Shown here piece by piece: positions 1 through 64,000 of a DNA stretch of 64,000 nucleotides. Position 1 is the first letter of the stretch. Every line of letters begins with the position of its first letter. The stretch is from Macrostomum hystrix (Eukaryota; Animalia; Platyhelminthes). A program made the position numbers and the translations under genes. The stretch is from contig CATNEN010000024.1 of NCBI GenBank assembly GCA_950097015.1, positions 2,914,001 to 2,978,000 on the forward strand, written 5' to 3'. The notes below the pieces were generated by a model. The model had not been told where the DNA came from and searched no databases. It saw only the letters and a program-made list of their open reading frames with translations.

Positions 1-1250
1 CATCTCTCTCGTGTCTCATCTCTCTCGTGTCTCATCTCTCTCGTGTCTCATCTCTCTCGTGTCTCATCTCTCTCGTGTCTCATCTCTCTCGTGTCTCATC
101 TCTCTCGTGTCTCATCTCTCTCGTGTCTCATCTCTCTCGTGTCTCATCTCTCTCGTGTCTCATCTCTCTCGTGTCTCATCTCTCTCGTGTCTCATCTCTC
201 TCGTGTCTCATCTCTCTCGTGTCTCATCTCTCTCGTGTCTCATCTCTCTCGTGTCTCATCTCCCCTGTGTCTCATTTCTCTCGTGTCTCATCTCTCTCGT
301 GTCTCATCTCTTTCGTGTCTCATCTCTCTCGTGTCTCATCTCTTTCGTGTCTCATCTCTCTCGTGTCTCATCTCTCTCGTGTCTCATCTCTCTCGTGTCT
401 CATCTCTCTCGTGTCTCATCTCTCTCGTGTCTTATCTCTCTCGTGTCTCATTTCTCTCGTGTCTCATCTCTCTCGTGTCTCATCTCTTTCGTGTCTCATC
501 TCTCTCGTGTCTCATCTCCCCCGTGTCTCGGTTCTGCGGTGTCTCATCTCCCCTGTGTCTCATCTCTCTCGTGTCTCATCTCCCCCGTGTCTCGGTTCTG
601 CGGTGTCTCATCTCCCCCGTGTCTCGGTTCTGCGGTGTCTCATCTTCCCTGTGTCTCATCTCTCTCGTGTCTCATCTCCCCTGTGTCTCATTTCTCTCGT
701 GTCTCATCTCTCTCGTGTCTCATCTCTTTCGTGTCTCATCTCTCTCGTGTCTCATCTCTTTCGTGTCTCATCTCTCTCGTGTCTCATCTCTCTCGTGTCT
801 CATCTCTCTCGTGTCTCATCTCTCTCGTGTCTCATCTCTCTCGTGTCTTATCTCTCTCGTGTCTCATCTCTCTCGTGTCTCATCTCTCTCGTGTCTCATC
901 TCTCTCGTGTCTCATCTCTCTCGTGTCTCATCTCTCTCGTGTCTCATCTCTCTCGTGTCTCATCTCTCTCGTGTCTCATCTCTCTCGTGTCCCATCTCCC
1001 CTGTGTCTCATCTCTCTCGTGTCTCATCTCTCTCGTGTCTCATCTCTCTCGTGTCTCATCTCTCTCGTGTCTCATCTCTCTCGTGTCTCATCTCTCTCGT
1101 GTCCCATCTCCCCTGTGTCTCATCTCTCTCGTGTCTCATCTCTCTCGTGTCTCATCTCTCTCGTGTCTCATCTCTCTCGTGTCTCATCTCTCTCGTGTCT
1201 CATCTCTCTCGTGTCCCATCTCCCCTGTGTCTCATCTCTCTCGTGTCTCT
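1..1250. repeat. Minisatellite, 16-bp unit CATCTCTCTCGTGTCT (runs off the window start)
   Basis: Directly visible tandem array; it explains the three overlapping SHLSRVSSLSCLISLV ORFs. Confidence 0.98.
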
Positions 1251-2654
1251 ATTCTCTCCCGTTCATTTCGATTCTGTCAAATCGGCTTTCATCTCTTTAG
1301 TCCGTGAGGCATGTAGATTTTCGACCCCTGATTTAGAAGCTCATCAGCGCATACAAGACAGTCAGATTAGAGATTATCCTATCTTGCCTTAAGGTGCAAA
1401 AGGAACGAGCCGGAAAAAACCTGACGTGGACTAGGAAGACAGTTGCTTGGTGTTTCAGAAATTTAATTGCGCACCAGGTGGCAGTTTGAGAATGCGAGTT
1501 CAGATTCTGCTTTAAATTAGAGTTGATTCGGCTCCGAGCAATGGAGGCTCATCGTTCGCTTTTAGCTGCACCTGAGCGACTAATCAGCGAAATGCTGTAG
1601 GAAGCGAATGCTTGCGAATTTTAGTACAGGTGTTTTTTAGCGATTCATTCATGATAATGAAGTGAAATCCAGTGACTTCTAGCAGGAGTTTCTTTACGGA
1701 ATGCATGCAATTTTTTAGTTCATAAAGTCCCGCATTAATGGATTATTTTAGAGAAAAAAATCCTGAGGACGCATGCAGCAAAATGAACTCCAAATTTGAG
1801 GCGGCTTGATTGGCGGAGCGGTGCGTTGATGAGTCCGACTCTCGCAACAAAAATATGGCCCTGAGCTCGATTCCACGGCGAGATTCCGCGTAGAGAATGT
1901 CTGACGGTCTGAAGATGAAAAAATTATAGTGTTGATGCACTAGCTCACACCTGTGAGAATGACTATCGCAAAAATAATGCACGAATGAACCCCGAAACCG
2001 CGCACTTTTTGAAGATTTTCTATAGTTTGAAAATTAATGAACCACCAATTAAACTAAAAGCATTTTTCGACAAAGTAACATTTTTGTTAAAAAACTATTC
2101 CACGCAAATTAATTTAAAAAAATCAAGCACAGCTCAGGGTGACGGGTTGCCTGAGCATGAAAAAGTGCATCCGGTGCAAAATAATTTGTAAGGCCTCCAA
2201 ATAGCACTGATTCAAGTGTCATTGCGCCCAGCAGCTTGACTGGCCAAGCTAACCAGTGTTTGCCCCGGCTAAACACAGGCGCCAATTGTATCCATTTCAG
2301 AATCGGGCCATCACAAGGTGACGCACTTCTATGCAAACAGACTGTCCGGCATGCGAGGCAAACATTATCGGATTGTTTGTTGGAATGGCTGCGAAATCTG
2401 CAGTAAAATTAAATCTGGTCGTTTTTAGTCGGCACTCCATTGAGAATAAGTTCATACAGCGGAACTTACCGGATTGCAAAAAACGACACAAAGATGTGTC
2501 GCAGGGACAGCCTTGATCCGTAGATGATAAAACATGCACGTTAGTAATGTCTAGCGGATGTAAATAGACAGGTATGTGAAATTTCACAACTAAATGGCTG
2601 CACTAGAGGATTGGTTGGTTGGTATTGGTTTGATTGGTTGGATCGGTTCGTAAA

Positions 2655-5600
2655 GACAGCCAATCCCTAAACTGATGGGGGGCGTGTGAGAGTGTAGAGA
2701 CAGCCAATCCCTAAACTGATGGAGGGTGTGAGTGTAGAGACAGCCAATCGCTAAACTGGAGGAGGGTGTGTGTGAGTGTAGAGACAGCCAATCCCTAAGC
2801 TAGAGGAGGGTGTGTGTGAGTGTAGAGACAGCCAATCCCTAAGCTAGAGGAGGGTGTGTGTGAGTGTAGAGACAGCCAATCGCTAAACTGGAGGAGGGTG
2901 TGTGTGAGTGTAGAGACAGCCAATCCCTAAGCTGGAGGAGGGTGTGTGTGAGTGTAGAGACAGCCAATCCCTAAGCTGGAGGAGGGTGTGTGTGAGTGTA
3001 GAGACAGCCAATCCCTAAGCTGGAGGAGAGTGTGTGAGTGTAGAGACAGCCAATCCCTAAGCTGGAGGAGGGTGTGTGTGAGTGTAGAGACAGCCAATCC
3101 CTAAACTGATGGAGGGTGTGTGTGAGTGTAGAGACAGCCAATCGCTAAACTGATGGAGGGTGTGTGTGAGTCTAGAGACAGCCAATCCCTAAGCTGGAGG
3201 AGGGTGTGTGTGAGTGTAGAGACAGCCAATCCCTAAGCTGGAGAAGGGTGTGTGTGAGTGTAGTGTCAGCCAATCCCTAAGCTGGAGGAGGGTGTGTGAG
3301 TGTTGAGACAGCCAATCCCTAAGCTGGAGGAGAGTGTGTCTGAGTGTAGTGTCAGCCAATCCCTAAGCTGGAGGAGGGTGTGTGAGTGTTGAGACAGCCA
3401 ATCCCTAAACTGGATTAGGGTGTGTGTGAGTGTAGAGACAGCCAATCCCTAAGCTGGAGGAGGGTGTGTGTGAGTGTAGAGACAGCCAATCCCTAAGCTG
3501 GAGGAGGGTGTGTGTGAGTGTAGAGACAGCCAATCCCTAAGCTGGAGGAGGGTGTGTGTGAGTGTAGAGACAGCCAATCGCTAAACTGGAGGAGGGTGTG
3601 TGTGAGTGTAGAGACAGCCAATCGCTAAACTGGAGGAGGGTGTGTGTGAGTGTAGAGACAGCCAATCCCTAAGCTAGAGGAGGGTGTGTGTGAGTGTAGA
3701 GACAGCCAATCCCTAAGCTAGAGGAGGGTGTGTGTGAGTGTAGAGACAGCCAATCGCTAAACTGGAGGAGGGTGTGTGTGAGTGTAGAGACAGCCAATCC
3801 CTAAGCTGGAGGAGGGTGTGTGTGAGTGTAGAGACAGCCAATCCCTAAGCTGGAGGAGGGTGTGTGTGAGTGTAGAGACAGCCAATCCCTAAGCTGGAGG
3901 AGAGTGTGTGAGTGTAGAGACAGCCAATCCCTAAGCTGGAGGAGGGTGTGTGTGAGTGTAGAGACAGCCAATCCCTAAACTGATGGAGGGTGTGTGTGAG
4001 TGTAGAGACAGCCAATCGCTAAACTGATGGAGGGTGTGTGTGAGTCTAGAGACAGCCAATCCCTAAGCTGGAGGAGGGTGTGTGTGAGTGTAGAGACAGC
4101 CAATCCCTAAGCTGGAGAAGGGTGTGTGTGAGTGTAGTGTCAGCCAATCCCTAAGCTGGAGGAGGGTGTGTGAGTGTTGAGACAGCCAATCCCTAAGCTG
4201 GAGGAGAGTGTGTCTGAGTGTAGTGTCAGCCAATCCCTAAGCTGGAGGAGGGTGTGTGAGTGTTGAGACAGCCAATCCCTAAACTGGATTAGGGTGTGTG
4301 TGAGTGTAGAGACAGCCAATCCCTAAGCTGGAGGAGGGTGTGTGTGAGTGTAGAGACAGCCAATCCCTAAGCTGGAGGAGGGTGTGTGTGAGTGTAGAGA
4401 CAGCCAATCCCTAAGCTGGAGGAGGGTGTGTGTGAGTGTAGAGACAGCCAATCGCTAAACTGGAGGAGGGTGTGTGTGAGTGTAGAGACAGCCAATCGCT
4501 AAACTGGAGGAGGGTGTGTGTGAGTGTAGAGACAGCCAATCCCTAAGCTGGAGGAGGGTGTGTGTGAGTGTAGAGACAGCCAATCGCTAAACTGGATTAG
4601 GGTGTGTGAGAGTGTAGTGTCAGCCAATCCCTAAGCTGGAGGAGGGTGTGTGAGTTTAGAGACAGCCAATCCCTAAGCTCGAGGAGGGTGTGTGTGAGTG
4701 TAGAGACAGCCAATCGCTAAACTGGATTAGGGTGTGTGTGAGTGTAGAGACAGCCAATCCCTAAGCTGGAGGAGGGTGTGTGTGAGTGTAGAGACAGCCA
4801 ATCCCTAAGCTGGAGGAGGGTGTGTGTGAGTGTAGAGAAAGCCAATCCCTAAGCTGGAGGAGGGTGTCTGAGTGTAGAGACAGCCAATCCCTAAGCTGGA
4901 GGAGGGTGTCTGAGTGTAGAGACAGCCAATCCCTAAGCTGGAGGAGGGTGTGTGTGAGTGTAGAGACAGCCAATCCCTAAGCTGGAGAAGGGTGTGTGTG
5001 AGTGTAGTGTCAGCCAATCCCTAAGCTGGAGGAGGGTGTGTGAGTGTTGAGACAGCCAATCCCTAAGCTGGAGGAGGGTGTGTCTGAGTGTAGTGTCAGC
5101 CAATCCCTAAGCTGGAGGAGGGTGTGTGAGTTTAGAGACAGCCAATCCCTAAGCTGGAGGAGGGTGTGTGTGAGTGTAGAGACAGCCAATCGCTAAACTG
5201 GATTAGGGTGTGTGTGAGTGTAGAGACAGCCAATCCCTAAGCTGGAGGAGGGTGTGTGTGAGTGTAGAGACAGCCAATCCCTAAGCTGGAGGAGGGTGTG
5301 TGTGAGTGTAGAGACAGCCAATCCCTAAGCTGGAGGAGGGTGTCTGAGTGTAGAGACAGCCAATCCCTAAGCTGGAGGAGGGTGTCTGAGTGTAGAGAAA
5401 GCCAATCCCTAAGCTGGAGGAGGGTGTCTGAGTGTAGAGACAGCCAATCCCTAAGCTGGAGAAGGGTGTGTGTGAGTGTAGTGTCAGCCAATCCCTAAGC
5501 TGGAGGAGGGTGTGTGAGTGTTGAGACAGCCAATCCCTAAGCTGGAGGAGGGTGTGTCTGAGTGTAGTGTCAGCCAATCCCTAAGCTGGAGGAGGGTGTG

Positions 5601-7145
5601 TGAGTTTAGAGACAGCCAATCCCTAAGCTGGAGGAGGGTGTGTGTGAGTGTAGAGACAGCCAATCGCTAAACTGGATTAGGGTGTGTGTGAGTGTAGAGA
5701 CAGCCAATCCCTAAGCTGGAGGAGGGTGTGTGTGAGTGTAGAGACAGCCAATCCCTAAGCTGGAGGAGGGTGTGTGTGAGTGTAGAGACAGCCAATCCCT
5801 AAGCTGGAGGAGGGTGTGTGTGAGTGTAGAGAAAGCCAATCCCTAAGCTGGAGGAGGGTGTCTGAGTGTAGAGACAGCCAATCCCTAAGCTGGAGGAGGG
5901 TGTCTGAGTGTAGAGACAGCCAATCCCTAAGCTGGAGGAGGGTGTGTGTGAGTGTAGAGACAGCCAATCCCTAAGCTGGAGAAGGGTGTGTGTGAGTGTA
6001 GTGTCAGCCAATCCCTAAGCTGGAGGAGGGTGTGTGAGTGTTGAGACAGCCAATCCCTAAGCTGGAGGAGGGTGTGTCTGAGTGTAGTGTCAGCCAATCC
6101 CTAAGCTGGAGGAGGGTGTGTGAGTTTAGAGACAGCCAATCCCTAAGCTGGAGGAGGGTGTGTGTGAGTGTAGAGACAGCCAATCGCTAAACTGGATTAG
6201 GGTGTGTGTGAGTGTAGAGACAGCCAATCCCTAAGCTGGAGGAGGGTGTGTGTGAGTGTAGAGACAGCCAATCCCTAAGCTGGAGGAGGGTGTGTGTGAG
6301 TGTAGAGACAGCCAATCCCTAAGCTGGAGGAGGGTGTCTGAGTGTAGAGACAGCCAATCCCTAAGCTGGAGGAGGGTGTCTGAGTGTAGAGAAAGCCAAT
6401 CCCTAAGCTGGAGGAGGGTGTCTGAGTGTAGAGACAGCCAATCCCTAAGCTGGAGGAGGGTGTCTGAGTGTAGAGACAGCCAATCGCTAAACTGGATTAG
6501 GGTGTGTGTGAGTGTAGAGACAGCCAATCCCTAAGCTGGAGGAGGGTGTGTGTGAGTGTAGAGACAGCCAATCCCTAAGCTGGAGGAGGGTGTGTGTGAG
6601 TGTAGAGACAGCCAATCCCTAAGCTGGAGAAGGGTGTGTGTGAGTGTAGTGTCAGCCAATCCCTAAGCTGGAGGAGGGTGTGTGTGAGTGTAGAGACAGC
6701 CAATCCCTAAGCTGGAGGAGAGTGTGTGAGTGTAGAGACAGCCAATCCCTAAGCTGGAGGAGGGTGTGTGTGAGTGTAGAGACAGCCAATCCCTAAGCTG
6801 GAGGAGGGTGTGTGTGAGTGTAGAGACAGCCAATCCCTAAGCTGGAGGAGGGTGTGTGTGAGTGTAGAGACAGCCAATCCCTAAGCTGGAGGAGGGTGTG
6901 TGTGAGTGTAGAGACAGCCAATCCCTAAGCTGGAGGAGGGTGTGTGTGAGTGTAGAGACAGCCAATCCCTAAGCTGGAGGAGGGTGTGTGTGAGTGTAGA
7001 GACAGCCAATCGCTAAACTGGAGGAGGGTGTGTGTGAGTGTAGAGACAGCCAATCCCTAAGCTGGAGGAGGGTGTCTGAGTGTAGAGACAGCCAATCCCT
7101 AAGCTGGAGGAGGGTGTCTGAGTGTAGAGACAGCCAATCGCTGAA
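2655..7145. repeat. Minisatellite, ~40-44-bp unit GAGACAGCCAATCCCTAAGCTGGAGGAGGGTGTGTGTGAGTGTA, with higher-order duplications
   Basis: About 4.5 kb array. Variant blocks recur at ~840-bp and 994-bp offsets (identical ORFs at 4761/5755 and 4805/5799). Confidence 0.98.
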
Positions 7146-7744
7146 CTGGAGGATTGAGCGGTTTTATGGAAAGCGCAGGACACTTTAAGACAGGCACTTT
7201 AACCCGGCCGCCTGTTCCCAACGGAAATTTCTACTTTGATCGATCGAATTGAACAGAGATTTCAGTCAGAATATCCAAATTAGAAGCTGCATTGAAGGTG
7301 ATTGAACAGCAGGTGACAGCAGGTTGAGAAGCTTTGAACTCAACTGCCCTGATATGCCGTGAAAGGCAACTGCGCCTCTCTGTTTATGAATTTCTAGGAG
7401 CGTAGCAGAGAGGGAATACTAGTCAAGATAATTTATTCAGGAAAATATGAAACTCGTCCTATGAAATATTCTTTCATGCTTTACCCCTGTGCCATACATT
7501 TCGAAAAAGCATAAATACTCATGGATGCTTAAAAAATAAAGAAATAACTTGAAGACTAAACAAATTAGTTCAAAGGCTCCTTCCTATATTGAAAATAATT
7601 TGGGAATAAGGTGTTTTTGATGGGCGAATCTCATTACTGATTTCGCAATAGGGTGGCTGTCAGTATAGTCTTTGAGAATCAGGGCCGCTGTCTTTTAGGG
7701 AGTGTACAGTTAAAGTAGTTTTTAGACTATAGAGAGTAAAATCA

Positions 7745-9840
7745 GGGTGGTTGTCAGTCTATGTAGTGTAGAATTGGGGTGGTTGTCAGTCTATGTAGTG
7801 TAAAACTGGGGTGGTTGTCAGTCTATGGAGTGTAAAACTGGGGTGGTTGTCAGTCTATGTAGTGTAGAATTGGGGTGGTTGTCAGTCTATGTAGTGTAAA
7901 ACTGGGTTGGTTGTCAGTCTATGTAGTGTAAAATCGGGGTGGTTGTCAGTCTATGTAGTGTAAAACTGGGGTGGTTGTCAGTCTATGTAGTGTAGAATTG
8001 GGTTGGTTGTCAGTCTATGGAGTGTAAAACTGGGGTGGTTGTCAGTCTATGTAGTGTAAAACTGGGTTGGTTGTCAGTCTATGTAGTGTAAAACTGGGGT
8101 GGTTGTCAGTCTATGTAGTGTAAAATTGGGTTGGTTGTCAGTCTATGTAGTGTAAAACTGGGGTGGTTGTCAGTCTATGTAGTGTAAAACTGGGGTGGTT
8201 GTCAGTCTATGTAGTGTAAAACTGGGGTGGTTGTCAGTCTATGTAGTGTAAAATCGGGGTGGTTGTTAGTCTATGTAGTGTAAAACTGGGTTGGTTGTCA
8301 GTCTATGTAGTGTAAAACTGGGGTGGTTGTCAGTCTATGTAGTGTAGAATTGGGGTGGTTGTCAGTCTATGTAGTGTAAAATCGGGGTGGTTGTCAGTCT
8401 ATGTAGTGTAAAACTGGGGTGGTTGTCAGTCTATGTAGTGTAAAACTGGGGTGGTTGTCAGTCTATGGAGTGTAAAACTGGGGTGGTTGTCAGTCTATGT
8501 AGTGTAAAACTGGGGTGGTTGTCAGTCTATGTAGTGTAAAATTGGGGTGGTTGTCAGTCTATGTAGTGTAAAACTGGGGTAGTTGTCAGTCTATGTAGTG
8601 TAAAACTGGGGTGGTTGTCAGTCTATGTAGTGTAAAACTGGAGTGGTTGTCAGTCTATGTAGTGTAAAACTGGGGTGGTTGTCAGTCTATGTAGTGTAAA
8701 ACTGGGGTGGTTGTCAGTCTATGTAGTGTAAAATCGGGGTGGTTGTCAGTCTATGGAGTGTAAAACTGGGGTGGTTGTCAGTCTATGTAGTGTGGAATCG
8801 GGGTGGTTGTCAGTCTATGTAGTGTAAAACTAGGGTGGTTGTCAGTCTATGTAGTGTAAAACTGGGGTGGTTGTCAGTCTATGTAGTGTAAAACTGGGGT
8901 GGTTGTCAGTCTATGTAGTGTAAAATCGGGGTGGTTGTCAGTCTATGTAGTGTAGAATTGGGGTGGTTGTCAGTCTATGTAGTGTAAAACTGGGGTGGTT
9001 GTCAGTCTATGTAGTGTAGAATTGGGGTGGTTGTCAGTCTATGTAGTGTAAAACTGGGGTGGTTGTCGTCTATGTAGTGTAGAATCGGGGTGGTTGTCAG
9101 TCTATGTAGTGTAAAATCGGGGTGGTTGTCAGTCTATGTAGTGTAAAATCGGGGTGGTTGTCAGTCTATGTAGTGTAAAACTGGGGTGGTTGTCAGTCTA
9201 TGTAGTGTAAAACTGGGGTGGTTGTCAGTCTATGTAGTGTAAAACTGGGGTGGTTGTCAGTCTATGTAGTGTAAAATCGGGGTGGTTGTCAGTCTATGTA
9301 GTGTAGAATTGGGGTGGTTGTCAGTCTATGTAGTGTAAAACTGGGGTGGTTGTCAGTCTATGTAGTGTAGAATTGGGGTGGTTGTCAGTCTATGTAGTGT
9401 AAAACTGGGGTGGTTGTCAGTCTATGTAGTGTAAAATCGGGGTGGTTGTCAGTCTATGTAGTGTAAAACTGGGGTGGTTGTCAGTCTATGTAGTGTAAAA
9501 CTGGGGTGGTTGTCAGTCTATGTAGTGTAAAATCGGGGTGGTTGTCAGTCTATGTAGTGTAGAATTGGGGTGGTTGTCAGTCTATGGAGTGTAAAACTGA
9601 TGTGGTTGTCAGCCTATGTAGTGTAAAATTGGGGTGGTTGTCAGTCTATGTAGTGTAGAATTGGGGTGGTTGTCAGTCTATGGAGTGTAAAACTGATGTG
9701 GTTGTCAGTCTATGTAGTGTAAAATTGGGGTGGTTGTCAGTCTATGTAGTGTAGAATTGGGGTGGTTGTCAGTCTATGTAGTGTAGAATTGGGGTGGTTG
9801 TCAGTCTATGGAGTGTAAAACTGGGGTGGTTGTCAGCCTA
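7745..9840. repeat. Minisatellite, 32-bp unit ACTGGGGTGGTTGTCAGTCTATGTAGTGTAAA
   Basis: Directly visible tandem array. Confidence 0.98.
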
Positions 9841-10379
9841 TGAAGTTGTGGTGGCTGTTTTCAGGAATTCATTTGAACCTCAGCATGGGAAAAAGAAGTA
9901 CTTAGCTGACATTGTTCTAATGCTTCAAGCATTTAAAAAGCCATTGAAGTACACGGTGTTTGCGAAACGTCTATTGTAAAAATGCTTCTGGGAACCATTC
10001 AGAAAAAGAACTGATCGCTCGCCGACTCCTTTTATCATTTTTTAAAGTGCAAAGTTGAGCCTGACATTGTAGTTAGGCTCGAACAAAACAAATGTAGTGC
10101 GGTGAAGCATACGACTTTAGGCGCATGTGCATCAGGTAGTGGAAAACACCGGCTAGTGATAGGAACGTTTTGGTAAATTTTGGGGATTAGCAGAAACGCT
10201 TAGATGATTAGGGCCTTAAGTCACTCATATAATCTGCCATATAATCTCGTATTTTGCACAGTTTGCTACTTACAGTAGTATAAATAGAATAGAAAGTTGT
10301 TCAACTGCATCTAGCCAACTAAGCCTCTTGTTTTTTATTTCTGATGAGTTATTGAAATAATATTGATGGACTTTATTCA

Positions 10380-11600
10380 ACGACAGTTGACGACTGGGTT
10401 GGTGTCTATCAACGGTAGTTGAGGACTGGGTTGGTGTCTATCAACGGTAGTTGAGGACTGGGTTGGTGTCTATCAACGGTTGTTGAGGATTAGGTTGGTG
10501 TCTATCTACGGTTGTTGAGGATTGGGTTGGTGTCTATCTACGACAGTTGACGACTGGGTTGGTGTCTATCAACGACAGTTGACGACTGGGTTGGTGTTTA
10601 TCTACGGCAGTTGAGGACTGGGTTGGTGTCTATCAACGGTAGTTGAGGACTGGGTTGGTGTCTATCTACGGCAGTTGAGGACTGGGTTGGTGTCTATCTA
10701 CGGCAGTTGAGGACTGGGTTGGTGTCTATCTACGGCAGTTGACGACTGGGTTTGTGTCTATCAACGGTAGTTGAGGACTGGGTTGGTGTCTTCAATGGTA
10801 GTTGAGGACTGGGTTGGTGTCTATCTACGGCAGTTGACGACTGGGTTTGTGTCTATCAACGGTAGTTGAGGACTGGGTTGGTGTCTATCTACGGCAGTTG
10901 ACGACTGGGTTTGTGTCTATCAACGGTAGTTGACGACTGGGTTGGTGTCTATCAACGGTAGTTGACGACTGGGTTGGTGTCTATCAACGGTAGTTGAGGA
11001 CTGGGTTGGTGTTTATCTACGGCAGTTGAGGACTGGGTTGGTGTCTATCAACGGTAGTTGAGGACTGGGTTGGTGTTTATCTACGGTAGTTAAGGATTGG
11101 GTTGGTGTTTATCTACGGTAGTTAAGGATTGGGTTGGTGTTTATCTACGGCAGTTGAGGATTGGGTTGGTGTTTATCTACGGTAGTTAAGGATTGGGTTG
11201 TTGTTTATCTACGGTAGTTAAGGATTGGGTTGGTGTTTATCTACGGCAGTTGAGGATTGGGTTGGTGTTTATCTACGTCAGTTGAGGATTGGGTTGGTGT
11301 TTATCTACGGCAGTTGAGGACTGGGTTGGTGTTTATCAACGGTAGTTGACGACTGGGTTGGTGTTTATCTACGGTAGTTAAGGATTGGGTTGGTGTTTAT
11401 CTACGTCAGTTGAGGATTGGGTTGGTGTTTATCTACGGCAGTTGAGGATTGGGTTGGTGTTTATCTACGGTAGTTAAGGATTGGGTTGGTGTTTATCTAC
11501 GGTAGTTAAGGATTGGGTTGGTGTTTATCTACGGCAGTTGAGGATTGGGTTGGTGTTTATCTACGTCAGTTGAGGATTGGGTTAGTGTCTTTCTACGGTT
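10380..11600. repeat. Minisatellite, 32-bp unit ACTGGGTTGGTGTCTATCAACGGTAGTTGAGG
   Basis: Directly visible tandem array with a polarised variant gradient. Confidence 0.97.
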
Positions 11601-12374
11601 CGAGAAAAAGAGAAAAAGTTGCCGTTTTGGAGAAATTAGGAAGCCAATCACAATAAGAAAAAGTCTGGAATTAGCCCATCAGTCAAGGTCATTGTGCTCT
11701 GTCAAACGGTTGATCTGTCAACCTTAATGCCCGGAGCTTTAAGCGCATGAGGCCGCTTCCCTATTCTCTCAGAAGTCATTCCTCTTCCCTCGGAAAACAT
11801 CCTGAATATCTGCTTCAGCCGCCCGCCCTTTCCGAGACCAGCCTTGCCACTTCCCCTTTATCCCCTGCTTATAGTTTGTCAGTCTTTATTTCCCAGGCGG
11901 GATTAGGGCCCAGGAGCTCTGAGACGGGGCTAAACTTCTGGTGTGGGAAGAGAATCCGGAATCCAGATCCATTGATCCCGCTAAAGTGCGGAGAATTTAG
12001 AAAGAAACTTCTTCTAGTCGATGGGCAAGTTTTGCCATACCAAAGCTGCGGCTGCGGCATAAAGGCCAATGTTAGGCATCAGAGACAATATTGGAGAAAA
12101 AAATTGAAATGCAGACGCTTGGAATTTACTAATTAGCATAAGCCAATTTGTTTCGGCCCAGTCTCCAGTAGCGTATATAATTAGGTTAGGTAAGAATTGC
12201 ATTGATTTTCAAACTTTCCTGAAAGAAATTACCCAGTAAATTCCAGTTATAACTTAGAAAAATGAATTCTCATTTTTGCACTTCAACAGTTCACTTTTTC
12301 CTGTGCCTAAAACAAAATCCAACAATCAAGCCGACAATCAAACGTCCTGTAGTTCTTCAGTATGTCGGTCTTCT

Positions 12375-12790
12375 CACACCCTCCAGTCATTCAGTGTGTT
12401 GCTATTTTCACACCCTCCAGCCATTCAGTACGTTGTTATGTTCACACCCTCCAGCCACTCAGTGCGTTGTTATGTTCACACCCTCCAGCCATTCAGTGCG
12501 TTGTTATGTTCACACCCTCCAGCCATTCAGTGCGTTGTTATGTTCACACCCTCCAGCCACTCAGTGCGTTGTTATGTTCACACCCTCCAGCCATTCAGTG
12601 CGTTGTTATGTTCACACCCTCCAGCCACTCAGTGCGTTGTTATGTTCACACCCTCCAGCCATTCAGTGCGTTGTTATGTTCACACCCTCCAGCCATTCAG
12701 TGCGTTGTTATGTTCACACCCTCCAGCCATTCAATGTGTTGTTATGTTCACACCCTCCAGCCATTCAGTGCGTTGTTTTTCCCACTCAAT
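12375..12790. repeat. Minisatellite, 34-bp unit CACACCCTCCAGCCATTCAGTGCGTTGTTATGTT
   Basis: Directly visible, about 12 copies. Confidence 0.97.
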
Positions 12791-13551
12791 GTTTCATTTG
12801 GTAATCACTGTGAATCTGCTGAACTTTTTGCTGTTCTAAGATATTCTTAGAATCTCGTTGAATTTCTATTAGTCGAAAAGCCACGCGATTGATGTAGGGA
12901 TATAGTCGATGAACTGTTTGGTTGTCCAATAGATCCCAATCTGAAAGCTTTACTGTGTAGTTTTGAAATAACTCGAGCGCTCTATTTTCAATGAGGTCAA
13001 TGACCAATGGACATCAAAAATAGCTTTTGCGCTGTCTATTGACAATGCTGTAGATTACAATGCAATAATTTTTTATATCTGTAGCGATCAAACTACATGT
13101 ACACGCATGTACACAAAAAGCATGTTGCAGTCTTAGGTCAAAGCATATTTAAAGTACAAATTTCACGTACTTTGCATCGGAGAATAAAAGAGCCTGATAA
13201 AATCGCGGTGGTTCCAAAGGGCCGTGTACTTCTTTAGTCCGTGGACTTGGAAAGCTGCCACATACGTCAAATTTCTACCCCAGCAGATTCTGATCACAGA
13301 CGGTTGACTTGAAGCAATTGGGAAATAAGTGTCTTGCTTAAGAACACAGATTGATTTGAGCCCCAATAGTTAAACCCACACCGATCTAAAAATATTGTTC
13401 TTTTAAATCCATAAACATCTACGGCCTAATTGGGTGGCTGGGACGGACCAATGCGTCACAACTCACTAATCGCCAATGAACTACCGGTATTCTAGTGTCC
13501 GTCTATCACTTCACAATGTCCTTCGGAGTGTCAGACCCCCAGGCGTTGTGG

Positions 13552-14923
13552 TCACAGCATCCGCCTAGTGGACGCTGGTGATGCCAGAGCAATGCGAACG
13601 GAAGCCGCCTTGGACGAGCAGGTGCAGACTGCGGCCTCCTCGGCGCCCGCGTTCGCCAGCACCAGGGCAGTCGACGGCCGCTCGCCCATTGGGATCCACT
13701 CCTCGTCCGTGCCTACCAATAATCGATCAGCCGCTTCCACTTCATCAGCGCTGTTAGCGACAGAGGGTCGCGACCCGATGCCACGATGGCGAAACTGTCT
13801 AGGTGCATCTGCATCGTTGTTGCAGTCATCCTCGGCCAGGATGTCATCGTTGTCGCGGCCCAGAAGTGCTAACGCGAAGAGTGTACAGCCGGCGGGCACC
13901 TTTTGAAAATAAAGAAAGGATTGAGAAACACTCGCTATGTACGAGTATCATTTCGCTTCATCTACCAAACTTAAAAGCAGCAATGGTGTGCAATAATCAG
14001 GCCTTTTCAATTCTGTCACCGTGGTTGTAAACCTGGCAACGCAGCACTTAGACCAAGTAGGAAATGTCAAAGACAGTGTACCAAAAGTTTGCGCAGACTA
14101 TGGGTTTTGTCGTTTCTAACCTTTGCTAATCTTTGAAATTCTAATACTTGGAGACGTTAAATTGCAGTGCAGTCAGCAACAATCACAACAATCACCTGCC
14201 CAGTAAATAAACGGGCTGTTGAAATCGTTGAATGTGTGAGAATTTAATCAAAGATCAGAATCGCTGGCTGAGGTATGATCGCCTCCGAAATGAGGCCTCA
14301 ACAAACCACAGAATCAGGGAGCTGTAGCGATTAGAGAGTTGCCAATATTATGGACTCTTCACCTGCACAGCTTGAGCGCAAAGTCCCAGTGCCAACAGTG
14401 CTGTCCGTCTGTCGATGCCACTGCAACGCTCCGCGAGACCTGCATCGCCGCCGGCGCCCCCGCTGCCACTGGCCGCAGCAAGCTTTCGAAGGTCGGCCTC
14501 GAGGGCGAGCCCGACTGCCGAGACACCGGCCGCCATCACAGCCAACAGGGCGGCCAGCAGTCCGAGAACTCCAGTCAGTGCGGAGGCGCTGCACGCCGAT
14601 CCCGCTTCGTAGTCGTCACCAACCTCGCTTTGTTTGACTTCAAAGTTTTCCTCACCGCTACCACCGACGCCTGTACCGCGGTTGCCGCAGCGGCGTTTCC
14701 GAAATCTTTGAACTCCCAACGCCAGGATGCCGCAGGCGGCCTGAAATGCGCCGGTCCAAGCGCCGACTGCCAGGAAGTCGGCGAAACAGCCGTCGAAGCG
14801 ACAGGCCAGGGCGGCTGCTAGGGAACAGCAGCCGGCACCCAGCTGGGCGACCGCCGCCGCCCGCGCCACCTTCTCGCGACGGCGTTGCTGGCGCTGCGCT
14901 TGTCGGTGAATTCGCCGGCTCAT
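13552..14923 (-). CDS. Four-transmembrane MS4A/CD20-like membrane protein (~302 aa, 2 exons)
   Basis: Exons are 14923-14363 and 13899-13552 (CAG|GTGAAG ... AAAAG|GTG, phase 0). Four hydrophobic segments are present, the second containing GAWTGAFQAACGILALG, which resembles the CD20-family G-x-W-x-G motif. It has a basic N-tail and an acidic C-tail. The family assignment is by pattern only. Confidence 0.6.
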
Positions 14924-16774
14924 GACTGAAGTAGAGGTTTGTGGTTCAGAGCTGAGACAACAGTTGTGATGCAGACGCCATGGGCAGTTTTTGCTGAACT
15001 TATACGACACTTGGCCTTAAAACGTATTTTAAGGCTTGCGCCTCCGATCATTGGCAGCCAACCAAAGTGCTGCTTGTATGCCGCTCGGCTATTGGGTCTT
15101 TGATCATAGAAAAATCACTATGCCCAATGTGCACTACTTTGAGTAGAGTGAGCTCAAATATATCGTTTTGGCTCATTAAGACCGTCGATACCTGTAGTAT
15201 GGAAGATGGAATTGTCTGCATTGTCTATGATATAGCTCGTATAGCTCGTATTTCTGTTAAAAAATGTTTCTCAAAAATCGAAAATCGCATTCTGACCATA
15301 CAGTATAGAAACCGGACTAAAGTTTGTGTATAAGCTTTGTTGGTAAGCTTCGCTGCTCTGCTCTTTCCCTCAGTATTTTTTGTTCGCTGTACTCTCGCCC
15401 GCCCGCACGTCTCTCTGTCTCTACCCCTCTCTTGATTTTCTACAAATTGCCGGGATCGTGAATGACTCTATCTGAGGTGGTCGGTCTCTCTGGCCTATGC
15501 AGTGAGCGATTATGTATGTTCGGGGTGACTGCGGAATGCCTGCACCACAACCGCGGCAACGGCAGCGGCAGCAGCAGCAGCGATCGCGTTGTGTTTGCAA
15601 CTCCCCAATATTCTGACCGCTTCACTGCCTCTGAAGACACTGCCTGATACTGCCGTGTGCCCTTACACAGAAAGGGCCACTTACAGTTCCTCTGTGTGCC
15701 TCCTCTCTCTCTCTCTTGCTTTTCCGCTAAGCCTATCTCTGTGCAGCTCTGCTTGCGAGAATCCCGGCAGCATTCGAGGGATCAAACTCCTCACTTTTCT
15801 CCGCACTTTCCCATGCCACTGCTGATCCTCACTGACAAAAAATAAGACCAGCTCCTGCTCCGTCCTCCTCACCTCGCTTCCTGCTCCTGCGAACCCCGGA
15901 GGGCCGGAGTGGACAGCGGCATCCCCGCAAAGTTCACCTTTCTCCTCTAGTTTTAGCAGACAGATAAGCCATCACAAAATGCTTCTCTTGTTGTTTAAGC
16001 GGACGTTACTGGCCAGTGAGCTCTGCTCACAGCGAACCTCATTACTGGTGAGCCAGACTGTCTTACATGTGCTCAACTGTGGCCACTTGCCTTCAGATTA
16101 TTCTAAACCAAGGCAAATCTAGGAGCTAAAAATAGTAAAATAGTTGCAGAATGTTTCGGCCCTATTCGACATTGCAGAGAAAGTACTGATGCTGAATGCG
16201 GACTCACTCTTTGCTTTCTTTCGTGCGTAAGTAGCTATTTGCACCCAATAACTGGGCGCTGGTGTGATGCACTTAAATTAATCTAGACATTGCTCCATTG
16301 TCCAATTGCGCAACGCTGATTTTAATGAGCAAAACTCCATGAATATTTAATTAGTTCGGCGTGGTACGCGCTGGGGTGGCTTCGTGAAATATGACTTGCA
16401 TGCGTGCCGAATTTGATCGAGTCTTAGCTTTCTCTGCCCTCCTCTCGCCAGCTCAACCTGCCCGAACACCTGAGCAAATATTATAAAAAGTGCCGCCACT
16501 GGGCAGGCTGGCTTGAAGCAATGCATTTCTTATTGTAGCACAGCACGCCTCATGTTCTGCACTATTTCAATAAGATTTAAAAAAATTGCACTTTAAAGAA
16601 CAACAAGAAATCGAGAGCAGCTCATCTTGACTGTGATCGCCAGCATTATTTCAAGTCCGTAAGTTTGAACTGTACTTGTTCTGATTCATCAGCGAATTTC
16701 AAATAGACAGTATAGATTCAAATTTAATGTGGTCAGAGAGTTTTCGAAATTAAATAAAACTTAGACACCGACTG

Positions 16775-17125
16775 AAAGTCAGTGACAGAACGGTTAACGC
16801 GTTTGCCTTTCGCGCCAAGGTCCCTGAGCTCGATTCCGCGGCGAGGCCACATTTATTTGGGGCGCAGCAGCGGAGAGAAGGCTTGGGGGCTTGTCGTGCA
16901 ATTTACGCCTTCGATAACCAACCTCCAAGGCTCAGTGAAAGTGCAAACTGCCAGACGATGAGAAAGTCAGGGCAGATGTACACACCTGTGTGAGCGTATG
17001 CCTACTATATCTGTGTGCGTGTGTGCTCGGGTGTCTGCGAAATGGGCAGAATTGCCTCTTCACTGGCTGCGGGTCTAGTGTGACCAAATGATGTGCCATT
17101 ATTGCCCACAGCCCTCCTTCACCTT
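16775..17125 (+). mobile_element. tRNA-derived SINE, family A
   Basis: Has a tRNA-like head with B-box-like GCTCGATTCC, a conserved body (GGAGAGAAGGCTTGGGGGCTTGTCGTGCAATTTACGCC..GATGAGAAAGTCAGGGC) and an AT-rich tail. At least 8 copies occur in the window. Confidence 0.85.
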
Positions 17126-17852
17126 TCATTCATCATTTCAATATAACTAGTATGTTAAGAGATCAACTTAATACTGTAAAAGAAGTATTAAAATGCAATA
17201 AAATTTTACCCCAAGTAAAACTCACTTTGATCTTATCAGGCTAGCTCTTTTATTGCTTTTTGTTATCGCAGCACTTTGAGAACGGACTGCATTCCCATTT
17301 GTGGCAGAAGAGCCGCATTATGAGACAAACAAGGTGCGAAGTGAGCTTTTCTCTCTCCAAGAAGCTAGCTCTCTGTTGATTAGGGAAATAATCTAGCACA
17401 GATATAAAAAAATTAAATACTCAAAATGATTCCAGTACGTTTTTTGAGGACTTAGCAACACTAGCTATTCGAGAAGTAGTGGGAAAATATACTTTTCCCT
17501 TTTCTAATCTCCGGCTTCCTATAGATCCCATGTTTGCTGCCATGGCCACTTCCCATCAATTTCTTCCCTGATTTCCTCTGCAGACGCAGGCGGGGTCTGT
17601 ACGGTTTCGTATGTGTGAAGGCAGGGTGCCATGCTGCTATTGGCGGCCTGACCGAGACCATGGGGAGAATTATCCCACCCAGCCACTGACGCGGATGCGC
17701 AGCTTATTAACGCTTTTCCCACAGCTTTGCCCATCCCATCCGGACCATGGTGGACCAGCCTTTCGCTGCGCCCTCATTGCGACTTCCCTGTTATCTTGTC
17801 GTTAGCGCTTCGTAGAGGAGGATCAGTGGACCAAGAACCTACTTAACGCAAT

Positions 17853-19830
17853 GAAGTCGTGAGTGTTTCAACGGGTTTGCAATCTTTCAATTGTGGTTGC
17901 TGAGTGAAGTCTCGAGTGTTTGAGTGGGTTTAACTGCTGTGTGGTTGTTGAGCGAAGTCTCGAGTGTTTTAGTGGGCTCAACTACTGTGTGGTTGTTGAG
18001 CGAAGTCGTGAGTGTTTCAACGGGTTTGCAATCTTTCAATTGTGGTTGCTGAGTGAAGTCTCGAGTGTTTGAGTGGGTTTAACTGCTGTGTGGTTGTTGA
18101 GCGAAGTCTCGAGTGTTTTAGTGGGCTCAACTACTGTGTGGTTGTTGAGCGAAGTCGTGAGTGTTTCAACGGGTTTGCAATCTTTCAATTGTGGTTGCTG
18201 AGTGAAGTCTCGAGTGTTTGAGTGGGTTTAACTGCTGTGTGGTTGTTGAGCGAAGTCTCGAGTGTTTTAGTGGGTTTAACTACTGTGTGGTTGTTGAGCG
18301 AAGTCGTGAGTGTTTCAACGGGTTTGCAATCTTTCAATTGTGGTTGCTGAGTGAAGTCTCGAGTGTTTGAGTGGGTTTAACTGCTGTGTGGTTGTTGAGT
18401 GAAGTCTCGAGTGTTTTAGTGGGCTCAACTACTGTGTGGTTGTTGAGTGAAGCAGCGAGTGTTTTAGTGGGCTCAACTACTGTGTGGTTGTTGAGTGAAG
18501 TCGTGAGTGTTTCAACGGGTTTGCAATCTTTCAATTGTGGTTGCTGAGTGAAGTCTCGAGTGTTTGAGTGGGTTTAACTGCTGTGTGGTTGTTGAGCGAA
18601 GTCTCGAGTGTTTTAGTGGGCTCAACTACTGTGTGGTTGTTGAGTGAAGTCGCGAGTGTTTTAGTGGGTTTAACTACTGTGTGGTTGTTGAGCGAAGTCG
18701 TGAGTGTTTCAACGGGTTTGCAATCTTTCAATTGTGGTTGCTGAGTGAAGTCTCGAGTGTTTGAGTGGGTTTAACTGCTGTGTGGTTGTTGAGTGAAGTC
18801 TCGAGTGTTTGAGTGGGTTTAACTGCTGTGTGGTTGTTGAGCGAAGTCTCGAGTGTTTTAGTGGGCTCAACTACTGTGTGGTTGTTGAGCGAAGTCTCGA
18901 GTGTTTTAGTGGGCTCAACTACTGTGTGGTTGTTGAGTGAAGTCTCGAGTGTTTGAGTGGGCTCAACTACTGTGTGGTTGTTGAGCGAAGTCGCGAGTGT
19001 TTTAGTGGGCTCAACTACTGTGTGGTTGTTGAGCGAAGTCGCGAGTGTTTTAGTGGGTTTAACTACTGTGTGGTTGTTGAGCGAAGTCGCGAGTGTTTGA
19101 GTGGGCTCAACTACTGTGTGGTTGTTGAGCGAAGTCGCGAGTGTTTTAGTGGGCTCAACTACTGTGTGGTTGTTGAGCGAAGTCGCGAGTGTTTTAGTGG
19201 GTTTAACTACTGTGTGGTTGTTGAGCGAAGTCGCGAGTGTTTGAGTGGGCTCAACTACTGTGTGGTTGTTGAGCGAAGTCTCGAGTGTTTTAGTGGGCTC
19301 AACTACTGTGTGGTTGTTGAGTGAAGTCTCGAGTGTTTGAGTGGGCTCAACTACTGTGTGGTTGTTGAGCGAAGTCGCGAGTGTTTTAGTGGGCTCAACT
19401 ACTGTGTGGTTGTTGAGCGAAGTCGCGAGTGTTTTAGTGGGTTTAACTACTGTGTGGTTGTTGAGCGAAGTCGCGAGTGTTTGAGTGGGCTCAACTACTG
19501 TGTGGTTGTTGAGCGAAGTCGCGAGTGTTTTAGTGGGTTTAACTACTGTGTGGTTGTTGAGCGAAGTCGCGAGTGTTTGAGTGGGCTCAACTACTGTGTG
19601 GTTGTTGAGCGAAGTCTCGAGTGTTTTAGTGGGCTCAACTACTGTGTGGTTGTTGAGCGAAGTCGCGAGTGTTTTAGTGGGCTCAACTACTGTGTGGTTG
19701 TTGAGCGAAGTCGCGAGTGTTTTAGTGGGTTTAACTACTGTGTGGTTGTTGAGCGAAGTCGCGAGTGTTTTAGTGGGCTCAACTACTGTGTGGTTGTTGA
19801 GTGAAGTCGCCAGTGTTTTAGTGGGCTCAA
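17853..19830. repeat. Minisatellite, 48-bp unit GAGCGAAGTCGCGAGTGTTTTAGTGGGCTCAACTACTGTGTGGTTGTT, with a ~149-bp higher-order trimer in the left half
   Basis: The variant monomer GAAGTCGTGAGTGTTTCAACGGG recurs at ~17853, 18002, 18151 and 18300. Confidence 0.96.
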
Positions 19831-21639
19831 CGCCTGTGTGTTTATGTCGTAAACAAACTTTGAGGATGTGATCTTTTTATTCTCTGCTTGCTTATCTAGT
19901 AGAACTTTTGAGTATATTCTCGTGCAGATCAAGTGCATTCTACTAGTGGTACTCGAGACAAGGGCCGAAGTAAAGCAATGGTGATATCCTTAAAATCTTA
20001 TGATCGGTCAAAAAGTTGTGCATGTAATACAAAGCAGGCTGTTAAATACACGAGTACATGCATGGTGCAAGCTGCAACAATAGGAATTGGTAAAACCTAA
20101 GCAAGGTAGGAATGGCCTTTGTCAGACGTCTTGTCTAACGCTGTCTCGACTCGTTGTCTAACGCCTTCTAATCAGCGGCTTAAACTTCAGAGCATTCAGG
20201 TTGGGGGGCAGAGAGAGAGAAAGAGAAGGCCTGCTCCCAATGGGGTCAGGAAATTGTCATTGTGCCACCCGATATCTGGCCGGCAAACAACTCAATTTCA
20301 AATCAGCCAGGGACACAGACAGTACATTGGTGTGGCTACCGGTTAGTACCTTGGCACTGGTTTAGACTTCGCAAGGCGAGTCTCACCCTACCTTAGCTTT
20401 GGCGCGAAATCCCAGTCTTCACTCAATTCCACAGGGCTTTCAAAGACCTCCCACAGCCTTATATTATTGATCCCTCTCCAAAGACCCGGCGTCCTCCCCT
20501 GTTGGAGTCGGCTCCAGCTCACTCCGGCTGCGAAATCCACTTTTTAGCCAGAGCTCTAGGCCTCTCATTCCTGTTCTTGTTTGTTGGCCGTGCCTCTCTG
20601 CCGGCGGAAGAATTATATTGAATTAATTATTCAGCGGTTCCTTACCTTGGCCCTGCGCTCGAAGACGCTTAACTAACAGCTAGCAACCACTTGACCGATG
20701 AAAGAGAGAGCTCGAGCCAGCTGAAGCGTAAGTTGAGCGACAGTGCGATGCGAACTTAGGTACAGTCATTGGTTCGCGTCTAGGCCAAATATTTGTGAAG
20801 CTCCTAAGCTATGCAAGAAAAACACCCGCAGGCTTATCTGTGTTTGCAGCTTTATTCCTTTTATAGCTTTGTTTGCCTAACTTCCTCGAAACGGATCGTG
20901 ATCCGAAAATAAGAGCCTCTAGCTGCTACACGAGAGTATAGTGTCCATACACCCACAGAAACTGAGGAGCAAACGTTATTTTATCCCTTAGAATACATTT
21001 TTTAATCAGCAAAGTCAAAAGCAATTTTAAACTAGGCAAACAGAATGTGTTAGCACTTGGATTTTTTCCTTAGCTTCATGGAAGGAATCAGAGAGAAATC
21101 GATTGCTAACTCGGTTCTATACCTGGGAATGCTTCTTCCAGTTTGCATCTCGCTAGATCCAATTTCAAATACCTGGACGTGCACGAACTGGTCTGTGGAA
21201 CACCTACCGTATTCTGTCCTGCATCCGTTGGCCACTTTTCTTCCTTGTTGCCCGGAGAACCAAAAAGCAGCCTCCTTTGTGGGGCCTCATTTGTCATGCC
21301 TCCGCTGCGAGTCAGAGGTTAAGGATGGAGAGGGAGAGGAGGGAAAGCTACAATGGCATGCCCCCTCCCTCCGCGCCACTGCACTGAACGCTAGGCTAAA
21401 AACGCACAAACAGCCGAGGTAGTTATTAATTATGATTATTTTTGGCAAATAGTTCACTTGGACAGCAACAGAGAACACCGTCAACTGACTGTAGATTAAG
21501 CTGTAAAAATGCCATTGAAGCCTAAGGAGACAGAACCTTCGATGAAAGTCCTAGACAATAGGTGAGAAAGACAGTGGCCACGGGTGAGAAAGACAGTGGC
21601 CACGGGTGAGAAAGACAGTGGCCACGGGTGAGAAAGACA

Positions 21640-22330
21640 AACGAGGGGAGAGAAAGACAATCGAGGGGAGAGAAAGACAATCGAGGGGAGAGAAAGACAA
21701 TCGAGGGGAGAGAAAGACAATCGAGGGGAGAGAAAGACAATCGAGGGGAGAGAAAGACAATCGAGGGGAGAGAAAGACAATCGAGGGGAGAGAAAGACAA
21801 TCGAGGGGAGAGAAAGACGATCGAGGGGAGAGAAAGGCGATCGAGGGGAGAGAAAGACAATCGAGGTGAGAGAGACTGACGATCGAGGGGAGAGAAAGAC
21901 AATCGAGGGGAGAGAAAGACGATCGAGGGGAGAGAAAGACAATCGAGGGGAGAGAAAGACAATCGAGGGGAGAGAAAGACGATCGAGGGGAGAGAAAGAC
22001 GATCGAGGGGAGAGAAAGACGATCGAGGGGAGAGAAAGACGATCGAGGGAAGAGAAAGGCGATCGAGGGGAGAGAAAGGCGATCGAGGGGAGAGAAAGGC
22101 GATCGAGGGGAGAGAAAGGCGATCGAGGGGAGAGAAAGACGATCGAGGGAAGAGAAAGACAATCGAGGGGAGAGAAAGACAATCGAGGGGAGAGAAAGAC
22201 GATCGAGGGGAGAGAAAGGCGATCGAGGGGAGAGAAAGACGATCGAGGGGAGAGAAAGACAATCGAGGGGAGAGAAAGACGATCGAGGGGAGAGAAAGGC
22301 GATCGTGGGGAGGAGAGAAAGACAAAGAGG
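21640..22330. repeat. Purine-rich minisatellite, 20-bp unit GATCGAGGGGAGAGAAAGAC
   Basis: Directly visible array. Confidence 0.96.
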
Positions 22331-24559
22331 GAAGAGAAAGACAAATTTGTAGAGACAGATAAAGCGGACAGAGAAAGGACAAACATGCTGAGTCTTCCTT
22401 TCCCTTAAGAAAGAAAAAGTCAGAAAAATAGATGATAGGGAAAGAAGGAGGCTGAACAGAATGGGAGCAAAAAACGCGCGAATTCTTGGAGAAACTGTAA
22501 GGGCCTGTCAGCGCTTGAAGTATTTTTAGTGCCACTGGGGAGTGCTAAAGCATACATCCAGAAGCAGCGTGCCCCAAGTCCGCAAGAGGCCATCAGATAT
22601 GCAAATGACCTGTGTCAATACTTTCAGCCTAGCTGTGCTCATTCATTTCTTTCAGCCGTCAAACGAGAAAGGGAAAATGTGAATAGTTTTGGGATTTGAG
22701 GTAAAAATGGTAAGTCAGTAAATGAGGACTGGCAAGGTAGGGCAGGTAGGTCCCTCCTGACCCCAAATTTTCCCTCGCTTCCTGCGGCTTTCTGGTTCTG
22801 AGAGTGGACGGGTTGGGGCAAATAGGACGGGAAAAGAGTGCACTTTACTCCCCTCATCCACCTACGGTTCCGATCAAAGAATCCACGATTTTCTAGTATT
22901 TTTTGCCGCTGCAAGTTTTTCTAGTTGGAAGGAAGTTGTGATATGCGAGCATACGAGCCTCTGAAAATGAAGAACATAGTTGTCTTAACTTAATTCTTAA
23001 CTTTCATGCTTCATGTCATTTAAGGTTGAGAATTCGAAAGTGCTCTAAATACGATCGAATAATTCTTTTTTAAGGTTTGGTGATTCTCATTGTGTAGGCA
23101 TCGGAGTGTGGTTCTCATTGTGTGTTGGAGTGAGACTCTCAGACTGTTGGAGTGAGATTCTCAATGTGCCAGAGTGAGATTCTCAATGTGTCAGAGTGAG
23201 ATTCTCAAGCTGTTGCTGTAGTTGTTGGAGTTAGCACTCATTTTGCTTGTCCAGAAAGGTTTGAGAATGAATCCGGAACAGTATCTGAGCACCCAGCAAA
23301 GGCGATGCCAGACGTCAAATGTTTGCTCTCTGCCAGTTTGTGAATGGCGAAGGAATAGAAGCATAGATAGATGGACTGAGTGCAGGACGCAGCAGGGCTA
23401 TGGGAATATGATGGCCAGCCTCCTCATTCTATCCCCCATCCCAGGCTCTGACGCATATTCGTATGACGCGGATCCGGGAATTCCCGCATGGCATGAGAAC
23501 CAGCTTCCCCCCACCCAATGGCCCTTATCGCGTGGGCCAAGCGCGCCACCCCCTCCGCCAAAGCGAACTAAGGACCTGCCCATCGCCCCAGTCTGTAAGC
23601 ATTTTCTGGCCGCATGGAGGACGGATGAACCGCGGATGATCGGCGCCTGGATGAGGCCTTCGATGGGTGGGGCTGACACTTCGTCAATCTCTTGACTGCG
23701 GCCTGGCCAGTAACCACGGCCAAGACCCACGAAATTGAGTCCGACTCTAGAGCAATCCCAGTCAGTCTATTTTAAACAGTGTTTGCTTACTCGTTTCGCA
23801 TTCTGGCAGCAGAGAATAATGCACAAAACACAAACACATACCCTTCCACTCTATCATAGTCTCGGGTTCGGCTTCTCAACACAAGGCTACGAGAATGCAG
23901 TAATGCAGTCCACGAGACTGCTGTAAGAGCTCTGGGGTTGGCCAGCGCAAACTCCTCCTCAGGCCGTGGCCGCCCCACCCCAAGTCCAGATCGGCGCAGC
24001 TTAAATCCATTTTTTAGTTGGCTTGTAATCGCTGTGGGTGGAAAAATACCGAGCAGGCACGTTTGATTTTTCAACCACTCGCTGGTGTCTTACGCTGCCA
24101 AGGCTTCCACAGAATGGCTACTCCAGTTGAGCACTTGGCTGCGTAACTTAATCAGCGGTTGGACTTCATCATTATCATCAAAAGCATCAGCAGCTGCAGC
24201 AGCTATGTCAAACGACAGAAAGAAGGAGCGTTGGTCGTTTCTGTCGTCAGTGTCTGGCAGATCTAAGTGAGATTTCTCATCTAGAAGGAGCTCTAGCAAT
24301 TGTTGTCAATTTCAGTTGTCAACTACGTATTGTCTGTTAGGTTAGGCTTACATGTGCTTCAAAGCTTTCAGAGAAGGAGAAAGTAGGGTGCATGTTGTGC
24401 ATAAAACTTCGCGCCTTCCTAATATACTAAGTCTCTCATTTTTGCTGTCTGTTTGCCCGTTGAGTAAACAAAAAAATAGAAACGTGCCAATGGATAGACA
24501 TAGTCATAGAAGCCCAGGAACTATCATACCCGATAGCAATGCTACAACTCATAAATACA

Positions 24560-27035
24560 ACACCCACTCTCACAGCTACAACTCACACACTCTCACACCT
24601 ACAACACACCCATTCTCACAGCTACAACTCACCCACTCTCACACCTACAACTCACCCACTCTCACACCTACAACACACCCACTCTCACACCTACAACACA
24701 CCCACTCTCACACCTACAACACACCCACTCTCACACCTACAACACACCCACTCTCACACCTACAACTCACACACTCTCACACCTACAACACACCCACTCT
24801 CACACCTACAACACACCCACTCTCACACCTACAACACACCCACTCTCACAGCTACAACTCACACACTCTCACACCTACAACACACCCACTCTCACACCTA
24901 CAACTCACCCACTCTCACACCTACAACACACCCACTCTCACACCTACAACACACCCACTCTCACACCTACAACACACCCACTCTCACACCTACAACACAC
25001 ACACTCTCACACCTACAACACACACACTCTCACACCTACAACACACCCACTCTCACACCTACAACACACCCACTCTCACACCTACAACACACCCACTCTC
25101 ACACCTACAACACACCCACTCTCACACCTACAACACACCCACTCTCACAGCTACAACTCACACACTCTCACACCTACAACACACCCACTCTCACACCTAC
25201 AACACACCCACTCTCACACCTACAACACACCCACTCTCACACCTACAACACACCCACTCTCACACCTACAACACACACACTCTCACACCTACAACACACC
25301 CACTCTCACACCTACAACACACCCACTCTCACACCTACAACACACCCACTCTCACACCAACAACACACCCACTCTCACACCTACAACACACCCACTCTCA
25401 CAGCTACAACTCACACACTCTCACACCTACAACACACCCACTCTCACACCTACAACACACCCACTCTCACACCTACAACACACCCACTCTCACACCTACA
25501 ACACACCCACTCTCACACCTACAACACACCCACTCTCACACCTACAACACACCCACTTTCACACCTACAACACACCCACTCTCACACCTACAACACACCC
25601 ACTCTCACACCTACAACACACCCACTCTCACACCTACAACACACACACTCTCACAGCTACAACTCACACACTCTCACACCTACAACACACCCACTCTCAC
25701 ACCTACAACACACCCACTCTCACACCTACAACTCACACACTCTCACACCTACAACTCACCCACTCTCACACCTACAACTCACACACTCTCACACCTACAA
25801 CACACACACTCTCACACCTACAACACACCCACTCTCACACCTACAACACACACACTCTCACACCTACAACACACCCACTCTCACACCTACAACACACCCA
25901 CTCTCACAGCTACAACTCACACACTCTCACACCTACAACACACCCACTCTCACACCTACAACTCACCCACTCTCACACCTACAACTCACACACTCTCACA
26001 GCTACAACACACACACTCTCACACCTACAACTCACACACTCTCACACCTACAACACACCCACTCTCACACCTACAACACACCCACTCTCACACCTACAAC
26101 ACACCCACTCTCACACCTACAACACACCCACTCTCACACCTACAACTCACACACTCTCACACCTACAACTCACCCACTCTCACACCTACAACCTACACTC
26201 TCACACCTACAACTCACACACTCTCACACCTACAACACACCCACTCTCACACCTACAACACACACACTCTCACAGCTACAACTCACACACTCTCACACCT
26301 ACAACACACCCACTCTCACACCTACAACACACCCACTCTCACACCTACAACACACCCACTCTCACACCAACAACACACCCACTCTCACACCTACAACTCA
26401 CACACTCTCACACCTACAACACACACACTCTCACACCTACAACTCACCCACTCTCACACCTACAACTCACACACTCTCACAGCTACAACACACACACTCT
26501 CACACCTACAACTCACCCACTCTCACACCTACAACTCACACACTCTCACACCTACAACACACACACTCTCACACCTACAACACACCCACTCTCACACCTA
26601 CAACACACCCACTCTCACACCTACAACACACCCACTCTCACACCTACAACTCACCCACTCTCACAGCTACAACTCACACACTCTCACACCTACAACACAC
26701 CCACTCTCACACCTACAACACACCCACTCTCACACCTACAACACACACACTCTCACAGCTACAACACACCCACTCTCACACCTACAACACACCCACTCTC
26801 ACACCTACAACACACCCACTCTCACACCTACAACACACCCACTCTCACACCTACAACACACCCACTCTCACACCTACAACACACCCACTCTCACACCTAC
26901 AACTCACACACTCTCACACCTACAACTCACCCACTCTCACACCTACAACCTACACTCTCACACCTACAACTCACACACTCTCACACCTACAACTCACCCA
27001 CTCTCACAGTTACAACACACCTACTCTCACACCGC
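24560..27035. repeat. Minisatellite, 23-bp unit CTCTCACACCTACAACACACCCA, ending ~10 bp upstream of the PKG exon 1a ATG
   Basis: About 2.5 kb array; it explains the 985-aa and 842-aa His/Thr-rich ORFs. Confidence 0.97.
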
Positions 27036-27045
27036 CACTACCAGA

Positions 27046-30000
27046 ATGTCGGACCGGCAGCAGCTAATCGAGGACCTCCAGCGCCAGGTTGAGGAGCTGC
27101 GCGCCGAGGTTCGCGCCAAGGACCGGCGCATCGCAGAGCTGGCCTCCCAGCTGGACAAGTACCAGTCCGTGTTCCGCAGCGGGGGCTCGCCAGTGCACGG
27201 CCATCAGTGCCGGCGCAATCGAGGCCTGGGCATCTCGGCTGAGCCACAGAATGAGGACACACTGGCCCTCATGCCGGAGGGCAAGACGCACGTCAAGGAT
27301 GACCAGTGAGTCCTGATAACACTGTTAAGGATTAGAAATTTCATCAACTAGAATGTGCCTGAGTCTGTTTTGATCCGCACTATCTGTTCTGACATCCTAC
27401 AGTTTCCCCTGACACCCGTCAGTAATTTCTGAAGTCTCCATTGACTCCCGAAAGTCTCCACTGAGACACTGAAGTCTCAAGGTCTGTACTGATTCCCCCA
27501 AACTCTCCACTGACACCCCAAAGTCTCCACTGACACCACAAAGTCCTCCCAGACACTTCACATGATTCTCCGAAGGCAAAGTGTATTTCTGTAAGTAAAA
27601 CGACGAATTTGTATTTCGACGCTCAACTAAACTACTTACGTCAGTAGGAAGAAACGACCATGACTTTTTTCCTGCAAAATTAAAGAAATTTTTATAATAT
27701 ATTATATTCCATTTCCAATTTCTTTTACACCTCGTTTACAAAATTTATTTTAAAAAACATTCACAAAGATTTTTCACAGTCTTTCTATTGCCATGAACTT
27801 CCAAATTATAATTTCGATTGAGTGTTAAAGTGATCGTCCTGTGACAAGTCTTGTCGGAATTCCTGCTTCGAGTCTCGCCTTGAGCAATTAAATGGCATCC
27901 GGCAATGGTGAAAATCCTGTTTCACCAAGTGAAGGAGACGTTGAGAGAGAATTAGATAAGAAGGGTGGGCAATGGGTACTGATTGCTCAGGCCTTAAGCA
28001 TCAAATTCACCTCGTGCCATGCGCCCGCCCAAACCACACTCGCCCGCTCGAACTGATGGGCCTGAACAATCCCATAAGTGAGATACGAGCTGTCGGGCCG
28101 AGGGGACTTTGCTCTCTTTTCAGTCGGGCGCAAGCTGCTCAGTATCCGCTGCTCACTCTCTCTCCACTCGCCCCGCCTCCATAGGAGGAGCTGAGCTAAC
28201 TGGATGGGGGAGCAGGTTGGGGCGTGGGCGCGGCTGAGAAAAGCATCGGCTCCACACTTCGATAGAGAGGCCGATCAGAGGTGAAAGCAGACCAGCTGGC
28301 AGCACGGCGTCTCTCTATCAAGCTTCATGGGTACTCTGCGCGAGCTTCAGTTCGCGCTGCAGCTCAAGCTTCAGGAGCTTCAGCAGCGAGACCGCCTGAT
28401 AGACGACCTGGAGTCCGAGCTGGACGCTCGAGAGTGCCTCATCGAGAGGATGCAGGAGCAGATTGAGCGGCTGCAGTCGCTGCTTGAGCGCTGCCGGCCG
28501 GACCTCAGCCCGCCGAGGTTGTCAGCGGCGGCCGCGCCAGCCGCTTGGTGGCGCCGGGCCCAGCCGATTCGTATGAAGCGAACGGCTGTTAGCAGCGAGT
28601 CCACGGCTGACATTGCCAGCCACCTGCTTGTTAGGAGAGCCCAGAAGGCGAGCGCCAGGTGAGATGGTGCGGTGCTGTAGCTTGAAGGACGGCCTTCGAA
28701 ATCGCCTTCGAGTCTCGTTCGCTTCAGGAGTAATGCTTTGATTGCTTTCTGATGACAGAACATTGTAGACTGTCTCAAAACATCTCTGAGAATTTGACAA
28801 TGAGGACTTTCTCAAAGCAGCTTACATAGCAGGCAGGCCATTCTCAAGCAGGACTGTCTTAGAACATCTCACAGAATCTTTAGAACAATCTTTAGGTCAT
28901 TGTGGACTGTCTCAAGACACCTCACTAAACAAGTGGTTGTTGATTATCTGAAAGCATCAAAGCATGACAATAATTTTCTAGAACTCGGGAAGTGATCAAG
29001 CGAGCCATCCTGGAGAACGCATTCATGAAGAATCTTGAAAATGGCCAAATCTGTGAAATTATTGACTACATGTACCCAATGTCGCACAACACTGGTGCTC
29101 TGATCATTAAGTTGGGCGAGGTCGGCTCTCTGGTTTATGTCATGGAGGGTGAGTCATTCCCGACATTGAAGTCAAATCTCAACTCGCACCACACTCTGTT
29201 TCAGATCTGTTGTATCTGTTGTTTCAATCTCTTTCAGAGGGCAAAGCGGAAGTGACCAACACAAAGGACGAGAAAATTAACGAGATCGGACCATGCACAG
29301 TGTTCGGCGAGCTGGCCATTCTTTATAATTGCAAACGGACGGCCACTGTGAAAGGTGGGTATCGAGGGTTCAGGTTTAGGATACTCTTCTGAAATTTAGG
29401 GTACTTTTGAGTACACATTTAGGGATAGGTGAGTGGACAGATGAGGTACCGAGAGGACAGATGAGGTAACGAGAGTACACGTGAGGCACCGAGAGTACAT
29501 GTGAGGCACCGAGTGGACAGGTGAGGTACCGAGTGGACAGGTGAGGTACCGAGTGGACAGATGAGGTACCGAGTGGACAGGTGAGGTACCGAGTGGACAG
29601 GTGAGGTACCGAGTGGACAGGTGAGGTACCGAGTGGACAGGTGAGGTACCGAGTGGACAGGTGAGGTACCGAGTGGACAGATGAGGTACCGAGTGGACAG
29701 ATGAGGTACCGAGTGGACAGGTGAGGTACCGAGTGGACAGATGAGGTACCGAGTGGACAGATGAGGTACCGAGTGGACAGATGAGGTACCGAGTGGACAG
29801 GTGAGGTACCGAGTGGACAGGTGAGGTACCGAGTGGACAGATGAGGTACCGAGTGGACAGATGAGGTACCGAGTGGACAGATGAGGTACCGAGTGGACAG
29901 ATGAGGTACCGAGTGGACAGGTGAGGTACCGAGTGGACAGATGAGGTACCGAGTGGACAGGTGAGGTACCGAGTGGACAGGTGAGGTACCGAGTGGACAG

Positions 30001-33000
30001 GTGAGGTACCGAGAGGACAGATGAGGTACCGAGAGTACATGTGAGGCACCGAGAGGACAGGTCAGGTACCGAGAAGGCAGGTGATGCTGCCAAGGCACTT
30101 GGTCATGCGGTTATCATAGCATATTTTGCTGTCTTCCCTGTCCAAATCCATTTTCAGCTACCACCAATTGCAAATTGTGGGCCATCGATCGGCAGACCTT
30201 TCAGTCCATCATGATGAAAACTGGCATGTTGAAGCAGAAGGAGTACATAGACTTTCTCAGCAGGTTCGTGATTGAAACCCATTCAAATTTATCATCAAGT
30301 TTTTACTCGAACTTAACTAAAAAGTAACAATTCCCTCAGCGTCCCGGCCTTCAAGGAGCTCCCCGATGAGACTTTGAGCAAACTGGCCGACGTGCTCGAG
30401 ACTGACCACTACCCTGATGGCGAGTACATCATCCGGCAGGGTGCCAAGGGCAACACTTTCTACATCATCGCCAAGGGCACCGTCCGGGTGACGAAACGGG
30501 ACTCGGCCACGGGGGAGACAGTTTTCCTGCGCAACATGAGCAGGGGCGACTGGTTCGGCGAGAAAGCCCTGAGCGAGTGAGATAGTTCTTGAGCACATTC
30601 GTCCTAATTTTTCGACAAAAAAGTAAAAATATTAAAACAAAAAACCTCGGAACCTTTCCCGCAGCGAGGATGTGCGAACCGCGAATATCATTGTGGAAGA
30701 TGCTGAGGGAGTTGACTGTCTGGTGCTGACTCGAGAGTGAGTGTCCGGGATGTGCGACAGACTACTGAGGAAGGGCTGATGGGGGAAGATGAGGGGTAGA
30801 ATGATGGCCAGATAGTGGAAGATGAGGGGTAGAATGATGGCCAGATAGTGGAAGATGAGGGGTAGAATGATAGGCAGATAGTGGAAGATAAGGCGTAGAA
30901 TGATAGGCCGATTGGGAAAGATGATGGGTAGAATGAAGGTTAATTAGGGGAAATGAGAGGAAGAACTAAAGAAGTAGTTTGTCTGCAATCATCAAAAAAC
31001 ATCCCCTGCGTCAAAACCTGCAGATCTTACAAGCAACTCATTGGGGATCTGATCATCCTCGAACGAAAATACTCAGACGAAGTGGCTCCGAAGTGAGTTG
31101 CGTGACAGCTTTTTGCTTTTTTTCGCTGAGAATCCAGATGCAAAATTGACTGTTTCAATCTGGCTGGTGACTAGACTAACTGGCCTCAGATTAATTTGAT
31201 AGACATGTTAACAGAGATGTTTCAATAGCCCCAAGAGGATTAACTTAGCGGCTGAGATTATAGCAAGAAAGCAGATCAATTTGGTGGGCGAGTGGAAGAC
31301 CGGTCAACGTTTGCCTCTCGCACCAAGGTCCCTGAGCTCGATTCCGCGGCGAGGCCACATTCATTTGGGGCGCAGCCGCGGAGAGAAGGCTTGGGGGCTT
31401 GTCGTGCAATTTACGCCCTTTAGGGCCAACCTCCAAGGCACAGTGAAGTGTACAGTGCCTGACGATGAGAAAGTCAGGGCAGGTGTACACACCTGTGGGA
31501 ACGTATTTCACGCGCGGCGGCCCTCGGCCCTCCTGCAGTTATTGTTTTTATATAATAAAAATAAATGATTCAATTTTAATGTCAATCTGAGAATATATCT
31601 GTTAACCTCACTTCAAAATAGAGCTCACTGAGGCGTTGTGGCTCACTTGATAATAAAACACAGAATTTTTTGCAGCCGAACTGTGGGATATGACACATTG
31701 AGCACAAACTCAAACAGGTGTGTACATCTGCCCTGCATCTCTCACGGTCAGGCAGTGTAAATTCCTGTGGTGCCTTGGGGTTGACCCTCAAGCCTTCTTT
31801 CCACGGCTGGGCTCCAAATGAATGTTGTCTCGCCTCGGAATCGAGCTCGGGACCTTGGTGCGAGAGGCAAACGCGCTTCCTTAATTATGCCTTTTTACGT
31901 AGAAAATAATATATTTTTGTTAAATCGCTTTTGTATTGTGGTTGAAGAGGTTGTAGCCTAGTGGTTAGAGCGTCGGACGCACGACTTAAAGGTCCGGGGT
32001 TCGATTCCTGACTCCACTGCAACAGTTTGTGTCCTTTTTTGCAAGACACTAAACTCAGCATTGCTTCAGTTCACCCAGCTGTTAAATGGGTGCCAGCATC
32101 AGCTGGGGTAATTGAAGGTGGGTGTGGCTTCTCCCCAGTCCATGGACTGAAAAGCTGTACGCAGCCTTCAGATGCGCCGCGCAATAGCTGCGGCTGTGCA
32201 TCAGGCCCGATCGGGGCAGGTGTAATCAGTTATTCTTATTTTATTGATATGAAAATAATTTCAGACGCAGCGAAGAATTCCGCAACCTGGCGCTGAGGGA
32301 CCTGACCATTGTGGCCACGCTCGGCGTGGGTGGCTTCGGCCGCGTCGAACTGGTAAAGTCAACTCAAACTTAATGATGAGAATGCATTAACAGTAAAAAG
32401 TCCATGGGGATATTTTAAAACCCACATTTTCCCTTTTTTCTGCATCTCCCAAAATATTCAACCGATCGCCATGAAAATCCTGAAAACAGGCTAAAATTTT
32501 CCGCTTTATCCCATGAAACGACATCCAGAATCGAAAGACATCGTTATTGTCGAGATATTCAACGATTCTCGTCGGGTGTATACGAGAATTTCTCGAGAAT
32601 GCTTTCTTATGCTCAGATGCTGAAAATGCAGTATTGCAGAATGCAGTAGTCCAAAAGTGATGAGTTCGGTTAATATTTTACATTTTTTCCTAAAGTCGAT
32701 AGTACAGCGTCCTTATAACTTAGTACTCCTTACTGTCAGTACATCGATAATTATCTCCATATGGCCCAACCAACCTTTGACTATCCCAGCAACTAGCTCA
32801 TCCACTAATTACCAGGTAGCATCACAAAGGCTCCGCCTAAGATATTAGTTCATCAGAAAGCATTACTATGGCACTTAGGGTAATTTTAGTGTCAGAAAAA
32901 GACGATGAGAAGGAAGGAAGCAGCAATGAACAATGAGCAATGAGTGCTCAATCCGGACTCACGTTGACTCACAAACCCAACAGGTGCGAATCAATAATGA

Positions 33001-36000
33001 CAACAATCGCAGCTTTGCTTTGAAGCAATTGAGAAAGCAGCACATTGTGGAGACCCGGCAGCAGGAGCACGTTATGAATGAGCGATCCATCCTGGCTGAT
33101 AGCAACTGCGACTTCATCGTCAAGTAGGTCCCAGTTCCACCAGCTGCTGGCTGACTGGACTAACCAGAGACTCCTCCAACTTACGTCTTCTCATCCGTTG
33201 AATTGCAGGCTGTACAAAACATTCAAGGATAAGAAGTTTCTCTACATGCTGATTGAGTGCTGCCTTGGCGGAGAGCTCTGGACTGTGCTCAGGGACAAGT
33301 GAGTCTACGTTATCCTATTCCTCCCATTCACATCCAAATCCTCCCATTTTCGTCCTATTCCCCCAGTCTCATCCTATTCCTCCTAGTCACTTCCTATTCC
33401 TACCAGTCACTTCCTATTCCTGCCAGTCACTTCCTATTCCTACCAGTCCCTTCCTATTCCTCCCATTCACATCCAAATCCTCCCATTTTCGTCCTATTCC
33501 CCCAGTCTCATCCTATTCCTACCAGTCACTTCCTATTCCTACCAGTCACTTCCTATTCCTACCAGTCACTTCCTATTCCTACCAGTCACTTCCTATTCCT
33601 ACCAGTCACTTCCTATTCCTCCCAGTCACTTCCTATTCCTCCCAGTCACTTCCTATTCCTCCCAGTCACTTCCTATTCCTCCCAGTCACTTCCTATTCCT
33701 CCCAGTCACGTCCTATTCCCCCAGTCTCATCCTATTCCTACCAGTCACTTCCTATTCCTACCAGTCACTTCCTATTCCTACCAGTCACTTCCTATTCCTA
33801 CCAGTCACTTCCTATTCCTCCCAGTCACTTCCTATTCCTCCCAGTCACTTCCTATTCGTCCCAGTCACTTCCTATTCCTCCCAGTCACTTCCTATTCCTC
33901 CCAGTCACTTCCTATTCCTCCCAGTCACGTCCTATCCCCCAGTCTCATCATTTTCCCCTCGGTCTCATCCTACATCCCCAGTCTAATCTCATGCCCTCGC
34001 AGTCTCCAGCTTGCAGTTGTTTAAGCGCAGCTTTCATATGCTTTGTTGCCTGTTTTCTTCAGCTAAAAAGTCATGCTTTCTCCATTCTCTCGCCTCAATC
34101 CTTCTATATTCCTGGCAGAATATTTTCTGCAATAGCACTTCAACTTGATCGCTGGAATTATTTTCTTGCATCTTCTTTACGGTATGTAAAAGTACATTTC
34201 AGCGTTTCGGCACTGTGGGTGTTAGGCATTAGGATAAGAAGCGAAATATTTTGACAAATTGGCCTATTTAGCTCGGCTGGGCCATCTCAAATGGGCGTAT
34301 AACAAATAATGTATTATTCTTTTTCTAACGCTTGACCTGTAAAACAGCAGCAACTCATGAGTAGACATCGATGTTCTTTGTCCGTAAGGTGAAAAGGAGT
34401 TCTCAAACGCATAGGGCAGTCGGTTGAGCACACTTCATTACCGAGTCAAGAGCTCCTTGCAAAGACTGAGAATTGAAGGGCCAGCTTTCGCTTGAGAAAA
34501 GACAGTTTTAAAGGGCCAGGGTTCTTTAAAGTGCTTTGATGCTCATATGTGCTCGTAAATGAAATGCAGAAGCAAATTTGCGTATCGAAATAAGGATGGA
34601 AACTCATAGATGAAGGTGAGAGATATGGAGGTGGAGGGAGATGTAGGTGGATGTGGGGCAGATGTAGGTGGATGTGGAGGGAGATGTAGGTGGATGTGGA
34701 GGCAGATGTAGGTGGATGTGGAGGGAGATGTAGGTGGATGTGGAGGCAGATTTAGGTTGATGTGGAGGGAGATGTAGGAGGATGTGGTGGCAGATGTAGG
34801 TGGATGTGGTGGCAGATGTAGGAGGATGTGGTGGCAGATGTAGGTGGATGTGGTGGCAGATGTAGGTGGATGTGGTGGCAGATGTAGGAGGATGTGGAGG
34901 GAGATGTAGGTGGATGTGGAGGCAGATGTAGGAGGATGTGGAGGCAGATGTAGGTGGATGTGGAGGCAGATGTAGGAGGATGTGGAGGGAGATGTAGGTG
35001 GAGGTGGAGGCAGATGTAGGTGGATGTCGAGGGAGATGTAGGAGGATGTGGAGGCAGATGTAGGTGGATGTGGTGGCAGATGTAGGAGGATGTGGAGGCA
35101 GATGTAGGTGGATGTGAGGCAGATGTAGGTGGATATGAGGCAGATGTAGGTGGATGTCGAGGGAGATGTAGGAGGATGTGGAGGCAGATGTAGGTGGATG
35201 TGGAGGGAGATGTAGGTGGATATGGGGCAGATGTAGGTGGATGTGGAGGGAGATGTAGGTGGATGTGGTGGCAGATGTAGGTGAATGTGGTGGCAGATGT
35301 AGGTTAGGTGGATGTGGTGGCAGATGTAGGTGGATGTGGTGGCAGATGTAGGTGGATGTGGTGGCAGATGTAGGTGGATGTGGTGGCAGATGTAGGTGGA
35401 TGTGGTGGCAGATGTAGGTGGATGTGGAGGCAGATGTAGGTGGATGTGGAGGCAGATGTAGGTGGATGTGGTGGGAGATGCAGGTGGAGGGGGAGAGTGA
35501 GTGCCCAGCTAGCCAGGCTTTAGCTTCAATAAATTTCTATATCAAGCAATCTTCTGGCAGGCAAGATTGATTGGCTAAATTGATAGGGCAAACCTCGATT
35601 TTGTATTTGAAATACAAATATCTGTTTCTGGACAGATATCAAATTGTACCTATACGCGCTCGTACTTTTGAAGCTTCGTTTTACTGCTCTTCTCCAACAT
35701 TTTCTCAGCAATTCCAGTTCTTGATTTCAGACGTTTCCCTTCTCAGTCCCTGATCTCAGACATTTTCCATCCCAGTCCCTGATCTCAGATATTTCCCATC
35801 CCAGTCCCTGATCTCAGATATTTCCCATCCCAGTCCCTGATCTCAGACATTTTCCATCCCAGTCCCTGATCTCAGACATTTTCCATCCCAGTCCCTGATC
35901 TCAGACATTTTCCATCCCAGTCCCTGATCTCAGACATTTCCCTTCCCAGTCCCTGATCTCAGACATTTTCCATCCCAGTCCCTGATCTCAGAGATTTCCC

Positions 36001-39000
36001 TTCCCAGTCCCTGATCTCAGATATTTCCCATCCCAGTCCCTGATCTCAGACATTTTCCATCCCAGTCCCTGATCTCAGACATTTCCCATCCCAGTCCCTG
36101 ATCTCAGACATTTCCCATCCCAGTCCCTGATCTCAGACATTTTCCATCCCAGTCCCTGATCTCAGACATTTCCCATCCCAGTCTATGATCTTGAAAATTT
36201 CCATCCCAGTCCCTGATCTCAGACATTTTCCATCCCAGTCCCTGATCTCAGACATTTCCCATCCCAGTCCCTGATCTCAGACATTTTCCATCCCAGTCCC
36301 TGATCTCAGACATTTTCCATCCCAGTCCCTGATCTCAGACATTTCCCTTCCCAGTCCCTGATCTCAGAGATTTCCCATCCCAGTCCCTGATCTCAGAGAT
36401 TTCCCATCCCAGTCCCTGATCTCAGAGATTTCCCTTCCCAGTTCCTGATCTCAGATATTTCCCATCCCAGTCCCTGATCTCAGACATTTTCCATCCCAGT
36501 CCCTGATCTCAGACATTTCCCATCCCAGTCCCTGATCTCAGACATTTTCCATCCCAGTCCCTGATCTCAGACATTTCCCATCCCAGTCCCTGATCTCAGA
36601 GATTTCCCTTCCCAGTTCCTGATCTCAGATATTTCCCATCCCAGTCCCTGATCTCAGACATTTTCCATCCCAGTCCCTGATCTCAGACATTTCCCATCCC
36701 AGTCCCTGATCTCAGACATTTTCCATCCCAGTCCCGGATCTCAGACATTTCCCATCCCAGTCCCTGATCTCAGACATTTCCCATCCCAGTCCCTGATCTC
36801 AGACATTTCCCATCCCAGTCCCGGATCTCAGACATTTTCCATCCCAGTCCCTGATCTTGAAAATTTCCTATCCCAGTCTTTCATCGAAGAGGATTCACAG
36901 CACTGTACTCAATGCTCCGATGCAAAAATGCAACAAAGCAAAAATGCTTTGCCTCAGGTTGGAATTGGCTTTGATACACATCCTTTGAATTTCAGTTTCT
37001 TTGCCTTCCATTGAATTTGCCCAACGTGAGACAATGGACTGAAAAGAAAAATACATGAGTAGGGATAATGTTTTAACAGTGAATGCCACTGGCTTATGGT
37101 TTTATTATTGGTCTGTTTTAAGCACAGAGTGTGCGAAAATTACTTTTATAATAATACGCCCGTAATCGCGAATTATTAAATTCAAATTCTAATTTATCGA
37201 TCCATTTAAAGTCCTTGAGTTCTAGCCTTGTGCCTCTTACCTCTAAGCTGCACTCACTCCATAAATCACATTCCCTACATCTCTCACCTTACATCTCTGA
37301 CCCTCTAAATCACAATCCCCGCATCTCTCTCAATACATCTCTCACCATCTAAACACCACTCTGCCTACATCTGTCTCCCTGCCGCTGCTCACTCATATTC
37401 CGCCGCCGTCTCCGCACTTCAAGAGGTCACTTCGACGACACTATGACCCGATTCTATGTCGGCTGCGTAGTGGAAGCCTTGAGCTACCTGCACCGTCGCG
37501 GTGTTGTCTATCGCGATCTGAAGCCGGAGAACCTGCTGTTGGATTCCAGCGGCTACTGCAAGCTCACCGACTTCGGCTTCGCTAAGCGCATTGGCTTCGG
37601 CAAGAAGACGTGGACATTTTGCGGCACCCCGGAGTACGTGCCGCCGGAGGTTATTCTCAACAAGGGCCACGACCTGTCAGCCGACTACTGGTCACTGGGT
37701 GTGCTCATCTTCGAGCTGCTGACAGGAACGCCGCCCTTTGTAGCCTCAGATCCGATGAAGACCTACAACATCATTCTCAAGGGAATCGATGCAGTCGACT
37801 TTCCGCGACGAGTCGGCCGGAACGCGCAGAACCTCATCAAGAAGCTGTGCCGGTTAGTGAAATGCACAAATGGCGTCGGACTCTCAACCACAAAAGATCT
37901 GGTCTTCCGGAGAGACAGAAGCGTCGAGAGAAGACCCGTAGTTTTCAGTTCGAAAAAAGGTTTACGCCCATGAGGATCTAGGTGTAGAATTAGGAAATGT
38001 ACGAGCTCGTATATACACTCAGAAAGATATTAAACCGCACACCAGAGCGAGACCTGACTTTTAGCTACCCATGCAATGTCTCAACAGTTGCGCTTTGACC
38101 AATTTTTACCCGCGCACGGGTTCGAATCGATGGCTGGAGGGACAAGCAGCAGTGATTGCTGCGCAAGCACAGTGTGTGAATAAAAGTACCTGACTGAGTG
38201 GCTGACTGAGTGGCAGCGCTGACTTCCAGTATCCCACGAGTGTGCCGTTTAACATGTTTCTGAGTATAAATGCGTCACTTATCTACCCGCCTCAGAGACA
38301 GCCCGTCAGAGCGTCTGGGATTTGGTCGCAGCGGAGTCATCGAGGTGGCCAATCACATCTGGTTCGAGGGCTTCAACTGGACCGGCATGAAGTCGAGGAC
38401 CCTCACTCCGCCGTTTGTGCCCAAGGTGAGGATTTCGTGTTGGTAGTGACTTCACAAAATAAATTGAGTCTTCGCAGTAAGAGCCAGTGTTAACGGCACT
38501 GAACGAACCAAAAGGCCGAAGCACTCTAGGTCAAGAATCTATCATATTAACAAAGAGATAAGGAGGGTGCAGAAAAGTAACACGACTAAGGACTGGCCAG
38601 AGGGTAAGAGCTGAAAAGGAGGGATAAGGGAAAGAGAGACGGACAGCTAGCCAATCAGAGACGAGGGGGAGGAAAGAGAAGTGAAGGTTAGACAAGTAGT
38701 TAAAGCAGATAGAGGGAGAGAGGAGCAAGTACAATAAGAGGGCGCGCGAGCGTAAACAAACACAGAGAGAAGGGAGAAGTTATAACACGTGTCCTTGAGC
38801 CAGACACTTGGTTCCAGATTTTTCAAATTCATCTCTACAAAATTCTTGTCTGCAAAGGGGTCTGCAGGGGCCTGCCCAGAATGTCGTGTGCTTAAAAGTA
38901 AAAATTGGAATGGGCAAAATTGCCTCCTCTCTGGCTGCGGGTCTACTGTCACCTAATGATGTGTCACTGCCCACAGCCGTCCTGCTAACATTATTTTATT

Positions 39001-39174
39001 TTTACATGTATCTATCTCAGCGCGAATGAGTGCACCTCTCATCATGCAAGCCGTCTGAAACTCGCCCTGTTCGTGCAGATCTCGTCTCCAGTGGACGCCA
39101 GCAACTTTGACGACTATCCTCCAGAGGCGGAGCAGCCGCCCGATGACGTCACTGGCTGGGACAAAGACTTCTGA
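27046..39174 (+). CDS. PRKG1: cGMP-dependent protein kinase type I (PKG; PRKG1/egl-4/foraging family), isoform using first exon 1a (~666 aa)
   Basis: Exon 1a is 27046-27305. Common exons: 28982-29148, 29238-29354, 30158-30263, 30340-30576, 30665-30736, 31024-31092, 32265-32352, 32984-33123, 33209-33298, 37424-37852, 38296-38425, 39079-39174. All are GT-AG and in phase (2001 nt). Two cNMP-binding domains ([16 protein letters not shown]; WFGEKAL..VRTANI), kinase motifs [35 protein letters not shown], and the AGC C-terminus NFDDYP..GWDKDF*. AATAAA lies at ~39343. Confidence 0.95.
28327..28658 (+). CDS. PRKG1: Alternative first coding exon 1b of PKG (PKG-Ibeta-like leucine zipper plus autoinhibitory segment; isoform ~690 aa)
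   Basis: [33 protein letters not shown] closely matches the human PKG-Ibeta N-terminus [33 protein letters not shown]. It ends AG|GTGAGA (phase 2), in frame with the common exon at 28982. Confidence 0.88.
29430..30080. repeat. Intronic minisatellite (PKG), 20-bp unit GTGAGGTACCGAGTGGACAG
   Basis: Directly visible array between exons 29354 and 30158. Confidence 0.97.
31285..31560 (+). mobile_element. SINE family A copy (internally shortened), PKG intron
   Basis: Same head and body as 16775-17125. Confidence 0.85.
31715..31880 (-). mobile_element. SINE family A copy, degenerate, inverted
   Basis: The reverse complement contains GCGTTTGCCTCTCGCACCAAGGTCCCGAGCTCGATTCC and GCAGGGCAGATGTACACACCTGT. 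Confidence 0.75.
31950..32210 (+). mobile_element. tRNA-derived CORE-type SINE, family B
   Basis: Has A box TAGCCTAGTGG and B box GGTTCGATTCC, then GCAAGACACT..GCTTCAGTTCACCCAGCTGTTAAATGGG resembling the MIR/CORE domain. A second copy is at 39495. Confidence 0.8.
32405..32600. mobile_element. Family C left-arm fragment, PKG intron
   Basis: ATCTCCCAAAATATTCAACCGATCGCCATGAAAATC..TCGAGATATTCAACGATTCTCGTCGGG matches 47140-47280. Confidence 0.7.
33310..33960. repeat. Intronic minisatellite (PKG), 20-bp unit CCAGTCACTTCCTATTCCTA
   Basis: Starts right after the donor at 33299. Confidence 0.96.
34620..35490. repeat. Intronic minisatellite (PKG), 22-bp unit GATGTAGGTGGATGTGGAGGCA
   Basis: Directly visible array. 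Confidence 0.96.
35740..36880. repeat. Intronic minisatellite (PKG), 29-bp unit CAGACATTTCCCATCCCAGTCCCTGATCT
   Basis: Directly visible array. Confidence 0.96.
38855..39000 (+). mobile_element. SINE family A 3' fragment
   Basis: AATTGCCTCCTCTCTGGCTGCGGGTCTACTGTCACCTAATGATGTGTCACTGCCCACAGCC matches the family 3' end. Confidence 0.75.
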
Positions 39175-39494
39175 GAACATCGCAAATCAAACTCAACAAA
39201 GATAAGAAGGACAAATATTCAGACTCAACTAATATTCTAAGACATTTGTTCTGTCTTTGATTTCTCGTGCATGTAAAAAAATTGAGACGCTGCGAATCAT
39301 CCCCGCATAAATGTAGCTCCCATCGCGCTTTGATTAGGCTTAATAAATAAAGAGATCTGCAAGATTGGAATAGAAATTATGTAGAGCTATTATGAAAACT
39401 GGCGTGAGCGTTCAGCATTTTAACTATCTTATGGATTGGTTGATCTGAAGTAGTCTGTATTGGCTAGTGATTGAGTACATAAAGCCAGCTTTTA

Positions 39495-39745
39495 GCCTTG
39501 TGATTAGAGCGTCGGACTCACGACTTGAAGGTCGGGGGTTCGATTCCTGACTCCACTGGAGCAATTTGTGTCCCTTAGCAAGACACTTAACTCTGCATTG
39601 CTTCAGTTCACCCAGCTGTTAAATGGGTACCAGCATCAGCTGGAATAATTGAAGGTGGGTGTGGCGTCCCCACAGTCCATGGACTGAATAGCCGTACGCA
39701 GCCTTCAGATGCGCCGCGCAATAGCTGCGGCTGTGCTGTCGGCTG
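39495..39745 (+). mobile_element. CORE-type SINE family B copy, between the PKG and Slo 3' ends
   Basis: Near-identical to 31950-32210. Confidence 0.82.
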
Positions 39746-40189
39746 CACATCTGGCTATTCTGAGAACCAAATGTACCAAATGGAAGTATACATTTTCGTA
39801 TGCATACTTATAGTAGAAAATTTAGAACTCGGCGTTAAATATAGAAAAAAATTCTTGCTAGAGGCATTCATGTAGTGTGTAGTGTCTTTCAATGTGTATG
39901 TTTTATCAACAGTCGGGTGAAAAAGGGCAGTATTTTATTTGCTTGATTCAGTCAGGAAATGGATAAGGTAAACTATTCAATGTACTTTTCATGGATGTAC
40001 TCGCGTGTAGAGAATGCTTCAGGCAAAATGTTAGGTGCAAATTTGGTAAAAAGTTAGTGCTATTGAAGGATAGATATTGCTGGCAAGGACTGGTAAATCG
40101 ATTCCACTGGGTCGTTGGGAACGCTGCAAAAATGATCAAGTGAGGTGCTGACGTCATCAACACGAGAGACACTCATTAGTAGGTCGTAC

Positions 40190-43100
40190 TCAAGAAGGCT
40201 GCTCTGCTGTCATTGTTCGGAAGTTGGTCGGTGTGAGGCAGTAGATCTGAAATTCAATTTTCAAAGATCCTTGTTTGTTAATTATGTGGCTGGTTAACTT
40301 GCATTGAAATAGAGCAGCTCGCCTTATCTGTGGGAGCAACCAACATCTCTGCAGGTGGCATAGCGATGACAAATCGATGATTCTTGGCACCTGGCTTTGT
40401 CACCTGCAAACGGGAAATGCCGATGCAGACAGACTCAAGTCGATCCAGACACCTGGTGGCCAGATCACGCCACTGGCAGCCACCTGTGCCCTGGAAGAAC
40501 AGGTATGGCGTTTGGCAGATCAGGCTAGTCTGAGATTAGTGGAGTGACTGATGAAGAGATTAGTGGAGTGACTGATGAAGAGATTAGTGGAGTGACTGAT
40601 GAAGAGATTAGTGGAGTGACTGATGAAGAGATTAGTGGAGTGACTGATGAAGAGATTAGTGGAGTGACTGATGAAGAGATTAGTGGAGTGACTGATGAAG
40701 AGATTAGTGGAGTGACTGATGAAGAGATTAGTGGAGTGAATGATGAAGAGATTAGTGGAGTGACTGATGAAGAGATTAGTGGAGTGACTGATGAAGAGAT
40801 TAGTGGAGTGAATGATGAAGAGATTAGTGGAGTGACTGATGAAGAGATTAGTGGAGTGACTGATGAAGAGATTAGCGGAGTGAATGATGAAGAGATTAGT
40901 GGAGTGACTGATGAAGAGATTAGTGGAGTGACTGATGAAGAGATTAGTGAAGAAGACACGGAGATACGGAGTCGAGGAAGCTGCAAAATGGACTTCAATC
41001 GACTACCAACCTCAATCTCATAGAGACGCCGCAGAGGTGGGTCGCGCACGCTGAACAAGCGAATTTCGCTGCGCAGATGCGGCAAATTGGAGCCGGCCTC
41101 GCTGCTCTGTCGGTAGAGCCGCGGCCTCACTAATCGATTTGTCTGCTCAGGCGACATAAAATGAAATCCCTGCTCGTTTAGGTTGAACTCCAGGTCATCC
41201 GAGTCCACGGTAGTTAGGATTGTTCGCAGGAAGTTAAGCGCCGGCTCATTAAAGTAGATCTGTTTGAAAAGTAGATAGGATTTACAAGGATTTACAAGGA
41301 TTTACAAGCTAACTACCGTTCAATTTGAAAGTATGGGATGATTAGCAGGGGTTACTGGCAGAGCGCTCTAACGCGCCAAAGGTCCTGAGCTCAATTCCAC
41401 GGAGAGGCCACATTCATTTGGGGTGTAGACGCGCAGAGAAGGCTTGGGGGCTTGTCTTGCAATTCACGCCCTTGAAGGCCAACCTCCAAGGCACAGTGAG
41501 AGTGAGTGAGAGTGTACAGTGCCTGATGATTAGAAAGTCAGGGCAGATGTACAACTGTGTGAGCGTATGGCAGCGTGCAGTATCTGTGTGCGTGTGTGCT
41601 CAGGAGTCAGCTTAATTGGCAGAACTGCAACCTCACTGGCTGGGGATCTAGTGTCACCAAATGATGTGTGAGTGCCCACACAGCGCTCCTGCATATATTA
41701 TTATGATTATTATATGAAGAAAGGCACAATGGCAGATTTAAAAGCTGGATCACAAGAATTTCCGGTTTACCGTAGTAGCTATGGAACCGAGCAAGCTGAG
41801 GTACAATGTCCTCCCAGTAGCAAAAGCTTGCGTCATAAAAGGCTCCTCGACTTCCATTTCGTCATCCTGATCCAGATACTCAATGGAGCCGACACTGTTC
41901 AGCTCGGTCACGATGTGTATGACGTCTCCAAGTCGACGCCCAGTCTCCGGGTGTCGCATTGTTTTGATGTTCAGCGTGCATAGGACGGTCTCGCGGTCCA
42001 CCTGCGCGTTTTCCTGCAGCGAATTGGCTTTTGGGGATAGAATGACGCAGCAGTCGACGTACTCGATGTTGATCGCTTTGAGGTTCGCGCGGTTCAGCGT
42101 GGACCCATTCAGCGCGTATATACTAGGAAAGTTCTGAATGACGCTCCACTCACGGAAGATGAGATCGATGTTACCGATAAAGACAATATCCTTAAGCTCT
42201 TCTTTGGGTATCGTGCTAGCTCTGAGGGGCATTAGGAATGAGGTGATGTTGAGCGTTATGTCTGGTCGCTTCTCCACAATGCACACCACAATGTGATTGC
42301 GGAACTGGTAGCGCTGGTGGTTGCTGAGCATCACGGTGCTTGCCGGCCGGTTCGAGACCCAATGAAAGTAGCCGCTTGAGTCAAGGGTCAGCTCCACTGT
42401 ATCCTCTGCTTTCAACTTCTGCTGGTCTCCTGACCTGGAATATGCGGGGAAACCAGAGGGCCTTAGAAGGTGTATAATTCTACTAAATGTGATATTTTAT
42501 TGAAATCAGAATGCATCTTCTAAAATGACTCACGATTCACTTTGTGAGGGCAGTTGAGCTGCAGCAAGACTAGTTTGCCGACTGACAAACCTATCTAAAA
42601 TTGTAATCGGGAAAACCTTAGAATACAATGTTACCTAGCTAAATAATCGTCACACAATTTTTTTGGTGAAGCGGTGATTCGCAGAGCGGTAACACGTCCA
42701 ACTCTTGCACCGAGGTCCTTGAGCTCGAATGCACGGCTAGGCGCTACATTCATCTGGGGTTCAGCCGCGGAGAGAAGGCTTTGGGAGCTAGTCGCGTAAT
42801 TTACGCTCATAAGGGCCAACCCCCAAGGCACAATGAGAGTGTACACTGCCTGATCATGAGAGATTCAGGGCAGATGTACACACATATGTGAGGGTTGGGT
42901 TCTGAAATTGAAATACCTGAAATTGATGGGTTCGACTCCGCCGCGAAACTGTGCGCCTGCCTTTGAGTCGCTTCTGGACCCCGCCTCCATTCTTCATCGC
43001 CATCCTCCTCCAGCTCCTGCCGAGCCTGCTGACAGATTCTCTTATTTCTTGAACAATTATTGTTGTCGCGCAACACCAGGTCGTTGTGCCGTTGCATTGC

Positions 43101-46100
43101 GAAGTAGGCCTCCGCTGCTGCAGTCTGCGTTAAGTCCTCTGAACTTAGCCGCAGATAGGACACTCTGAGTGCATCATGGTAGGATTTTTAAGTACATTTA
43201 GATTATTTATATCAATAGGAAATCATCATTTGCTTTGCTCTGAAATTTCCCCTTCCCCGAGAATTACTTTTACTGCACCCGAACGGAGCAAAGAAAGCAC
43301 AGCTCCGTCTACATCCGTCTAGATCCGCCTAGAGGTGACCACCGAAGTCGGAAATGATCCAGACACATTCGGATGACGTGCTGATAAAGTTTGAAGGCCT
43401 GGCAAGGCAGCACTGAGGCGCTGTGCAAAGTCATGAATAGGGGTATATGAAATACACTTAGCTCTTATAGGAAAAACTGACCTTCATCCAGAACCATTGA
43501 ATATCTTGACGATTTAGTGACGAGCTGGCGACTTGATTTTTATTTCACAAGTGGGCGCAACAAAAATTTGGCCCGTGTTCTTGAGTTTCCTGTGCTTGCA
43601 TTACTCCATTCGGGTGCAGCATAAATAATTGTCAGCGGTGGGAGGGAATCCCAGCCTTGGTATAATCCCAGTTGGCGGCAAAATGCCTTTGTAGTCCTAC
43701 TGTAAACTCACTCTTTTGCATACTTTCTGTCTTTCGCAATGACAAACGCTTCCATTGTGTAAACGTCAATTATAAAATTGGAGCCTGGATTGATGATAGT
43801 CTGCGGAGAGTCGTTCTCAATGCTGTTGTCGACGTCGCTGTCGCCTCTCGGGTTGACAATCTGGACGGCCAGAAGCATGATCTCAAGCAGGTCGTAGCAC
43901 AACCGGCAGGCCTGCTGAAATGTCAGGCCGTTGAACAGCGGCGAGAATTTGACTTTGTAGAACTCAAACTGAGCACCCTGCAGGTATTCGTTCTCCCAGC
44001 TTCCATCCTCTTCCTTCATCGGTCGAAATGATCGCAGGGTGAGCAGATTGCCCAGCAAGGTTGATACACCGGGAGCTAGGCAGCTTTGGGCCAGCACGCC
44101 GTACTTCATCTCGTTGATGCACAATGCTTGGTCGCCGTGCGCGGCGCTCCAGTCCGGTATGTTGCGCAGGTAGGTCTTGCTGCGGTACAGATGCAGCTGC
44201 ACTATTATGCGTATGCACGGGCAATAATCTTTGATTGCGATCACTCGCATGATGTTTTTCAGGTCTTCGTCCTCCGGATCTTTGGCCAGGCCGTCCGTTA
44301 GTATGATGGTGGCGGTGGCCGCCTTCAGCTCGGCGCGTTTCAAATCTCGGAGCGTCATTACGTTGCCGTGCAGGTAGGTGACGTAGAGCTCCCGGGTCTT
44401 CAAAAGGGCCCGCATTTCAGCGCTCGGCTCTTCTCTGGATTGGGAGTCATTGGGGGATTTGGAGCTTCGATGGAAGATTTAGGACAACTAATTCCTAAAA
44501 TCTCTTAAAAGGACAGGGCGGATTTAGAAGGACAGCTAGGGTAGATTTAGAAGGACAGGGTGGATTTAGAAGGTCAGGGTGGGTTTAGAAGACAGGGCGA
44601 GTTTAGAAGGATAGGGCAGATTAAAAGTTTAAAATTTAGAATACAGACGAGAATGTAGCAGTTTAGGAGGATAATGTGGACTTTAGAGGCAGAACTTACT
44701 CCCCCAACATCGCCACAAACTGTCGCTTGTTCTCCGCCCGTCCTTCGTGGTAGAAATCTTCAAAGAAGGTCTCGACAGTTGTTACGTCAAAGATTCCGGC
44801 GAGAACGACATGTCTGAAAATGCAGGCTTCATTTTACTGTCGTTGTTTTTCTTTGCCTAAAGTGTAAGAAGCCCATAAGAAAAAATGACCCTCACTTTCT
44901 TCCATGCATGAGGTGGATCTTGTTTCGTCTGTACTTCTTACTCTCAGTCAGTATTTCTGACATCTCCGGTATTATACTAGTAAAGAGGCCCTGAAATAAA
45001 AAAATGTTTTTAAGTTTGACCAGGGAATGGGGCTACTACAACAGCGGGCTCGCCAAACAGTGATAGGTAGCTCACCAGTGCAAACACGACAAAGATAATT
45101 ATAAAGAATTTTCCCAGAACAGTCTTGGGAGTGTAATCACCGTAGCCCACAGTGCTCATAGTGATCAGCATGGTGTAAAAGCAGACGTGATAGTCCAAAA
45201 ACGATGAGGTCAGTGAGCCGCCGTCCTCAGTCCAGAAATCGCCAATTGATTCGATCTAAATGTTTTATTTCATATTTCATGGGGTACGATGCCTTTTTAA
45301 GCACGGGTGTTCTAATGGGTGTGTAATGCGCGTAGTTTGGGGGAAGGGTGAGCCAAGGGGTGCCCGTGCCCTCCTCCAATCAGATGGCTAAAGCCCATCA
45401 AAACCCAGGTGCACATCCAAATCCATGGTGGCACACCCAAATCCATTTTGGCACTCCTAACTCCATGGTGGCTTTCCTAACTCCATGGTGGCACTCCTAA
45501 CTCCATGTTGGCACTCCCAAATTAATGTTGGCTGTGTCACCTGTGTTAATGGACAAACCATCTCTGATTTCAAAGCAAATGAATCAATAGGAAGCACCAA
45601 CCCGCTGATAGAATCCTGCGCAAGCCAGCCAGGTGATGATGATCTTCATGAGCAGTCTCATCAGGCGAATGTCTCGCTCACCGCTGAGAATACGGCTGTA
45701 GATCAGAGCATTTATTAAGAATTTTAGACCGCCCAGCCTTGCGAACTGGAAAACTGGAATTTTGTGACAACTTTGCGCAATAAATAGTGTTTTATAAAAT
45801 TACTAAGACCAACACACGGGTGAGTGGCAGAACGACTAACGCGCTTGCGTCTTGCAGTAACGTCCCTGAGCTCGATTCCGTGGCGAGGCCACATTTATTG
45901 GGCGCAGCCGCGGATCAGAGAAGGCTTGGGGGCTTGTCGTGCAATTTACGCCCTTGAGGGCCAACCTGCAAGGCACAGTTAAATGTACATTGCCTGACGA
46001 TGAGAAAGTCAGGGCTGATGTACACACCTGTGTGAGTGTATACCTGCGTATGGTATCTGTGTGCTTATGTGCTCAGGAGTCAGCGAAATTGGCCTCCTCG

Positions 46101-48124
46101 CTGTCTGTTGGTCTAGTGTCACCAAATGATGTGCCGTTGCCCGCAGCCCTCTGCAAATATTAAGAAGAATAATGCTAGAAATACCACACTCACCGATCAT
46201 GTATTTGTCCATGAAGTACATGATGAAGGAAGGTATAAGGGTGACATGATCGGCGATGGTCTCCAGGGAAAGGAAAAAGGTAACCTTGGAGTCGCTGGCT
46301 ATGATCTGAAAATTTGTCATGCGGTTTATTTTTACTTTATTCTTTGTTACTTTACATTGAGGCCAGAAAACTAAACTGACATTCATTTCAGAAAAATAGA
46401 CTTAAGAATAACTCTTTTGACTGTCGGGCCTCATTTCAGAAGCATCTAACTATGTTCAGCCTGTAGACCACGCGTTTATGCTCATTGGCACAGCTTCCAA
46501 TTAACATTTTCCTGTCGAAGAACAAAAAAACGGTGGGATCTCACTCGACAAATGAACACCAGGGCGTAGAACACGTTGATGGCAAAGTCAACGTGGATTG
46601 AGTTGAACTGACTGCGCGAGTGGCAAGACTGCAGGCTCTTGGTGGTACCATGATCTGTCGTCGCCGAGAATGCGTACGTCATGTAGACATAGACTATAAA
46701 AGAGGCCACAACACACATGGAGTATATCGCGAGCTGGAAAGAATGAGATGTCGATTCTCAGTATTCGATTCAGTAGGTAATAATAATAATAATTGCAGGA
46801 GGGCTGTGGGCAATAGCACATCATTTAGTGACAGTTGACCCGCAGCCAGTGAGGAGGCAATTCTACCCATTCCGCTGACTCCTGAGCACACACTCACACA
46901 GACACCGTACGCAGGCTCTTCACACAGTCTAACAATCTCACCGTGCACTTTCACTGAACCTAGAAGGTTGGCCCTCAAGAGCGTAATTTGCAGAGACCCT
47001 CAAGCCCTTTTTCCGTGGCAGCGCCCGAAATTAGTGTAGCCTCGCCGCGGAATTGAGCTTAGGAGCCTTGGCGCAAATGGCAAACGCCTTAACTGTTGAA
47101 AGACCACGGCGGTATTTCAACTACCCATATTTTTAATTCGTCTGTACCACCCAAAATATTCAACCCATCGCCATGAAAAGCCAGATCACGGGCTTGCATT
47201 GCCCGCTCTATCCGATTAAACAGCTTCCAGAATCACAAACATCAGCAATTTCGACATATTCAAAGATTCTCGTCTGGGTGTCGGGTGTCAAAAACCACCA
47301 ATATATTACCACATCGTTTTTCTGCTAGCAAAATTTTGAGAGAAAACGAGGTCGGCTATAATTGTTGATCATATTGTATTGATTGTATTGATTGATTGCA
47401 TTGTTATATTACTGAACCACTATGTATTCGGCATAGAGGTTACACAGAGCAATGTTAGTTGTCCTTGTCACCAGGGTCTTCGACAAGAATCGCTGAATTA
47501 CCTGAATATCTCATAGATGCTGACGTCGGGCGAATTTGAATGTTAGTACACCGTAAAAGGCAGAAAATGTTGATCCATATGGTTGACTTTCACGAAAATC
47601 GGTCATTCGGTTTGGGAGATGTGGTGAAAGACAGTGGATATTTGAAATACCCCCGTGTGTCTTCCCCCAAAGAGGAAAAAAGCAGGGTCTTTCTACTATT
47701 TACCGCTCTGGCACTCACCTCCTTATTCAGTAGGTTATATACATGTGTAACCATGCTAACAAGCCTTCGAGTTTCGGTAATTGGTCGGTAAATTCGACTC
47801 GAACTAAAGTCACCAACATCGATTGCTCACAAGTATTTTGCCAGCATTGTTGGCTCCTTTCACAAGCGCCATGCACTCCAGGTGGATCCGAGTGTGCAGC
47901 GACGGACTGTGGCTCTTGCTGAACAGCTTCTGCCTCTTGGCATCGTCGATCTGCTTGTTCCGGATGGAGCAAGCGTTTCGGATCTGTTGGGCAGCCGTCG
48001 CGATGAGCAGAGCTGTCAGGTAGGTCCCGGCAGCCGAGCCGACGACGATCTGCCACAGGGTGGTCTGGCAGTAGACTGTCGTGTTATTGGCCGTGACAGA
48101 CAGGTTCCCCGCCGAGCTCGACAT
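40190..48124 (-). CDS. Divergent Slo1/BK (slowpoke)-family large-conductance K+ channel alpha subunit (~1079 aa, 13 exons)
   Basis: Exons (-): 48124-47831 (S0), 46733-46545 (S1-S2), 46305-46194 (S3), 45753-45602 (S4-S5), 45255-45076 (pore TMSTVGYGD, S6), 44990-44896, 44813-44700, 44434-43712 (RCK1: DPEDEDLKNIMRVIAIKDY, AQSCLAPG), 43164-42917, 42429-41771 (RCK2: NHIVVCI, FLMPLRAS, Ca-bowl region; acceptor position slightly uncertain), 41259-41011, 40490-40323, 40246-40190. The sum is 3240 nt = 1080 codons. Confidence 0.9.
40530..40950. repeat. Intronic minisatellite (Slo gene), 24-bp unit TGATGAAGAGATTAGTGGAGTGAC
   Basis: Explains the VTDEEISG and SSVTPLIS ORFs. Confidence 0.97.
41350..41715 (+). 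mobile_element. SINE family A copy, Slo intron
   Basis: Full head, body and ATT-rich tail. Confidence 0.85.
42680..42895 (+). mobile_element. SINE family A copy (5' part), Slo intron
   Basis: GAGCTCGAATGC..GCGGAGAGAAGGCTTTGGG..CAGGGCAGATGTACAC. Confidence 0.8.
45820..46165 (+). mobile_element. SINE family A copy, Slo intron 3
   Basis: Full-length match. Confidence 0.87.
46785..47095 (-). mobile_element. SINE family A copy, inverted, Slo intron 1
   Basis: The reverse complement reads head (GCTCAATTCCGCGGCGAGG), body and tail (GCCCACAGCCCTCCTGCAATTATTATT). Confidence 0.87.
47110..47660. mobile_element. Family C element copy, Slo intron 1
   Basis: Same left arm, centre (TTGTCACCAGGGTCTTCGACAAGAA) and right arm ending GGATATTTGAAATACCC. 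Confidence 0.75.
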
Positions 48125-49069
48125 GTCGATGGTGAACCTAAGCGCTGTTTGTCGACAGGGTTCGTATTCTATGCGAATTTTCCTCTAGCCCACTTCATAT
48201 CTTTTCCTTTTTCCTTCTCTCGGCACCTTTTTAATAATCTTACAGCACTTGTAGCTGCTATGTGTGTCTATAGATAAGCAAAGCAGAAAATGTTATATAG
48301 GAACAAGCAATTGTTTGAGCTCCGTGCATGAGTCTGCATTTAAGCAGGGGGTGGGGTTCGCAGGAAAGAATTTGGCTGTATGCGATGCCAAAGCAAAGAA
48401 AAGAAGCAAAAATTGCCTGCTTGCTTGGCACGCTGGTCACTCTGGCAGACGCACAATGGCTTGGAGAACTGTCGCAGCCGCCAGCCTTCATCTGCCACTG
48501 TGTTCGGCAGGCCTCTAATCTAATACATTGCACCAATAACTCATGCGCTCCTATTGCTCGAAGCCTCACACACCCAAGCATTTGACCCGAGTGCGCTCGA
48601 CCTCCCTCCCTACCTTTGGCACCTTCCGCCCTAACTATATAGCCACTGCTGAGTTCGATCGAACGAACGCGAACTCTCAAGTTCTCAGTTGGAGACAGGA
48701 CGCCAGTCATAAAATTAGTGGAATGGCGGTGGCGCACTTAATTTTAGCCCCGCTGTCGTAGAGTGCAATGAATTTCGACTTTGCGACAAGACTTTCCCTC
48801 GCAGTTCTAGCAATCGAAAATGTGTTTTAACCTATGGCCAACCCTCGCTTCAGCCTAGCATTTTAGGTACGCGTAGCAAGCAAAGGGTTAGCTTGCCAGT
48901 ACGAGCGTATTTGTAGTATGCCAAGTATTTACTTTCTGTTAAAACTTTCCACGATTGCACTCTATGTCCTTATTGCTTTGCCTCATCCAGTTCACCCCCT
49001 TAGACATTTCTGTACTCAATTGTTTGCTCCAGCCAAGGAAGCATCTTTTTTCGCTCCACTCCAGATTCA

Positions 49070-50360
49070 TCTTCTCTAAATCCATCTACTCTAGATTCAT
49101 CTACTCTAAATCCATCCACTCTAGATTCATCTACTCTAAATCCATCTACTCTCGATTCATCTACTCTAAATCCATCTACTCTAGATTCATCTACTCTAAA
49201 TCCATCTACTCTAGATTCATCTACTCTAAATCCATCTACTCTCGATTCATCTTCTCTAAATCCATCTACTCTAGATTCATCTACTCTAAATCCATCTACT
49301 CTAGATTCATCTACTCTAAATCCATCTACTCTAGATTCATCTACTCTAAATCCATCTACTCTAGATTCATCTACTCTAAATCCATCTACTCTCGATTCAT
49401 CTTCTCTAAATCCATCTACTCTAGATTCATCTACTCTAAATCCATCTACTCTAGATTCATCTACTCTAAATCCATCTACTCTAGATTCATCTACTCTAAA
49501 TCCATCTACTCTCGACTCATCTACTCTAAATCCATCTACTCTAGATTCATCTACTCTAAATCCATCTACTCTCGATTCATCTACTCTAAATCCATCTACT
49601 CTAGATTCATCTACTCTAAATCCATCTACTCTCGATTCATCTACTCTAAATCCATCTACTCTAGATTCATCTACTCTAAATCCATCCACTCTAGATTCAT
49701 CTACTCCAAATTCATATACTCTAGATTCATCTACTCTAAATCCATCTACTCTAGATTCATCTACTCTAAATCCATCTACTCTAGATTCATCTACTCTAAA
49801 TCCATCTACTCTAGATTCATCTACTCTAAATCCATCTACTCTAGATTCATCTGCTCTAAATCCATCTACTCTCGATTCATCTACTCTAAATCCATCCACT
49901 CTAGATTCATCTGCTCTAAATCCATCTACTCTCGATTCATCTACTCTAAATCCATCTACTCTAGATTCATCTACTCTAAATCCATCTACTCTCGATTCAT
50001 CTTCTCTAAATCCATCTACTCTAGATTCATCTACTCTAAATCCATCCACTCTAGATTCATCTACTCTAAATCCATCTACTCTAGATTCATCTACTCTAAA
50101 TCCATCCACTCTAAATCCATCCACTCTAGATTCATCTACTCTAAATCCATCTACTCTAGATTCATCTACTCTAAATCCATCCACTCTAGATTCATCTACT
50201 CCAAATTCATATACTCTAGATTCATCTACTCTAAATCCATCTACTCTAGATTCATCTACTCTAAATCCATCTACTCTAGATTCATCTACTCTAAATCCAT
50301 CTACTCTCGATTCATCTACTCTAAATCCATCTACTCCAGATTCATCTACTCTAAATCCAT
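49070..50360. repeat. Minisatellite, 30-bp unit TCCATCTACTCTAGATTCATCTACTCTAAA (dimer of a 15-mer)
   Basis: Explains the SKSIYSRFIY and RVDESRVDGF ORFs. Confidence 0.97.
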
Positions 50361-50994
50361 GTGATAGGCACTGCTGAGGACGCGTTACATGGCCGAGCCA
50401 CCGGCTACGGCTCATCATTTTTCCTCGTAAAAACATTAGCAAAGATCTATATAATATGAGTGTACAACTTGCGCCAGCAGCATGTGGACACAATTTACAA
50501 AAGACTGCTTTTGTATCCCAGCACTGCTTAGCCTGCTGTGTTAAGGTTTCGATGACCACTCATAGAACCAAAATTTATTAGCCCAGAGCACAAACGAGGT
50601 GACAGATGCCGGTCCCTGCCCAAGGCTTCCACCTCAACTGAAATGGATAGGGAGCAGCCGAGAGCCGACAGTCAAGTTGCTTTTATTTGTCAAGCAGTTG
50701 CCAATTCTAGTTTAGAGTACGCAAAATCTCTATTTTATCTGCCTCTGTAATATTTCTGCTGCCATCAGAAAGAAAGGAGGCTAGATTTACTGTGACTCGT
50801 TTTTCTCTTCTCTAATGGCCGGTTCTATCCAGAATACAGAAGCTTTTTGTGACTCAATTCTGAGTAAAAACATAATTTGAAAACTGATAGAATATTTGCT
50901 GGCTTGCTAAATGGACCGGTAGCTTGAGTCTAGAGACCCTCTTTTATATATAAGTAATTGCATGGTTTTATACGTAAGTAAGCTATAAGGAAGG

Positions 50995-51340
50995 GGGTCA
51001 CGTTTGCCTCTCGCACAACAGTCCCCAAGTTCGATTCCACGGCGAGGCCACATTTATTTGGGGCGCAGCCGTGGAGAGAAGGCTTGGAAGCTGGTCGTGC
51101 AATTTGCGCCCTTGAGGGCCAACCTCCAAGGCACAGTTAAATGTACACTGCCTGACGATGAGAAAGTCAGGGCTGATGTACACACCTGTGTAAGCGTATG
51201 CCTGCGTACAGTATCTGAGTGCGCGTGTGCTCAGGAGTCAACGAAACGGCCAGATTTGTCTCCTCGCTGGCTGCGGGTCAAGTGCCAGTAAATGATGTGC
51301 CATTGCCCGCAGCCCTCCTGCAATTATTTTTTATTGTTAT
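50995..51340 (+). mobile_element. SINE family A copy, intergenic
   Basis: Full-length match with B box GTTCGATTCC. Confidence 0.87.
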
Positions 51341-52870
51341 TATAAGCTAAAAGGAACCTTGTGTTCTAGTTAACGCCCCGTGATATTTTAGCCAATCTCC
51401 TAATTAAATACTTAATTATCTCAACAATTTAACCAGTGAGTCGAAGCCAGGCGGTTGGCACGGCGGGCGCAAGTTCGAACCTGGCCCTAAAGAATCGAGC
51501 ATTATCAATGTGCTTAACTCAAATTTTATTTAATGAGCGAGAGACGAAGGCAGTTTAAAAGAGAAACATTATTTTCATTGTGAATTAAAAGCAGAAACAT
51601 TGGCCTCTCGGAGAGACGCGCCGGCGCACAGCGCGCCACACTAAATAGGGCTGGGCAAGGCCGACCCCAAGAGGGGCGGCCCCGCGACCAGGCAACGTAC
51701 ATGCACCCCGCACCAATGCACAAGCCCCCAACCCCCCGGTTTAACCTCCAACCAAGCTACGCTCGGTCGGACCACTAAATTCCAAATTGTCTGTTTCGAA
51801 AGCTTTTAAAAATCGAATCTGGAAATCGGAAAAAAAGTTTCCATTGTTCGTCGAAGTTTTAATGTTCGATTTATACTACTGAAGTTTTTAATTCAGTAGC
51901 TGCACGGCAAAATATGATAGACTTTCTACACTAAAAGAAACTAGCTCTGTGTTCATACAGACTTTTTAAACGTAACAGACTTTTTTAAACAAAAAAACAA
52001 GACTTTTTAAACAAAAAAGAACAGGAAATTAAAAATTTCACTGTGTCGTTAGAACCATCTGGATAGCGAAAAATGACAACTTCTAAGCGCTAGTTACAAG
52101 CTGACAATGTTAATGTAAAGCTGTGCAACTTTATGCAGTACTGTTAGAAACTTGCGATGAAAAGACATCGAAAAATAGAAACTTCAAAGTGTGGCTTTGC
52201 AGTGAGTGATAGCAGTGAATATTTGTATTGAGAGGAAAGCATTGCCAAGATGATTGCGACATCGATATGGTCAAGCCTGATAGATAATTTTATGAAAAAG
52301 CATGCCAAATATGCCGAGAAACAAAATCGGAGAATGCACATTTTTCAAATGAAAGACGCGAACTTGGCGGGAGTCGAGGTTTCGATGGACTTTAAAAAAT
52401 AATAGAATCTGGATGTACGAGTAAAAATAAATGTAACAAAAATGACTGTCAATGACTGTAGGTGGAAACAATGTTGCACTCACCCAAAAGGCTGTAGTGC
52501 CAACACTCAATGAAATAATTTTCGGTGAAGTCTGTACAGAGAAAAACTATCCTTTAAGGGCTTAGATTACAAAAGAATAGTACTAGAGCCTGCTATTCAA
52601 TTTTTCTCGTCAAATGAGTGTCGGCTTGTGGCTAGAATGCATGCTTTAATATCTACTTGTAGTGCAATAGTAAAGAGTGCAAATGCGTTTTAACGTTTAT
52701 TGTACACAATGATGCGCATTAGAAATACGAAGATCTTGAAGAGCAGTAGTAGACCTTGTCATGCAGGTCTTTTTATACCAGAGAGAAGCGCGTGTAGAGA
52801 GCGACCAGAGAGATAAGAGAGATGCAGAAAAAAGTTAACTTCTGATTAAGCATTCGAAAGGACAATTTCC

Positions 52871-53963
52871 TTATCTTGAGCCTGTTCTGAAGTAAAACTG
52901 CCTGGTCAGCTTGCTTCGCATGTCCGGCACCTGGAAGAGCTTGGAGCCGAACTGGTTTTCCAGCGGACTGCGCGAGATGTGCGCCGTCACTCGAGTGTGC
53001 AGCTGCAGCAGGTCCTCGCTAGCCCCGTGAGCTTCAACTATGCGGCAAAGGGTGCGGACGTAGGCTGACCCGCTCTGCGGGTCCCTGTACGCAATGTACT
53101 TCTCGCTAGTCGCGTAGCCAAAGAAAAAATCGGCACCCTTAGGCGCGAACAAGACGCCCCCAGTGTCTGGCTCCTCCGCTGACGAGTCGTTCGCTTCGTC
53201 ACCTTCGTCTCTATCGCCGTCGGTTGCCGACGCAATTTTATCTGCCGATGCTCCCACGGCAGAAATTCGCGCGGCCGCAAAGTTTCGCTGCTGGCGCTCG
53301 CCTCGGCAGGCCTGCGTTAGAGCGGAGGGTCTTGCATAATGTATTCCGAAGATCTCAATACCTGCTCATTACGATCCCTCTCATGTGGGCTTCGTGGGTC
53401 TTGATGGATATCTGATCATGTGTTTCATAAAGCGAATACGCATCTTACTAAATGTTTTTTGCGAAAGTTTTTCTAGAAATCCGAGCCGTAGCAGTCACAC
53501 TGATAATTCAGCATGAGCAATCCAACATCTTGAAGTTACCTGAATAAAGAACAGTTTCGGTTTGCCAGCCAGTCCCGCACAGACGTCGCTGTCGAAAAAC
53601 GAAGCGATGCGTCCCAGGCTGATGTACTGCCCATCTGAGCCCACGATTTGGTTATTTGTGCCGTGGGACATCAGGAAGCAGATGAAGGAGTCATATTTTT
53701 CGTGATTTTTTAAAGCGATACGCATGGCCGCTTTGCAGATGCCTGAGGCTGTGGGGTCGGCCAACGAGCGTACCCGGTAGCCCAGGCGCTGAAATAGACG
53801 GCTCGCACGGGCAACGTCTGCCCGACTGCCGTTTCTGGTGGGGAACTCAGCGGGGTTGTTAAACTTTTCAACGTTAACAAGCAGGCAGTATCCATGAGGA
53901 CGCTGGCAGTGAGGATATGTTGTCGACGAAGGTAGACTGTTTATCGATTCGAAAAGCCTCTCT

Positions 53964-54002
<39 letters not shown>

Positions 54003-57000
54003 GGCTGCTGCTGCTCAGCGGTCTCATTGCTGGCACACTGCAAGACTTGATCATCAATTGAACCACCATGAGCAAGCTTCTTGTTTGAGCCCTTCCACGC
54101 TTCCCTCTTTATTGTGTGCCAGGTTTCAATGTCATGTGGCTGCTTCTGCTGCTGCTGCTGCAGAATCTGTTGTTGAAGCCTAGGCGCTAGCAGTGGAAGC
54201 CTTTGTAGGAAATGGAATTTGAAGTAGAATGGATTTAGTAATTTAGCTTAAAGTTTAATGTTTAGGTACGCTCTTAAGTCAGGTTTCTATGTTTAGGTAA
54301 ATTCTACCTTATTGGCGGTTGCTGCTGCTGCAACGGAGGCTGCTGCTGCTGTTGTTGTTGATGGCTCTGCTGCTCTCGATTCTGAAGCTCGGCTTGCGCC
54401 AGCGAATCAGAGACTGTGCGCTGACGAACCAGAGAGGGCCTTTGCCTTCGACAGCTCGAGCAGCGACGCTCCAATCTAGGTCTATTGTTTCTGAAGATTA
54501 AGTTGACAATGTATCTGTTTGTAACACTATTGTTATTTTTGCTTCAAGAATTCAGCTACGCAAGCTTACTGGAAGAATGGCAGAGTCAACAGACGCTCGA
54601 TGCCCGGACGCCGCTCTCGCCGACGCTGCGTGCACAGCCTGTAGAGCTCGCACAGCGCGGCAGAGCTAGTCCCAGGCAGGCTAGGCATCGCACCAACACA
54701 GATGCTGGTGTGCAGGCGATCGAAATTTCTACTCTGCTCCGCGTTCGGCGGTTGTCCAGTTGTCAGCTCGAACACGAGGCAGCCGAAGGCCCACACATCC
54801 GACTTGGTGGTGAACTCGGCGCCGCCAGAGTGTAGAATCTCCGGTGCCAAGTAGCAGGGCGAGCCCCACTCGCGCGGACGAGCCGAGTGCTGCTGGCGTG
54901 TACACAGAGAGAAGCCGGCCAGTTTCAGACTGCCCTCTGGCTGGTATAGGACGCTCTTGCACTTTACGTTGCGGTGTACCACCGCTGGGCGCAGATCGTG
55001 AAGGTACAGCAGGGCTGATGCGACCTGAGCGACGAAACGTAGGTTTCGAGTGTTGCAATCTGAGGACTGCTCAAAGACAGCTACTCAACAAGTAATAGGT
55101 GTTTAACTGGGGGCGAAATGCAAATATTTTAAAGTTTGAATAATTCAAATTATTCAAATTTTGAATAATTTTATAAGCGAAAGATAGTGGTTAGGTTTGC
55201 TATTTCATGCTGTTATGAGCGACTATTTTGATTGGTTTTTGTTGAAGTGAAGATTACTTAAAATAGGCAAAAAAATCAATTACTACCTGGCGACCATAAG
55301 ATTTGATTTCGCTCTCCAGAAACCCAGCCTTTCTCTGCGTCAAAATTGAGCGCAGATTTTGGCCCTCGACAAGCTCCGTGAGCACCATCAGACAGCCTGA
55401 GCTTTCGCTCAGCACCTTGACGAGCTTCACTATGCGATCGTGCCTCAGCTGACCAAGCAGATGGCAGCTGGCCTTGAACTGTTTTAGCGTCTCCTCCGGG
55501 CACCCCGGTGTTGTTCTGTAAGCGGCAACCGGAACTCCTCGCAATTCGGCACAAAATACCGAGCCAAAACGACCCCGGCCAAGTAGCCGCTCTCGATCCA
55601 CGTTACAGGCCGCCGTCTCGTCTTCCTTCGTTTCGTCTTCCTCGACTTCCTCTTCGAAGCTCTCCTCTCTCAGAACATCCTCTGCGTCTTCCTCGTCGTC
55701 TGTCTGCTCGTAGTTGTCGAAGCATCGAGCTCCCGAATCCATATCGTCCTCGTCGTTGTCCAACTCCTCAGTGGCATCGCTCTGACCGAGGCGACGCCTT
55801 CTTGGTAGAAGCGGCTCCGGAGCGCTGGCGCCCCCAACAGAGCGACCAGGGCGATTTAATGGACAGCGGTCTGACTGAACCGGGCTTTGCGTCCGCAGCG
55901 GCGGTGGTGGCAGATTTTGATGCACTGGTGGTTGCTGGGCCAGCTGCGAAGGGGCCTGCTGCAGCTTCAACTGCCGCGGTGAAAGCTCGGCTCTGTTCGT
56001 TGAGATTCAGAGAAGACCGGAGTGAAGCTAATCGGATAATAATATTGAATTGTTTTCGAAGGTTTTATAGGAAACACAATGGAGCTTGTGCATTTTATCC
56101 TTATTGCACAATATCTCTAAAGTCTCTTCACATTGGCTGGAAAAATTTTCTCATGAATCTTACGAGCATCCCAAAGGCCTTCTAAGCCAAGGTTAAAAGT
56201 TCCTCACTGAAAGAAATCATGCAGCATCAACTGCCCAATCGCTGTCGGTCGTCGCGCGGCGCACGAGCTGCACAGTCTGCGCAGCAGCGGCGTCGATTCC
56301 TCCGGAGCCTCCCGTTGACCCGCTTGACCGGTGGCCATCTCGATCAGGAAACTGCCGAACTGACGAACATCTAGCGCCGTGTCGCAAGCTTCGCTGCCGC
56401 CGTTGCTCTCTTCGAGGCGACAGCAGAGTGTGAAGCCGGCTAGCTTTGCGCAGCCGGAGTCTGTTAGTAGGGCTGAGCGGCACTTCACATTGCGGTGCAC
56501 AATGGCCGGACTTCGGCTATGCAGGTAGTGCAGAGCGGACCCGATCTGTGGGTGAGGGTGAGAATAAACGACGCTATTTGAATCCAAAGCCAGCGGGATG
56601 TTGAGCGTAAACTCACCTGTCTACCATAGACAGCAACAAACGACTCAGCCAGGCAGCCGTATTTGTCAACAAGGTCGCGCAGGCTCCCAGAGCCAAGCCA
56701 CTCCAGCAGGATGCACACAGAGGCTGCGCTCTCCGAGTCTCTCGCCAGGGCGATGAGGCGCACAATGTGATCGTGCCGCAGTTCGGTCAGAATGCCGCAG
56801 CCGGCGAGCAGCCTCTTGTCTGGCTTGTCGGCGCAGTAGACTGCCGCGGTGCCAGCATCTTCACCGTCGCAGCCGATCCGCACCCGGAAGATTCTGCCGA
56901 AGCGACCCCTTACCGGCGACGCCTGCTTCGGATCCGGCAGGCAGCGAAATTGGCGACCATCCGAAGTCAGCAGTTCCAGAAAACTGCCACCTTTTTCTGA

Positions 57001-57003
57001 CAT
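52871..57003 (-). CDS. Tandem pseudokinase-pseudokinase-polyQ-caspase fusion protein (~1056 aa, 7 exons)
   Basis: Exons (-): 57003-56617, 56545-56208, 55992-55287, 55024-54570, 54490-54308, 54200-53540, 53311-52871. All introns are GT-AG with phases 0,2,0,2,2,0, and the sum is 3171 nt = 1057 codons with no internal stop. Kinase 1: RGRFGRIF..HDHIVRL..YGRQ|IGSALHYLH..VHRNVK..KLAGF. Kinase 2: LLGRGRFGSVF..HDRIVKL..YGRQ|VASALLYLH..VHRNVK..KLAGF..YLAPE..KSDVWAFG. Caspase: PHGYCLLVN, TRNGSRAD, FICFLMSHG, GKPKLFFIQ|ACRG, ADFFFGYAT..AYRD..GS.YVRTLC. Confidence 0.85.
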
Positions 57004-58826
57004 GACTAGCGGAGAGTTTAAAAGTACCCGGATTGCACTTACACTGCAACTTTGCTGTCCCTCTCTTGATATAACCGCTCACTCATAAGCGATAGTTAGC
57101 TGAGCACTAGAATCGAGTAAGCGAGATGCGAGTCATGTGCTTCTCTCTCTTAAGCGAGCTCTTCTCTGTCATCCACTGCTCAGATTGGATCCACGCTGCT
57201 TCTCAAACAAGGCTCTAAAAATAGCACCTGGTGGGGCTGCACAACAACAGAAAAGGAAAGCACTGGGAGACCCCAAAGACAGACTCCATTTGTTGCCTGG
57301 GCATTGCACTCAGCTTATTGGTCTGGTCTGAGCAAACTGAAAACACAAACAATGAATAGAGTCATGCACATTTGTCCTAGCTTGGAGGCCTGGAAACAGT
57401 CCAGGCTTGTTTGTTCGCGCCTACCTTCTACCCATCGTGTTTCTTCCAGTTTGCCCTGACTGAAACTTTCGTACAATTATTTCCTTAATTCAGGTCTGTA
57501 TCCATTTCCAAAAGCTCTTTTTCCGGGGAATTGCACCACTCTGACCCAAGCCCATGGATTTTGCTGCCTCGGTTAAAACAAAAGAAACACGAAGAAAACA
57601 AATTACCCTGACAAAATAGTTTGTTTACACTAGCCGTATTGCCAACCAACGATTTGACTCACAGTTAGAACGAGCTGTTGCAAATATCTATCACGCAGCA
57701 GGAAATATAATAACTAAAGCAAGAAGTGCACAGAGTTAACGCTTGTGATGCCGCAAGGTCATGTATAGACTTTCGATTTATTTATCTCTGCGAATCATAT
57801 CCTTTGTCCATTGTGTTAAAGAATCTCAATGACAATGACAATGCGCCTAATAAATCAATGAGAGGTCAAAGTTCATTCTACTTGTATCACACTACTTTTT
57901 TGTAAGTAGCATATGTCAGATAAAAATGACCGTACTATGACTTAGAAAAGTGACTTGCACAGTTAAATTGAATCTTCTTCCGATGCTAAAACAGCGGACC
58001 AAGAACAACAAAATGGTGCAGCAACAAGGGTGAGCTAAAACTCTACAGGTGTGAGGTTTTGCTTGCTAAGCACAATTTAAACACATAGTATGCTGCAGAG
58101 ATCTACAGTTGTATAGGATAAATAAAAGTTTTTAAGGACTAACGTGATCTACGCTCGAATAAATACAAAAAACTATATTTTGAGAAGAAACGAAACTACA
58201 AATCGTTTTTGTGCAAGTGTAGGTGCTTCAAATATCGACTGTGACAGTAAAGTGTGTCGCTCGTATCAACAAGATTAATATAAGTTAACAAAATGAAGCT
58301 TACGGCCTGAAAACTAGGCGACAGAAAAATATATAGAAGCAAACGACGCATGAAAAAAGACATGAATAATTTGAATCTGAAACTCGATGGAAAATTCAGT
58401 TTTTGACTATCAAATTTCGTCATAAAGCATAACGTATTGAGGCCTGGTCAAATCGGGCAAATTCCAAGCAGCTTTCTTCTCAACAAAAAAATAAATTGCA
58501 ATGTTTACAAAAAATCCGCTTTTACGCTAAGCTAGACTAAATATGAGACATTGTGCGAAATATTTACATACAATAATTTTTCGTATAGCGCTTTTTATGA
58601 TAAATTTTAAATGAGGATTTAGTCACTATGGGATTCTGCATGCCATAAAAGAATGCTACAGCAAAGCTTTGTTTAACAAAAAAGTAACAAAATAGACTAA
58701 ACAGACAATAGATTATTTATTTTATTGCATGATTTGATTTGAGAATCAACTAACAAAAAACTTGCAAAGCCTAGGTTTTGAACATTGTCCAACTCAAAAT
58801 CGACATCCTCCTCAAGGTTCTTGGTC

Positions 58827-61800
58827 TCACAGACTGGCAGCCATCGGGTTCATCTGCAGCTGCGGATTGGGCGAGCCGTCAATCTCGGGAATCTCCATGC
58901 GAAACATGTCCTTGATGCGCTGGTTGAGGCAGGGATTTGGGCAGGGGTTCAGGTATGAATTTGAATTTGCATTCGCACAAAAAATTATAACTATAGGCAC
59001 TGATATAGAATAAGATATGGTTTACTTCAATTAACTGATCATGCCTTTGAAATGGAGTTTAAAACTAGCCAAGATTTACATTATGCTCTATCCTGTGAGA
59101 CAACTTCCAAAGGGACAAAGCATCGGCATCGACATCGAGATATTAAAAAATTCTCGTCGGGGTGTCTGGTGGCAAAACCTTGTCACTAGGCTCTTCGACG
59201 AGAATTGCTGAATTGCCTGAATATGTCGACGATGCTGACGTCGGACGGCTTTGAAAGTTATTTCAACGTAAAATGCGGAAAATGTGGATCCATATGGAGG
59301 ACTTAAGCAAAAATCGGTCATTCGGTATGAGAAGTGAAGTAGGCAGTGGGTTTTTGAAATACCCTTATTGTCTTTACCCAGGGGGAAAATAGCGTGGTTT
59401 TTCAACTGTTAATGGTCCTTCGAAAGGCTGTGTACAGCTCCGTTGTTAGAGCTTCGGACTTTTACCAGAGGCGTCGGATGTTCGAATCGCGTCTCAAAGG
59501 AAAGTTAAGCTAGACACAATAGTTTCCTCAACTGCTTCAGTTCACCCAGCTGTAAAATGGGTAACAGGGGCATAAAATATGGATATATAGGCCCCGGAAT
59601 AGCCCTGGCTGTTCCTTGGCTAAAATTACCTTCGACAGTGGCTCATTGTGCTTGTTGTCGGACCAGCATAGCTGCCTAATGGCATAGTACACGGCATAGA
59701 TGGGTATGGCTATGACAGATGACAATGCCAGCATAGCTCCCAGGGCCTGCGCCCAGGGTGGATAGTTGTAGGGCTCGGCTGTGGAGCGGGTGTAGACCAG
59801 CGGCTTGAACTCCAGAACGGCGAAGGCGAGAACACCCTGGGAGCGTGTTTTTGACACGACGAACATTTTCAAAAATTTCCATGACCGCCGTTCTTTGCTA
59901 AATGCCAATCACAAATGAGAACGAGCGCTCTTTTCTGTAAGATCTGGGGGTAGATCATCATCATGGAACTAAGGAATGAGGTAGATTATCATCATGCAAC
60001 CAAGAAATGAGGTAGATCATCATCATGGAACTAAGGAATGAGGTAGATCATCATCATCGAACTAAGGAATGAGGTAGATCATCATCATAAAACTAAGGAA
60101 TGAGGTAGATTATCATTATGCAACTAAGGAATGAGGTGGAGTATCATTGTGGAACTGAGAAAAGCATACATACTCATGTTACGAATAAATTTGAACGATC
60201 TTTGAACGTGTTCAAACAGCGATCTGGGGGTAGATCATCATCATGGAACTAAGGAATGAGGTAGATTATCATCATGCAACCAAGAAATGAGGTAGATCAT
60301 CATCATGGAACTAAGGAATGAGGTAGATCATCATCATCGAACTAAGGAATGAGGTAGATCATCATCATAAAACTAAGGAATGAGGTAGATTATCATCATG
60401 CAACTAAGGAATGAGGTGGAGTATCATTGTGGAACTGAGAAAAGCATACATACTCATGTTACGAATAAATTTGAACGATCTTTGAACGTGTTCAAACAGG
60501 GCTTAAACTCTTCAAGCAGTGATCAGTTCCGATGAACTCACAAGGCAACTCAGCGGGCACAGAACCGTGACGCAGATCTGCCAGATGATCGGTGGCGCAT
60601 GGCCAATGACCATTGTCATCTTCTTGCGCAGGCGAAAAATTCCTGTAAGTAGGGAGTTACAAAAAAACTGAAATTTACCTGAAATTAACCCTGACACGTT
60701 GAGCAGTATAAAGCATCTGGCTCTCACGAATGGCCATGAGTTCAAAATGTACAGTAAACTTCCAGACTTACGGTCAGAAATCCGATTAAAACGGTTAACA
60801 GTAGAAAGACGACGGGGGTATTTGAAATACCCTCATTTTTATTTCTGTATCTCCCAAAAGACAAATAGCCATGAAAATGCAGAACACAAGCAAAATTTTC
60901 CTGATTAATAAATATGATAAATCTGATTAAACAACTTCCACAATCACAAAACATCGGCATCGTCGAGATATTCAACAATTTTCGTCGGGGTGTCTGGTGG
61001 CAATAACCACCAATATACGAGTAGGCTGCTCAAAGAAATTTCATGTAATCATGTCGGCTATCATTCTTGTCATTTTAATTTTTGAACCAGCGTGGATTTA
61101 TTTACCATCGACGTTTATACAGAGCAATGTTACTTGTCCTTGTCACCAGGGTCTTCGACAAGAACCGCTGAATATCTCGACGATGCTGACGTCAAACGGC
61201 TTTGAAAGTTAGCTCATCGTAAAGGGCGGAAACTTTTGATCCATATTATTGACTTTCACAAAAATCGGTCATTTGGTTTGGGAGCTGTCGTGAAGTAGGC
61301 AGTGGGTATTTGAAATACCCCGGGGGGTAATGGCGTGGCCTTTCTACTGCTAACAGTTGAAACAGATTGTTTGGAATGATGCAACTGAAGCGACTGGATG
61401 TTGTGGTACTCGTACAAATCTTATTAGAGAATTTCACTAGTCATTTCGAAGCGTTTCAAATTGAGTGAATCTTCAACGCGGCAAACGTGCATCTCGTTTG
61501 ATGCAGTTAAGTGCATCTGAAATTACTGAACTGGTTCTGTTGCGATCGTCAAGATCCAAAATTTGAAGTGGAGTTCAGTTCTGAATGTTTACCAAACGAC
61601 CAGGCGAAGGCGATGCATTCGAATGCAATCAGAAGTAGGAGGGCCGGGCCACTGGCGGCGTAACTGTCGAACATGTTGAACACATAGGCGCCACCCTGCG
61701 GTATTGCAATGACAGATGAAAATGATGCTTCAAAGTCTAGGTGAGAGCGGGTACCTCCGATTTACTAGGGATCCTAACCGGTGAGATAAAGATGGCAATC

Positions 61801-64000
61801 AACATTAGGACTCACATTGCTGACCATGGAAAGACCGATGACGAAGGAGACCATGCAGACAACGAGGACAAACTTTTTTCTGTGCACACGCAGTATGGGC
61901 CATTCGTCCATCACGGCCGTGATGAAGCCCTCGACTGTACAGAACTGCAAACATGAGCATTTTGCGATTCGTAATTTTGTAACACCCAACAATAGCCCGT
62001 AATTACATGCGGAATTGAGCTGCAGTGCCCAAGTGAGTATCCCCTAATGCTTACCTGGCTATCGATGCCGACAAAGAAGACCATTAGGAAGAACAGGACG
62101 GCCCATATTGGAGCGGCCGGTAATTCTGACAGGGCGGATGGGTAAGCCAGAAAGGCAAGGCCGGGGCCTACAAGGGAGAAATAGGGTTTCGAATGTCACT
62201 GAATGTGACATTCAGTTTGATGTCACAGTCATTCAGTTCGATTTCACAGTCATTCAGTTTGAAATCTGTGACTGATGACTTTGGCACCTGCCTGAAACCG
62301 ACACAATACATCGAAACTGGTCACATTTCAGCTGAAATGAATCACGCAGCAAGCATTCCGTCGAGCCTGCTAGTCCCCAGCCCGGCAAATAACCCTGGAT
62401 TTTTCCATGACAATCACGCTGCTGATCTACAGAAGCATCAGAGTTCATTTTACTTCAATTTTCAAGCACTCAGTAGATAATAGATGCTCACAATGGCTCT
62501 CAACGAGCCTTGGTTCTATTGAAGAACAATAAAATCTGACCTCTTAACTCCATCTCTAATTAGATTCCCTACTCATCGGGCTCACCTGACGCTGCCACCT
62601 GACTGACGTGCTTCTTCTGCGCCTTGGCCATGAATCCGATGACGGAGAAGATAACAAAGCCAGCGAAGATGCTGGTGCAGGAGTTGATGGTGCCTACTAG
62701 GAGGGCATCTCTGCGGATTGGGGATGACGGCAGTTGAGGCTGTGTGGGTATCTGTTCGCGATAGCTCCGCTCCCCACTCAATTCTCTCCAGCGCCTCTTC
62801 CCCTAAAGCGAAATATCCCCCTTCAACGCGATCCCCAAAACCCAGGCCAGGACGCAGTGAAGCGCAGAGTCTGAGCCAGCCGAGGCACCTGGCGGAGCTG
62901 ATATGAGTCGCTTGACATTGAGCACAGCTCTGCGGGCTCTAGCAATGAATTATAGCGATGGGTTGGCCATAAGCCCTGGCATTTGCATATGGGCTGCAGC
63001 TGCGGCTGTGACTGAGAGCCAGCAGTGAGACAGAGCAGGCAGGCGAAACCCGGGGATGGGGCTCAGTCAAAAGGAATTCACGATTACCTGGAGGGTTGGA
63101 GGGTAGGGGGGCCTTCTGTCGCCGCCCAAATCCTGCCTAAGCTGTGGAAGCGGCTGAAGAGTTGCAAAACAGAATCGCTGCCAGAAGCAGAGTATATTGA
63201 CAATGGGAACTCTAAGCATAACAAAACGCATGCAAAAAACACCCGACTGACTATCAAGGCAGTAAAAAAGCACAATTGGAATAAAACCAGGCCAGGTGGA
63301 GGGAACTTATGTAGCAGCAATGGTGAGCAGACAATTATAATGAGTCAATTTATATTTTTTGCAATCTTCAGAGAATGATAGTCGCTCACTTATAGCAGTT
63401 GTTGGTTAGCGGGTTATAGCTGCCCAGAGCGATGTGCGTGCCAAGGCCTAGTCCCAGCGAGAAGAAGATCTGAGAGGCCGCCTGAAGCCACACCTGCGCG
63501 TGCAAATGTTCTTCTTACAAATTAGTTGCTCTAACTGGGAAATAATTGATTGAGTGTATTAGGTTAGTCAGTTTATACCTTGGACTCTTGGATTTTGGTG
63601 AAGTTCGGCTTCAGATAGTACTCAATTCCAATACTGGCGCCATCCAATGTGATGCCGCGGAACAGCAGGATAATGAGCAGCACGTATGGGAATAGAGCTG
63701 TGATGTACACGATCTGAGAAAGGGTTTTGCGGATTTCTGGCCAGTTATAATGGTATTAAGGTGCTAATCTAGTATGTATTTTGGATCCTAAATGGTATTT
63801 AGGATGCAGCCGCATTCATTTGGGTTGCCACGTTATTTTACCACGTCATTCGATGATGTAATAATTAATGAGTCCATCTCAAGCAATTAACTGCACCAAC
63901 CTTGCCGGTCCATTGCACACCCTTGAAGATGCAGAAGTAGCAGATGATCCAAGCGATGCCCAGCGTCAACACCAGCTGCCAGCGAAGCACTCCAGGCTCG
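58827..64000 (-). CDS. SLC6 sodium/chloride-dependent neurotransmitter transporter (GAT/taurine/creatine subfamily), 3' part; the 5' end lies beyond the window
   Basis: Exons (-): >64000-63901 ([20 protein letters not shown]), 63713-63579, 63493-63390 ([21 protein letters not shown]), 62710-62586 ([15 protein letters not shown]), 62167-62055 ([15 protein letters not shown]), 61944-61816 ([16 protein letters not shown]), 61695-61593, 60642-60542, 59836-59630 ([11 protein letters not shown]), 58919-58827 (stop). All phases are consistent. Confidence 0.92.
59085..59368. mobile_element. Family C element, internally deleted copy, SLC6 last intron
   Basis: The left-arm end is joined to the right arm, terminating GGGTTTTTGAAATACCC. 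Confidence 0.7.
59440..59575 (+). mobile_element. Degenerate SINE family B-related fragment
   Basis: GTTAGAGCTTCGGAC..GTTCGAATC..CTGCTTCAGTTCACCCAGCTGTAAAATGGG. Confidence 0.65.
59941..60499. repeat. Near-identical 280-bp tandem duplication containing short GGAACTAAGGAATGAGGTAGATCATCATCAT repeats (SLC6 intron)
   Basis: 59941-60219 matches 60221-60499 with about one mismatch seen. Confidence 0.93.
60813..61325. mobile_element. Non-autonomous foldback/MITE-like element with long imperfect inverted arms and palindromic ends (family C)
   Basis: GGGTATTTGAAATACCC occurs at both ends, and both arms carry CATC(G/A)GCATCGTCGAGATATTCA in inverted orientation. Confidence 0.75.

Follow-up and report, generated by a model that had tools for sequence, protein, structure and literature searches.

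A BK-type potassium channel gene of Macrostomum hystrix whose S4 retains one of the three usual arginines

How much voltage sensing is left to a BK-type channel when R210 is the only one of the three usual S4 arginines that it keeps? A gene in a 64,000-nucleotide stretch of the Macrostomum hystrix genome (the window) raises this question. The gene is Slo1/BK-like and multi-exon, its reading frame is intact, and it lies on the minus strand of the window from about 48290 to 40220. R213 was described as the main S4 gating charge by Ma et al. 2006 (PMC2151507), and gating-current work from 2022 (PMC9231616) found the charge to be carried by both R210 and R213. A preliminary description of the locus had called R213 the main gating charge; that R213 is a gating charge stands, while "main" is the 2006 view, to which the 2022 work adds R210. 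In human BK, R213Q and R210Q each significantly lower zQ. With R213Q the Q-V midpoint also lies at +394 mV, and the Aplysia equivalent (R3Q) gives no macroscopic current. R207Q and neutralisation of E219, on the other hand, displace the Q-V midpoint strongly to negative voltages. Mutations of R213 abolish Mg2+ sensitivity.

The exons and the S4 codons are collected in Table 1. The M. lignano orthologue P0158 served as a full-length stand-in for comparison; it is 64-90% identical per exon, the window exons having been searched singly. In transcript contigs, exon 1 appears as pieces 47831-48281/48291, reaching at least 48291, and is directly joined to 46733. It is 64% identical to residues 2-97 of P0158 and encodes a hydrophobic helix downstream of a Cys/Trp motif, like the canonical paralogues. 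The S3 exon is 84% identical to P0158. At the S3/S4 junction a split codon (G+TT) encodes Val, and the spliced peptide reads ...FMDKYMI-V-FQFARLGGLKFLINALIYSRIL... An alternative acceptor AG at 45747-45746, 8 nt downstream, was rejected, as it shifts the frame into a stop. The introns of the gene are rich in repeats, those between the C-terminal exons include a long tandem repeat, and ARAGORN found no tRNA in a tRNA-like intronic repeat.

Table 1 Exons and S4 codons of the BK-like gene, in window positions
Feature	Position	Strand	Content or basis
Exon 1, coding part	47831..48124	-	Start codon, N-glycosylation-type motifs, Cys, S0 helix, S0-S1 linker; from ORF and ATG
S1 and S2 exon	46545..46733	-	Contig pieces in 4 runs, GT-AG sites, residue table
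S3 exon	46194..46305	-	112 nt, ends in phase 1; acceptor ttttcag/ATC, donor ATCG/gtgagt
S4, S4-S5 linker and S5 exon	45602..45753	-	152 nt; acceptor attccag/TTTTCC, donor CGG/gttggt
Codon of Q (R207)	45748-45746	-	
Codon of R (R210)	45739-45737	-	
Codon of G (R213)	45730-45728	-	
Codon of K (position 215)	45724-45722	-	
Codon of N (E219)	45712-45710	-	
Turret, pore helix, TVGYGD filter, first half of S6	45076..45255	-	Pfam Ion_trans_2 1.4e-10, contigs
Rest of S6 and S6-RCK1 linker	44896..44990	-	Joint 44813/44896, 94-95-letter contig gap, splice sites, P0158 match
RCK1 start exon	44700..44813	-	Contig pieces, P0158 match
Main RCK1 exon	43712..44434	-	Pfam BK_channel_a 2.1e-26 and Slo-like_RCK 1.4e-14, contigs
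RCK1-RCK2 linker exon	42917..43164	-	Joint 43164/43712 with GT..AG, contig pieces
Small linker exon	42534..42594	-	3' end from the 99-nt intron joint 42432/42532 (cut +2), 4 runs; 5' end placed from AG and reading phase
RCK2 exon with altered calcium bowl (YLDQDDEMEVEEP)	41771..42434	-	ORF; ~90% identity to P0158, 204 codons
C-terminal exons	~41259-41011, 40490-40314, ~40249-40196	-	P0158 tblastn and sequence context; boundaries approximate

Spliced contigs from four runs, which belong to a single study and are not labelled as RNA, use exon 45602-45753 exactly, adjoining 45075-45255. Since a genome search placed this exon at one locus only, we regard the contigs as transcripts and not as products of a retrocopy. 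For the S3 exon the contigs give support by length only, in the form of a 112-letter gap: exactly 112 contig letters separate 45602-45753 from 46545-46733 in three contigs, and 148 letters (112 + 36) do so in the fourth. Mismatches to the locus number 0-3 per contig. The junctions have GT-AG sites and continuous phases, and the spliced contigs, laid out upstream of the C-terminal exons, agree with all predicted junctions there, among them the exon 4 acceptor at 45753 that had been proposed. All exons map to P0158 without a stop or a frameshift. Compared with the M. lignano orthologue, the gene is under purifying selection, with pN 0.11 against a saturated pS of 0.745 overall and pN 0.124 against pS 0.67 in the S4 exon.

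An unusual S4 could also be an artefact, arising from a pseudogene in decay, an incorrect splice model or a canonical S4 exon that escaped notice, and the repeat-filled introns and the failure of the S4 exon alone to match Pfam or PDB would fit such a reading. We note that the S4 exon, searched against PDB sequences even at E = 10, and the short S1-S4 exons, searched against Pfam, are too short as queries. A pseudogene is rejected by the frame that is intact across exons, the spliced transcripts in four samples and a pN far below pS. A hidden canonical exon is rejected as well, by a tblastn search with the canonical paralogues that found no S4-like segment over the whole window. The contigs use 45753..45602, and M. 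lignano protein models share the same junction. We therefore find an artefact barely credible. The gene is real, expressed and conserved.

The assignment to the Slo family made in the preliminary description is confirmed by Pfam and by the best PDB matches, which are to Slo1. With the main RCK1 exon as query, Pfam returned PF03493 (BK_channel_a, 2.1e-26) and PF22614 (Slo-like_RCK, 1.4e-14), and the best PDB match was Aplysia BK (8.5e-52). Slo2 membership was rejected on the same comparison, in which Slo2 chains reached 7e-10 to 2e-9, and Slo3 membership on a weaker PDB match (2.9e-34) and on the tree described below. The RCK2 and C-terminal exons match P0158, a carrier of PF21014 (Slowpoke_C), which completes a tandem RCK1/RCK2 gating ring. 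The pore exon (45255..45076) reads MSTVGYGD, a K+ selectivity filter in a 6TM-type pore (Ion_trans_2, 1.4e-10), and a motif screen found the lineage motifs GDFW and GYGDY. S0 and a non-domain-swapped S1-S4 are seen in the AF2 model of the M. lignano orthologue, which stood in for the window gene here, with a helix at 19-64 and S1-S6 that align to Slo1 TM domains over ~305-310 columns. Slo2 channels are not known to have an S0. The transmembrane (TM) domain of the AF2 model has a pLDDT of 83.8, its S4 is a continuous helix through both glycines, and the top 46 Foldseek matches are all Slo1 (TMq about 0.72). The gene thus has the full BK architecture, with S0-S6, a TVGYGD filter and RCK1+RCK2. 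The calcium bowl reads DQDDEMEVEE instead of DQDDDDDPD, with a one-residue length difference that makes the assignment of key aspartates uncertain. At the Mg2+ site, where E374 and E399 of canonical Slo1 act on R213, T replaces E399 and Y replaces Q397.

The residue states of S4 come from aligning Aplysia BK (5tj6) by HMMER with the M. lignano orthologue, whose S4 core is identical to that of the gene. This alignment is ungapped from S2 to S5, in line with the ungapped S3-S4 alignment reported before, and Aplysia R196/R199/R202/D208 (human R207/R210/R213/E219) align with Q/R/G/N. The codon map agrees, so that the earlier residue calls at these four positions hold, and so do the calls of a retained S2 Asp and Arg (D153, R167), S3 Asp (D186) and TVGYGD filter. 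The D133 column is M, and the E180 column is S with an acid (E) two residues later; the preliminary description had mentioned neither. Judged from the sequence, S4 retains one of the three usual BK arginines. We describe the sensor as depleted and not emptied, because R210 is kept and itself carries gating charge according to the 2022 work. All 34 Slo1-like sequences compared have R210. The six Macrostomum sequences share a basic residue (K/R) at position 215. We also considered whether K/R215 and the acid at 182 form a register-shifted version of the R213/E180 pair; this idea was set aside, as S3 and S4 are antiparallel and a shift of +2 on both would separate the residues.

Canonical Slo1/BK (KCNMA1, Drosophila slowpoke, Aplysia Slo1) is the best match in sequence and fold, being alike in S0-S6, the non-swapped sensor, TVGYGD and RCK1+RCK2, with D153, R167, D186 and R210 common to both. 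The gene differs from it in R207 to Q, R213 to G, E219 to N, D133 to M, E399 to T and the altered calcium bowl; its TM domain is about 27% identical, and it falls outside the canonical orthogroup in the tree. Canonical members carry R207/R210/R213 and E/D219, whereas the gene reads Q, R, G, N at these positions, and it does not group with insect, mollusc or other canonical Slo1. The M. hystrix genome holds at least 11 Slo1-like loci, four of them intronless canonical copies. RxxRxxR is intact at seven or more other BK loci, and only two other loci have the S4 of the window gene; the same S4 occurs in these two paralogues and in three M. lignano proteins.

In a careful tree, the Macrostomum trio joins a cestode and trematodes (Schistosoma) with support of 96/92; adding a nemertean to the flatworm group gives 99/97, and an annelid also joins. 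Two flatworm branches joined in this tree are long (1.41 and 1.76), which carries a long-branch risk. Canonical Slo1 (wasp, oyster and the intronless copies of this genome) forms a separate clade (96/96). Slo3 (KCNU1) is likewise a paralogue that derives from Slo1 and differs in its ligand sensing, but vertebrate Slo3 keeps R207, R210 and R213, and its representatives group with Slo1-like sequences of vertebrates (100/100), away from the lineage of the gene. R213 is absent in 10 of 10 clade members, and R207 is also absent in the flatworm members; a trematode orthologue has N at 207 and C at 213, and its D153 position is N too. As far as these sequences go, the R210-only S4 is a trait of an old paralogue lineage, not of the window gene alone; this lineage probably extends beyond flatworms and is spiralian. 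Its members include M. lignano A0A1I8H8F3 / BOX15_Mlig015491g1 ("Maxi K channel") and, as (co-)orthologues, the "calcium-activated potassium channel subunit alpha-1" of Schistosoma, Clonorchis, Calicophoron and Hymenolepis, all with the R210-only S4 and GDFW/GYGDY. The database names of these entries are automatic. In the literature searched on flatworm, schistosome and Macrostomum BK/Slo paralogues, we found no description of the S4 or function of this lineage, and only nematode SLO-1/emodepside work turned up.

Weak voltage dependence of the encoded channel, as predicted in the preliminary description, is a plausible and reasonable expectation from these residues. The gene encodes an expressed and maintained K+ channel subunit with an R210-only S4, and we think it fairly likely that this subunit has a reduced gating charge and is gated mainly by its ligand ring. 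R213 was replaced early in the lineage (by G here) and R207 (Q here) also in flatworms, and at D133 and E219, the acidic partners, the Macrostomum genes have the neutral residues M and N. The sensor probably keeps the fold of a BK-type S1-S4 bundle, with a gating charge that may reach at most about half that of BK, itself small (zQ roughly 0.6 e), and Mg2+ would be unable to act through R213. From the reduced sensor charge and the missing Mg2+ route it would follow that opening is driven mainly by the cytosolic gating ring, in which part of the calcium bowl is kept, and that only a shallow voltage dependence is left.

Q207 and N219 correspond to neutralisations made in the laboratory after which the sensor favours the activated state, and G213 to one that locks it in the resting state. 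Because activating and resting-locking changes coexist, the combined changes may be compensatory, with the sensor fixed near one state. The set-point of the combination is not readable from sequence, because the single mutants pull in opposite ways. Single-mutant effects in mammalian or Aplysia BK also need not add up in a TM domain of such low identity.

Several observations count against reduced sensing. R210 is retained, as are D153, R167 and D186, and K/R215 is conserved in Macrostomum. BK channels also have an intrinsic voltage dependence of the pore. For these reasons the voltage dependence could be less reduced than we propose. At the far end, the sensor would be fully competent, with R210, D153, R167, D186 and K/R215 giving a BK-like or other substantial voltage dependence and the loss of R207 and R213 only retuning the midpoint. 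The invariance of R210, K/R215 in Macrostomum and the many R213-less Slo1-like paralogues that are nevertheless maintained in other phyla speak for this. We consider it unlikely, as the human and Aplysia mutants described above lose gating charge or current, and position 215, five residues past R210 and two past 213, lies off the R210/R213 helical stripe and is not basic in the cestode, trematode and nemertean members.

It is less probable still that the product is a modulatory partner and not a homotetrameric channel, co-assembling with canonical BK subunits and so diluting or retuning the voltage sensing of the latter. Other members of the Slo family are known to form heteromers, and partners are available among the Slo1-like loci of the genome. 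However, the intact pore, filter and both RCK domains under strong constraint are as in a self-sufficient channel, and the TM domain is only about 30% identical to the canonical copies.

Engineered BK mutants also offer a comparison. Human R207Q, R213Q and E219 neutralisations and Aplysia R196Q and R202Q (PDB 9di8/9dic, 9dkf/9dkn) are neutralisations of the same kinds at the same positions, and the R196Q structure owes its place as top PDB sequence match to the Q in common. Each laboratory mutant carries one change only, and their effects on the sensor equilibrium are opposed, whereas in the gene the changes are combined, of ancient date and set in a divergent sensor. A precedent for a charge-poor S4 within the Slo family is found in Slo2.1/Slo2.2 (KCNT2/KCNT1): the S4 of Slo2.1 has a net charge of 0, and its weak voltage dependence is independent of S1-S4 charges. 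Slo2 is a separate subfamily, and if the charge loss in the present lineage acts in the same way, its origin is an independent one.

A bolder extension, which we put forward as doubtful, is that these platyhelminth-wide, possibly spiralian BK paralogues carry an essentially fixed, voltage-blind coupling module, in which charges were lost in compensating pairs (R207 with D133, R213 with E219) and R210 is structurally indispensable, and that they form a large-conductance-type K+ channel gated purely by a cytosolic ligand.

The voltage sensor of BK channels is under debate, with R213 acting together with S2/S3 charges on one side and R210 and R213 alone on the other. The lineage is a natural and long-maintained combination of laboratory neutralisations (R207Q-like, R213-neutral and E219-neutral, with R210 kept). 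That R210 is invariant and R213 replaceable among the Slo1-like sequences is an evolutionary datum bearing directly on this debate. The lineage is also a natural test case for how much voltage sensing R210 alone supports and for compensation between activating and resting-locking changes. In Schistosoma, Clonorchis, Fasciola and Hymenolepis the genes of this lineage bear the plain annotation of BK alpha subunits, and mammalian BK should not be taken as a guide to their gating or to any use of them as drug targets. If the voltage-blind reading is true, schistosomes and tapeworms would have a channel with a pharmacology distinct from that of host BK.

The channel gene of the window is a multi-exon gene, and its exon translations run in the order of an S0-like helix, S1-S2, S3, S4 to S5, the pore with the TVGYGD filter and S6, RCK1, a linker, RCK2, and the C-terminus. 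RCK2 carries an altered calcium bowl, and the C-terminus is conserved. The pore exon matches Ion_trans_2 in Pfam, and the RCK1 exon matches BK_channel_a (2.1e-26) and Slo-like_RCK (1.4e-14). Compared with solved structures, the RCK1 exon is closest to Slo1 of Aplysia and human (1e-52 to 1e-47), followed by Slo3 (3e-34) and Slo2 (~1e-9). The gene is Slo1/BK-like, and the Pfam domains and Slo1 structure matches bear out the Slo-family assignment made in the preliminary description. When the S3 and S4 exons are joined, the split codon encodes valine and the peptide is the one quoted there. An alternative AG located 8 bases downstream of the 45753 acceptor was rejected, as it reads into a stop. 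We also note that the calcium bowl reads YLDQDDEMEVEEP where a run of five aspartates is expected, and that RCK1 has T in place of the Mg-site residue E399 and Y in place of Q397 (human BK numbering throughout).

Coordinates of the channel gene, its intronic repeats, and related loci in M. hystrix
Feature	Position	Strand	Description
Channel gene	~48290 to 40220 of window	minus	multi-exon
S3 exon	46305..46194	minus	112 nt, phase 1 end, canonical AG and GT sites
S4, S4-S5 linker, S5 exon	45753..45602	minus	152 nt, canonical AG and GT sites
RCK1	43712-44434		Mg site
Calcium bowl exon	41771-42434		
Dispersed repeat, two copies	45800-46151 and 46799-47100		~330 bp, inverted
Tandem array	45399-45553		20-bp unit, ~7-8 copies
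Long tandem repeat	~40530-41000		
Intronless canonical BK gene L013	2227-5448		piece C25
Intronless canonical BK gene L014	6011-2787		piece C1
Intronless canonical BK gene L015	1572-5306		piece C8
Intronless canonical BK gene L016	6210-2704		piece C38
Minisatellite beside a BK paralogue	L019 1-2100 (C38:7736500-7738600)		~2 kb

Transcript evidence came from four public runs of a single study that carry no RNA label. These runs contain ~40% of the words from a 4.6-kb stretch, in contigs whose pieces lack introns, have edges at every predicted junction, including 45753 and 45602, and show 0-3 mismatches per contig. With the caveats of a single study and unlabelled runs, the matching edges supply the RNA support that the preliminary description had sought for the 45753 acceptor. 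The S3 exon piece is absent from the contig listing, and the spacing from S1-S2 to S4 is exactly 112 contig letters in three contigs; a fourth has 148 letters (112 + 36) ahead of the S4 piece. Since the gene's own S4 exon occurs at a single locus in the genome, the spliced contigs must come from transcripts. The frame is unbroken across all exons. Measured against its genomic counterpart in M. lignano (L026), the gene shows 0.11 non-synonymous changes per site and a synonymous value of 0.745, which is saturated; the S4 exon alone gives 0.124 and 0.67, respectively. The gene is under purifying selection. Being transcribed and correctly spliced, with a continuous frame and under purifying selection, it is a live gene.

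Several repeats lie in its introns. The two copies of the dispersed repeat are 83-86% complementary and sit in the introns flanking the S1-S2 and S3 exons; the word depth of this element is in the thousands within transcript contigs, and ARAGORN found no tRNA in it. Inverted intronic repeats can promote exon skipping or back-splicing. The 20-bp array is found in the intron that separates the S4-S5 exon from the pore exon, and the long tandem repeat, which is open in two frames with SSVTPLISSS... units, lies in the intron preceding the last coding exons.

As a full-length stand-in for the gene we used P0158, the Macrostomum lignano orthologue BOX15_Mlig015491g1. A shorter form of this protein, P0001 (A0A1I8H8F3, 'Maxi K channel' in the database), came out best when the RCK1 exon was searched exhaustively against proteins, at 83% identity, the next match being at 43%. 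All exons map on P0158 at 64-90% identity without stop or frameshift, and the S4 core VFQFARLGGLKFL is the same in both. HMMER aligns P0158 with Aplysia BK (5tj6) from S2 through S5 without gaps, in agreement with the gap-free S3-S4 alignment reported earlier. Counted along this alignment, Aplysia R196, R199, R202, and D208 stand opposite Q, R, G, and N, and the three arginines are human R207, R210, and R213 (Contreras et al.). When the three window exons were each added on their own to a MAFFT alignment, R207 is Q, R210 is kept, R213 is G, position 215 is K, and E219 is N; the same four S4 changes and retentions that the preliminary description had read are recovered by both methods. D153, R167, and D186 are kept, so that the S2 Asp and Arg and the S3 Asp are retained as it had stated, along with the TVGYGD filter in the pore exon. 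D133 is M, and E180 is S, with an E two residues later. An AlphaFold2 model of orthologue residues 1-345 (mean pLDDT 83.8, pTM 0.82) predicts S4 as one unbroken helix across both glycines, and every one of its 46 best matches in Foldseek is a Slo1 transmembrane domain (TM-score ~0.72).

Best hits in M. lignano agree with the genus of the window, and a protein identity of roughly 80% shows that the two species are distinct. Slo1-like loci number at least 11 in the M. hystrix assembly (220 Mb, 42 contigs). Of these, four lack introns and are full-length ORFs of 1074-1245 aa with an intact calcium bowl, some with poly-Q tracts, and this set resembles an unusual, retrogene-like Slo1 expansion. Their S4 is the canonical W-I-G-L-R-x-T-R-A-L-R, with RxxRxxR intact and an acidic residue at 219, and RxxRxxR is also found in at least three few-intron BK paralogues (pieces C30, C11, and C31). 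The S4 exon of the window gene is matched at only two other loci, on pieces C38 and C3, at 59% identity (FQYARLVGLRF and FQFARINGLKY). M. lignano has one orthologue for each member of this trio, and across the six Macrostomum sequences Q207, R210, G213, K/R215, and N219 are fixed and position 212 is variable. By this comparison, the charge-poor Macrostomum S4 is a conserved design, not decay. The minisatellite listed in the table has three open frames on the minus strand, with ESRLSTECYTH-type units.

Beyond Macrostomum, a word search started from a trematode relative brought up orthologues in Clonorchis, Schistosoma, Trichobilharzia, Paragonimus, Opisthorchis, Fasciola, and Heterobilharzia, and a cluster look-up found a member in the cestode Hymenolepis. 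Two motifs, GDFW following S5 and GYGDY within the filter, are common to the trematode, cestode, and Macrostomum genes and a protein of the nemertean Tubulanus. In a maximum-likelihood tree of 31 rows under a site-heterogeneous model, the Macrostomum trio joins the cestode and trematodes (support 96/92), then Tubulanus (99/97), and the flatworm members and Tubulanus group with two Owenia paralogues (86/90); canonical Slo1 from wasp, oyster, and the M. hystrix intronless copies forms its own clade (96/96). The stems of both flatworm groups are long (1.41 and 1.76), which makes long-branch attraction a caveat on their joining; the motifs held in common and a species-like order of branching both speak against such an artefact. 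R213 is missing in 10/10 clade members (G, G, G, N, C, S, C, G, I, and L), and in every flatworm member R207 is gone too, its place taken by Q, N, or G. The trematode orthologues P0220, P0124, and P0218 additionally have N at the S2 D153 position, and their sensors are therefore more depleted than the Macrostomum ones. Loss of S4 charges characterizes an old paralogue lineage, not the window gene alone. R213 is also absent from other Slo1-like paralogues, being Q in coral, Y in a tardigrade, and W in sequences grouping with a sponge protein; vertebrate Slo3 retains all three S4 arginines. In alignment A1 of 34 Slo1-like transmembrane domains, which spans sponges, ctenophore, cnidarian, protostomes, and vertebrate Slo1/Slo3, the arginine at R210 never varies, and R213 has given way in many lineages to Q, Y, H, I, L, G, S, C, N, or W.

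According to Ma et al. 2006 (PMC2151507), R213 is the sole S4 residue whose mutation lowers gating charge, besides D153, R167, and D186, and neutralizing R207 or R210 stabilizes the activated sensor by 3-7 kcal/mol. Carrasquel-Ursulaez et al. found the Q-V midpoint at +394 mV in R213Q and -342 mV in R210Q, with negative Q-V shifts when R207, E219, D186, or E180 is neutralized and positive ones for D133, D153, or R167. In Aplysia BK, mutation at the R207 or R210 equivalent leaves the sensor locked in the activated state, and mutation at the R213 equivalent leaves it locked at rest, with no macroscopic current. The residue readings of the preliminary description are confirmed and its interpretation is supported in part. 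Its statement that R213 is the main gating charge agrees with one of two published views; in the other, from gating-current work of 2022 (PMC9231616), R210 and R213 both carry charge. R210, still present, may carry real charge.

The window gene combines G213 (resting-locking and charge-removing) with the activating Q207 and N219 and the resting-favoring M133, and keeps R210; the net direction of its S4 changes is not derivable from sequence. We propose a tetrameric BK-type K+ channel whose sensor would have no more than about half of BK's small gating charge and whose set-point would be fixed through compensating substitutions. Such a channel would open mainly via the gating ring, and its residual voltage dependence would be shallow. 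Mg2+ modulation through S4 would be absent; in BK, R213 is the electrostatic target of Mg2+ bound at E374/E399, and mutating it therefore virtually abolishes Mg2+ activation. Slo2.1, whose S4 net charge is zero and whose weak voltage dependence is independent of S1-S4 charges, is a Slo-family precedent for working with a charge-poor S4 and weak voltage dependence.

The sequences of this lineage are already public under automatic BK names, and we found no paper on its S4 or function, which is weak evidence as the search was thin on subscription journals. For BK biophysics, the lineage is of moderate interest as a natural multi-site neutralization in which R210 is the arginine that never varies. 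It is also of some interest to parasitology, as the schistosome and tapeworm 'BK alpha' genes fall in this lineage.

Follow-up and report, generated by a model that had tools for sequence, protein, structure and literature searches.

The 64,000-nucleotide window of Macrostomum hystrix DNA that was analysed contains, on the minus strand between positions 57003 and 52871, seven exons with six GT-AG introns between them; read as one frame, the exons give 1056 codons uninterrupted by a stop (Table 1). The joined coding sequence of 3171 nt encodes 1056 amino acids plus the stop codon, with no internal stops. Introns 1 to 6 measure 71, 215, 262, 79, 107 and 228 nt, and all six begin with GT and end with AG. 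A Pfam search places kinase-fold domains in exons 1-4 (K1 and K2) and a caspase domain downstream, in the order kinase-fold, linker, kinase-fold, poly-Q, caspase. An earlier note on this DNA had proposed seven in-phase exons with GT-AG introns of 71-262 nt, a protein of ~1056 residues and the same domain order, all of which we find in the sequence. The locus very probably represents a genuine gene of a Macrostomum flatworm in which an intact caspase is fused to two kinase-like domains that are inactive.

Table 1. Exons of the predicted kinase-caspase gene and the intron following K1 (window coordinates).
Feature	Position	Strand	Content
Exon 1	56617..57003	-	Start codon (57003-57001) and K1 N-lobe
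Exon 2	56208..56545	-	Shortened K1 C-lobe; phase-2 donor CA/GTGAGG at end
Intron 2	55993..56207	-	215 nt, GC 0.38; predicted join of K1 to the linker exon
Exon 3	55287..55992	-	Acidic, Pro/Gln-rich linker (residues 242-373) followed by K2 N-lobe
Exon 4	54570..55024	-	K2 C-lobe; phase-2 donor CA/GTAAGC at end
Exon 5	54308..54490	-	Basic, Gln-rich linker of 61 codons, ATG-free; open in the coding frame only
Exon 6	53540..54200	-	Poly-Q linker and part of the caspase large subunit, through the Gln of QACRG
Exon 7	52871..53311	-	ACRG, Asp-rich intersubunit linker, small-subunit part, stop codon (52873-52871)

Both kinase open reading frames appear to terminate in FFQ followed by a stop codon. These stops are the T-R-A of phase-2 splice donors, CA/GTGAGG (56208/56207) and CA/GTAAGC (54570/54569), as had been suggested before; a GTRAG donor in phase 2 is read as a stop codon every time. 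Across the seven exons the coding frame contains no stop apart from the terminal one, compared with 32 and 34 stops in the other two frames, and the GC content is 0.54-0.62 in the exons versus 0.30-0.49 in the introns. The Pfam profiles run on from exon to exon: Pkinase coordinates continue over intron 1 (about 101/108) and intron 3 (106/107), and Peptidase_C14 positions 2-125 (exon 6) and 126-233 (exon 7) abut at intron 6. This check of profile continuity concerns introns 1, 3 and 6; the introns that link domains are 2, 4 and 5. The start codon in exon 1 is preceded by an in-frame stop 75 nt upstream with no further ATG in between, and every acceptor has an in-frame stop 15-75 nt upstream, again with no intervening ATG. 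In the linker exons the coding frame alone is open, and base composition follows the order GC1>GC3>GC2, as in the domain exons. The open reading frames opposite the exons on the plus strand (225, 116 and 88 aa) belong to no Pfam family and were rejected as antisense artefacts of GC-rich coding DNA.

K2 is recognised by the Pkinase profile with scores of 38.4 bits for exon 3 and 82.5 bits for exon 4. As single exons, K1 scores only 21-26 bits with the Pkinase and PK_Tyr_Ser-Thr profiles, close to the cut-offs; it reaches 207.6 bits with a profile of the Macrostomum clade described below, the alignment of which included K1 and K2 themselves. The best BLASTP match of K1 is K2 (E = 2e-31), and the closest kinases among solved structures are STK24/25, WNK, PAK and NEK7. 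Alignment of exon 1 to CSK identifies the glycine-rich loop (G-loop) of K1 as VRGRFG (residues 31-36) and places Tyr56 at the position of the β3 lysine. The catalytic sites of K1 further read HRN (N148), Ser153 in the catalytic loop and GFT instead of DFG (G166), and its C-lobe is shortened, with the activation segment and the APE motif absent. In K2, the G-loop is GRGRFG (residues 380-385), Tyr400 replaces the β3 lysine and Ser417 the αC glutamate, HRN (N496) and Ser501 recur, and GFS takes the place of DFG (G514). K2 retains APE (537-539) and, in alignments that include STK25 and WNK3, the αF motif DVWAFG. The β3 Lys, the HRD Asp, the catalytic-loop Asn and the DFG Asp have been lost identically in K1 and K2; the β3 Lys, HRD and DFG are kept in the paralogs P0007, P0098 and P0122. 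Alignments with solved kinases and with the M. lignano paralogs thus show that both domains lack the residues required for phosphotransfer and are therefore pseudokinases, in agreement with the earlier note.

K1 and K2 are sisters in our phylogenetic tree (support 99/98) and sit within a 14-row clade (support 96/91), all other members of which are M. lignano proteins. The intron within each kinase domain interrupts the same codon in the same phase as in the M. lignano P0007 gene (phase 0, after Y-x-x-Q). A module of two exons was duplicated internally to give K1 and K2. The branch leading to K1 is long (1.41 versus 0.75), and this shortened, fast-evolving domain could be decaying. In the P0007 gene, K1 continues into K2 inside one exon. 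The same clade has also yielded ANK-kinase-kinase and kinase-kinase-(dead)caspase-ANK proteins, and the M. lignano P0012 locus holds a kinase-kinase gene, with caspase and ANK exons absent within 10 kb. A phmmer search for an ortholog of the kinase part, using exon 4 against 1.84 billion representatives, gave no match above 45% identity. P0091 and P0104 (44-45% identity to exon 4) are plant lectin receptor kinases, not orthologs.

The caspase domain (Peptidase_C14, PF00656) scores 93.1 bits in exon 6 and 60.5 bits in exon 7, against a cut-off of 21.4. The closest solved structures are caspase-3 and caspase-7, which match the p20 and p10 parts with E values of 1e-22 and 7e-14 (exon 6 was aligned to caspase-3 and exon 7 to caspase-7). 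The catalytic pair, H869 (SHG) and C912 (Q/ACRG, split by intron 6), and the Arg-Gln-Arg triad of the S1 pocket, R812 (TRNG), Q910 and R986 (AYRD), align with the corresponding residues of caspase-3/-7, and the active site is intact. In sequence terms, the caspase retains all of the residues known to be required for Asp-specific cleavage. The intersubunit linker is Asp-rich, with aspartates at 934-959. The pro-domains of caspase-3/-7 are short, whereas ~780 residues precede the protease domain here, as expected for an initiator-type caspase.

In M. lignano the ortholog is represented by the model P0159, which shares 84% identity in p20 and is annotated as a caspase only. This model is 5'-incomplete, and its first residue corresponds to the first complete codon in exon 6. 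P0159 corroborates the acceptor of exon 7 at ACRG; the poly-Q and acidic linkers show little conservation relative to it. A search with P0159 revealed no further M. lignano relative.

Our RNA search returned one run, X1, with 0.05 of words matched. X1 contains one exact 236-nt contig in exon 3 (55289-55524) and none in the introns or flanks; at none of the six junctions did this small run, which covers one 236-nt piece of the gene, provide a spanning read or contig. A second RNA search, with 53540-55024, matched no run. The remaining X1 pieces are CAG-repeat or paralog matches with 3-5 mismatches per ~36 nt, and the apparent joints at 54162-54341 are poly-Q repeat artefacts. Because RNA support is nearly absent and no junction was seen, the K1-K2 and K2-caspase joins are ones that we infer.

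It may be asked whether the fusion is a modelling artefact and the locus comprises two or three independent genes or cistrons. A first product, K1 by itself, would then terminate at the TGA at 56207-56205. A second, comprising K2 and either including or lacking the caspase, would begin at M326, the first in-frame Met of exon 3, perhaps following trans-splicing of a spliced leader to the exon-3 acceptor. Macrostomum does use trans-splicing and operon-like units. M326 is suitably located ahead of K2, and retained introns would give both kinase open reading frames real stop codons. Further points in favour of separate genes are the lack of junction-spanning RNA in X1, the annotation of P0159 as a caspase alone, and the caution against chimeric gene predictions expressed in PMC11463336 itself. 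We nevertheless consider this reading unlikely. Exons 6 and 7 do not supply a start codon for the caspase: M590 is followed by no in-frame Met until M849, which falls inside the caspase domain, and the caspase part is not self-starting. The only ATG-initiated reading frames between K2 and the caspase are short and out of frame, and the gaps between the coding parts (79-215 nt) are too small for a promoter. Exons 3, 5 and 6 open on the third base of a split codon; as they start mid-codon, a spliced leader that supplied an AUG would set the wrong frame, with a stop encountered after 2, 6 and ~67 codons, respectively. The 83 codons preceding M326 are open in the coding frame only and have a coding-like composition. 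P0159 lacks a start Met and begins on an exon boundary, and the paralogous P0007 gene contains both kinases as one exon-continuous polypeptide.

We favour, with moderate confidence, a single gene encoding a ~1056-aa caspase with a very long pro-domain made of two kinase-fold domains that would serve in recruitment or dimerisation. The dead kinases would act like the CARD or DED of long-pro-domain caspases, as a module for protein binding, recruitment or dimerisation that would bring two protease domains together; the binding partner might be an active paralogous kinase. The caspase would then cut itself within the Asp-rich intersubunit linker. By analogy, this would be the logic of RNase L and IRE1, in which a (pseudo)kinase dimerises and the C-terminal enzyme is switched on, the output here being a caspase.

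The same gene model would also accommodate tandem pseudokinases that are decoys of the host kinases that pathogen effectors attack, or sensors of small ligands, and directly release the caspase, in a manner likened to plant tandem-kinase resistance proteins or the RIPK3-MLKL switch. Macrostomum has an expanded parent kinase clade in which the catalytic motifs are intact, and plausible kinases to mimic are thus at hand; the G-loops of K1 and K2 are both retained. However, the β3 Lys and the DFG Asp are both lost, which usually weakens nucleotide binding, and the only homology to plant tandem-kinase proteins and MLKL lies in the general kinase fold. A decoy or sensor function therefore appears very unlikely to us. 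Another explanation would be that the kinase-fold domains are decaying passengers on an ordinary caspase, the N-terminus being cut off or irrelevant, or that the whole gene is becoming a pseudogene. The loss of every catalytic kinase residue, the truncation and long branch of K1, the divergence of the low-complexity poly-Q and acidic linkers from P0159 and the very low expression in the single run X1 all fit such decay, which is highly improbable given that 1056 codons, including the 241 of K1, are free of stops and frameshifts, that K2 retains fold-defining motifs (G-loop, APE and αF DVWAFG), and that the caspase is so well conserved in P0159.

A more far-reaching idea, which we hold to be decidedly unlikely, is that of a single-chain "pseudokinase-gated" initiator caspase operating, alongside mirror-image paralogs of the P0158 type (see below) and the ANK-kinase-kinase family, in a death or defence circuit specific to Macrostomum. 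If this were true, the protease would read a kinase signal directly, without death-fold adaptors, and the system would be an animal equivalent of the logic seen in plant tandem-kinase proteins or RIPK3-MLKL.

Caspases are normally recruited via CARD or DED death-fold domains. Flatworms have swapped these domains more than once, for ankyrin repeats and for kinase folds. The present locus exemplifies the kinase-fold version cleanly at the genomic level, with an intact protease and two dead kinases, and its paralogs show the reverse loss. If cDNA confirms the fusion, the gene would be a tractable case for pseudokinase control of a caspase; RNAi works in Macrostomum. Confirmation would also mean that the single published mention is not an annotation chimera.

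That mention dates from 2024, when caspases carrying a kinase-like pro-domain were reported, one from M. lignano and one from the earthworm Eisenia andrei (PMC11463336). The paper, which lists no accession for the M. lignano protein and contains no functional work, groups that protein as sister to the ANK caspases of flatworms. These two cases run counter to the earlier note's statement that no animal caspase with a kinase-fold prodomain is known. The architecture is not novel either: a UniProt search gives M. lignano kinase-kinase-caspase-ANK proteins, namely P0016 (A0A1I8GSE8, 891 aa) and its paralog P0158 (1178 aa), and a search with the caspase region of P0016 returned these two only. The ESM Atlas holds a 92-member arthropod cluster with Pkinase and Peptidase_C14, on which we found no literature. 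With a kinase-caspase fusion already reported in the genus, the locus is an incremental addition and not a new kind of system.

P0158 and P0016 resemble the present protein in having kinase-fold domain(s) N-terminal to Peptidase_C14 (kinase-kinase-caspase in P0158), in the membership of their kinase domains in the same Macrostomum clade as K1 and K2, and in a common KPKLFFIQA motif. They are only ~30% identical to it and thus not orthologs. They carry C-terminal ankyrin repeats, which the present protein lacks, and the pattern of loss is reversed: their caspase lacks the catalytic His and Cys (SGS, QARNR), whereas ours is intact, and their kinases retain DFG, one of them also HRD, whereas K1 and K2 are dead. 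Plant tandem-kinase resistance proteins likewise contain tandem kinase-fold domains with dead members, but in these proteins one or more kinases remain active and a protease is absent; here both kinase domains are dead, a caspase is attached, and the nearest kinases are those of Macrostomum. MLKL is similar in being a pseudokinase switch in cell death, but has an N-terminal four-helix bundle, its killer domain, followed by the pseudokinase, whereas Pfam finds only kinase and caspase domains here, with the pseudokinases N-terminal to the effector. Neither the plant proteins nor MLKL are related to the present protein by descent. The flatworm ANK caspases (PMC11463336) also have a protein-interaction pro-domain that is not a death fold, made of ankyrin repeats instead of the kinase fold seen here. 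RNase L and IRE1, which we use as a working analogy only, both place a kinase fold (without catalysis in RNase L, with catalysis in IRE1) upstream of a dimerisation-dependent enzyme; that enzyme is a C-terminal KEN/RNase domain, compared with Peptidase_C14 in our protein, and homology is limited to the kinase fold.

The seven exons of the minus-strand gene (see table) join in phase into a coding sequence of 3171 nt, comprising 1056 codons and a stop and containing no internal stop, in agreement with the model of the earlier note. The six introns measure 71, 215, 262, 79, 107 and 228 nt and all run from GT to AG. Across the seven exons the coding frame contains no stop other than the terminal one, compared to 32 and 34 in the other two frames, and the GC content is 0.54-0.62 in exons versus 0.30-0.49 in introns. 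The apparent 'FFQ*' stops, already suspected to be splice donors, are the T-G-A and T-A-A formed by phase-2 donor bases; given that a GTRAG donor in phase 2 creates a stop in every case, they are no argument against splicing. The Pfam profile coordinates run on over introns 1, 3 and 6 (about 101/108, 106/107 and 125/126, respectively), providing independent support for these introns.

Features of the gene, its neighbours and the M. lignano protein P0158 (nucleotide positions refer to the window; residues to the respective protein)
Feature	Position	Strand	Basis
Exon 1	57003-56617	minus	joins read by eye, rebuilt by script
Exon 2	56545-56208	minus	joins read by eye, rebuilt by script
Exon 3	55992-55287	minus	joins read by eye, rebuilt by script
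Exon 4	55024-54570	minus	joins read by eye, rebuilt by script
Exon 5	54490-54308	minus	joins read by eye, rebuilt by script
Exon 6	54200-53540	minus	joins read by eye, rebuilt by script
Exon 7	53311-52871	minus	joins read by eye, rebuilt by script
SLC6/SNF exons	59537-62781	minus	
Minisatellite	49058-50360		
K2 beta3 Lys position	Tyr400		
K2 alphaC Glu position	Ser417		
K2 HRD Asp position	Asn496		
K2 catalytic-loop Asn position	Ser501		
K2 DFG Asp position	Gly514		
P0158 (1178 aa)	kinase 65-333, kinase 348-613, Peptidase_C14 653-837, ANK 963-1051		

A Pfam scan finds Pkinase / PK_Tyr_Ser-Thr in exons 1-4, Peptidase_C14 in exons 6-7 and no match in exon 5; together with residue alignments, this bears out the proposed succession of two pseudokinases (K1, exons 1-2; K2, exons 3-4) and a caspase. 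Aligned to the active kinases STK25, WNK3, EphA3 and CSK, K2 is changed at five catalytic positions. K1 carries the same replacements at all four alignable positions (Y56, N148, S153, G166) and lacks the activation segment, the APE motif and part of the C-lobe. The best match of K1 anywhere is K2 (37% identity, E 2e-31; next protein, 7e-17), and the two are sisters in a maximum-likelihood tree (support 99/98). The shared losses and the sister placement imply that the domains were dead before the two-exon module was duplicated, since when K1 has evolved about twice as fast (branch length 1.41 versus 0.75). The catalytic loop reads LH-x-R-x-PA-[IV]-VHRNVKC at 56460-56530 and 54950-55020 on the minus strand. 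Among solved structures this region is closest to WNK kinases (FLHTRTPPIIHRDLKCDN), and the HRDxKC form is common to the entire Macrostomum kinase clade.

The nearest solved structures to the caspase part are caspase-3 and caspase-7 (E 1e-22 for p20 and 7e-14 for p10), with whose catalytic and S1-pocket residues R812, H869, Q910, C912 and R986 align. The QACRG motif is split by intron 6 (Q/ACRG). The intersubunit linker contains seven Asp residues at 934-959, which are possible self-cleavage sites.

Does the locus encode one protein or several? The indirect evidence linking K2 to the caspase is fairly strong. From M590 in K2 to M849 in the caspase p20 the frame contains no other Met, and the ATGs from K2 to the caspase domain open only out-of-frame ORFs of 8-42 codons. 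Upstream of each exon's acceptor, an in-frame stop occurs within 15-75 nt, with no ATG between. In flatworms the spliced leader has AUG at its end. In exons 3, 5 and 6 the first base completes a codon split by the preceding intron, so that a leader AUG would be out of frame; it would reach a stop after 2 codons in exon 5, 6 in exon 6 and about 67 in exon 3. In exon 5 and the 5' portion of exon 6 only the coding frame is open, their codon-position GC resembles that of the domain exons, and gaps of 79 and 107 nt separate the coding parts from K2 to the caspase. The M. lignano ortholog model P0159, 84% identical in the p20 part, has no start Met: it sets in exactly where exon 6 has its first complete codon (FPLVTPRLQQ versus LPLLAPRLQQ), and its ACRG acceptor is the same, as expected of a model that has lost its 5' end and opens at an internal exon. 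P0159 also lacks 35 residues, VGSDG to FFIQ (window 53540-53644, minus strand), as would result from joining an internal GT at 53644 (ATC/GTGGGC) in frame to the ACRG acceptor. Either the annotation slipped here, or the model represents an alternative, probably inactive isoform without the Gln of QACRG.

For K1 and K2 the case for a link is less strong than for K2 and the caspase. It is made by the phase, by the 83 codons ahead of M326, which are open and coding-like, and by precedent in the family: in L001, the gene for the M. lignano ANK-kinase-kinase protein P0007, the first kinase continues into the second inside one exon. Both kinase domains of L001 contain a phase-0 intron after Y-x-x-Q, before alphaE (4378/4461 and 5405/5473), at exactly the position of introns 1 and 3, which marks this intron as a signature of the Macrostomum kinase clade.

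The RNA data are sparse. A single run, X1, is listed for the entire stretch, and none for 53540-55024. Over 52400-57400, X1 gave one exact contig of 236 nt at 55289-55524, within exon 3, stopping 2 nt before the last base of that exon (55287); introns and flanks had no coverage, and no contig crossed a junction. These data give weak support to transcription of exon 3. The remaining X1 pieces were rejected as poly-Q or paralog matches. A 561-nt X1 contig at 53539-53575 aligns to the KLFFIQ codons for just 37 nt, with 3 mismatches, before it goes on as ACRGSEYDKG, which identifies it as the transcript of a paralogous caspase. Of the proposal of one fused protein, then, the frame, the phases and the missing independent caspase start stand, whereas junction-spanning RNA was not seen in X1. 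We consider fusion probable: a K2-caspase protein is highly likely, and the inclusion of K1 is likely.

The gene lies about 2.5 kb of AT-rich DNA from the last exon of an upstream SLC6/SNF (sodium:neurotransmitter symporter) gene. Downstream is a minisatellite (30-nt unit, 43 copies, 94% matches), whose plus strand is very rich in C and which produces long spurious ORFs in both directions; plus-strand ORFs of the region match no Pfam family.

With exon 4 as the query, no ortholog of the kinase part was found among 1.84 billion representative proteins; the hits of best identity (45%) are plant receptor kinases and were rejected as orthologs. The closest true kinase relatives are M. lignano proteins of about 33% identity. 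K1 and K2 fall within a 14-row clade (support 96/91) in which all other rows are from M. lignano: the ANK-kinase-kinase proteins P0007, P0098, P0122 and P0090, and the P0158/P0016/P0012/P0002 group. In the paralogs P0158 and P0016, UniProt proteins of the order kinase-kinase-caspase-ANK, the caspase no longer has the catalytic His and Cys (SGS, QARNR); their kinases keep DFG and, in one, HRD. Judged by these motifs, they are the mirror image of the window gene, and together with it could act as a regulator-effector pair.

The length of the pro-domain, about 780 residues, ahead of a complete caspase suggests an enzyme of the initiator type. Initiator-type caspases are switched on when the pro-domain unites two molecules, and pseudokinases are typically dimerisation or docking modules; by this analogy we favour a role of K1-K2 in recruitment or dimerisation. 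K1-K2 would bring caspase molecules together, possibly by forming pairs with catalytically active members of their own kinase clade, and the dimerised caspase would then cut itself in the Asp-rich linker. A decoy or sensor role of the tandem pseudokinases, as suggested earlier, is possible but has no specific support.

The architecture itself, previously thought to be novel, is already known from a 2024 paper (PMC11463336), which describes a kinase-like pro-domain on a caspase of M. lignano and on one of the earthworm Eisenia andrei, and from database proteins. That paper warns that kinase-caspase cases may be chimeric predictions, and gives no accession, residue analysis or function. The ESM Atlas contains, as leads only, two clusters in which Pkinase occurs together with Peptidase_C14, one arthropod (eukaryotic; 92 members, about 672 aa) and one actinobacterial (91 members, about 718 aa); we found no literature on either. 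Caspases with a kinase pro-domain are thus known and uncharacterised. What the locus adds is a second, distinct Macrostomum gene lineage, a caspase that is live by sequence joined to two dead kinases, and genomic evidence against an annotation accident (phases, no independent start, shared intron). The protein falls outside the plant tandem-kinase proteins and MLKL; RNase L and IRE1, among which it does not belong either, are its closest working analogies.
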